Translations under genes and position numbers: made by a program
In this document: positions 1-64,000 of the stretch, one piece after another
Layout: every line of letters starts with the position of its first letter
Numbering within the stretch: the first letter of the stretch is position 1
Notes under the pieces: model-generated
Database searches by the model: none
Told to the model about the DNA's origin: nothing
What the model saw: the letters and a program-made list of their open reading frames with translations, nothing else
Source of the DNA: Sphaerodactylus townsendi
Taxonomy: Eukaryota
DNA: 64,000 nucleotides
Direction of reading: 5' to 3'
Assembly (NCBI RefSeq): GCF_021028975.2
Contig: NC_059428.1
Coordinates: forward strand, 119,784,001-119,848,000

Positions 1-335
1 CCTGTCCTCTTTTCTCAGCCTCCTTATACCCCAATCCTGGGGGGGGGGGGGGTTACTGTGCTTATTCTGTTCCTTCCCACCTTTGATGTTCAACCTAATA
101 CATTCAGAACCCTCTTGGGCTAAATCTGTCAGACAGAGGGTTGGGGGTACAGACCATCAAGCTTTATATCATATTATCTCTGCTTTAATGTCTTTTATGA
201 CTATTCACAAAGGGGCATAAAAGAGGAGTTCTGCCCTAAAGTTTGCTACAAAACTAGCCTTCCCTGTCCCAGGCCAATGAGATGGGGAGTGACTGCATGA
301 TACATGGGATTGTTGACTGTCTCTCTTAAAGTTGT

Positions 336-1287
336 TGTAGCAGATTCATCTCACCCCTTGTTATGGTCTCATTCCTTTTTTCTCTTTCAAAAGAAGATAA
401 CAAACAGATGGTCAGTGTGATGGATTAGGCTCTTATGGGGTTAATTTGCAAAGGTGCAGTTAGCCAGAGCAAAAGCACCACAGTAACAGATTAGCACAAC
501 CTGATCAGCTGGGCTGTAATGATATAGCTGGCAGCCACAGATAGGGTGCACTGTCTTCTATAAAAGCAGGAAGAAGCCTGTCAGAAGGTAGAGGGGGAAT
601 TGAGAGTCTGGAAAGCAGACTGTTGGTGTGACCGAAAGAGAACCCTGTGATTTCCTCAGAGTCAGTCTGAGATCTTGTCTAGTGGCAGTGAGAGACACAG
701 AGGGGAAGGCTAGGTGGTCAGATTCCTAACTGATCTCCAAGAGACTGAGAGGAAGAATCAGTGAACACCAGAGGCCAGAGGCCTAAGTTGGTGGGAGATG
801 AAATGGAAACCTATGATATGGAGACCCACCCCCCCAGCCAGTAAAATCCCTTTGGAGATAAGGGTGGGTGTTTAAGGAGTGGGTTCTGGACTGTGTGTGG
901 AAAGTTTACCTGAAAGTCTGTACTGAAAGGCATCTTACTGAAACTGCTTGCTCGGTAACCACTAAGTATCTGCCTAAAGTAACGCTTATGTGCCTCTCTG
1001 AACCATCATCCTAAGAGAAGTCTGTTAATAAAAATCCAGTTTTGGTGTTTTAAACTTTCAAGAGTCTCTCTATACATTTCATTTGGGTCAGTTTATGGTG
1101 GCAGCATTTGAAATCTATAGCTTAGTGTCCCCTGACAGGATTTTCTGTTTAAAAGATGTGTATGTGAGAGAGTTGAGGGGAGTGCCTTAGGCCAACAAAG
1201 TCAGCTACCCAAATACCCACCCTCAGCAACACACTTCACTCCCTTTTTGTGACCCCTGTCTTCCCTCAGGGAATGGGTGCTGTTACA
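336..1287 (+). mobile_element. Probable solo LTR
   Basis: Ends tgtagcag...ctgttaca form an imperfect TG..CA inverted repeat; internal TATAAAA (~559) and AATAAA (~1027); no clear TSD. Confidence 0.45.
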
Positions 1288-1772
1288 GTCAGCTTCCCAG
1301 ATACTTAAGATTCAGACACTTGGCTTGCCATGACATGGAGCATAGGCTTGTGGCTTTGGAGAATGAACTTTCCCTGGAGAGATCAATAGAAGTAATTGCA
1401 GCCTATTGATCCTATTAGAACTTTCCACAAGCCATCCTTTCCCCTGGCTCACAAGGTATTGACAACATATTTAAAGGATTTGTTAAGCATTTGTGGAACA
1501 ATGTGGGAGTGGTTCCATTTCTCACTAGCAAGGAGGCCATCAATTGCAGTGGTGAGTTATTGTTCTTTTGTTCTTTCAAACATTTAATGGTCACTTTTCT
1601 CTCTTGCAAAAAACTTACAAATAAAGCAATGATCAAAGTACAATAAAACAATATGAAGAAAACAGTTCTAAAATACATTCCTAAACAAAACTGTTTTCAC
1701 CTGCATCCTGAAGATTGGCAGGGAGCACTGTTCCACAATCTTTTCTTGCGTGCCCATTAGATGTGTTTCTGT

Positions 1773-1913
1773 GGCTCCTTCTGCACACACAAAATAATGT
1801 GTTTTCAAACCACTTTCACAACTGTTTGCAAGTGGATTTTGCTATTCCGCACAGCTTCAAAGAGCACTGAAAGCAGTTTGAAAGTGCATTATTCTGCATG
1901 TGCGGAACGAGCC
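1773..1913. mobile_element. PIF/Harbinger-type palindromic MITE (family A)
   Basis: TIRs ggctccttctgcac / gtgcggaacgagcc, 3-bp TSD tgt; homologous to copies at 47790, 51319 and 58553. Confidence 0.75.
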
Positions 1914-2515
1914 TGTGATTGGTGGCCCCAAAAAGGCTTATTTTGTTTTCCCACTGGTACACATGAAGCCTGCTGGCTGAGTTCTCTCAGAACTCTCTCA
2001 ACCCACCCCTTCCACCGGCCCCAAAAGCAAAGTTCACCAAGACTGGATGCTATTACCAGGAGGGCCTCCTGGAGCCACCTTGAAAGTCTGGTGCTTCTAT
2101 CCTCAAAAATGTGCAGCGTGCTCAGAAATTGTCCCTTGGGTACAATGGAGGCATTGCAGAGCACAGAATCTGCCAGGCTCTTCAGCAAATTCTATGGTGG
2201 GAAAATTAATTAACTTTTCTCACCATAGAATTCAGTGGGGCTTGCTGTTATGCCCAACTGGCTCTGTTCTGGAGATTTGGGAAGCTCTCTGGGAGGCCAT
2301 TGTTCTTGGTAGGGGTATCTAATTTCCTGAAGGGCTGCTGGTATGAGTCTCCTGAAAAGAACCAGCCAATTTTGCTAAAGTTTGCTTGGTGGGGCAAATG
2401 CTGCGGGCACCCAGTTGAAGGTGAACCTGATGCCCACAGAATGAGTGCCCAGCCATCCAAACTTTAGCATAGTTGGCTGGTTCTAAACAGCCCCCTCAAA
2501 ACAGAAGTCAGGGTC

Positions 2516-2583
2516 AGAAGACAGGGTCCCATCATCCCCTGTTTACCCAGAAGACAGGGTCCCATCATCCCCTGTTTACCCAG
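2516..2583. repeat. 33-bp tandem duplication
   Basis: cagaagacagggtcccatcatcccctgtttacc occurs twice. Confidence 0.9.
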
Positions 2584-3515
2584 TGGCTGTTTGCTTCGCA
2601 GTGGGATTTTCCCACCAATTTCTGTTTGCACATGGATTCTCATCATGCAAAGTGTCCCTAGGTGACCTAATTCTTCATTTTGCCTGCCCACATGACTTGT
2701 TGTTTTGACTGGCTCAGGGTCACCTAACAAGCTTCCATGGAAAAGCACAGACTACAGATTTAAACCTGGTTCTCCCAGATCCTAGGTTGGCACTCTAACC
2801 ACTACACAAGGGTAAGCCTACTGAACTAATTGTATGGTGGAACCCAGCTGCTGTGTTCTTTGAAAAAAAAATCAAGAAAAGTGAGTCCACAAAGGTCATC
2901 AAAATTTGGATATGTCAGTAAGGGAAGCCAATAGTACTCCTTTCCAGTGAGATATTGACATGTTTAATGAACTCAGGCTAGCAAAGAAAGTTCAGTGATT
3001 CAGTTGAACCCTATGCAATGATGATGAAAAATCTTTTCTTTTATGACCATAACATGAGTTAACTAATGATAATGATAAATCCATTTGAAATGTTTCAGAG
3101 CCTTTTAGGAATAATGTAATTCAAACTGACTATAGTTGAGCTTATTGTCTTGGCTTGCAGTGCACACTCTTTGGAATTCTTATTGAGTAACCAATAAACC
3201 TTGTACACCATGAACATGCCATTGAGTGTTGTAAAATATAAAGGATTTTCCCTCTCAGAGTGCTACTCATCTATGAACTCTACGTTACACTGTTCTGAGA
3301 GGCTCTAAGCACAGCTGGTATTCAGTAATAGGAGAGCAGCTTACCACGTATTAAGTGTGTGCAAAGAAATACCTTCAGAAATAAAGCTTGTTTATGAGCT
3401 CACAGTTGCTTCTGGATTACAGGTCAAATTAAACCTTTCCCCAAAGTTTCTGTTAGCCTTATGCAAAACATGAAGGTACAGATTTCATCATCTGGTCTGT
3501 TTTATTATCCTAAGG

Positions 3516-3606
3516 CATAGATGTCAAACTTGTGGCCCTCCAGATGTTATGGACTACATTTCCCATCATCCCCTGCCAGCATGGGGCAGCAAGTTTGACA
3601 CCTGTG
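3516..3606. mobile_element. hAT MITE
   Basis: TIRs catagatgtcaaac / gtttgacacctgtg; perfect 8-bp TSD tcctaagg. Confidence 0.8.
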
Positions 3607-3886
3607 TCCTAAGGGAACAGAAGTCCAAGAAAAGAAATATGTTTAAGGAGATACCTTTACCCATCTACTTCTATATACTTCTATATACTTCTATAGTTCA
3701 TCTCTGTTTCCCCCTCCCAGTTATTTAATGCAGCCTGGGCTATGCATTTTTCCTTTGAACTTTTTCACTCACAGTAGGTAAACATCTGCAGGATTACAGC
3801 TTGAGGCAAGATTTTAAAGACAGTGTAGATAACCCCTAGAATGGAATAAAATGGCATTAAAGCCAGTAACAGGGACCTCCCATAAA

Positions 3887-4078
3887 CAGTGGTGGGATCC
3901 AAAAATTTTAATAACAGGTTCCAATGGTGGTGGGATTCAAACAGTGGCGGCACCACACACACGCACCTCCAGTCCCTATTGGGCTGGGAGGTTGCTTTAG
4001 TAACCCCTTCTCGACACTCAGAAAGAAACAGTAACCACTTCTAGAGAAGTGGTGAGAACTGGTTGGATCCCACCTCTG
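3887..4078. mobile_element. hAT non-autonomous element (cagtggtgggat TIR family)
   Basis: TIRs cagtggtgggatcc / ggatcccacctctg; related sequence at 48960-49313 and 62626-62758. Confidence 0.7.
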
Positions 4079-4334
4079 CTTGGATCTTTTTGACATCACA
4101 TTAAAGTCCACAAGGCAAGGTAATATGTGTTCTTCCTGTGATGCTTTAGTAACATCAGGGAGGGAAGTGAAGAACAATTTACTAGCTGGCTAGCAACAGT
4201 GGAATAAGATCTTGCCAGATTTATTTGATCACAGGTTGGTTTCAGCCAAAGGATATGAGGCAGAGAGCTCTTATACTTCCACTCTCAGCTTGAGAATTGT
4301 AGCCCTAAGCAAGATGAAAGATTTGACAGATTGA

Positions 4335-4700
4335 TAAAGAGAAGAAGATGAAGATGATGAAGATGAAGATGAAGGAGGAAGAGGAGGAAGAGGAGGAAGA
4401 GGAGGAGGAGGGAAGCATGACCAAGAAGATGAAGGAAGACATGATGAAGAAAATGAAGAAGAAAAAGAAAAAAGGAGGAAGAGGAAAATATGAAGGGACA
4501 GATGAAGAAGATGATGACAAAAATGACAATGAAAAATTGTGACTAGACCTGTGACTAGACCAAGATCACCCAGCAGGCTTCCTGTGGAGGAGTGTGGAAA
4601 CAAACTCTGTTCACCAGATTAGATCTGCCACTCATGTGATGGGGAACCAAACCCAGTTCTCCAGATTAGAGGCTACTGATCTCAACCACTACACCACACT
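4335..4700 (-). mobile_element. Sauria-type SINE remnant with expanded GAA/GAG low-complexity tail
   Basis: tgtgactagaccaagatcacccagcaggctt...ctcaaccactacaccacact matches the SINE at 8830-9130; purine-rich simple repeat at 4335-4535. Confidence 0.6.
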
Positions 4701-5928
4701 GTGTCTGAAGATGATACTGGATGAGACAGGCAGCAATATATCTTGCGGCAAAATTGTTATCATTAATCCTTTCAACACTGGTATGAGAAAGATTGTGAAC
4801 CTTCCTACTGAACTTGGCTCCTTTGATATTATTTGAGTGGCTGCCATATTGCTAATATAATGTCAGAAAGGAGAATCACCGCTGCCAGCAACCCGCCTCC
4901 TCTGCCAGTGGGTTTATGAACATTCTCCATGCAAGGCAGATTATCTAAATACTGAAAGTTATGGCCATGGCATAGAGAGTCTGTTCTACGTCTGCTCTAT
5001 GTCCAGAAGTGATCTTGGCCTGAAACTTTATCATCTAGATTGGGCCAAAGTTGCCTAAAGTGATTGTAGAATCTCTTTTATCTGACAGGCTGCAGATGTT
5101 CCTGCTTTACATTACTATGCACAATTCAGCTTTGGAATATTTAGAAAACAAACATCCAAGCTGAGTATAAAGATTATAGTTGGGGCAAAATATATGAATA
5201 TGATGAAAGAGAAATGATGGCAAGAGAAATGTCTAAAGCAGTTCCATGGGTTGGGCATATAATATTTTATATTTGAAGTAGGAGAGTGAACTTTACAAAG
5301 CAATTCAAGGGAAAATGTTTTCCTAATGCAATTCTGTGATGTTCTAATTATCTTAATGTGGTAGGTGATGGTTCATTTATGTGTCTAATCCCTGAGTTCT
5401 CCTTTGTGGACTGGTATTACCTCTTCCTATTCAATGGCATGCTTTCAGGGTTCAGAACAAAGATAACTATTCAGCTCACTAAATGGAAAACTGTGGTTAT
5501 TAAATATCCTCACATTCTTATGGCTTCAACTCATTTTAAATGGTGCTCTCTTTTTATACCATCAGGACTTTCATCGTTCAAAATGAGCTTGTTGCTCATT
5601 TGAAGCCCACTCAGCAAAACCAGATGAATGCTGCAACCTTCCCCCTTGTTTTCTGGTATAGTACATTAGCAAAGAAAAAAGAAAAAAACAACAACAAGCT
5701 GCAAGCCATTTAAACCTCTATTCAAATGTAGAACAATGGGAAGTAACTACAGCCCATTCTTGCTTATGAGATCTGACAGATAATGAAGACTGGGGCTAGC
5801 AGTGCTCCAAGACTTTCACTACATCTGGAAAGTTAATATCTTGTAACTTCTCTAAATCTTGAGAGATAGACACAATACACAGCTTTACCATCTGCTTTCC
5901 TTTTGTTGGCAATGGAATGGGAGACTAA

Positions 5929-6388
5929 CAGTCCAATCCAGATTGGGGGGGGGGGGAGAATGGGCTGTGGGATTGGCACTGGGCTGTGCCAATGCATTTT
6001 CCCCCTCCGCTGGCTCAAGGTGTATCCCGCCATCAGAGAGGGCAAAAGTGTCGGTGGCCAGGCACTCCTCAGCTCAGCAGTGCTGCAACTTGGTAGTGGA
6101 AGCTAACACAAAACAACACGGGCGTCCAACTGGGGGATGGGATGGGGTATTCCTAGGCCTGGAGCCAACTTTAGTTGTCTTCTGCACAGGCTTTAGGGCT
6201 GGGAACACCACAGCTGGGACTTGGGATTTACACTACCCTTTTGGGTGAAGTAACTCCATTAAGCTCCATGAAGGGCTTCCAAATAGCTGGGGGGTTTTAG
6301 CTACCTTTCCCCACTGCCTGGAAGCCCTCTGGCATAACAGAATGGCAGTGGCACCATCCCCAGTCGCCTCTGGCTTTGGATTGGGCTG
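5929..6388. mobile_element. Non-autonomous Tc1/mariner-like element
   Basis: TIRs cagtccaatcc / ggattgggctg, followed by TA. Confidence 0.55.
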
Positions 6389-6509
6389 TATATATTTAAT
6401 CTTATTTAGATGTTGCCCATATGGATCTTTATCGTGAATAAGTTCAGCAGATGAGCATGTTGTCTCTGAACCAAACCTCTGATCTGAAGGACTGTTTCTT
6501 TCATACGCA

Positions 6510-6860
6510 CTGATGTGCCAATTATGGTCTTCAGACAGACACTGGTTAGCTATCCCACCACTTAGGGTGGCTCACCTGGCATTGACCAGAGTCCAGGTCT
6601 TATTCATTGTGGCTCGTATTCTGTGGAATGGCCTCCCCAAAGAGGTGATCTCCCCTTGGCAACCGGCAAGAAGAGCTGCTAGGCCTGTCCGTTTGCCAGG
6701 GCTTTTTGGGGTGTGGGGTTGAACTGCAGACATCTTTTTAGGGCAGGGAGAAAGGAAGAGAGAGATCTGGAATTTATTTTATTTTAACCAAAAACTGTTA
6801 TTGTAAGCCGCCATGAACCACAAGGAAAGGTGGGATATAAATATTTAATCAATCAATCTG
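6510..6860 (+). mobile_element. L2-like LINE 3' fragment and tail
   Basis: Resembles the 3' end of the L2 at 41750-42000 (..ttcattgtggctcgtattctgtggaatggcctccc..). Confidence 0.5.
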
Positions 6861-8139
6861 TTAAAACCATTCCCCATGAACCACTGTTGAACTGCTGTGC
6901 AATCACACAGCATCTGGAGTGTTTATTTAATTTACTGCTGCCTTGCAAGCCATTTTTTGGCATCTGCACAATAGGTGAAATTGATTCTGTCTCAGATTTA
7001 TGGGGAGTCAAGTCAGGTAATGAGCAGTTCAATCTTTTGCAGAGTTACTCCAGTCTAAGCCCATTGACTTCCACAACCTCAGCCTGGATTAATTCTACAT
7101 AGAATTGTTTTGTAAATGAAGCATGTAGGTGGTAGTGTAATAAGCCTGTACAAAAGCCTGCAGGCATACCATAAAGTTGATGGACAGCCAACAGCAAGAC
7201 TATGACCATTGGTGCACATACTGCTGTGACACAGCTGGGAGCTTCACTCTGGGGTTTTCCCTGTGGCTTCCTATACTTAAAGGAACCTCCCACTGCAAAG
7301 TTTCCTCCTTTTTGGCCACCAGTTGCTTCTTCTTCTCATCTAAGTGTGACCTCCCTGTAGGGGAGGTCACACTTTTTGGAGGGAAGGGGAGGTTGGTCCA
7401 GCAAAAATACAATAGATTTCACTTGTCTATTGCATTTTCAAAAGGACAGCAGCCTGAAAAACAACAGATTTGTTGGGCCTGCAGAGCTTTTGAATGAGTG
7501 GGGGAAGGTAGGGAAGGACAACAAAACCATGAAAAAGAATTATGCTTCCTGTTTAGCAGTTTAGCTTCATGGGGGAAAACAAAGTGGCATTTTGCCAGTA
7601 TTCAGTGTTCAGATACTGCACAGCTTCTCTGTCTACACCTCTGTGCAGGCTGCGCCGTCTTCCCCACCCCTACCAGGACCATCCGTGCGAACGTTTATGC
7701 CGACACACCCCTGCAGCATGGTCGTGAGGAAATGGTCTAAAATTAGAGTCATGGCTGAATTCTGGTTTTCCAAACTAACCATGGGTAGCAGAAAGAGATG
7801 GGCATTGGCCCTGTATTGCTGCTTCCTGGGTTAGATATAAGGACAATGGCACTGGGTGACCACAGGCAGGGTGGTGTCCATCTCCCAAGCCAGAACCCAA
7901 TAAAGTCTCCAGAGAAAAGTGGTAAGAGACGAAAATGCACAGAGAGGGGGAGGACACATCTCTCCAGTGGGCCAGGAGCCAGCCCCACTAACCTCCAAAA
8001 GACAGAGGCATTAGGCTTTGGCACAAGTCCTTTGGGCACAGAGGAAGAGCAGCAGCATCAACCAAACACCTGCTTGAAGATTCCTGCAGCTAACAAAGAC
8101 TAGCTTAGATAAAGATGATTGTTGGTGCACAACGAGAAC

Positions 8140-8615
8140 ACACAAAATGAGTTTGCCCCATTTTATTTCCCTCAACCTGGGATTTTTGAAAAACGCTAAA
8201 CCAGCAATTATTTTGCAAAATCCTGGATTGGATTTCCCACCCTTCCATTATGCTGTCCAAAGTCCGGGAGAATCTGCCTGCCATTGCCCTGCCATTGCTG
8301 GGAAGCCCCCTTTTCTTTCTTTTAATTTTTTTGCATGTTATGCATGTGCAGCTACACAGGTGCAGGCAATTATGTTGTGGGTGATCAGCATGGCTGTGGG
8401 GGTTCATTTCTCTATGTTTGTGCAGCTACACCTGTATTGCAGTAAATAATTTTTTTAAAGCATCTCCATGTGAAGACGCAAAAGCAATCCCAATTGTTTC
8501 CATGGGTTCCAATTGCTGCCTGCATGGCATACATATGAACAGGGAAAAGGAAAACTGTTTTTTTTTAAAAAAAAATGACTGCAACCCATTATATATTTGC
8601 TGTGCAGAACTGACC
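8140..8615. mobile_element. Harbinger-type non-autonomous element (family B), left end decayed
   Basis: Homologous to 63550-64000; right TIR gtgcagaactgacc matches the left TIR ggtcgattctgcac at 63469. Confidence 0.7.
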
Positions 8616-8829
8616 AATGTGCTACAGCCCCCTCCACTTCAATCAGACCACCATACACTCAGCATCTTCATCATCAGTAATTTGACTTTCCCACCCCTGT
8701 CAGTCCACCAGTTTCTTTCACAAACATAAAATAGCATATTCTTTCAATAAGTTTGAATTTGTGTTGATTACCCTAGCAATGAAAATGTTGCCTTCTCCGA
8801 TTTCCACGAAGCTTTATCCCAACTAATGA

Positions 8830-9130
8830 AAGAAGAAGAAGAGTTTGGATTTATATTCCCCTTTTCTCTCCTGTAGGAGACTCAAAGGGGTTTACAATCT
8901 CCTTGCCCTTCCCCCCTCAAAACAAACACCCTGTGAGGTAGGTGGGGCTGAGAGAGCTCCGAGAAGCTGTGACTAGCCCAAGGTCACCCAAGTGGCATGT
9001 GTGGGAATGTACAGGCTAATCTGAATTCCCCAGATAAGCCTCCACAGCTCAGGCGGCAGAGCGGAGAATCAAACCCAGTTCCTCCAGATTAGATACACAA
9101 GCTCTTAATCTCCTACGCCTCTGCTGCTCC
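8830..9130 (-). mobile_element. Sauria/Squam-type SINE
   Basis: Characteristic aagaagaagagtttggatttata...gtgactagcccaaggtcaccca body; reverse complement of the copy at 45016. Confidence 0.85.
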
Positions 9131-10142
9131 TTTCATTGATTACTCTACTGTTTCAATCTGGCAGCCCTAGTGCTCAAAGCAATGAACTGGCTCACTGCCA
9201 AATGATTAATCTTTTTAAAAATGAGAATATTAATCAGTGGCCATTCTCCCTCCCCCTCCCCCTCCCACCTTACACAAACTTCAAACATCCCCATGTAAAA
9301 TACAGGTTTCAATACATTCGGAGCGATCTTGTGTATGCTAAGTTTAAGGCAGATTTGCATTGCTGCAGACTGCGAATAAATCCAGTGCCATTTGCCACTC
9401 TTTGTCTGTAATGTATTTTGTCATTTCTACAATTCACGTTTTATGATGGAGGTCACCAGCAGATGTTTGTGGACTGTTTTATTTCCCACTTATCTCTGAT
9501 GCACTACAAAGAGATTGCTTCCAGCTTCAAGGAAAATGAACCATTTCCGCATTTCATCTCTTTGGCAAGTGTTCTTAAAGCACAATGAAACAATCTAAGA
9601 AAACCCATGGTGTAATTCAAATTGACTGGGGAGTTGCTTTTCACAGTGCACCATTTTTTAAGGATATGTTTGTAAGTCTCAGGGTATGAAGAGAAAATCT
9701 GCTAGCTTATAATAGGCGTTGAAGTTGCATTCTGAATATAAATTATGTATTTTGTTCTTAGAAAAGCTGTCTTAAAAGGGCTCAGATTTGGCTTGATCAG
9801 GCCCTCTAATTCCAAATCCCATTAAACACAACATAAGGATAGAAGGTAATAGATTGGATAGATAGATGCTAAATAAACGGTAGCTAGATAAATGTTCAGT
9901 AAATGATAGACAGATAAATGCTGAATAAGTGATAGATAAATGACAGATAAATATTCATACTGGGAGTAATTGTGAGCATTAAAATACTGGAAAATGATTG
10001 TGGCAGACATTTCAGCCAATATAGCCAGTTTTAAAATCACTTCTATACCAGATTTGATAGAGATAAAACATGTTGTCAGTATTCCCTGTCTTGGGTGCTG
10101 TGTGGTTTCCGGGCTGTATGGCCGTGTTCTAGCAGCATTCTC

Positions 10143-10185
10143 TCCTGACGTTTCGCCTGCATCTGTGGCTGGCATCTTCAGAGGA
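10143..10185 (-). ncRNA. Minimal type I hammerhead ribozyme in Penelope pLTR
   Basis: Minus strand reads TCCT-CTGAAGA-TGCC..GGC-GAAA-CG-TC-AGGA: CUGANGA and GAAA cores, stem I tcct/agga, stem II gcc/ggc, GUC cleavage triplet. Confidence 0.85.
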
Positions 10186-10366
10186 TCTGTGTGGTTTCCG
10201 GGCTGTGAGTAACAAAGAAGGCAACCAGGTCAATAGTTGAGGGCATCTGAAAAGAAGTATGAGTAACAATGAAGACTATAGCCTGGGAGTAACCCTGTAG
10301 ATAGCAAGGTCACTGGTGGGAGCATCTGAATAGAAGTATCCTGGCCTTTGTTTCTTTTGTCTATGG

Positions 10367-10653
10367 TCATCCTGTGTTTGTGTGGAGCTGGTTAGACACT
10401 GTCTTGACTCTAGTATTTTTCAACACTGGCAGCCAAGTTCTGTTCATTTTCATAGTTTCTTCCTTCCTGTTAAAATTGTCCATGTGCTTATGGATTTCAA
10501 TTGCTTCTCTGTGTAGTCTGACGTAGTGGCTTTCAGAGTGGTCCAGAATTTCTGTTTTTTCAAATAATATTCTATGTCCAGGTTGGTTTATCATGTGTTC
10601 TGCTATTGCTGATTTTTCTGGCTGAAATAGTCTGCAGTGCCTTTCGTGTTCTC
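10367..10653 (-). pseudogene. Penelope GIY-YIG endonuclease, C-terminal part (5'-truncated ORF)
   Basis: EHERHCRLFQPEKSAIAEHMINQPGHRILFEKTEIL...RLHREAIEIHKHMDNFNRKE matches PLE endonuclease motifs (EH..SAIAEH..REAIEI..N). Confidence 0.88.
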
Positions 10654-13600
10654 TTTTGGCCACCAGTTGCTTCTTCTTACCTCATCCTAGAAGTGTGACC
10701 TCCCTGTAGGAGGTCAGCACTTTCGGAAGGAAGGGAGGTTGGTCCAACAAAAATACAATAGATTTCCCTTGTCTATTGCATTTTCGAAAAAGGACAGCAG
10801 CCTGAAAAATAGCAACAAGATTTTGTTTTGGGCCTGCAGAGCTTTTTTGGAATGGAGTGGGGAAGGTAGAGGCTAGAAGGACAACAAAACCATGAGAAAA
10901 AGAATTATGCTCTGTTTACGCCAGTTTAGCTTCATAGGGGAAAACAAAGGTGGCATTTTGCCAGTATTACAGAAGTGTTCAGATACCTGCACAGGCTTCT
11001 CTGTCTACACCCTCTGTGCAGGCTCAGCCGTCTCTCCCCACCCCTACCAGGATACCATCCCGGTCGCGAGCGCGCGTTTACCGGACATACACCCTGCAGC
11101 ATGGTCATTGAGGAAATGGTCTACAAAATTAGAAGTCATGGCTGAATTCTGGTTTTCCAAACTAACCATGGGTAGCAGAAAGAGAGATGGGCATTGGCCT
11201 GTATTGCTGCCTTTCCTGGGTTGGGCCTATCGCAAGGACCAATGGCACTTGGGGTGACCCACTGCAAAAGGCAGGGTGGTGTCCATCTCCCAAGCCAGAA
11301 CCCAATAAAGTCTCCAGGAGAAAAGAGTGGTAAAGAAGTGACGAAATGCACAGAGAGGAGGGGGAGGACACATCTCTCCAGTGTGGGCGGTGAATGCCAG
11401 CCCCCACTAACCTCTCAAAGACAGAGGCATTAGGCTTTTGGCACAAAGTCAGCCTTTGGGCACAGAGGGAAGAGCAGCAGCATCAAACTCAAAACACCTG
11501 CTTGAGAGATTCCTGCAGCTAACAAGAGACTAGCTTAGATAAAGATGATTGTTGGTGCGAGGTACAAAGCTTGAGGGAACACACAAAATGGAAGTTTGCC
11601 CCACTTTTATTTCCCATTTCAACCTAGGATTTTTGAAAAACGCTAAAACCAGCAATTTATTTTGCAAAGGAATCCTGGATTGGATTTCCCACCCTTCCAT
11701 TATGCTGTCCAAAGATCTGGGAAGAATCTGCCTGCCATTTAGCTCCTTGCCATTGCTGCTGGGAAGCCCCTTTTCTTTCTTTTAATTTTTTTTTGCATGT
11801 TATGGTGCATGGTGCAGCTACACAGGAATTGCGAGCCAATTATGTTGTGGAGTACGATCCAGCATTGGCTGTAAGGGGGTTCCCATTTCCTCTATGTTTG
11901 TGCCGAAGCTCGCACACTTGTATTGCTGTAGTAAATAAAGATTTTTTAAAGACATCTCCATGTTTTAGCTGAAGACTTAAAAGCAATCCCAAATTGCTTT
12001 CCACATGGGTTCCCGAATTGCTGCCGCTCGCATGGCATACATATGAACAGAGGGGAAAAGGAAAACTGGTTTTTTTTAAAAAAAAATGACTGCAACCCAT
12101 TATATATTTGCTGTGTGCAAGAACTGACGAAGGCAATGTGCTACCTACAGCCCTCCAGCTCTCAATCAGAGACAACCACCATACACTCAGCATCTTCATC
12201 ATCCAGTGAATTTGACTTTTCGCCACCCCCTGTTGTCAGTCCACCGGTTCTTTTCACAACGCCGCCATAAAACTGGCATATTCTTTTCAATAATGGTTTG
12301 AATTTGGTGTTGATTATTCCCTAGCAATGAATTAAATGTATTTGCCTCTCCTCGATTTCCACGTAAGCTTTATCCCAAGTAACTAGGCTGGAAAGAAGGA
12401 AGAAGGAAGAGTTTGGATTTATGATTCCCCTTTTCTCTCCTGTAAGAAGACTCAAAGGGGTTACAATCTCCTTGCCCTTCCCCCCTCACAAAAACAAACA
12501 CTGCCTGTGAAGTGGGTGGGGGGCTAGAGAGAGGCTCGAGAAGCTGTGACTAGCCCAAGGTCACCCAGAGTGGCATGTGTGGGAATGCAGAGGCTAATCT
12601 GAGATTCCCCCAGATGAAGCCTGCCTCCCACAGCTCAGAGGATGACAGGTGAGCTGAGGAATCAAACCCCAGTTCCCTCCCAAGATTAGATACACAAGCT
12701 CTTAATCTCCTCACGCCTCTTGCTGCATCCTTTCATTGATTACTCCTTACTGTTTCAATCTGGCAGCCCCTGAGTGCTCAAGCAAGCAATGAACTGGCTC
12801 ACTGCTTTCTTAAAAATGATTAATCTTTTTTAAAATGAGAATATTAATCAGTGGCCCATTCTCCTCCTCCCCTCCCCCCCTCCACCTTACACAAACTTCA
12901 AAACATCCCCATGTAAAAAAATACAAGGGGTTTCAAGCTACGATTCGGGCACGATCTTGTTGTAATGCTAAGTTTAAAGGCAGATTTGCATTGCTGCAGA
13001 CTCTGGGAGATAAATCCAGTGCCATTTGCCACTTTCCCCTTTTGTCTGTAATGTATTTTGTCATTTCTACAATTCACGTTTTATGATGGGAGGTCACCAG
13101 CTTGAATGCTTTGTGAGGACTGTTTTTATTTCCCACTTATCTTCTGATGCACTACAAAGAGATTGCTTCCAGCTTCTGCAGGAAATGAAGCCATTTCCGC
13201 ATTTCATCCTCTTTGGCAAGTGTTTGTACGCTTTCGAAAGCACTGAAAGTAATGGGAAACAATCTAAGAAAACCCATGGTGTAATTCAAATTGACTGGGG
13301 AGTTGCTTTTCACAGTGCACCATTTTTTAAGGATATGTTTGTAAGTCTCAGGGTATGAAGAGAAAATCTGCTAGCTTATATAATAGAAGCGTTGTTGAAG
13401 TTGCATTATGAATATAAATTATGTATTTTGTTCTTAGAAAAGCTGTCTTAAAAGGGCTCAGATTTGGCTTGATCAGGCCCTCTAATTCCAAATCCCATTA
13501 AACACAACATAAGGATAGAAGGTAATAAGATTGGATAGATTAGATGCCTTCAAAATAAACGGTAGCTAAGATAAAATGTTCAGTAAATGATAGACAGATA

Positions 13601-13882
13601 AATGCTGAATAAGTGATAGATAAATGACAGATAAATATTCATACTGGGAGTAATTGTGAGCATTAAAATACTGGAAAATGATTGTGGCAGACATTTCAGC
13701 CAATATAGCCAGTTTTAAAATCACTTCTATACCAGATTTGATAGAGATAAAACATGTTGTCCGAGAAGTATTCCCTGTCTTGGTGCTGTAATGTGGTTTC
13801 GGGCTGTCATTATGTTCGCGCTTAGTTAGTATTCTCCTGACGTTTAGCCTGCATTCTGTGAAAACTGAGCATCTTCAGAGGA
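10654..13882 (+). repeat. Duplicated segment, copy 2 (indel-rich; probable raw long-read artefact)
   Basis: About 12% longer than copy 1 through many scattered 1-3 nt insertions. Confidence 0.9.
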
Positions 13883-14007
13883 TGCCAGAAGCACAGATGG
13901 TGGCAAAAAACGTTCAGGAGAGAATGTTACTTAGAACACGGGACTTGCCACTCCCAGGAATTCATAGCTACCCAAGTGATTCCGGCCGTGAAAGCCTTCG
14001 ACAATAC
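13880..14007 (+). mobile_element. Penelope pLTR 3' end, opposite orientation to 10093-10190
   Basis: ...cccaagtgattccggccgtgaaagccttcgacaatac, followed by attccctgtctt, the 12-mer that also precedes the element at 10081-10092. Confidence 0.8.
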
Positions 14008-15331
14008 ATTCCCTGTCTTATTTTCAAGAGCTGGTTCTATATGCAGTAACAACTGTTCATATTGTTTACACCAGGTATTGGAGGAAAAGTTCTTCCCCCA
14101 GCAAAGGAGGATGGTTAGAGAAACTAAATTAAATGTTTTATATGGGTAGTCTGTTATTATTGAAATTGATTCTGCATATTGAATTTAAATGTTTTTAGAT
14201 GTTTTAAGTAACATTGGTTTTTATTATATTGTGAACCGCCTAGGGCCCTTTGGGGATCAGGCAGACTACAAGATCTAATAAACAAATAAACAAATAAACA
14301 AACAAACAAATAAATAAATAATTAAATAACACATACTCAAACTGACAGATTATTTCAAATCTTTAAAAAGGCATCTTGAAACAAATGGTCAATCAGATGG
14401 ACCCTTAACTATCATTTATAAGTATGATACTTTATCCTTTTTAATTTTCTTGATTTTCACTGACAAAAAAGAAGATGAAAACACATTACATATTTACTAT
14501 GGTCTGTGTATGTGGCATATGGAACAGTCCCTACACCCAACTACTTGATACAAGCACATGGGAATGTTGCCTTCCATTTGGATAGGGATTTCTATGTATA
14601 TTCTCCTCCAACTTTGGTTACTCGCAGATGCAGGTTACCCATATTTGGAACTTGATAAATTTATACTCAGACAAATTCTCCTTTTGTTCATGATAACGGT
14701 CTTGCAATGTATTTGTATGGCTGCCATTTAGGAAGATGGGAAATAGGCATCTACTGAGCCCTAAGGGAATTCTCTGCATGTAGAACTACATTCCTGATTA
14801 GACTGGATTGCACTCAGGTGACAATCTATCATGAACCATAAGGGCAAGGCACTCAGGCAAACAGATCTTTCAGCAGCTTACCTTTCCCCAGAAACCCCGC
14901 CGGTCAGTTCTGCAAGTCAGAGAGAGTCATGGTTCAGTGGAACAGCATCTGCTTTAAATGTAGAATGTCTCAGGTTCAATTCCTGATATCACCAGATTTG
15001 AAGGTCAGGCAGTATGTCATATGGAAGACCCTGGAGAGCTGCTGCTGGTTAAAGTAAGAAATATGTATCATGATGGATCAACAATCTGAATCATCATAAG
15101 GCAGTTCCATTTGTCAATTTGGCCAAGATGTCATGGAGTTGAAGAGAGGACATCAGGCTAATTCACACTCTCCAGCTACTTCTACTAGTGGAGATGGTGC
15201 GGTGGAGCAAACTTTAAATTTATGTAAGAGGTAGGAGGGTGGTCATCACCTGATTCTCCCTTCCCATTATAGCTACTTGTATCATGGTAGTTTATCCGCA
15301 AGGATCTCTTGACACCCATTATTAGTTACGG

Positions 15332-15477
15332 CCATGGTGGCGAACCTTTGGCACTCCAGATGTTATGGACTACAATTCCCATCAGCCCCTGACAGCATGG
15401 CCAATTGGCCGTGCTGGCAGGGGCTGATGGGAAATGTAGTCCATAACATCTGGAGCACCAAAGGTTCATCACCACTG
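15332..15477. mobile_element. hAT palindromic MITE
   Basis: Long internal palindrome; TSD agttacgg / agttaggg. Confidence 0.8.
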
Positions 15478-15689
15478 AGTTAGGGTGTTTTAACAGGGTG
15501 CTAGAAGAATAGGGAAAGCTGTGTCTTGGTGAATATCTTCTACCCAGGATTCATACGATCCAATTCATAATGTTCAAATAATGTATATCAAATGATATAT
15601 GCAACGTTTGCTAGAAATTAATACTGCTGATCTCACACAAGTTTCATGAGGTTTGCTCTTTTTTCCCCTCTGTCCAATAACATGGTCAA

Positions 15690-16480
15690 TCTGGCTACCT
15701 GGATTCATGCCATGGGAACCTGGACTATTCTACAAAGGTGTCCCCTCAAAATGGTCTTGGAAGCAATAGTTGGTGCAGAACACCACCACTGAGTAATTAT
15801 CAGAAGCTAGACAAATCATAAATGTTAATCCCATTCTAAAGTCACTCTACTGGCTACCCATCAGTTACTGGGTACAATTCAAGGTATCATACACAAAGCC
15901 CATCATAACCTTGATCCCTCATATTTGCAGGACCGTGTCTTTCCCTATGCTCCTCCATAAAAGCTTTACTAATCCAAAAAAGGCCATCTGACGATTCTGT
16001 CTTGCAAATGGGCAAAATCAACAACTGCCTGTACCCATGCAAACTGCTGTGGTCCCCACCTTATAGAATAGCCTTCCTGAGGATATCAGAAAGACTGCCA
16101 TTCTCCTGCCTTTCTGCAGACTATCCCAAACTGAACAGATCAGGAAGACTTTTTTTACTAAAATAATTATGGCTGCATGATTTAAAAAATAAATGATAAA
16201 GATATACAGACCTTGAACGATACTATTGTGGATGGTATAGACTGTTGCTTTAAGTATGACCCTACTGTGTAATGTCTACTGTGCAATATCTACTGTGTAA
16301 ATAATGCATCATAGTAATACTTAAACTTTGTTTCATCTTTGTTTCAGTTCTGTGTTCAGATTTCTGCAATTCAAATCTTATTGCTTTGCTTATAGGATGA
16401 CCCAGATTGTACACTGCATTTGACTTACCCTGTATAATCCACCTTGAGCCTCAGTGAGAAAGACACACTATAAATAATAT
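15690..16480 (+). mobile_element. Degenerate L2 LINE 3' part
   Basis: Decayed coding for motifs like QLVQN, LKSLYWLPISYWVQFK, followed by a typical tail. Confidence 0.65.
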
Positions 16481-16580
16481 AAAGAAATGAAATAATATTT
16501 GAGAAAGTCTTCTGAGATTTCTAGATTACAGTAGCGGGACCTGAATCATGTTGGGAATCTTGAAGAAGTGGGAAAAGCAG

Positions 16581-16821
16581 CAGGGGCGTACTGCCCAGGT
16601 GGACACATGGGGGCAAATGTCCCTGGGCTGTGGCCATTTAGTCACATGGGGGCAGAAAATTGCCTCCCACCCCTCCTCCTTTCCCCTGGGTCCATACACT
16701 GACTTCAAGACCTGGTGAAAAAACGTTGTTTGGTTATGGTGGGGGAGGGTGGCCGCCCATACTGCGGGGGGACAGGACACAGATTTTGCACCCGGCTACA
16801 TTTTCCCTAGATACACCTCTG
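16581..16821. mobile_element. hAT-like MITE
   Basis: TIRs caggggcgta / tacacctctg. Confidence 0.55.
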
Positions 16822-17567
16822 GTAAACAGTGTGGACAAACATAGCACTTCTAGATTTTATTCTTCCCATGTAGTACAGCTGATATTTGCAGAGTATTTGC
16901 AGCCACAGCAACACTGAATAGTGAATTGTGTCCCTTGTTTTCTTTCACAGGGAATCAGTGAAATAAACTGAGTATATATTGGCCTTTCAAGTAAAAATAA
17001 CTATGTTGTACTTCAGTAACAATGAACTAATGACTTCAACACCAATCCCCAGAACACAGATAGCACTTGCTTCTCCCCTAAAATAATTAGTTACCATTTT
17101 TATAGCCCAATCCAAAGCATGTTTGCTGGGTAGTTTGCTGGCTAAAACTATAGTCAGGCAGCTCCCAGTTCAAATCTTGCTTCAGCCATGAATCTGTTAG
17201 GTAACCTGCCCATGTGCTATATGAGAATAATTATCACAGAGCTGTTAAAAAGACTGCTGAGGAAGTGTTTTGTTCCAAAACATTGTAAGCATACTAAGTA
17301 TGATTTCTATGTGTACACTGTAAAGTACATTGGTTTGATTTCCAAATCACTGGGTTAAGATAAATGCAGTCTGACTAAATAAATCTTGAATCTTACTATG
17401 TTATTTTATGCCAAAAGCCCACTGTGTGTGTGAGTGCAAGACAAAGGGAGAGGAGAAGTAGGAGAGGGAAATTATATAGGGTTGGATTCAGCCAGTTTCA
17501 TTCAATCTCTTTCAATTCTATAGTCCACACGTCTTTGTCCATGCAGGTCCATGAGCCCCAGACAGCC

Positions 17568-17575
17568 TGTAATGA

Positions 17576-17657
<82 letters not shown>

Positions 17658-18520
17658 TAAACTGAGAGCTGAGTTGGAGAGAGAAGCTGGGTGAGAGGGA
17701 TTTGAGAGAGCAATATGATTGGTGATTCTGGAGAGCATGCATGTGGGAGGGCTGTTCCGAACTGGCAGAAGGTGCCAGGATTTTAGAGTGAAAGGACTGG
17801 GAGTGTCAAAACTCTAGACAGAGAGAGTTAAAGCTCTGTGTGAGCATGGCAGAATGTGTTCTGAGTGAAAATGTGTTCTGAGTGGAAAAACAACAACAAC
17901 AAATGAGTAAAAGCTCTGTGTGAGCAAGTCAAAGTGTGCCTAATCTCTGTGTGAGCAAAAGTGTGCGAGAAGTCATAACGTCAAATATCTGAGGAGAGTT
18001 GGTCAGAAAGTATACAGAGAAAGTCAGAGCCTCAATAAACTGTTAGATAAAATAAAGACAACCAGTCTGAGAGGACTATGAGGGAGAAGCAGTCAGAAAA
18101 TGTCACAGTGAATTTATGTTGAGTGAAGTCGTCAGAGTATTAGTTGCCTCAATTTTATTTTATGTTATTGTGCAAATATTTTGCTTCAAACTTTGAAGTC
18201 ACCTGTCAATTATAAATCTTACTTTTTTTGAAGAAACATTGAAATCCCATCCTAATTTCCTTAGGATCAGACCATCCACCTTGCTTTATAAGCTTGTACA
18301 CACTACCAAAAGGAAATAAAGGTGTTTTTGTTTGTTTGTGGAATTTGTATTCCTGGTGAAAGCCACTGTATGAGGAAGAATTAAGGGCACAAATGTTAAT
18401 TGGAGCTTATATATTTATTTACAAAGAAAAAAAGAGTGGACATCACTTTTGGTGGCCATGGGTGGAATGGTCACTGCACAGATCTTTTGCGTACTCAGAG
18501 AGAACCCTCTTACCGTTTCA
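17568..18520 (+). mobile_element. Possible solo LTR containing a (TG)n(GA)n microsatellite
   Basis: tgtaat...tttca ends, internal short repeats (aagctctgtgtgagca), AATAAA; no TSD. Confidence 0.35.
17578..17655. repeat. (TG)n(GA)n compound microsatellite
   Basis: Directly visible. Confidence 0.95.
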
Positions 18521-19699
18521 CCAGGGAACACATGGTTGAATTAAAAGCATGACTGCACCAATACTAAGGTTTGGATCCAGTTTAAATTTTTCTCTGCCTC
18601 CTCCTCTGTAGGCCTCTGATCTTCACTGATGCTATTTCTGGGGGAATAAGAGATTTTTCAGAAAGACATGGGGTCTGCAAATTGGTGGCACAATGGTATA
18701 TTTAGGGGGAACAGAGATGGTGGATGCCCTAGGCGCTACTTTCAGGCATCATGTGGTGGATGCAAATGGGCCACTCCCCCCACCCTCTTTCAGCCACAGC
18801 CATTTGAACCACATGCCATTGCCCTCCCCAGCTCAGATGCTCACCATTCAGCCCAGGCTCAGCAATCCCCCCTTGAGCTGCCCAAGTGCAGTTGCCCATC
18901 AGCTCACCCCTTGCTGGCTGACTATCATTTTGCTATGCCCAGTCTTGCCTTTATCAAGCTTTATCAAGCTCTGCTTTCTGGCTTCAACACCCCACCACTC
19001 TTTGTGCAAGCCGGGAAGGTCAAGGGAGCATGAGGAGTGGGATGAGAAGGGAACAGAGGAGGGGCTGCTTACACAAGAAACAGTCCCATTGATCTCCCTG
19101 GAAATCAAAGTAGAATCCATCTTCCCAAAGCTTCAAAAGGAGTTCCCCAAGTTATTAAAACACTGCACAGTTGGTGACATTTTTGCATGGGGTTGGTGTG
19201 GCTGCAAAGGCATCTCCTTTTTCTACAAAGCAGAAACATGGTGATGGGAGTATGCATGGGGTTGCATACTACAGTCACACCACCTTTAGCCAGAGACAGG
19301 CAGTGTGCAACCCTCGCTGTTCTCTTGCAAACTGCAATCTCTTCCAGCCCCCAGCCCCCACCCCAAACTGATGCTGGGAGTATTTGGAGCTGCACATTTC
19401 GCAAATTACATCTCACGGTAAAAAACTAGGGGGACTTATGGAACCAGTGCTGGCATTACAAAGGGCTGATCCCACCACCCTCCCCCTCCCAGGTCCAGGC
19501 AGAGCTTGGATCCCACAGGTATCAGAGAAGACCTACCTAGATGTGGTGAGGCTTGATCAGGACTTAGTAATTTTTAAAGTTTTCTTCATGCCAGAAATAA
19601 TTTGCTTTTCTATCTCCTCCCTCCTTTTCACCACTGTTTTAACAGGCATATTGCCAGCCAAGTGAAGGAACTTACAGCCCCACAATAATTTTACTAAAG

Positions 19700-20200
19700 A
19701 GAAAACAACACACCACTTTGTATGGACAAAAACAACATGGCCATAGCCTTTTATTTAACATATTGATTCAAGGAAACAGAAGCATAAGGCACAGCATAGG
19801 GGTCTGATCCCAAGAGCTGTCCCCCAACACCCAAATTTTCCTCTAGCCCACCTGCTGAGGAAAAACCACAACACACTGGAGCAGTGATGGGAGAGACCAG
19901 ATGGCCAGTTGCCACTGCCTGGAGAGGGGCACAAGCCATAGTAGCCCACGTCTGGGCACCCAACCAATTGGCTTGCTCAACCTCAAACCTCTTATGGAGG
20001 TTCCATCAAAGCAGGTGGTTCACCAGCTCACCCACACCTAAAGATCAGTCCCCCATGTGCAACCCACCAAAGGCTACGACAAAATAACTCAAACACATAT
20101 ATAAAAGGGAGAGGGGGGTGGGCAAAGCTTCTGGCTATGAGGGACTGGCTGTGGATGCAGCTGGGCCTGGCCATATAATGGCCTGGCCAGCCCTGTCCCC
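19700..20200 (-). mobile_element. Solo-LTR-like repeat (family C)
   Basis: Reverse complement shares cagacccctatgctgtgccttatgcttc...aataaaaggctatggcc with 24630-25118 and 53250-53892. Confidence 0.55.
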
Positions 20201-23200
20201 TCTGACGTCGGACCATGCCTCTGATGTCAGAGTTGACCCTGCATGTCAGTAGCATGCATGCCCAAAGAGGGTGCAAGATCTCATGGGCTGGGGCCAGGTC
20301 CCACGAGATCAGGGAGGGGAACAGCATGTGTTTGGCTGCCCCTTCCCCATTCAGCAATGGTGGGGTGGTAAATCACAGCCACTACTTTAATGTAAGGTGA
20401 TCCAGGAAGTAGAGGGGGGCAATTTCACTGGTGTGGGTGGTGGGGCATGGTTTCACTGCTTGCCCCAGGCATCATTTTTGTAGATACCCCCTGTTGTGGA
20501 AATTGCCAGTTTGGTTAAGATCCAATCCTTAGCATTTTGTTGAAGGTCCATCATTTTCAGCTGGAGAACTATAAGCACATCCATGATTTTTTCAATGGGA
20601 TCGTTTGGGACTTGATTTTTCCCTTCAACAGATTATGCCCTCCCAATTATTATTTCATGATTAATTCGTATTCAAAATATCAATGTAGATTTAGCTTGCT
20701 GCTTTCACTTTTAGCATTGCAGGTATGGATTGTCTTCAATCCTAACATAAAATATTGTGTCTGCAGTGGGATTGATTGCAATATTTCTGTACTTGAAAAA
20801 CAATAAAAATGCTGGAAGTCATAGAAAAAAGTTTTATTTGTACTATGTGATGTATTAGTCAATTTGTGCATATCAACAGCATAACAGTAACAATGATAAT
20901 AATGGCACTCTGTTGAGAATGAAGTCCAAGCTTTGAGTTTTTCCTAATATGAACATTGGGTTAGTGCCCTATGAACAGCTACGTAGGTGACACAGTTTTA
21001 TGCACATCTAAATCTTGTTTTGTTGTTTTCTCAGAGTTCTGTAGTCAAAGTTTAGTACAATGCCAATATGTTTTCCTCTGACTATATTAACAAGACATAT
21101 ACAGTTCGAAAGATACTGTACAAATAAAAATGGACTACTGGTCAATAATTAACTGACACTGAAAAAAACTAGGGCAGACTAAAAGATCAATCCAAATTAC
21201 AGAAAGGAAAATTTCTTGGTCACAAGGAAACAATGTAAACCACATGGTATGGTCTGAAGACATTATATAGCAGGTCTAAGTGCATTTTGGGGTTTCTAAC
21301 ATGAAGTTAGGTCCTAGAGATCTCCAGAAATTACAATTGATCTACAGTTTATAGCTATCGGTTCTTCTGGAGAAAATGACTGCTTTGGAGAGTAGGTTAT
21401 GACATTATACTCTCTCTCTTTACCAAAACCTGCCCTCCTCTGGGTTTACCCCCATATATCTAATATTTTCCAGCCCAGAGTTGGCAACCCCAGTGTGATC
21501 AATGCCTGGCTGATGGACTTCCTGGAATCTGCTTGTACAATTTGTGAATCTCTATCATGGAAGATATGACTAGGTAGGAACATGTACACTTTACTCTCCC
21601 CCCTGGGTTGTGTTTAAAAGTGATCATCATTCTCAGAGGATCTCTTTACACATTACAAAGTCTTATATCTTCATATTCATTGAGTGACAGCATGAGAGCT
21701 TTGAAGCAAATGATCAGTGGGAGTGTTATGTCTCCCAGACTCATGTGTCCCTGCGTCACCTTATAACTGGGTCTTGCAGGTGGAATGGGTTTATTGAAAG
21801 CCAGTATGGCACACTAGTTAATCTGGAGAATGAGGTTTGATTCACCACTCTTTTACATGAGTGGTGGACTCTAATCTAGTGAACCAGATTTGTTTCCCTG
21901 CTCATAGACATGAGGCCTCCTGAGTAACCTAGGACTAGTCTTGAATTGAATTGTCATGAGGAGATGTTGTCATGAGGAGAGGCCATATTTGTGTCCTAGA
22001 ACAAGACCTAAAACCTCTGGATGTTCAACATGCCTAGTGAGTACATATAATTGGAATTACTGTCTCCCCTATTTTTCCAGATCCAACAGATGTAGAAATG
22101 TCATTGGAATTATTTAGTATTTACTTAGAAAAACTTGCACTCCACTGCATCATCCTTTAATTCCTGAGGTGGCTTCCATTAAATTAAGACAATCAATAAT
22201 GATACAAAATATTAAGCATATTAATTAGAACACTATAAAACAACATAAAACATGCAAGTCTCACAGTCAAATTAATTAAACCCCTCCCCTTCCCTCCCCT
22301 CCCTTGCATGCCACCCCTCCCTCCCTCCCCTCCCCCTCCCTCCGCCAGGATGCCAGGCCCCCTTTTCTCTTGTCCATTGCATGCTACCCCTCCCTCCCCT
22401 CCCCCTCCCTCCACTAGGGTGGGTGGGCCATGTTCAGATGCTGGGCCCCTGGGAAGTCTCTTACCAGAGCTAGAGTTCTGGTAGCCCTAGGGAGCATCTA
22501 TGTATCTGAAAAGCCATTGTTGGATACAGTAAACTCAATTTGATAGATCTTGGTCTGACCTAGCAAGGAAATTCTTGCATTCTTACATTTAACTTCAGGA
22601 GAAATTTACAAATAGGATGAGCCAATAGAAGAAAGTGTAGACTACCTCGCTGGAGGCTTTCAAGTGAAGACTAGACAGTTATGTGTTAGGGATGACCAAC
22701 TGGTCGGACTAGATTATCTATATAAGACCCCTCCATGATTTGACTTTGATTTTTTTAATGCTGTAAACTTAATACATTTTGCAATCTACTTTTTTACCTT
22801 AAGCATTTAAAGGACCTTAGTGTTTTGAATACTAATAAAATAGTGTAACTTTATTATCTTCTAATCAGAAAGTTGATTTCCCCCCTTCAAAACATATAGA
22901 ATAAACTTTTATTATGAAAGTAAAGGAACTTTGCATGGATGTATGGTTGTCATTAGAGGACAGAAATTCAGCAAACTAAAGGATGCTCCCAAGTATCTAG
23001 TAACATTGAGGAAGTAAGATACTGTTATTAAAATTCAAATCACGTCAGCATTTGGCTAGAATATTTGTCTGAGATACAAAAGTATCAGATTTATGGTTGA
23101 AAATTCCAAAGTTCATTCTCAAGCAATGCAAAAATTATGCAAATTAGTGTGTTGATAATGGATCCCCTCCCCCAATTTACTGCCTAAGAAACTATTTTAG

Positions 23201-24629
23201 TATAGGTCTTTCCATTCACCCAATACTAATAAGCATAGAATTATTCATTTCTGATACTACAATAAAGCAAGGCCAAGGTGAAATGAGAAGCTATTGATTA
23301 AATTCATCTCCCTATATAGCAACAGCATCTTGGAACAGGGTCATCCTATTCCTCCGCTGTCTTCATATACTGGCCATGATTCAGTACAGAGTTATGCACA
23401 GTTGGAGGACACTAAAATAAATGTGCCTAGTTCTGAATTGAATCATGGCCACTGGCTAAAAGATTATGCTTATTTTGCAATTTATTGGATGCTTTCACTG
23501 ATTGTCATGTCTGATGTCTATAAGCAGGTTGATTCTGATCTTAAAGGGGAATATGAATACACCTGAGTGCAGGGTGTATATTTCCTGATCTGAAAAAAAA
23601 AACTTGAAATATAAACAAAAGTGTCATCAGTGCCATCAGTGATAACAATTATCAGTCTGAGAGTGGGGGTGAAGGAATGAAAGACTGGATTCAGTTTTCT
23701 TTCAGATCTTACTTTTTTGACTCCTAGAAATGTATTCATGGAAGTCTTTCATGCATCTTCTTTGGGAATTATCATAAGCAAGACCATGTGTTGGTTTGTT
23801 TACAAAATTTATTTCTTGCTCTCCTACACAGTCAGGATGACTAAAATAGTGTTTATTATATTTAAGACTATGTTTGATCAGTATCCCTGTGTAGATGACC
23901 TGAGCATTAGTGTCTCACTATACAGGGAGGCAAAGGGTGTTGAGTGTTGAGTCATCTGTCTGGTGTGATCATATGTAATGCACATACCCACTGCAGAATC
24001 ACTTTTAATGGGTTATGTGCAGACACTTCTCTGTGCATGTGGAGTGTGGAGATGACTCAGTGTCCATGTGGACATAGGGCTGGGTCAGTGTGGTTGTGCC
24101 TGCTCCTCCGCCCCGCATAGTAAGCCACGGCACAGATGAGTCATCTGCACAGGGCTAGGCTGGTTAGATCCAACCCATGGAGTAAGTCAGGGCATGATTT
24201 CATAACTAGTCTTCAACATATCTGAGTTTTCTCAAGAACTGATACAACAAACAAACAATGCATCATGGCTTCTGCTGTACATTTGAATATCTAGATTCAA
24301 TTTAAATGATCTACAGTCTATGGGAGCAATCCAGAGAAGATTCTTAAAGTCCTCTGAAATCAATCTCATTTAAAAATACAATTAAATGTTTGGCAGTGCC
24401 ATCCTAAAGAGAGTTACAACCTTCTAAATCCACTGATTTAAATAGATTTAGAAGGCTGTATGCCCCCATTTAGGATTGCACTGTAAATTCCATTGGTTTC
24501 AGTAGGACTCCAGGCATTTCAGTAGGGCTGAAACCATCATTAGCAAAACAGCACACACTGAATCCAAATATGTGTGACTGAAAGGGCCCCATAAAACATG
24601 TCCCTTGCATTTTCAATACATATAAAGGA

Positions 24630-25118
24630 GGAGGGCGGGCCTTTAAAAGGTTAAGCCCTCCTTTGTGCTGGCCATGTACTTCAGCCGGCCAACAATTTGC
24701 CCACCCACCTCTCCCTTTTTTTACAGGTCTTGTTAATGCATGTTATTCTGTCATAGCCATTGGCAGTTGGCACATGGGTATTGATTTGGAAGCTAGAGAG
24801 CTATCTCTTCCCCACCCCCCTTCCGAGTGGCCAATGGTGGCAAGAGGCAACTGCATTGCCAAACAGGGCAAAAGGAGAACACCTCTTTCCAGGAGCATCC
24901 ACCTGGCCGAGTCCCTCAGCAGAGCGAAGCTCCAGTATGGGGCAGCTGCCCGTGGGAGCTTCACCATGATGCAGACATGATCAGATCAAGACCCATGCTA
25001 GGCCTCACGCTTCCGTTTTTTTTTTTGTTTAATAAAATAGCTATGGGCAATTGATTTATCCCAGCTAAGGTGTGGTTATTGGGAGAAGGTCCACCCAGGA
25101 AGTTCCCACCCTCAGACA
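24630..25118 (+). mobile_element. Solo-LTR-like repeat (family C)
   Basis: Homologous to 53340-53892; AATAAA at 25031; ends in ..gaca. Confidence 0.6.
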
Positions 25119-25845
25119 GCAAAAAGCATTTAAAGGCATAAACATATTTGCGGCAAATTTTTGCTAAAATATCATTTCCAATTATTTGATGAGCTTTATT
25201 GATATAAGTGACCCCTCTGGTGGCTAATGGTAGATCAAAACCAATGAGGTCTGGCTATATTATTATGGCTCTTTACACTTGAAGCCATGAATAAAACACT
25301 CAATTTTATTTTAATCACATTTCTAGGCTTATTAAACTTATGATATATTTAGCCTTCCTCCTTGCCCCAGAGCTGTGAGGAATTAGAAATGAGAGCATTT
25401 AAAATGGAACCTTAACGATATGCTATTTTCATAAGATTTTTTTCTATATTCCAACTGCTGTTGTAGTAATAGATTTAATATATCGGTATTATTCAAAGTC
25501 TTGATTTTTGCTTTGCCATGTGATTTTATAATTGATGCAGTGTTTCATCTAGCCCTGTAGGATTTATTCACACTTCACCAGGGCATTGTCCCAGAATGAT
25601 TCACATCTATGCATCTCATGGGCATTCAACTGTTCTGAGAAAGGCAGAAAGTAACTCTGGCACTGTTCAGCCCAGCATTCAGCCTGTTCAAACACAGGGA
25701 ACAATTGGGGCTCTGCACAGCCATAAAACTATGGCTAAAGGCTCTGCTTTGCCTCCTGTGTATCAGATGAGATGTTGGAGAGAGGCAATTAATTCTCTGG
25801 TGGAACCAAAAAAAGGTGATAGTGTATGCAGTTATTCCTCTAGCT

Positions 25846-25946
25846 CAGTGGTGGCAAACCTATGGCACTCCAGATGTTCATGGACTACAATTTCCATCAA
25901 CCCCGCCAGCATGGCCAATTGGAGTGCCATAGGTTCACCACCACTG
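25846..25946. mobile_element. hAT MITE
   Basis: TIRs cagtggtggcaaacc / ggttcaccaccactg; perfect TSD ctctagct. Confidence 0.85.
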
Positions 25947-27619
25947 CTCTAGCTGCTTCTATATCCTCTTGGTCCCCAAAAACTCACCTCAAATGACAGC
26001 TCAGGAAGGTCCCTCTTCCTGTTGTTGGGAAAATTCAACAATAGCTAGACAAGGCAGCCTGAGAAGCCGACCCCTGCCCATTGCCAGCACCTGCAGTCAC
26101 CTGAGCTGGTGGCACTGCTCTGGTAGTTGCCTCAGTGAAGAACACCTTCCCAGGGCTTCTTCTTTGCACCACTTCAGCTAGAGGTCAGGTTGGAGGAAGG
26201 CAGCTGAGGAGCAGGTCTCTGCACAGGTGGGGGGAAATACTCAGCCCTCCCCCTCCTCCCCACCCCTCTACGCTCCTCCTTTGCCATTCCACCAGTGGCA
26301 AAGTACCAGAAAATAATCAATGCAAAAAGCTCAGAGTCCCTCCACACACACACACCTTGAAAACCAGAGGTTAAAAAAATGGCACTGAGGTGAAAAAACC
26401 TACACACACAAACCCAAAAGGAAATACCTGTAAAAAACCCAGAGCCTTTCAGAAAAGGGGAAAAGCCCCCCTTTGCAACCTACTAAACACTCATGCACCG
26501 CACAACCAAACAGGAAAAGCCAACAAATTTCTCAGACCTTTCAATTATGTTTCCCCCCATCCCATACCTACAGAAGACAAGGGATTCCAAGCAAAGGATA
26601 GAAGGTGTGAAGGAAGCCCTCCTTCCAAGAAAACACAGCTTGGTGATGGGGGTGGGGGATGGGGGGGATACTGCAGAGTCACCCAAACTCACAAGCCTCA
26701 AAGAACACCCTGAAATGTATTCTTCTTTAAAAAATACAACCTCCCCCCAAACAAACTTTTTTTACAAATAAGAGGGAAAACAAATCAAACTCAAGGCAAT
26801 CAAACAGCCTTTACACTTTGCTAGGCCTGTAGCCCCCTCCCTCCAACCCACCAGCAGAACAAAGACAGTACAACAAGCAGACTGTGCAAAATAAAACAAA
26901 TTATTTTAAAATAAACCAATTAAATCAAACCACACAGTGTTTTCTGCTCCTACCGGCAGGGAATAATCACACCACTCTGTACCTGAAAGCTAAAGGATGA
27001 AAACACTCTACAGATGCCAAAAACAAATTTCAAAATGCCTTCTTTTTACGGACTGGTATACCACACAAAATATCAGGCATACACAGATACCTTTACAATA
27101 ATTAAATATGTACCAGAAAAATGTGTATTAGGCCAACTGCCTTTACACAGAAAATATGTAATAGGCAATAACACTTCTGGATTAGCTGTTATTGCACCCA
27201 GGCTTTATAAGTTTATTCTTTTTCTGGGGTGTAAATCACTATATTCAAACAAAGCTTATGTGTGTCGTCTTTCCCAGTATATGGTTCCTACTGCTTTCTC
27301 CGATCACCACTTGGTCATCAAAGGAAAGCTTTTCTTTCCTTTCAGACACCATTGCAGCAGGACCAGGTCAGGAGTGAGCCTGGGCAGCAAAGCACATTGG
27401 ATGGCCAGACTGGGCACTGTAGCTGCTGGTCCTCCCACCTTGCTTTGCAACCATGTCTGTGGGGCTGAGCTCATTGGAGTCCATGCACAGGCAGATTTGT
27501 TCTGCAGCTTCCAGCCTCCAGCATGAGCTGGAAAAGGAGGGACCTTGAGGGAGCAGGTAGATAATAAGCCCAGGCAGGGCGACACAGCACAGCTCAGTGC
27601 AGGGTGCCCAATCACCCAA

Positions 27620-27958
27620 TGTAAGGAATTCCAAAGAGCAGAAATAAAAGGCTTTTGGATATAAGACCGTTTATTCAGACATCTTAGAAAGCACACACAC
27701 ACGACATGACAGGAATGAGGCCTCCCGCCCAAACTACAGGTTACTCATAAATTACTCCAATCCCTTCCCCCTCCCGCAACGGAGCCCATCCAGGCCCATC
27801 TCATGAAGAACCAGGAATGCTCATCTTAGTCAAGCAAGATAAGCCCGTCCACCAAAAGGTTGTTACCCGCCCGCTTCTGGCCCGCCGACCCGGCTGAGAG
27901 GCGTCCGTCAGAGCCAGCTGGCTGGGAGAGAACCAGAGCAGACCTGCCATCACTTACA
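27620..27958 (-). repeat. 3' LTR
   Basis: Homologous to 33165-33465; minus-strand AATAAA at 27670-27675; preceded on the minus strand by purine-rich gggaagcagag (PPT-like). Confidence 0.9.
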
Positions 27959-27959
27959 C

Positions 27960-28160
27960 TCTGCTTCCCAAAGAAAACCTCCCCGGCTTGTCAGGAAAGG
28001 CTTTGTGAAAAGCAGCAATGAGGGAGGGGGCATCAATATTTTCTGTATATACCCATTGATTATGATGACCAGAGGGATAGCCAACCCATGAAACTTAGAT
28101 ATTGTAGGCGATTAGCGGGGAAGCGGGGAGTCAGAATAGCATCTATTTCCAAAGTGCTTG
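27960..28160 (-). pseudogene. Integrase C-terminal chromodomain
   Basis: Manual translation: ..LQYL / SWVGYPSGHHNQWVYTENIDAPSLIAAFHKAFPDKPG.., with the stop codon inside the LTR. Confidence 0.85.
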
Positions 28161-29313
28161 TAGCCATCGAATTATAACTGGCGGGGGGGTGGCTCGAGGC
28201 GTCGTGCCAGGCATCTGAAAGCGAGGGAGCCTCAGCTTGAAGGCAAAGCTAGAATATGAAAAGACAGAGGTGAATGTTACTTGCCAATGAGTTAAGAGCA
28301 GTTCAAAGCGAGCAGTAACATCATTGATCACTGCTTTGTAATCGAGAAAAGGGCCCACAAATTTCTTGCCAGAAGTTTTGAATGTTTATTGCCTGCGTCT
28401 CTAAGGTTTTTTAGTGGACAAATAGATTGCGCTAACCATGCTTAGGAAGTCCGGCGGCGCTTGTCCGCCTGAACCTTTTGTGATTCTTACTTAAGGGCCT
28501 GCTGCAAGGTAGAGCTGCACTGTTTTTCCAACCCTCTCGGCTAAGCGAAGGAAATCCATTGTTTGAATTCTGGAGGCTGCAGTACCTCTGCAGGCAGCTG
28601 AGACGATAGCGGATTGGAAAAGGAACCGACCAGAAACACAATCTCCCGAGCCGAAGGATTAACTGCGTTGCTACTATGATTGGCATTGTTATCATACTCT
28701 GCAAAGAGTAAATGCGTCGCACCAATTGTCCTGATGATAGTTAGTGATAACAAAGCGTAAATACTGTTCTAGCGTTCTGTTAAATCCGTTCTGATTAGGC
28801 GTCACTTTGAAGAGCGTGGTAGAGGCGGCTGACCGCTGGGGTGGTTTCCAACAGCTCCAGGAAAGCCTTCAAAACTTAGATATGAATTGGGGACGCGGTT
28901 GGGATACCACCTTATCCGGAGAGGTGTAGAAGGCGATAGATATGTTGGATAAACAAAGCGGAGCCAGTTTAGAGTGCCCGGCCGGGATGGTGGTGCAAAG
29001 GAATAAAATGTGCCTGTTTACAGAAAGATCCACCACCACCCATAAAACAGGTGTTCCGTGGCTCCGACCCAAATCCCGGTTATAAGAATCCACATGGAAA
29101 TGACTTGCCAGAATTAGAGAGATGCAGCAAGGGAGGGTTTTAATGGCAACCCATCGCGGCTTCCGGTATCGACTTGGCTTCCGCACAGAGCGGAACACCG
29201 CTTTGATATCACGTTTCCAATGTCTTTATGCGCGTAGGCCAATACCAGAACTGTAAAGCGGTAGACCAGATGCAACGTTTTCAAAAACCCGAAGTGCCCA
29301 GCTTGACGGGCGT
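28160..29313 (-). pseudogene. Gypsy integrase (zinc finger, DDE core, GPF motif), frameshifted
   Basis: ARQAGHFGFLKTLHLV; VLWVVVDL; PDKVVS..PQFISKF; KFVGPF..VINDVT. Confidence 0.9.
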
Positions 29314-30450
29314 GGTCTCCTTATCTCCCACAGTCCAATTTAGTTCAGCCCCAGAAAACTTTTTTGGACAAATGGCTTCGCAGTACCAATTTGTTTATCT
29401 TTATTTTTTTTCTGCAAAGGAGGCGAAGCGCCTGGCGGCTTATCGAAACATCCACGTACACGATAAAAAGGAAGATCTGGGTCTGGGTGTTTTAGAATTG
29501 TGGTTCTGTAGTAAAAGCTGTTTTTAGCTGCTGGAATGCTGACTGGCATTCTCGAGAGACCAGAGAAGGGAGCTCGAGGGTTTCAGAAAGCCTGCGCGAG
29601 TCTTTGCCTTTGGTACATGTAGGAGATGTTACCGGTGTGGTAGGGCAATTTGTGGAAATTGGGGAATAAAGTCACAATAGAAATTAGCAAAGCCGGGGAA
29701 GGATTGCAGTTCCTTTCTGTTGGTGGGGGCAGGCCATTCAATTACTCGCGGCTATTTTGCTGGGTCCATTTCAAGCCCTCGCGGGGAGATTTGATACCCA
29801 GATAGTCAATGGAGGGCGATGGAAACAGCATTTTGACAACTTGACAAAGAGGGAGTTATCTAGTAAGAGCGTTGTAAGACTTCTGCGTACTAGTTTCTCA
29901 TGCTCCTCAATGTTTTGTGAGTAAATTAATACATCATCTAAATGCTCGACCACCCTTTGTATAACAGATCCTGTAAAACTTCGTTGATAAGAGCCATGAA
30001 GGCTCCTGGAATCCAACTAATCGAATGGCATTATTAAATATTCATATTGTCCAAACTTTGTATTGAAAGCTGTCAAGTGTTCATAGCCTTCATAATCTGG
30101 ACTCTGTAATAAGCCTCTCTTAAGTCAATTTTGGTAAAGATCCGTCCTTTGCCCAATGCATCCAAGAGGTCTTTAATTAAGGGCAAAAGGATACTTGTTG
30201 GATCTGGACACAGCATTCAATCGGTAATCAGTACAAAGTCTTAACGAACCGTCCCTTTTTTTAACAAATAGAAGACAGAGGCATGGGTATGTTTGTGTAC
30301 GTCATTATGAATCCATGAGCCAAGTTTTTTTTTATCTAAGAAGTGGCGGAGTTCCTTCTCCTCGGTAGGACTCATCGCGATAGATTCTACCTTTAGGTAA
30401 CTGAGCTCCAAGGTTGCAGTAAAATTTTGCCAGTCAGTATCCTATGGGGG
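29313..30450 (-). pseudogene. Reverse transcriptase and N-terminal RNase H, frameshifted
   Basis: [81 protein letters not shown]. Confidence 0.92.
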
Positions 30451-30599
30451 GCAATTGGGTCGCACTCCTGTTCTTGAAACACTCTGGATAAGTCTCGTCG
30501 CCCTCTCGCGGGATTTCCGCAGGACCAGGGGCTTGAACAATACATTTAAAGCTTTAGGATCCATGGGCCTGGATTCTCCAGTGAGAGGTGGGCTTTCCT

Positions 30600-31000
30600 C
30601 CCGTTCATGTGATCTCCACAGGGGGGGGATCGAGGAAGTGGAGGATCAGCTCTTTCCATATGATGGTTGGTTCATGTAAAGACAGCCAAGGCATGCCTAA
30701 CACAATAGTGTGTTTGTAACAGGAGCAAAGGATGAAACTTATTTTCTCCCAATGAATTACGACAGCGAATACTGGCTGGGTTTTAAAAGCGTGCGGACCT
30801 TCACCTCCTAGAGGACTACCATCCATTTGGGTGAAGGGAATGCTGGGTTTCACCAAAGGGGACTCGGTCTAAACCAAGTTAAATTGACCACTTGTGGCCT
30901 CAGCATGAGACAGTGGGAACAGCCGAGTCCACAAGTCGCGAGGAAGCCAGAATCTTGGCGATATGTTTACTTGGGTTGGCTAGTGTGGTTAAAATGGTAA
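30600..31000 (-). pseudogene. Aspartic protease, frameshifted
   Basis: LVDS(G)CSHCLM near 30905-30935 (needs one indel); IVLGMPWLSLHEPTIIWK. Confidence 0.8.
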
Positions 31001-31039
31001 TGGGAGCACTGCCTTCACTCACGCATCTGGAGTGGGGTT

Positions 31040-33100
31040 AATGTCACCGGGTGCTGCTGACAGGCAGAGGCGCTACATCTCCGTTCTCGAAATCTTCCTC
31101 GATAGCAGCTTTAAGGCGATCCCTGGTAGGACCTGATTCTGATGGAGGCTTGGCTGCCCGCGAAAGTGTGGCCGAATTTAGGGGTTTTAGCTGGCAGACG
31201 GTTAATGTGGGTGGCCAGGCCCCACTTAGTAAAGGCATAATCAGCGGCGTGACGTTCCGGCGTGGTTTCAGCTCGGCGGCAGGAGTTGGTTTCTGAGTAC
31301 TTGAATTGCTGTGGTGTAAATTAGAAGCGGGTTTTATTTGTGAATGCATCTCTTGTGAAGCGTAGCGCAAAGGCAGAAGACAGCGACTTGTGATCCCCGG
31401 ATTCGATCCATTACGGCTATTGTCCGGGATCGGATGAGATAACAGATTTCAGCGCAGTTTGATGTCCATGCAGCCGAAAGTACTCACATTTTCGTACATT
31501 CCGGCCAATCTGGAGAGTTTACTGGCGCTGCGAAATTCCCGGCGTATTCAGCGAAGAGCGGTTACCTTGTTGGATGGTTTTACTATGCGTGTTACAGCGT
31601 TTTCTGCATCAGGGTCTTGGAAGCGGTAGCGCCTGGAAGGCCCCACTGTCTGCGGTGTCGTCAGCCTGTAATTAAGTGAGAGTAACGAACCATTCAGCAG
31701 CTATGCCATCAATTACTGATCAATGTCTCCGGACTTTCTCCGCGTTCAGAGCGATATAGGTCATCATACTCTTGCATATGGGCATCGAGTTGTAAGATGA
31801 GGTAGGGGGAGTTTGATGCAGTCCCATCAAAGCGAGCTGGGATAGGTGATCTGTAAAATCCTCTCTCAACAGCTTCGAGTGCGTGTTGAGGTTGTTGCTG
31901 TCAGGTGGCCTGGTTGTTGCAAGGGGTAAAGTGGGCGAACTGGAGGAACCGGGAAAGGCTGAAGCCTGAGCAGGTTGGGGGCGCTGAAGTGGACCTCGAG
32001 AAGTACCGTGCCTCCGGTGAGAACTATGAAGCCGGGAGAAGAGTGTAGCCTCTATCTGGAGCTTCACTGCCAGTGTAGCCCGCTGTTTCGCAAATCTCGT
32101 TCTGGGTACGGTAACTCTCTTTCCTTGCGTCAAGGTGTCCTGGTGCACATGCAAGGCAGCCTCGATCAATTTAGCTCGTTCATCTTCGTTGTATGGCTGT
32201 AGTCAGTTCATTCTGCATTTGGATGGCCTTGATGCCTTGGCTGGCGTTGTCAATCCATTTTTGATTGATCAGTACTTTGTCATGAACTGTCGAGATTCTG
32301 CTGCGGAACTGTCGGCGCAGCGGCTTCTTTGATCAACTCCCGGTACCCCGGGTTCACGCGTTGCTTCTCCGGTCCCGTTACCCGAATTTTCACGCTCCCT
32401 CTTCCCAGAGTTTGCGTTAGCTCCCAGGCAAAGTTGGCTTCAGCAGGGCTACTTCATCGTCCCAACTTCCCCTTCGAGGGCATTGGGAGCAGGTCAGGGA
32501 TCGGGGATTTAGTTCCACCTCAGGCGGACTTCTTTTCGATTCCTCCTGACCACTTTCCCGCGAACTCTTCCATCCGTTCACTTGCTCCCAGCTCTGGAGC
32601 GCAGTTTTAAATATGGAACCCTCTACGATCCATCGATCGACTCAGCGTCACTAAGTTCCAGCCTCAGCCCGTAGTCTTGGGGTAGCGCCCGGTACTGTCC
32701 CTGCTGCTCCTTGGGAATATCATCAAAGGAAACATCTAGGGAATCTTTCCATGGATTCCTGGAATTGTCAGCGAGTTGGATTTATGGATACCCAGTTCCT
32801 CAGGGACTGGCTGCATTTAGGGGTTGTAATCCCTTTCGTTAGCCGGAGAAGCGAACCCGATGGAAACAGGCGCCGATCCATGGATAATGCATAGCGTTTC
32901 ATGCATCTCCACCGTGTCGGACCCACCTTGTTCATCCCAATGGAAACAAAGGGGCAAACTTGTACTGTTATCTCTAGGTCTGGAGAGTCGCAGAGAATCG
33001 AGACCATCTCCATCTCCTAGATCACCGAATCTGGAAGGGAAGGCTGAGAGAAGCCCTCTATGGGGCTATGGAATTGCCTTCCACATGATCAGCGTACTCA
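31040..33100 (-). pseudogene. gag (capsid plus CCHC knuckle, long N-terminal part), frameshifted
   Basis: FDG..LQLDAHMQEYDDLYRSER capsid-like region near 31830-31730; LCLY..G..H..VC knuckle remnant near 31240-31190. Confidence 0.7.
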
Positions 33101-33153
33101 ATCTCATGTTAGAACACCAGAGATCCGCCCGATGTAACAGTAGGTTAAAAAGT

Positions 33154-33164
33154 TCCTGTCGCCA
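33154..33164 (-). promoter_or_regulatory. Primer-binding site region
   Basis: TGGCGACAGGA immediately 3' of the 5' LTR on the minus strand. Confidence 0.7.
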
Positions 33165-33465
33165 ATAAAGAATTCCAAGAGCAAGGAAAATAAAAGGCTT
33201 TTGGATATAAGACCGTTTATTCAGACATCTTAGAGCACTGACAGGAATGAGGCCTCCCGCCCAAACTACAGGTTATAGCATTCAATCCCTTCCAGCTGGG
33301 CCATTACTCCAGGCCCATCTCATGGGAACGGAATGCTCATCTTGGTCAGCAAGATAAGCCATCCACCAAGGTTGTTGCCGCCGATTCTGGCCCGCCGCCC
33401 GGCTGGAGGCATTCCGTCAAGGCCAGCTGGCTGGGAGAGAACCAGGCAGACCTGCCATCCTTACA
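33165..33465 (-). repeat. 5' LTR with TATA-like box (33273-33277), initiator (~33248) and AATAAA (33216-33221)
   Basis: Homologous to 27620-27958; minus strand has TATAA about 29 nt upstream of the A of TCATTCC. Confidence 0.88.
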
Positions 33466-33656
33466 ACCAGCACCACAGCACACTATCTGATGCACCACTT
33501 GCTGAGTTCCTGGGGGATTTTGTCTGGGGCTGAGGCCTTGGCACACTCTCTGGAGGGTTGGTGTCAGGGCAGCTGTGATCATTGCTCCCACCACTACTCT
33601 TGGTCCTTTTGTCTGAGCCAGTGTGGAGCTTTGAAATCAATTGAAGTTGTCTAGAG

Positions 33657-33790
33657 CAGGGGTAGGGAACCTGCGGCTCTCCAGATGTTCAGGAACTACA
33701 ATTCCCACCAGCCTCTGTCAGCATGGCCAATTGGCCATGCTGGTAGAAACTGATAGAGATGCAGACCTGCAGACATCTGAGCACTGGGAT
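33657..33790. mobile_element. hAT palindromic MITE
   Basis: Same core (ccagatgtt..actacaattccca..gcatggccaattggcc) as 15332 and 25846. Confidence 0.65.
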
Positions 33791-33887
33791 TCCTAAGCCC
33801 GACTGGCTTTAGGGCAAAGTGGAGGCAATGCCTGCCCTCCAAATAGCCCCTCCTTAGCACTTCCTGGTAGCTGGCTAGAGGTTAGGG

Positions 33888-34207
33888 CAGCCATTCTCAA
33901 CCAGAGTTCCCTGGTACCCTGGGGTACCATGAGCATGTCAGGGTACCCTGCGGCAACTACCACCTCATTTTGTGGTGTTTCCCACCAGCGCCAGCAAGGA
34001 CATGGAGCTGGCCCATGGGGCAGGGTCAGCCACAAGATCAGCAGCCACAACCAACCCCAGTGCTACCTTTCACCCTGGGAGGGGAAGGTGGGGGTGTGGC
34101 AAGCAGGGGCAATGGGAGGGGAAGGTGGAGGGTGGCAGCAGGGGTACCGTGAGATATGAAGAGTGAGGTCAAGGGTACCCTGACCTCGAAAAGGTTGGGA
34201 AACACTG
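33888..34207. mobile_element. hAT MITE
   Basis: TIRs cagccattctcaacc / ggttgggaaacactg; perfect TSD ggttaggg. Confidence 0.8.
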
Positions 34208-34694
34208 GGTTAGGGAGTGCAGGGAAACACTCATGAATTGAGGGAGGGATTCTGACTGAGGGAAAAGTAATCTCCCACTATAGCCCACATCTGCCATATG
34301 GCATTCAGAGAAATACTATTTCTGTGCTAAGTTGTATTTACTAATGGGGAAATGCTAGGTCAGGATTACAGGAAAAGCTTGGAAGCTCAGATAGATCTGA
34401 CCCATTTTGAAAAAAAACCACTATCCTAACGGGAAGGGGGGCTCCCTGAGACGTATTTAAAAACATTGTCTGGCACTCTTACTTGTCATCAATAATTCTT
34501 CTTATGAGTACAAGTAGACAGTCTCTTTCCTGTAATTTTAGCAACTACCACCTCCCCTTTTCCCCTTCTGCTAATACAGCAGCCTCCAAGTAACAGTTAC
34601 ATAAGCAAATACATACTACCATGTCTGAAGGAGTGTGCACTTTGCACTGGAAAAGCGGGATAAATTGTCCACATGACAATGAAATATGGTAAAA

Positions 34695-34820
34695 AGGCAT
34701 ACCCTGACCTCAGGCTAGCATGATCTTATCAGATTCTTGGAAGCTAAGCAAGTTTGGCCCTGGTTAGTACTTAAATGGGAGACCCTCAAGGAAGTCCAGG
34801 ATCACTAGCAGAGGCAGGAG
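34695..34820 (+). mobile_element. 5S rRNA-derived SINE head or 5S pseudogene
   Basis: gatcttatcagattcttggaagctaagcaagtttggccctggttagtacttaaatgggagacc resembles the 5S rRNA internal control region. Confidence 0.75.
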
Positions 34821-34943
34821 CAATATCCGGGGAAAGCAAGAGTTTGAGGAGGGGGAGAATTCAGTAGAGATGTAACACCCTAGAGATCCCCCCACCGAGC
34901 ATCCATTTTACTCTATAGGGAGACTGGATCTTTATTTGTAGAG

Positions 34944-35737
34944 CAGAGGCATACCCACAAGGAAATGGATCCCAGTGGTGGTGCAAAATCTGTTCCCATG
35001 AGTGGCTGCTGTGATGCTGGAATCCATCCCCAAACAGCATCTACTTTCAATGAATTAATTTAAACTAGGAGCCCAGATTCTCCTTTTAAATCCACCTTAA
35101 GCGAGGAGAATATGGGGTCCCAAATAAATAACATTGAAGAAGTAGGTGCTTCATTTGGGGAATGAATATCGCTTCACCCTGAAACAGCATCACTTTCAAT
35201 GTTTAAACTGGGGACTTCAGATTCTCCCTTTAAATCAATGCTGAAGGGAGTACATTTAAAAGGAGAATCCGTGGGAAAAATTTTTTGGGAGGGTCCTGTT
35301 ATCAGGGGTGCTATTATTAAGATAGCAGCACCAAATTTTCCGGGTGCCTTCAGGAGACCCCCTTAATGATACCACCCAGGTTTGGTGAAGTTTGGGTCAG
35401 AAGGTCCAAAGTTATGGATCCTCAAATGTGTAGCCCCATCTCCTATTAGCTCACATTGAAAACAATGGGGGATGGGGCACCTGATTTGGGAGTCCATAAC
35501 TTTGGACCCCCTAAGCCAAACCTCACCAAACCTGGGTGACATCATCAAGATAGTCTCCTGAAAAATCCCTGAAATTTTGGTGCTGCTAGCCTAAACACTG
35601 TGTCCCCTGCAGGCCAAAACAGAAAGAACACCGAAAATACAAAAAACCCACAAACGGACCTGCATTTCTTGCGCCCCTCACAAGGGGGCACCCAGGGACA
35701 TTGGACTCCCCATGTCTCCATTGCAGGTACACCACTG
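34944..35737. mobile_element. hAT-like non-autonomous DNA transposon
   Basis: TIRs cagaggcatacc / ggtacaccactg; near-TSD ttgtagag / ttgtaggg; internal repeats. Confidence 0.6.
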
Positions 35738-38700
35738 GTTGTAGGGTTGCCATTCTCCCAGTAGAGCCTGGAGATCCCCCAGAATTACAACTGATCTCTA
35801 AATTACAATGATCAGATCCCTTGGAGAAAACAATTTCTCAGTCCCAATTTGTCAACCCTACTCTGTAGTCTAATTCCAGGAATTCCATGTCCCACCTTGG
35901 TAAACTTGGATATGGACCTCAACCCTGTGCACTGTGCCACAATGATGGAGATGTGTTTAACATCTCCAAAGGAGTGAGAATATTTTATCCAAGCAACAGC
36001 ACTTTATACTAAAAAATACTAGCTTTTTAGGTGAAGTTCTTATACTTTTTTTTCTTTTAAAAATACCTTACTAATATCCTTTTGGCTTCATTCACACTTA
36101 TTCATTAAATGCCAGGAACACAGAATAAATGGAACAGGGCAAGGAAAATATGTTAAGTGAAAGTTCCTTTTAGACTGTCTAAATCATTTACACTCTTGGC
36201 ACTTGAGCTGAACACCCTTTTAAGGAGGGTTTCTAACAGTTTTGCAAGGAAAAGCTCTGGAGAATATCTTGCATACATTATTTCGATCCCGGCATTTTTA
36301 AACTAATATCTTTTCTTAATATCTTATAATACCAGCTTTTCATGATCAAACACAGAACCATTTCATAAGCCCTCCCTAAAAGTTTGTATCTCTGTAATTA
36401 GAAATATCACTGTCAGGTTGCGAACAATGCAAGTAAGGCACAGAACAATGCTAGAGTAAGGCATATTTAGCAAAGACAAAATAAAATGAGCTTGTACTCT
36501 GCAAAAGCTTTAAAGGCAGCTTGGGGAATCTCACCTGTCAGTGAAGGAATCACTGTCAAGATATTACAGTGAAGGAACTATTCTATTCTGAATAAACCCT
36601 GACTGAGAACCAGGTCATGTCAATGACTGGTACTAGATATCCCAACCCTTGTGTAGCTGGTAGCAGTTATGTCTGTTGACCTCCTCCCAATAACCCAACT
36701 TAGGGTTGCAGAAATCAGGTTTATTGCATCAGAGTAATGAATAGGTACATTCCAGAGGGTTGTTTTTCCCCCTGAATCTAACATTCACACACAAAGCAGC
36801 GATCTATATCCCCAGCTATGTACCCCTCTCCTAACGGTGTTCACCAAAAGCAAAAGCATTCTCGGGCTGTGCAGCTCTTCCAAAGTGCTATTTGGCTCAG
36901 TTGGGAATATCCATTACTACCAGTCTCTAAACAAAGCATAAGCTTTATTCATTACAAGGGACTCTCCGGTGCCACAGTCTCCTGGTCTCCCATGGGTGAA
37001 CATGGCAAGATCCAAGGGGGATGGGACTTAACCGTAGCATGTTAGGTTTGAGAGGGTTTTTTTTTTAAAAAAAAAAATTCCAGTTCCACAATTTCCTGAG
37101 GTGGACAGCTTTGTATGCTGGGCCACACAAGCCAGATAACCAGGAGCAGCAATCCAGATGTTTGCATCTTGGTTCTGCCTTCCAAATACTGCTATAAAAT
37201 GAGATAATCCCATGGATGTCGTCCTCAGATCCTTAGAGAAAAACTGAGGCACAAATACTAAAAAGAAGCACAAGTGATCACAGATGTTGACCTGGATCCA
37301 TTCAAAACATCTACTGTTTTAAATGGAGAGAGGGGTCCTCTTTGTCAACCAAAAAAGTTATGCTGAAGATGATGAGGCCTACATGGACAAAGACCATGAG
37401 GGATGGAGGTTGTGGTAAGGAAGAGGACTGGTCAAGAATGAGTGGAATACTTGCCTGGATCTAACACATTGTTTGCATTCTAATAACCTAATAATTTCAC
37501 TCTCTGTCTGTTTGTCTGTCTGCCTAATTAATTCTAGCCATGTATGCACCTGCAGTCATCTGTGACATGTTCGGAAGAGGAAAGGTTAATTTTATTAGCC
37601 ACATTAGCACACTCTGTTCTTTTAATCCAGTGTTACACAAAGGTGTCAAGAAGTTGTGTCTTATATATATAGTGCTTATGCATTATTAAAACTGAACCCG
37701 TCATAGGAAGAAACAGAAATACGTTCTGCTTACGCATGTCTGCTCTCTAGTGGTTTCTGTGAAATTAATGATTTTTTTTGTTAACTCTAGTGTCTTTGGT
37801 GTTTCAGTTCATGCATTAAGTTTCTAGCTTTCCTGTTTTACAGAGCATAAACACATGAAAAAAAATATAGATGGATTAAATGTGCCACTGAAGCTTGTGT
37901 CTAACAAATAAATGAGGTTACAACTAAGCTGAAGTTCAAACCTTCTAAGACCCTTTATTTTCAGTGGAAGGATACCTGAGTGTAAGCTTGGATCCCAGTG
38001 TAGATTTCCACAGCTAGGAGAGGGGGAGTGATTTTCCCCCAATCCTCTTCTCTGGCTTCAGGCCTCTAACTCTCCCTCAAGCCTCCTAGGAGGTCCCCTG
38101 TTCCCAGGACAGCATTTCAGGGAATATTTTGGGTTGCAGTGGAAGTGAACAACAAGGAAGCAATACTCCATGGACAGAAATCCTTTCTGTCTGTGGAAAC
38201 TGACCATGGAATCCAACCCACTAGTTTTAATTCTCCAACTGAAAATAGCTCCTCAAAGTGCTGAACTGAGATTGGACTATAAACTAAATCCCCAGTACTG
38301 TCATAAACTGGCCTGCTAAAAACCAGAATGTACATGCTATGAATGCTTGCCAGGTGGTCTTAGGAAAATGATCACACACTCTAAGACTAATCTGAAAGTT
38401 ATGAGGGTAAAATGGAAAAGCAAATGATGTAAGCAATTTGGGTCCTCATTAGGGAGAAGAGTGTAACACAGTCCAGTCCAGTCCAGAACCTTTAATAGGC
38501 ATATATCGTAACACAAATGAAGCAAATAAATAAATATCAGCCAAGTATTGCTGCCATAATTTTACCTCCCCCCCAAAAAAAGGTGATAGCTGAACCATAT
38601 TTGCAGCAGCCGTTTTGTGTCAAACTGAAGACAGATTGCATGTAGAAACATTTCTGCGGGCACAACTTCTTTTGCCCACTTGACATGCTTTCCTTTCTTC

Positions 38701-39949
38701 CCTTCCATGGCAATTGATACTGTCCCTGAGATCTTGTTCTGTAGTAGTCTAAGGACAAGATTTCAGGGGGTATTTCATGGTAGGCAGGAAAATCTCATTT
38801 CATGCATGGAACTCCTTGCACCCAAGGACACATTAGCCCATACCCTCACTATGACAATTTCTTGTTCTGTTGGCCTGAAGGGGTTTAGTGTTGATCCCAT
38901 TTCACCAAGCAAACTAATTTGAGTCTCTGTTGCTCTGTCCCTAAACCAGATCAGTATGTAGTTGATTTTAACCTCAGAGCAATGCTAGGTGAATTGTTTC
39001 CAGTCCCATTTTTTTTGTATTTTTTCAACCAGATCTTGCAGAGGGTAATTACACAACTAAGTATCACATTTTATGACACACTCTAAACAGAAATTGAGCA
39101 GTAGCTTATCTAGCCCAAATTCTTACATAGCTTTTTTATTTCACAAGATACAAGAAATGTTGAATCTAATAATTAAGGAACCATATAAGAGCCTAAATTA
39201 TCCCTTGATGCCACCACATCCTGAGGGCATCATGAGACCAGAAGCAACAACGAGCTTTTTCCAGTTCTTTAGGACCAGCATTATCAAACTCCCTAATTAT
39301 TTTCACTTCTTATTGCAATATCATATTTATTTATTTATTTATTATTTAAATTTTTATACCGCCCCATCCCCAAGGGCTCTTAATACCATTGATGCAAACA
39401 ATGTTACTACTTTGGATTTAACCCTTCTTGATTTTTGGAAGCCACCTTGAGAATAAACCCACAAAAGTTGTGAGCTTATAAAAGAGCTTTTTTCAACCTT
39501 CCTACTTACTCTGGATATGGTTTTGAATATCTTATCCCAGTTATTTTGATACATGATAGGATTCCATTTCTTCCTTGTGAAATGGGTAGGCCGATTCAAG
39601 TGGCCAGGGGCTTGAACATGGAGCAGCAGCCTCACCACCCTGTGATCCCAGGGACTTCTAAGTGGCATGGGGAGGCCAAAACCACAAAATAGCCTCCCAT
39701 CTGCCAACTTATACCACTATTACCCATGCAAACTGACAGATTAAGAGAAAAGGGCCTGGATTGCATAGGAATTCTTTTGAAAACCTGGAGTGCTCCTGGG
39801 GACTGTACACCACGATGTCATGACAACTGTTTTTGTCCCATTTCCTACTGTTACCTCCAGCATGGTGTAGCAACAGAAAAAAGGGGTGGTGGAGGGCTTG
39901 AAGATCTGCCCATTGTCATGGTTGGACCACCATTTCGTGAAATTTGGAC

Positions 39950-42000
39950 TATTGGTACTGCCTGCCTACTGCAGGGGTGGGGGACTTTTTTGAGATGGTC
40001 TGTCATTGGAGCAATACGAAATCTAAAGGATTTCTAAGAGCTCAGGTGGGTGGGGGGGGGACTTCTGGCCAACGTGACTGGTGCTCCTGTCAAGGCCCTG
40101 GTCATGCTGTGAAATTGTGAGATGAGCAGAACCATTTACACAATTGTTCCAAAGCACCCTGATAGCCCCTGGTATGTGAGGAAGCTTAGGGCTATGAAGA
40201 AGTTAGGATGGCAAATTGAGTGCAGATGGAGGAAAACTTGCTATGAATCTGACTGGACAGATGATGCTGAAGGCAGCAAAGAGGGTTTACTTCTCCACCT
40301 CCATTGTGTCTGCATATAGCCATTCAGCTGAACTCTTCCAAGTGGTAAAAGGCTTGGTGTCCACCTCCAGGTGGAGGGGACCAACTTTGCCCTCAGAGGT
40401 CAACTGTGATAATTTTTCAAAATATTTTCAAGGCAAAATCACTCAGATTTGTAGAGTTGGACTCCATGGTTTTGAGTGATCCTGAAGTGATCTCCATAGA
40501 ACTACTTGGTCTGGTGGTATCGGATCAGTTTCAATTGTTGCTACCTGAGGACATAGAAAAGTTGCTTGCACAGTTGTGGCCAACCACCTGTTCCTTGGAT
40601 CCTTGCCCTTCATGGCTAATTAAATCTAGCCAGAGAAGATTGACTGGTTGAATCCTGGAGGTGGTGAATGCCTCCTTAGGGAGTGGGGAGGTGAGTCACA
40701 CCTTGGCTACTGGAGACAGTGAGCATGCCCCTTCCTAAAGAGATCATTCTTGGAGACACAGGGCAATATTATTCCTTTTGGGGAAAAGGTCCTGGAGTGG
40801 ATGGGTGGTGACACAGTTGTAGGCACATTTGAAGGCAACTGATTTTTTAGATCCATGTCAGTTGGAGTTCAGGCAAGGGTTGATTATCTGGATGGATGTC
40901 CTCCTCAGGGAAAAGGACAGAGGTCAGTTGTCCCTGTTGGTACTTTTAGATCTTTCAGGAGCCTTTGATACCACTTACCATGGCATCCTTCTGGACAGGA
41001 TGCAGGGAGGTTGGGGCTAAGGTGTCCATTGTAATGCAGTGGTTCTTGTCCTACCTCAGTGACAAACTCCAGAAAGTACACATTGGGGGCAGGTGCTTGG
41101 GTTCTTGGGAGTTCTTTTGTGGAGTGCCTCATGTCCTGTCTTCTGTTTTTCAACATCTATATGAAGCTGCTGGGGGAGGTCATCAGAGAATATGGCACGG
41201 TGGGTAACCAATATATGCCTCTTGGTTCCATCTGCATCCAATGAGGCTGCCCAAGTGCTGGACTGCTGCCTGATGGCTGCTATTGATTGAATGAAGATGA
41301 ATAAATTGAAAGTGAATCCTGATAAGATGGAGGTGTTCCCAAAATCTGAGCAATCGAGGGACATCCAGTGCTGGAAGGGGTGGTTTCACTCCAGAAAGAC
41401 TGACTTGGGGTAATCCTGGATCCCTGGAAACCAGGTGGGAGCAATGACCATGAGGGCCCATCAACATCTCTTGCTGGTATGCCAGCTCCAGTGCTCCATG
41501 TTTTCCTGGACCAGGATTACTTGGCCATAGTTATCCATGCTCTGGTAACTACCAGATTAGATTATTGTAATGCACTATATGTGGGGCTGCCTTTGCAGAC
41601 AGTTGATAAGTTTGATCTGGTGCATAATACAGCAGCTTGTATTCTGCTTCACACTGGAATCACATCACCCCTATCCTGAGCAGTCTCACTGCCTTCCAAC
41701 GTGCTACTGAACTCAATTCAAAGTGCTGATGCTAACCTATAAAGCCCTATATGGCTTTGGTCCTGGGGTTCTTGAGAGAGAATATCCACCCATATATTCC
41801 TGCCCAGGTGCTGAGATTGGAGGTGGAGACCCGCCTGACTGTTCTACCCATGTCAGAGGGAACGGAGGCAGCCTGGAAGGCCTTTTCCACAGTGGACCCT
41901 ACACTGTGGAATGCCCTCCCTCCAGAGGTTTTCTGGATTCCTGCTTTCTTGGAGTTTTGGCACTGTCCTCTTCACTTAGGCATTTGACTGACTCTCTCCA
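39950..42000 (+). mobile_element. Degenerate L2 LINE ORF2 (RT region to 3' end)
   Basis: PTTCSLDPCPSWLIK; FLDPCQLEFR; SLLVLLDLSGAFDT..HGILLDR; LAIVIHALVTTRLDYCNALYVGLPL; many stops and frameshifts. Confidence 0.88.
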
Positions 42001-42149
42001 CTGGGAGAGTCCCCTTAAATGTCCATACACCCTTCCTTTCTTGTGGGTGGGTCAAGTCAGTTTGGGAAATTTTACATTGCGTCATGGTTTTTAGAATTGG
42101 GTTTTTAGAATAGGGTTTTATTGTGTTGTATTATGTTTTTCTTGACATG

Positions 42150-42622
42150 GGCCGTTTCTGCACAGCCCATTTTAGCCCGGCCTGCGGCCAAAAGGTGCCC
42201 CCCAGGCCTCACGTTCCCCACACAGAGCTGCTGCAAGCCAGCAGCTGGCGACCTGGCTCTTCCACCCCCCCCAAGAGCCGTCAAGAAGCGCCTAAACAAC
42301 AACCCTTTAAAGGGTTTGTTGACTGAGGAAAGGCGTCTTCCCTGTCTCCGCCCCACTCGCGGGTGTCCTCCTCATAGCCTGCAGGCGTGCAGCCCGCCCA
42401 CACTGTCCTCCGACCTCCAGGGGTTGGAGGGCAGGCGTGAAAGCCAGGAGCTGTGACCAGGTGGCGGAACGCATGAAGATGAAGCCGTGAGAGGCTGCAG
42501 AGGCGGCTCCATACGGAGCCGCCTGCCGTCTGCCGGCCTCCCCTTCGCGAGCAGGCTCCCGCCCCCACGCCGGCAGAACTCCTGCCGGCGTGGGGGCGCC
42601 TCCTGGCCGTGCAGAAATGGCC
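42150..42622. mobile_element. Young CpG-rich Harbinger-type MITE (family D)
   Basis: TIRs ggccgtttctgcac / gtgcagaaatggcc; 3-bp TSD atg; inserted in the L2 tail. Confidence 0.8.
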
Positions 42623-42659
42623 ATGATTTTTATGTTGCATGTTTTATTGCAATAGCTAA

Positions 42660-42835
42660 TAGCCCAGACTGGTCCAATCTCATCAAACATTGGAAGCTAA
42701 GGAAAGTCAGTACTTCGATGGGAGAACACCAAGAAAGACTTGGGCTGCTATGCTGTATCTCTCTTTCCTTGAAAAAAATCAATGAGGTTGAATTTCAGGG
42801 GTCTCCTTGAGTCTGTTGTGACTTGATAACACACT
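42660..42835 (+). mobile_element. 5S-derived SINE, decayed
   Basis: aatctcatcaaacattggaagctaagg..agtacttcgatgggaga. Confidence 0.55.
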
Positions 42836-43038
42836 TTCTCTGTAGAATTAAAAAAAATGTTATGGGAGAAAGGACGAGTCACAATTGAAATGCTTTCAAA
42901 CACTACTAAATTCAGCAATGATTAGATGTCTCTTCACTGAATATGGGCACTCTGCTATGTTTGTTATATCTAAGAGAACTTACAGAGAACTATGTGAAAT
43001 TATAATTTTAAGAAGCTTTGTCTGCTTAAGGTGGATAA

Positions 43039-43070
43039 CCACCACCACCACCACCACCACCACCACCACC
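43039..43070. repeat. (CCA)n microsatellite
   Basis: Directly visible. Confidence 0.9.
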
Positions 43071-44579
43071 CCAGGCATACACAGTTTACTTGGGTGCCCC
43101 TGAACAGCTCCATATTTTTTTCCTGGGAGGCAATCTGGATATACCTCTGCCACCATCATGTGTTCTAGTCCACAAGATAATTTCGAAGGCACAGTAGGCT
43201 TTTCCTGGGGGGTGGAAAGAATAGTGGAAATATGGAATTATGTAATGTTTTAAATGTATAAAAGATCTGGTATGTCCTGTTAATCCTAGAGCTGTAACAA
43301 TTAGTTAAGGAAAAAGATATAGTATTCCATTGTATTCAATCACATTTCAGTGAGTATATGTCTCTTGCAAAACCAAATACAGGTATGTTAAAAAAAGAAA
43401 AAGAAATATGGAAGCAAGAGGGAAGGCTAAACAGAGTGGTGGGTTATGTTGTTTAACAAGGCAGAAGAGGAAAACCATTAAAATGTGTTACAGTCATTGT
43501 ATTTGTAGAGAATTTACCCAGTCCATTTGAAAGGTAACGTGGATATTACAATTTCTAGAGACAGGAAGTGCTCAGGCAAACAATAGGCTGGTTGCTTTAA
43601 ATCAACTCTGCTGCAGCCTTTGCAAATTACATGCTTAAGAATTAGCCTTCTTTGGCTCACAGTGTTCACTTTCTCTTGAGTTGAGTACCCCACCCTGCTA
43701 TAATTGCTGCTGTGTCTGCAGTTTAAAATGAGCAGAATTCAAGCGGATTTGGACCTGCACAGTTGGCAGCGCTCAGCATCATATAAGCATCGTATGTTAG
43801 CACATACTCAGAATTTACAGGATTCATGGGAATTATAGTTTCTTCAGTGTTCTGCTTTGATTTGGGATGCCCATTATCCTTCCTGTTCCCATTATCCTTC
43901 CCTCATCAATACCAACATGTTACCTTTGCTGGCTGCATTTAAGTTGCAGGAAATTGTAACACAGTTGCATATTAACAAATAACTAAATTGAAATGGTGTT
44001 TGCGTTAATTATGTTTTGAGAAATGTGAGCTCTGAGCAGACCTGCTCTTGAACTAATCACTTTGATTCATCACCATATTTCCAGCTGCTTTAAGAGAAGC
44101 CACAATGAGATTGAGTGGGTTGAACTAGTGCTGCAGCATTGAAGTAGTTCTTTCTTATGCACCATTTTGCAGCTAGAAATTTCTCATACCCTTGAATTTT
44201 TTTTGATCCAATTGGGAGTCTAACCTTCCTTAACCTAGCATTGGAAGAAGAAAAGTGGGCCGTTTTCTCTGTAGAAAACATTCTGCTAGTTAAAAACCAA
44301 GCATATGTTCAAGGAAGACTCTCAGCTGATGCTGTCTTGGAGTGTATTAGCAGAGGCATAACATCCAAATTGCAAGATGTCACAGTCTTGCTGTACATTG
44401 CTTTGGTCTTTCTGTCAACACCTGAAAGTACTATGTGCAGTTCTGGAGGCCACACTTCAAAAAGGATGTGGACAGAATGGATAGGGTGCAGAGGAGGGTG
44501 ATGAGGATGATCAAGAGCCTGAAGATCAAGCCCTACAAGAAAAGACCATGGGGCATGGGAATGTTCAGTCTAGAGAAGA

Positions 44580-44832
44580 GGAAGGAGGAGGAGGAAAAGG
44601 AGATTTTGGATTTATATCCCACTTTTCTCAACAGTAAAGAAGTATCAGAGTGGCTTACAAATTCCTTCCCTTCCTCTCCCCACAAAAGACACCTTGTGAG
44701 GTAGGCAGGGTTAAGAGAGTTCTCAGAGAATTGTGACTGGCCCAAGGTCATTCAGCAGGTGTCATCTGTAAGAGTGGGGAAACAAATCTGCTTCACTAGA
44801 TTAGAGTCCACCACTCTTAACCATTACACCAT
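44580..44832 (-). mobile_element. Sauria-type SINE nested in CR1
   Basis: Same body as 8830-9130. Confidence 0.75.
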
Positions 44833-45015
44833 GGTATATCTGGCTCTCCTTGTTTGAGGGGGGGACATTATTGTTCTCTTTAAGTATTTGAAGAGAAGGG
44901 CTAGAAGGTATTCCAGTTGGCATCAGGGGACAAAAGTCACAATAACAGGTTTAAATTATGAGTGGAAATGTAACACCTGGATAATAGTGGAAAAATTACA
45001 CTAAGAGTTGTTACC

Positions 45016-45251
45016 GCAGCAGTGGCGTAGTGGTTAAGAGCAGGTGCATTCTAATCTGGAGGAATGGGGTTTGATTCCCAGCTCTGCCGCTTGAACTGTG
45101 GAGGCTTATCTGGGGAATTCAGATTAGCCTGTGCACTCCCACACACGCCAGCTGGGTGACCTTGGGCTAGTCACAGCTTTTCAGAGCTCTCTCAGCCCCA
45201 CCCACCTCACAGGGTATTTGTTGTGAGGAGGGAAGGGCAAGGAGATTGTAA
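45016..45251 (+). mobile_element. Young Sauria-type SINE with tRNA-derived head, runs into a gap
   Basis: gcagcagtggcgtagtggttaagagc (A box) ... ggtttgattccc (B box). Confidence 0.85.
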
Positions 45252-45385
45252 NNNNNNNNNNNNNNNNNNNNNNNNNNNNNNNNNNNNNNNNNNNNNNNNN
45301 NNNNNNNNNNNNNNNNNNNNNNNNNNNNNNNNNNNNNNNNNNNNNNNNNNNNNNNNNNNNNNNNNNNNNNNNNNNNNNNNNNNNN
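45252..45385. other. Assembly gap
   Basis: N run. Confidence 1.
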
Positions 45386-45567
45386 GGAGGTAGTGAACTC
45401 CCCCTTACTGGCAGTCTTTAAGCAGCAGCTGGACAAATGCTTGTCAGAGATCCTTTAGATTAATCTTCCATTGAGCAGGTGATTGAACTAGATGGTCTGT
45501 ATGGCCCCTTACAACTCTGTCATTCTATAGTTCCTCTTGTCCTCATTTGGTAATTTTAGGGTGGTTT

Positions 45568-45568
<1 letters not shown>

Positions 45569-45619
<51 letters not shown>
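45569..45619. repeat. (CA)n microsatellite
   Basis: Directly visible. Confidence 0.95.
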
Positions 45620-45622
<3 letters not shown>

Positions 45623-46338
45623 AGTATATAAAAGTGGTCTCCATGCCTGCAATCTTGTGGTACAGTCCATTCTTCTAACTCGGGACTTCATTATAATTTT
45701 GTTTTTCTTCTTATTTAGACCAAGAGTGTAAAACTCAGCTCACATATGCAGAATGAGGTGGGAACAAACTGGTATAATCCTGACTGAAATGGTTCAGATT
45801 ACTGAACTATGGAAGATCACATTTTAGAATGCTCTGCTATATTAAAAACTCACTATATAACTTAAAATCAGCACAGTAACCAAAGGAGCTGGGTAATGGT
45901 TTCTTAGACCCAAATCTGTTTCCACACAGCTGCACAGCACCTGAGGGGAATATCTGTTAAAAATAAAGGACAGCCATTTTGGATTCAAAATGCTGCCTAT
46001 CGTGCCAGAATGGTGCTGAGAGGAGTTACTCTGCCATTTTGGCTGCTTAGAGATGCCAGCTTCCCAGAGGGACCTGGGGACCACTCAGAATATTCCTCAT
46101 CTCCAGACTGCAGAGATCAGTTCCCTTGGAGAAAATGGATGCACTGGAGGATGGGCTCTATGGTCTTGTATCCACTGAGGTCTCTTTCTTCCCCAGGTCC
46201 CACCCCCAAATCTTCAGGATTTTCCTAATCTGGATTTGGAAACCCCACCCCCAATCCCCTGGCAGAGGCTGGGGGAATTGACAACCATATTGCTTCTCTA
46301 CATTGTGATGTCAAGGCACAGCACAGAATATCTAACCC

Positions 46339-46562
46339 GCAAGCTCATTCCAACTTGGAGGAATTCAAAACATTTAGAGCAACTTATTCAAGCTTGATGG
46401 GATTATTATGAGAGACGGCAGAAGGTTAAAAATATGATAAAAGTTAATAAATATTTGGTAAAAGTTAATAAATATTTGGTAAAAGTTAATAAATATTTGA
46501 TAAAAGACTTGCGGAGAAGGTAAAAGCGTGCTTCCCTCACGCCTGCCGGAACCGGAACTTTT
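46339..46562. mobile_element. Unclassified 224-bp insertion with a 15-bp flanking direct repeat
   Basis: cagaatatctaaccc at 46324-46338 and 46563-46577; internal 21-bp x3 tandem repeat (46438-46506). Confidence 0.6.
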
Positions 46563-47149
46563 CAGAATATCTAACCCAATGTATTCCAATCCATCAGATG
46601 ACCAGGCATGTTTGGCTATGAGGTCGGTAAGGCTAAATATAAAAATAGCCATGCTGGATAAAGTACTGCAGTTACAGATGGGACACAGAAGAAGAGGGGG
46701 TAGCACCAGTATCTGAAATATTTTCTACTCCTTTTTCCTACTTTTCATTCCTAGAGGGATTCACATTGACACCTTCCTTCAACAACACAAAAATAAATGT
46801 ATTGCCTATTCCTTTGAAGAGCTTATGAAGAGTGATTAAGTGGGCAAATTTAGGCATATCAATGTCATATCTATGTAGAGCCAAGAGGAACTGATGCTTT
46901 ACTCTAGAAGGGTTTCAATATCTGCTGGAGAGGAACTGCTTGGAGGGAACTAACCTGCCAACACAGAATACCTAATCCAATCCTGCCTCTCAATTGATTC
47001 TTGAGCACTAACCTCAGTAAATTTCATGTCCAGGTTTTGAAAATGTAGGCATTTTTGCTAAAGTGGAATAAAATCCATACCCAAAATGTCTTGGGTTTTT
47101 AAAAACTGAACCTGAAAATTTTCAGTTCTCCCCATTGTTTCCCCAGTCC

Positions 47150-47492
47150 TAAGTGAACAGACTTTTTGTGGATGAGACATTTTTAGAGTTTGCTGCAACA
47201 GACAAATATAGGGGTGGTGATTCCAGATTTTATTTTTAGGTTAGGAGACAGGACTTCAGCTGAATGCTGGATTCCAGCATTCAGTTGAAGCCCTCTCAGC
47301 TGGTAATGCTGAATCATACTTGGCTTTATTGGCTTCCAAATCATTCAGCTCTGCCAAAAATCTTGGGGTTTTTTTTTGGGGGGGGGAGTGTTGGTAAAAA
47401 AAAACTTTAAAAAACCAAATCACCACCCCTGCATATTAGTCTCTTGCAGCAAATCCTAAAAATCTTTGGTGTGCCATAAGGCTGTTCACTTA
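47150..47492. repeat. ~70-bp inverted arms resembling Neptune/PLE pLTR ends, enclosing an 18-bp hairpin
   Basis: taagtgaacag..tttgctgcaacagac..aggggtggtgatt and its reverse complement at 47418-47492. Confidence 0.6.
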
Positions 47493-47771
47493 CTTAAAAG
47501 TGACACTTCAGGAAACTTCTGAGCCAAGATGTATAGGATTGAGCTAAATGTGTGTTAAGGAGGCATAAAACCCCTTGTTTATTCTGCTATTTTATGACCA
47601 TGTTGGAATACAGAGAAGTTTTCCAATTTTCTTCTTTCAGAGAAAAAAAAATGAGATGCAGGGGGTGGGGGAAAAGGTTGAGATGAATCTGTAAAAATGT
47701 TTCTTTCTGGAAGTCATGCTAACAATATAGGGACTTCCCTTCATATATTCAGGTACAGTTGGGAACTTTCT

Positions 47772-48535
47772 TAGATTCATAGAATCTTTGGCTCCTTCCG
47801 CACATGCAGAATAATGCAATTTCAATCCACGTTCAGTGCACTTTGCAGCTGGATTTTACTGTGCGGAATACCAAAATCCACTTTTAAACATTTGTGAAAG
47901 TGGATTGAAAGTGTATTATTCTGCACGTGCGGAAGGGGCCATCGAGTTAGCAGAGACCCCATGGGCCATCAAGTCCAACTCCCTGCAATGCAGGAACACA
48001 TAATTAAAGCACTCCTAATAGATAGCCATCCAGCCTCTGTTTAAAAACCTCCAAATAAGGAGACTCCACCACACTTCGAGGTAGTGCATTCCACTATCAG
48101 ACAGCCCTTACTGTCAGGAAGTTTTTCCTGAAGTTGAGGTGGAATCTTTTTTTCTTCACCCTGAACCAATTACCCCTGATTCTAGTCTCTGGAACAGTAG
48201 AAAACCAGCTTGCTCCCTCACCAATGTGACATCCCTTCAAATATCTAAACATGGCTATCATGTCACCTCTTAACCTTCTCTTCATCAAACTAAACATACC
48301 CAGCTCTGAAAGTTTCTTCTCATAGGGCATGGACTCCAAACCTTTTACCATTTTGGTTGTCCTCCTCTGGACCTGTTCCAGTTTGTCAATATCCTTCTTG
48401 AATTGTGGTGTTCAGAACTATACACAATAGTCCAGGTGAGGTCTAACCAATGAAGAATAGAGAGTTTCCTTATATCCCTCGATCTAGACACTATACTCCA
48501 ATTGATACAGCCCAGAATCACATTGGCTTTCTTCT
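47772..48535 (-). mobile_element. CR1 LINE 3' part
   Basis: MVKGLESMPYEKKLSELGMFSLMKRRLRGDMIAMFRYLKG..RKNFLTVRAV; KKANVILGCIN. Confidence 0.92.
47790..47940. mobile_element. Harbinger-type MITE (family A) in the CR1 tail
   Basis: TIRs ggctccttccgcac / gtgcggaaggggcc. Confidence 0.8.
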
Positions 48536-48959
48536 CACTGACATATCTGCACAACCAGCTTTCATGAGGCTGTTAATGGACTTCATCATTGCCTTATCTG
48601 AAGTAAGAATCTACCTTTAGACAGGTGGAATTCTAAGAAAAGGGGAAATGGAAGAAGGCAATGAGGGACTGGTAGCAGAAATACTCTGTTTGCTCACTCC
48701 CAAACTCCCAGTCTCAACTTATCTTCATTCATAATATGCATCAGGCACTTCATTCACATGCTCCAAATAGAAATAATTGTTGAAGGGGTGTGTGGTACTG
48801 AAGTGGGGTTCAATCCCCAGATAGCAGAGTTGCACAACACACACTGGAGCACTTGGCTTAGGAACTTTGGGGACACTTTACAGCAATTCAGAGAAACTTT
48901 CACAGAGGCGGTCCCAGAGAGAGTTAAGGATCCAGCCAGAGTTCTCACAGAGGGTTCCC

Positions 48960-49313
48960 AAGAGTAGGTTACTAATTATTGTATTGTTGTGCAGAGAGGG
49001 AGTTACCTGAGTGGTGATTTTGCCACATGATTTTTTGCCTTAGTTATGCCCCTCCTCTCAGCAGTAGCGCGCAGAACTTGAAGCAGTCTAGCAGGAGGTG
49101 CACCGGCGTGCGTGGCAGCCTGCGCCTGCGTGCATTTGTTTCCCACCCAAGGACCGGCGCAGTGGCTGCGCCACAGCCCTGCCCAGGAATGCCTTGCCCC
49201 AGGAATGCTGGTCACGCCCCAGTCGTGCCCCACCCAGCCCCATTGGCGCTATGCCACAGTTTGAATCCCACCACCATGGGAACCTGTTACTAAAATTTTT
49301 GGATCCCACCACT
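48960..49313. mobile_element. hAT non-autonomous element (cagtggtgggat family)
   Basis: Right end is the reverse complement of 3887-3950; left boundary uncertain. Confidence 0.65.
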
Positions 49314-51130
49314 GAGCGGTCCTACTTTATTCAGTTCACAGAAATGTTGCTCTCTCAAAGTGCTTCGCCAGGCAGTGCGAAGACAAGTGTCTCACAATGC
49401 AAAGCACAGTGCTGCCTTTTATATAGTTCACTAACCAATCATAGTTCCTTTCCAATTAGTCCCAGAAAGAGGCTGTGTCATATGGTAACTGTCATTTAGA
49501 TTTTGCTGATCAGACAGTGCTCTGACAGTAATGTCATCTTTCTTGCTCAGTCAGGCCACAACACATCAATGGACCACACATCTGGGGTCTTTTTAAAGCA
49601 GAGATAAAGTTAATTACTGCTGCTCTGTGCTGGATAAGGTTCTTGCTAAATAGCTGCACTGCCTAAACAAGGGGAATATTTTGCCTAGAGTTAACTTCAC
49701 AGTCCTTTCAACTACAGCCATTTTTCCTCACTTCACTGGAGCCAAGAGTTTTTCTAACATGCTGTTTTGATCTGGAAGAAATCAGTCTTCTGAGAGTTGT
49801 AGCAACCTACGCATTTTTTTTTTAAAAAAAAACTCTTCCCATCTTAGGCTTCATGCAGACTGTAGCAAAGGTTTCGTAAATCTTTTGATAACAAGAACAT
49901 GAGGAGAACAGTAATCTAGAGCTTTGAGGGCCATGCAGGATTATTGTCCAAGGGCTGTTAATAATGAATGATAGTTGCAAGACAATGTGCCTAGTAATTT
50001 GCTTAAGAATGGAAAAGCTGTGGATTAAAAAAAAGTGTTAATATCTAAAACAATCGGATTAGGCTGCAGACTCTTGTGGTGAACAATTAAGTGAGCATTG
50101 TGTAACTTAAAATATTTGAAACTTTAAAAAAGCTATACTGTCACCCCCCTCCCAATTTCTATATACACGAGACTTTTCTTTTGTACTCAGATGCCACAGA
50201 TTCACATGGAACATTCATGTGCAGCTGCACCTTTCCATATGCATAGTCATTGGTTTAGTAGCTAAAGTGTCAGACTGAGATTGGGGAACCCTGTTTTCAA
50301 ACTATATTTTTCTATGGAAGCTCACTGTGGAACCTTGAGCCAGTAACCTTGTTTCATTTTAACTTAGAAGAGTTGGATTTATATCCCCCCTTTCTCTCCT
50401 GTAGGAGTCTCAAGGGGGCTTACAAACTCCTTTCCCTTCTTCCCTCATGAGATTGTTACTGTGAGCATAAAATGATGTAGTAAAGTGTTTTGGGTCTACA
50501 TTGAGAAGAAAAGCTGGGTATACATAAACTTAAATAAAGCTGAATGTCTCAATTGGCACTGTGTTTCTTAGTCAAGTCCTGCTGAACTGGTTGAATGGAT
50601 CTTTTGGTGTATATAAGGGTGTTCTTGGCTGCAAAGCCATAAGTTGCTTAGTTGACACCTGGATCAGGACCAAAGATTCTGACACCAAACCTGGTGTTAT
50701 GCTAAGATTCTTCTGTTTTCAACATGACCTATTCTAGTAGTACATTTGGCCATCATGTTACCAATAAATCCAATGATGTTGCAGTCAGGACATCCATATA
50801 TATACATATATATATTTGCAGCAGAATCTACACCACATTGTATAAAACTTCCAGACAATTGTTTTTTCCTCATGAGACCAAAAATCCCTTTAGGCACAGC
50901 AGGTGTACTTTAAAAACAATTGAACTGAATAATAAAACTTTCTAGAATAGGAGTAGTCTGAATGTTTTGTGGAACAGATCTTTTGGCATTATCCGATAGG
51001 ATCCAAATATGCTCCATTTCTGCAAGCAGTGATGTAGGTATAGATTTTTTAATGAGGTGGATTCAGTGACTGAGCTGGCTTTCCGGCTGTTCCATTCCAT
51101 GCATTATTTCAAGCAAGTCGGACATGTAAT

Positions 51131-51329
51131 GGGAGGAGTTTGAACCTGTGGAAACCCCCCCCCCTTTACATATGTCCCTGTCTGCAAGCAATTGCTCCTA
51201 TGCTTCATCTAAGGCCCCTTCTGGGAGAAGGGAGGAGTTTGAGCCTGGGAAACCCCCCCCCCTTTACCTATGTCCCTGTCTGCAAGCAATTGCTCAGTTT
51301 ATCTTATGATTCATCTAAGGCCCCTTCTG
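51131..51329. repeat. ~95-100 bp imperfect tandem duplication overlapping a MITE end
   Basis: gggaggagtttga..atgtccctgtctgcaagcaattgctc..tcatctaaggccccttctg occurs twice. Confidence 0.85.
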
Positions 51330-51462
51330 CACATGCAGAATAATACACTTTTTTTCCACTTTCACAATTGTTTGCAAGTGGATTTTGCTATTCTGCACGG
51401 TAAACTCCGGCTACAAAGTGCATTGATTGAAAGTGCATTATTTTGCATGTGCGGAAGGGGCC
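51319..51462. mobile_element. Harbinger-type MITE (family A)
   Basis: TIRs ggccccttctgcac / gtgcggaaggggcc; canonical TAA TSD. Confidence 0.85.
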
Positions 51463-52244
51463 TAAGTTAACTATTTTGTGTAGGGCAGACAGACACATTA
51501 CATATTCATTGTAATTTAACACACCACAGAGGAACTTGGAGTAAATAAGCACTACCACAACAACATAGTTTACACAAGGAAGGCCTGTGCATTTTGAGGG
51601 CCATCAAGCTGAGCACAATCCACCATCCATATAGTGTGGCTTTCCAGATAACTGATGGCCAAATTATTTGTGCACAAGCAGGAGAACCAGGTAGTTTACC
51701 AAACCCCTTTTTTGGGAACTGTTTGAAATCGCATTTAGCTGGGTGATTTTAGGTTATGGAAGCTTGAGACGGGGTATGTATACAGATAACAAGATAAATG
51801 ATGGGTTATTCAAGCCATAGTTTGTGTTAGTTGACCAGAAATAGGTAATAATTATGTTTGTTCATAAACCCTGGTTTATCTGCTTCTCTTCACCTTCTAG
51901 TTGGAAGGCCATTTTCCAATGCCAGAAAGCAGCAAATCTGTGGATTCAGATGTCCCAGCAAGCCACAACTAATACAAACTGCAGTTAGCAAAGCAGTTAC
52001 AAACTCTAGCATGAATTAATGTTTTGACATTAACTTATAAACCTCTGTTCATTTAACAGACTGTGTTCAGATGTTACAATAACTGGGGTTTGATCAAACC
52101 ACAGTTTGTAGCCAAAGTTAAGCACATGGTGTATCTGAATGCAGACAGAAACTCACAGTGCAATCCAAGAACGCTTGTCTTGGATTTAGCTCTATTGAAT
52201 AAATTTGAGTAGGGTTCCACTTAGGATTACTCAATAAACTAAAA

Positions 52245-64000: not shown

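What the first reader, a model, noticed from the sequence alone, without database searches (positions are those of the whole stretch)
33150..33280. Chromovirus primer-binding site is complementary to its own predicted transcript 5' end (candidate tRNA-independent self-priming)
Seen: on the minus strand the 5' LTR has TATAA (33277-33273), then about 29 nt later an initiator TCATTCC, so the predicted RNA starts AUUCCUGUC (33248-33240). Just past the LTR the PBS position reads UGGCGACAGGAAC, and GACAGGAA pairs with UUCCUGUC over 8 contiguous bp. The same LTR motif (tgacaggaatga) is in the 3' LTR. Known: S. pombe Tf1 primes reverse transcription by annealing its own 5' end to the PBS, and this was proposed for vertebrate Tf1/sushi-group elements. 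The same PBS is also one gap away from the complement of the tRNA-Ser(GCU) 3' end (TGGCGACGAGGA). Inference: the element self-primes, or is an intermediate compatible with both modes.
Basis: partly seen in the sequence, partly recalled or inferred. Interest (0 to 1): 0.7.

Follow-up and report, generated by a model that had tools for sequence, protein, structure and literature searches.

The report
Self-priming gecko LTR retrotransposon family
This is an error-rich copy of a large lizard jumping-gene family in which the 11 letters where DNA copying starts match the element's own predicted RNA start in 23 differently lettered versions, so it likely primes itself without a host tRNA, as yeast Tf1 does and as was already predicted for vertebrate relatives; the tRNA-like look of this one copy is likely a sequencing error.

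Summary
Cleaner copies of this chromovirus read LTR-CA, a 2-nt spacer, then an 11-nt PBS exactly complementary to an LTR 11-mer that begins with A about 30 nt behind a TATA-like box. Where the LTR end was called from the LTR pair alone, 40 of 52 elements have the full 11 pairs (control 1 of 1040). Across the genome sample, 23 different primer/PBS sequences keep the pairing, with compensatory changes at 9 of 11 positions in a 14-type alignment. A tRNA cannot account for that. The TGGCG reading occurs in only 6 noisy copies of four primer types and is likely a context-specific read error, though not proven. Extra clue: the base after the PBS is C in 126 of 133 junctions and the next bases vary, as expected if the capped self-primer is copied back into the PBS. 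No RNA data: start site and cleavage are inferred. Self-priming is already described for Tf1/sushi elements, vertebrates included, and this scan noted similar cases in other genomes. New member of a known kind, unusually well supported.

The parts
33166..33465 (-). 5' LTR (about 300 nt here, 316 nt in cleaner copies); starts TGTAAG, terminal CA lost in this copy
33273..33277 (-). TATA-like box, 29 nt before the predicted start
   Evidence: TATA-like at -31..-29 in 21 of 23 primer types
33238..33248 (-). predicted self-primer, first 11 nt of the predicted RNA (A at 33248 in a pyrimidine-A initiator); its end is garbled in this copy
   Evidence: start site inferred, not mapped
33216..33221 (-). 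AATAAA poly(A) signal, predicted to lie in a stem of the R-U5 hairpin
33152..33165 (-). spacer plus primer-binding site, here with the TGGCG reading; 8 contiguous pairs with the primer
27996..33106 (-). gag-pol region (capsid, CCHC, protease, RT, RNase H, integrase, SH3, chromodomain), split over all three frames by many indels
   Evidence: tblastn of natural copies on the window; Pfam on those copies
27959..27975 (-). polypurine tract region directly before the 3' LTR
   Evidence: sequence; same in other copies
27620..27958 (-). 3' LTR, ends CCTTACA; holds the intact 11-mer ATTCCTGTCAT at 27716-27706

Best explanation
This is an error-rich copy of a Ty3/Gypsy chromovirus family whose 11-nt primer-binding site is complementary to an LTR 11-mer at the predicted RNA start, so the family likely primes reverse transcription with its own RNA 5' end, as Tf1 does. 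Shown: the pairing, its fixed length and offset, its covariation, the promoter spacing and the domain set. Inferred by analogy with Tf1: transcription starts at the A; nt 1-11 fold onto the PBS across an R-U5 hairpin; RNase H cuts after nt 11; RT extends the new 3' end through the 2-nt spacer into U5; plus-strand synthesis later copies the retained capped primer, which would rewrite the PBS and leave a C opposite the cap. The TGGCG letters in this copy are likely a read error.
For: LTR end called from the LTR pair only in 52 of 92 loci: 39 have exactly 11 bp at offset 2, 1 has 12 bp at offset 1; slid control 1 of 1040. In the 20 loci picked only by gag match and ORF length (L251-L270), 13 were called and 11 are perfect, 2 have 10 of 11. 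133 perfect junctions fall into 23 primer types, all starting with A, 21 of 23 with a TATA-like motif at -31..-29 against 11 of 1127 background windows. On 14 types RNAalifold returns exactly these 11 pairs, 9 with changes on both sides; covariation score 0.867, shuffles 0.255, slid versions 0.15 or less. On an 87-row tree built with primer and PBS masked, primer position 8 changes 7 times, the PBS 10 times (the same 7 plus 3 single tips); position 11 once each. The duplex forms with mean pair probability 0.94-0.97 in 14 of 14 folds; z = -5.4 for one clean copy. Pfam shows RT, RNase H, integrase, SH3_Tf2-1 and Chromo. C follows the PBS in 126 of 133 junctions while the LTR base before the primer is never G. 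TGGCG appears in 6 copies of four primer types, five with LTR-LTR identity of 76-86%.
Against: No RNA evidence for the start site, the cut or priming. The 14 aligned types and the 133 junctions were selected for a perfect match, so their 100% pairing is by construction; types are related, so p-values overstate. 12 of 52 called loci are not perfect: 6 are mis-called internal ends, 5 have one mismatch, 1 is a TGGCG copy. The third duplex of the Tf1 pretzel (sequence 3' of the PBS with the LTR) was not found: 1 of 14 beat shuffles at p<0.05, and the inner hairpin does not survive in the consensus fold. The read-error reading was not reproduced elsewhere: only 3 of 301 TATG sites in noisy copies read with GCG, as many as the three TGGCG PBS copies in that set; one TGGCG copy has LTRs 95.7% alike. 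The variability after the PBS was clear in 28 overlapping pairs but not significant in 13 disjoint pairs (3 vs 11, p=0.38).
Confidence: 0.9

Rival explanations
1. The window copy truly carries a tRNA-Ser-compatible PBS, from a rare tRNA-primed event or a dual-mode intermediate, within an otherwise self-priming family.
For: As assembled it pairs with host tRNA-Ser(GCT) at -17.8 kcal/mol; two other copies of the subfamily share TGGCGAC; the change was not seen at other TATG sites.
Against: The same TTATG to TTGGCG change occurs in three other primer types, where the next letters follow the element and the tRNA match stops at 5 nt. The three subfamily copies have 61, 47 and 35 indel openings per 800 nt; 17 of 41 copies have 25 or more. 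They belong to different sub-lineages whose clean members have the usual PBS. The match lacks a G of the tRNA and is not extended.
Confidence: 0.08
2. The pairing is real but the primer comes from the R copy at the RNA 3' end or from a second RNA, or the duplex is only structural (packaging, poly(A) masking) and another primer is used.
For: R is present at both RNA ends; an earlier scan note (e1-7857552) argued this for another lineage; the third pretzel duplex is not detected.
Against: The duplex stops exactly at the A 29-31 nt behind the TATA-like box in 21 of 23 types and has the Tf1 length of 11; no G-U pair occurs among types; the C after the PBS fits a capped 5' end.
Confidence: 0.07
3. 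The complementarity is chance or an assembly artefact.
For: The window copy and many others are indel-rich; an 8-bp match alone occurs in about 2% of controls.
Against: About 1,600 junction matches genome-wide (200,393; controls 9 and 0), 23 covarying types, clean copies perfect (31 of 33 junctions).
Confidence: 0.01

Closest known systems
Tf1/Tf2 of Schizosaccharomyces pombe (self-priming shown by experiment)
   Same: First 11 bases complementary to the PBS, cut between 11 and 12 (PMC7175516, passages); chromodomain integrase; PBS copied into the cDNA 3' end and untemplated additions (PMC11042837, passages); some copies here have one long gag-pol frame, as Tf1 (bioRxiv 10.1101/2022.12.06.519325 section 28 part 2).
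   Different: A 2-nt spacer (TT in 44 of 52) separates LTR and PBS here, whereas the Tf1 PBS appears to follow the LTR directly (my inference); gag has a CCHC knuckle, which fission-yeast elements lack; third pretzel duplex not detected; nothing tested by experiment.
Vertebrate Tf1/sushi or V-clade chromoviruses (sushi-ichi, Amn-ichi, Amn-ni, Amn-san)
   Same: Vertebrate chromoviruses for which self-priming is reported as predicted (PMC6317226, PMC4600332, passages citing Butler et al. 2001); V-clade includes amniote elements (PMC2774666, passages). RT here is 50-67% identical to fish, frog, snake and lizard proteins.
   Different: RT groups in a well-supported clade of lizard and snake proteins apart from the fish and frog proteins tested; named references were not available for the tree; non-yeast members mostly use a -1 frameshift while some copies here have a single frame.
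Tcn1-clade plant and fungal chromoviruses
   Same: Self-priming predicted by the same rule, 10 bp or more starting 0-5 nt after the LTR (PMC6317226). One family in metagenome contigs (L318, L319, L342) shows 10 bp at offset 2 followed by C.
   Different: Different hosts, RT about 45-55% identical, other spacer letters.

Membership tests
Ty3/Gypsy chromovirus | order gag-PR-RT-RH-IN with C-terminal chromodomain | tested here: met
   Pfam on natural copies; same domains map to the window in pieces
Ty3/Gypsy chromovirus | TG...CA LTRs, PPT, 5-bp target duplication | tested here: met
   clean copies show all three; the window's duplication matches only 3 of 5 letters
Tf1/sushi group | PBS complementary to about 11 nt of the own LTR, no tRNA match | tested here: met
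   40 of 52; 23 types; only tRNA-Ser(GCT) was compared directly
Tf1/sushi group | the complementary stretch is the RNA 5' end | not testable with these tools
   TATA and initiator spacing fit; no raw RNA reads to map a start
Tf1/sushi group | three-duplex pretzel structure | tested here: inconclusive
   central duplex met; LTR-end duplex in about 12 of 14 single folds by eye but not in the consensus; duplex 3' of the PBS not found
Tf1/sushi group | RT/IN phylogeny with sushi-ichi, Amn or Tf1 references | tested here: inconclusive
   tree with unnamed vertebrate, fungal and algal homologues only, midpoint-drawn
Tf1/sushi group | RNase H cleavage after nt 11 and priming | not testable with these tools
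   needs biochemistry
tRNA-primed LTR element | PBS starts with TGG and matches a tRNA 3' end contiguously for 12 nt or more | tested here: not met
   0-4 nt contiguous match to tRNA-Ser in 15 of 15 types; window copy 7 nt then a gap; PBS changes with the LTR, not with a tRNA

The most novel reading that the evidence does not exclude
The integrated copies carry a fossil record of self-priming: each cycle the retained, capped 11-nt primer is copied into the plus strand, rewriting the PBS (hence wobble-free paired changes and at least 23 freely drifting primer sequences in one genome) and leaving a C opposite the cap plus untemplated letters behind it. This would be in-vivo genomic evidence for self-priming in an amniote, a way to read start sites from DNA alone, and a route by which the family could escape silencing by tRNA fragments.
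Probability: 0.5. Interest if true: 0.62.

Novelty: new member of a known kind. Interest (0 to 1): 0.42.

Why it matters
In the papers I could read, self-priming is demonstrated for yeast Tf1 and predicted for vertebrate relatives. This family gives an unusually deep comparative test in a reptile: 23 primer sequences with fixed geometry, over 1,500 junctions, young copies. It makes the vertebrate prediction directly testable from tissue RNA and cDNA ends. If the C after the PBS is a cap copy, the PBS is regenerated from the primer, which explains how primer and PBS change together. It also warns that tRNA-like PBS calls in noisy long-read stretches can be artefacts.

Tried and rejected
No RNA holder listed, so no start-site mapping. 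Contigs of 4 runs do not cover window 33130-33177, but 3 of 4 also miss the unique flank, so this says nothing about the TGGCG letters; at the TGGCG copy L062 the listed loose ends read usual PBS types, with 70 not shown, also not decisive. A generic TATG to TGGCG error was looked for and not found. A third pretzel duplex was not found. The hot spot after the PBS failed in the disjoint-pair test; tree-based counts put the first four columns at 7, 4 and 15 changes against means of 0.5, 0.12 and 0.47 per column, but columns 5-12 are raised too and these columns were left out of the tree. Loose patterns for TGG junctions returned mostly unrelated repeats. The older, fish-like gag group (L171-L182) gave no usable LTR. 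Of 43 metagenome loci of 5 kb or more, 11 had a direct repeat and 3 (one family) a complement. No tRNA gene in the window. Lin and Levin 1997 and 1998, Levin 1996, Atwood-Moore 2006 and the Esnault and Levin review were not held; Butler 2001 was seen only as a citation. Literature searches listed no paper on self-priming in lizards or snakes or on a cap-derived C after a PBS, but the library lacks most subscription journals; supplements of PMC6317226 were not opened and may list vertebrate self-primers.

Full report
Observation. They lie in the 5' LTR (33465-33166, minus strand) of a 5.8-kb LTR element whose 3' LTR is at 27958-27620. The copy is very noisy: the LTRs are 80% identical with 14% gap columns, there is no ORF of 250 codons, and gag-pol maps in pieces over three frames. 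Natural cleaner copies show capsid, CCHC, protease, RT, RNase H, integrase, SH3_Tf2-1 and chromodomain, so it is a Ty3/Gypsy chromovirus. The closest proteins come from gecko, snake and lizard records, and the RT tree groups the family with those apart from fish, frog, fungal and algal homologues (34 rows). The host is likely a gecko (inference).

The PBS in other copies. Of 26 other junction-bearing copies, 20 read CA, TT, ATGACAGGAAT, the exact complement of the LTR 11-mer ATTCCTGTCAT. A pattern search found 200 such junctions (control 9); by my count of the first 100 listed, 62 have this PBS, 28 a G variant, 2 the TGGCG reading, 8 other. A second pattern found 1,393 more (control 0). Each variant PBS came with the matching change in the LTR. 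Gag searches with proteins from other reptiles brought distant subfamilies with quite different 11-mers.

A non-circular count. Calling the LTR end only from the two LTR copies worked in 52 of 92 loci. 39 have exactly 11 complementary bases starting 2 nt after the LTR, one has 12; six calls were internal mis-calls, five have one mismatch, one is a TGGCG copy. Slid controls reached 11 in 1 of 1040. Many of these loci had been found with PBS-containing patterns; among the 20 chosen only by gag match and frame length, 13 were called and 11 are perfect. In 39 further clean loci, 33 junctions were found and 31 are perfect, one is N-masked, one garbled.

Covariation and position. The 133 perfect junctions in hand fall into 23 primer types. 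All begin with A, and 21 of 23 have a TATA-like motif at -31 to -29 (background 11 of 1127). For 14 types RNAalifold predicts these 11 pairs and nothing else, 9 with changes on both sides; score 0.867 against 0.255 shuffled and at most 0.15 slid. These rows were selected for a perfect match and are related, so the figures describe the spread of letters, not independent trials. On a tree of 87 copies with primer and PBS masked, position 8 of the primer changes 7 times and the PBS 10 times, the 3 extra being single tips. Single folds put the duplex at mean probability 0.94-0.97 in 14 of 14. A third duplex, part of the Tf1 pretzel, was not found.

The tRNA question. Three host tRNA-Ser(GCT) genes were found. 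The window's PBS as assembled pairs with them at about -17 to -18 kcal/mol, better than with itself (-12.9); the usual PBS of the subfamily gives -8.4 against -14.9, and in 15 of 15 types self-pairing wins. TGGCG was seen in six copies: three of this subfamily and one each of three other primer types, where the letters that follow belong to the element's own PBS. Five of the six have LTR pairs only 76-86% alike, and the three subfamily copies have 35-61 indel openings per 800 nt. Against the error reading, the change did not turn up at other TATG sites, so it would have to be specific to this context, and contigs of short-read runs did not settle it. I put read error at about 0.85.

Mechanism. 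Tf1 pairs its first 11 bases with the PBS and RNase H cuts between 11 and 12 (PMC7175516, passages). About half of Tf1 cDNA keeps a PBS copy at its 3' end and the RT adds untemplated bases (PMC11042837, passages). The same steps are inferred here. One sign goes further: the base after the PBS is C in 126 of 133 junctions and is the commonest base in 21 of 23 types (one a tie; background C 92 of 322), while the base before the primer is never G, so it is not extended complementarity. That RTs put C opposite a cap is recalled, not from a call. The next two bases are the most variable columns in clean copies, though a disjoint-pair test was not significant. This fits copying of the capped primer back into the PBS, which would also explain the paired changes without G-U intermediates. 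It remains a hypothesis; an unconstrained pyrimidine spacer or selection for C could mimic it.

Comparison. Self-priming is given as a common feature of the Tf1/sushi group, vertebrates included (bioRxiv 10.1101/2022.12.06.519325, passages and section 28 part 2; PMC6317226 and PMC4600332, passages). The element works like Tf1 by every sequence test except the third duplex; membership by phylogeny with named references could not be tested. Searches listed nothing on lizards or on the cap footprint, but Butler 2001 and most primary papers were not readable. That tRNA-primed elements are open to silencing by tRNA fragments comes from the abstract start of bioRxiv 10.1101/2025.05.12.650695 in a search listing. 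Earlier notes of this scan report similar self-complementary PBSs in other genomes; none on this family in this genome was among the 8 of 17 shown.

Verdict. Observation confirmed; self-priming likely (0.9); dual mode unlikely; new member of a known kind, interest 0.42, with the PBS-regeneration footprint as the most novel reading (probability 0.5).

Noticed in passing
window 8001-10186 and 11420-13883: Imperfect tandem duplication, 85% identical with 132 gap openings; likely an assembly by-product of noisy reads.
   Followed up: partly
L125 (G000:C1:58104000-58113500): Two LTR-PBS junctions 5.85 kb apart, a tandem element sharing one LTR; resembles the integrase-independent tandems of Tf1 (PMC11042837). 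L404/L405 may be another.
   Followed up: no
L129 (G000:C1:33081000-33090000): After the PBS the sequence runs on as an inverted copy of U3 and the 5' LTR lacks the primer region; a switch at the primer/PBS inverted repeat, real or chimeric.
   Followed up: partly
L136, 3' end: Truncated 3' LTR whose flank begins with five letters identical to the element's own spacer and PBS start, as in PBS-homology insertions of Tf1; single case.
   Followed up: no
window 33216-33221 and relatives: The poly(A) signal is predicted to be paired with the downstream U-rich element in most folds, a possible way to mask the 5' LTR signal.
   Followed up: no
G000, many places: Many copies have one open frame of about 1,900 codons, with about 350 unclassified residues before the capsid; the largest primer type accounts for 90 of the first 100 of 1,393 matches.
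   Followed up: partly
window 33467-33520: A contig of run X4 (organism B) matches the flank and leaves exactly at the LTR edge, perhaps the empty site in a related organism.
   Followed up: no
L063, L081: Copies that are type B in U3, U5 and leader but carry the type C letter in both primer and PBS: a paired switch on an otherwise unchanged background.
   Followed up: yes
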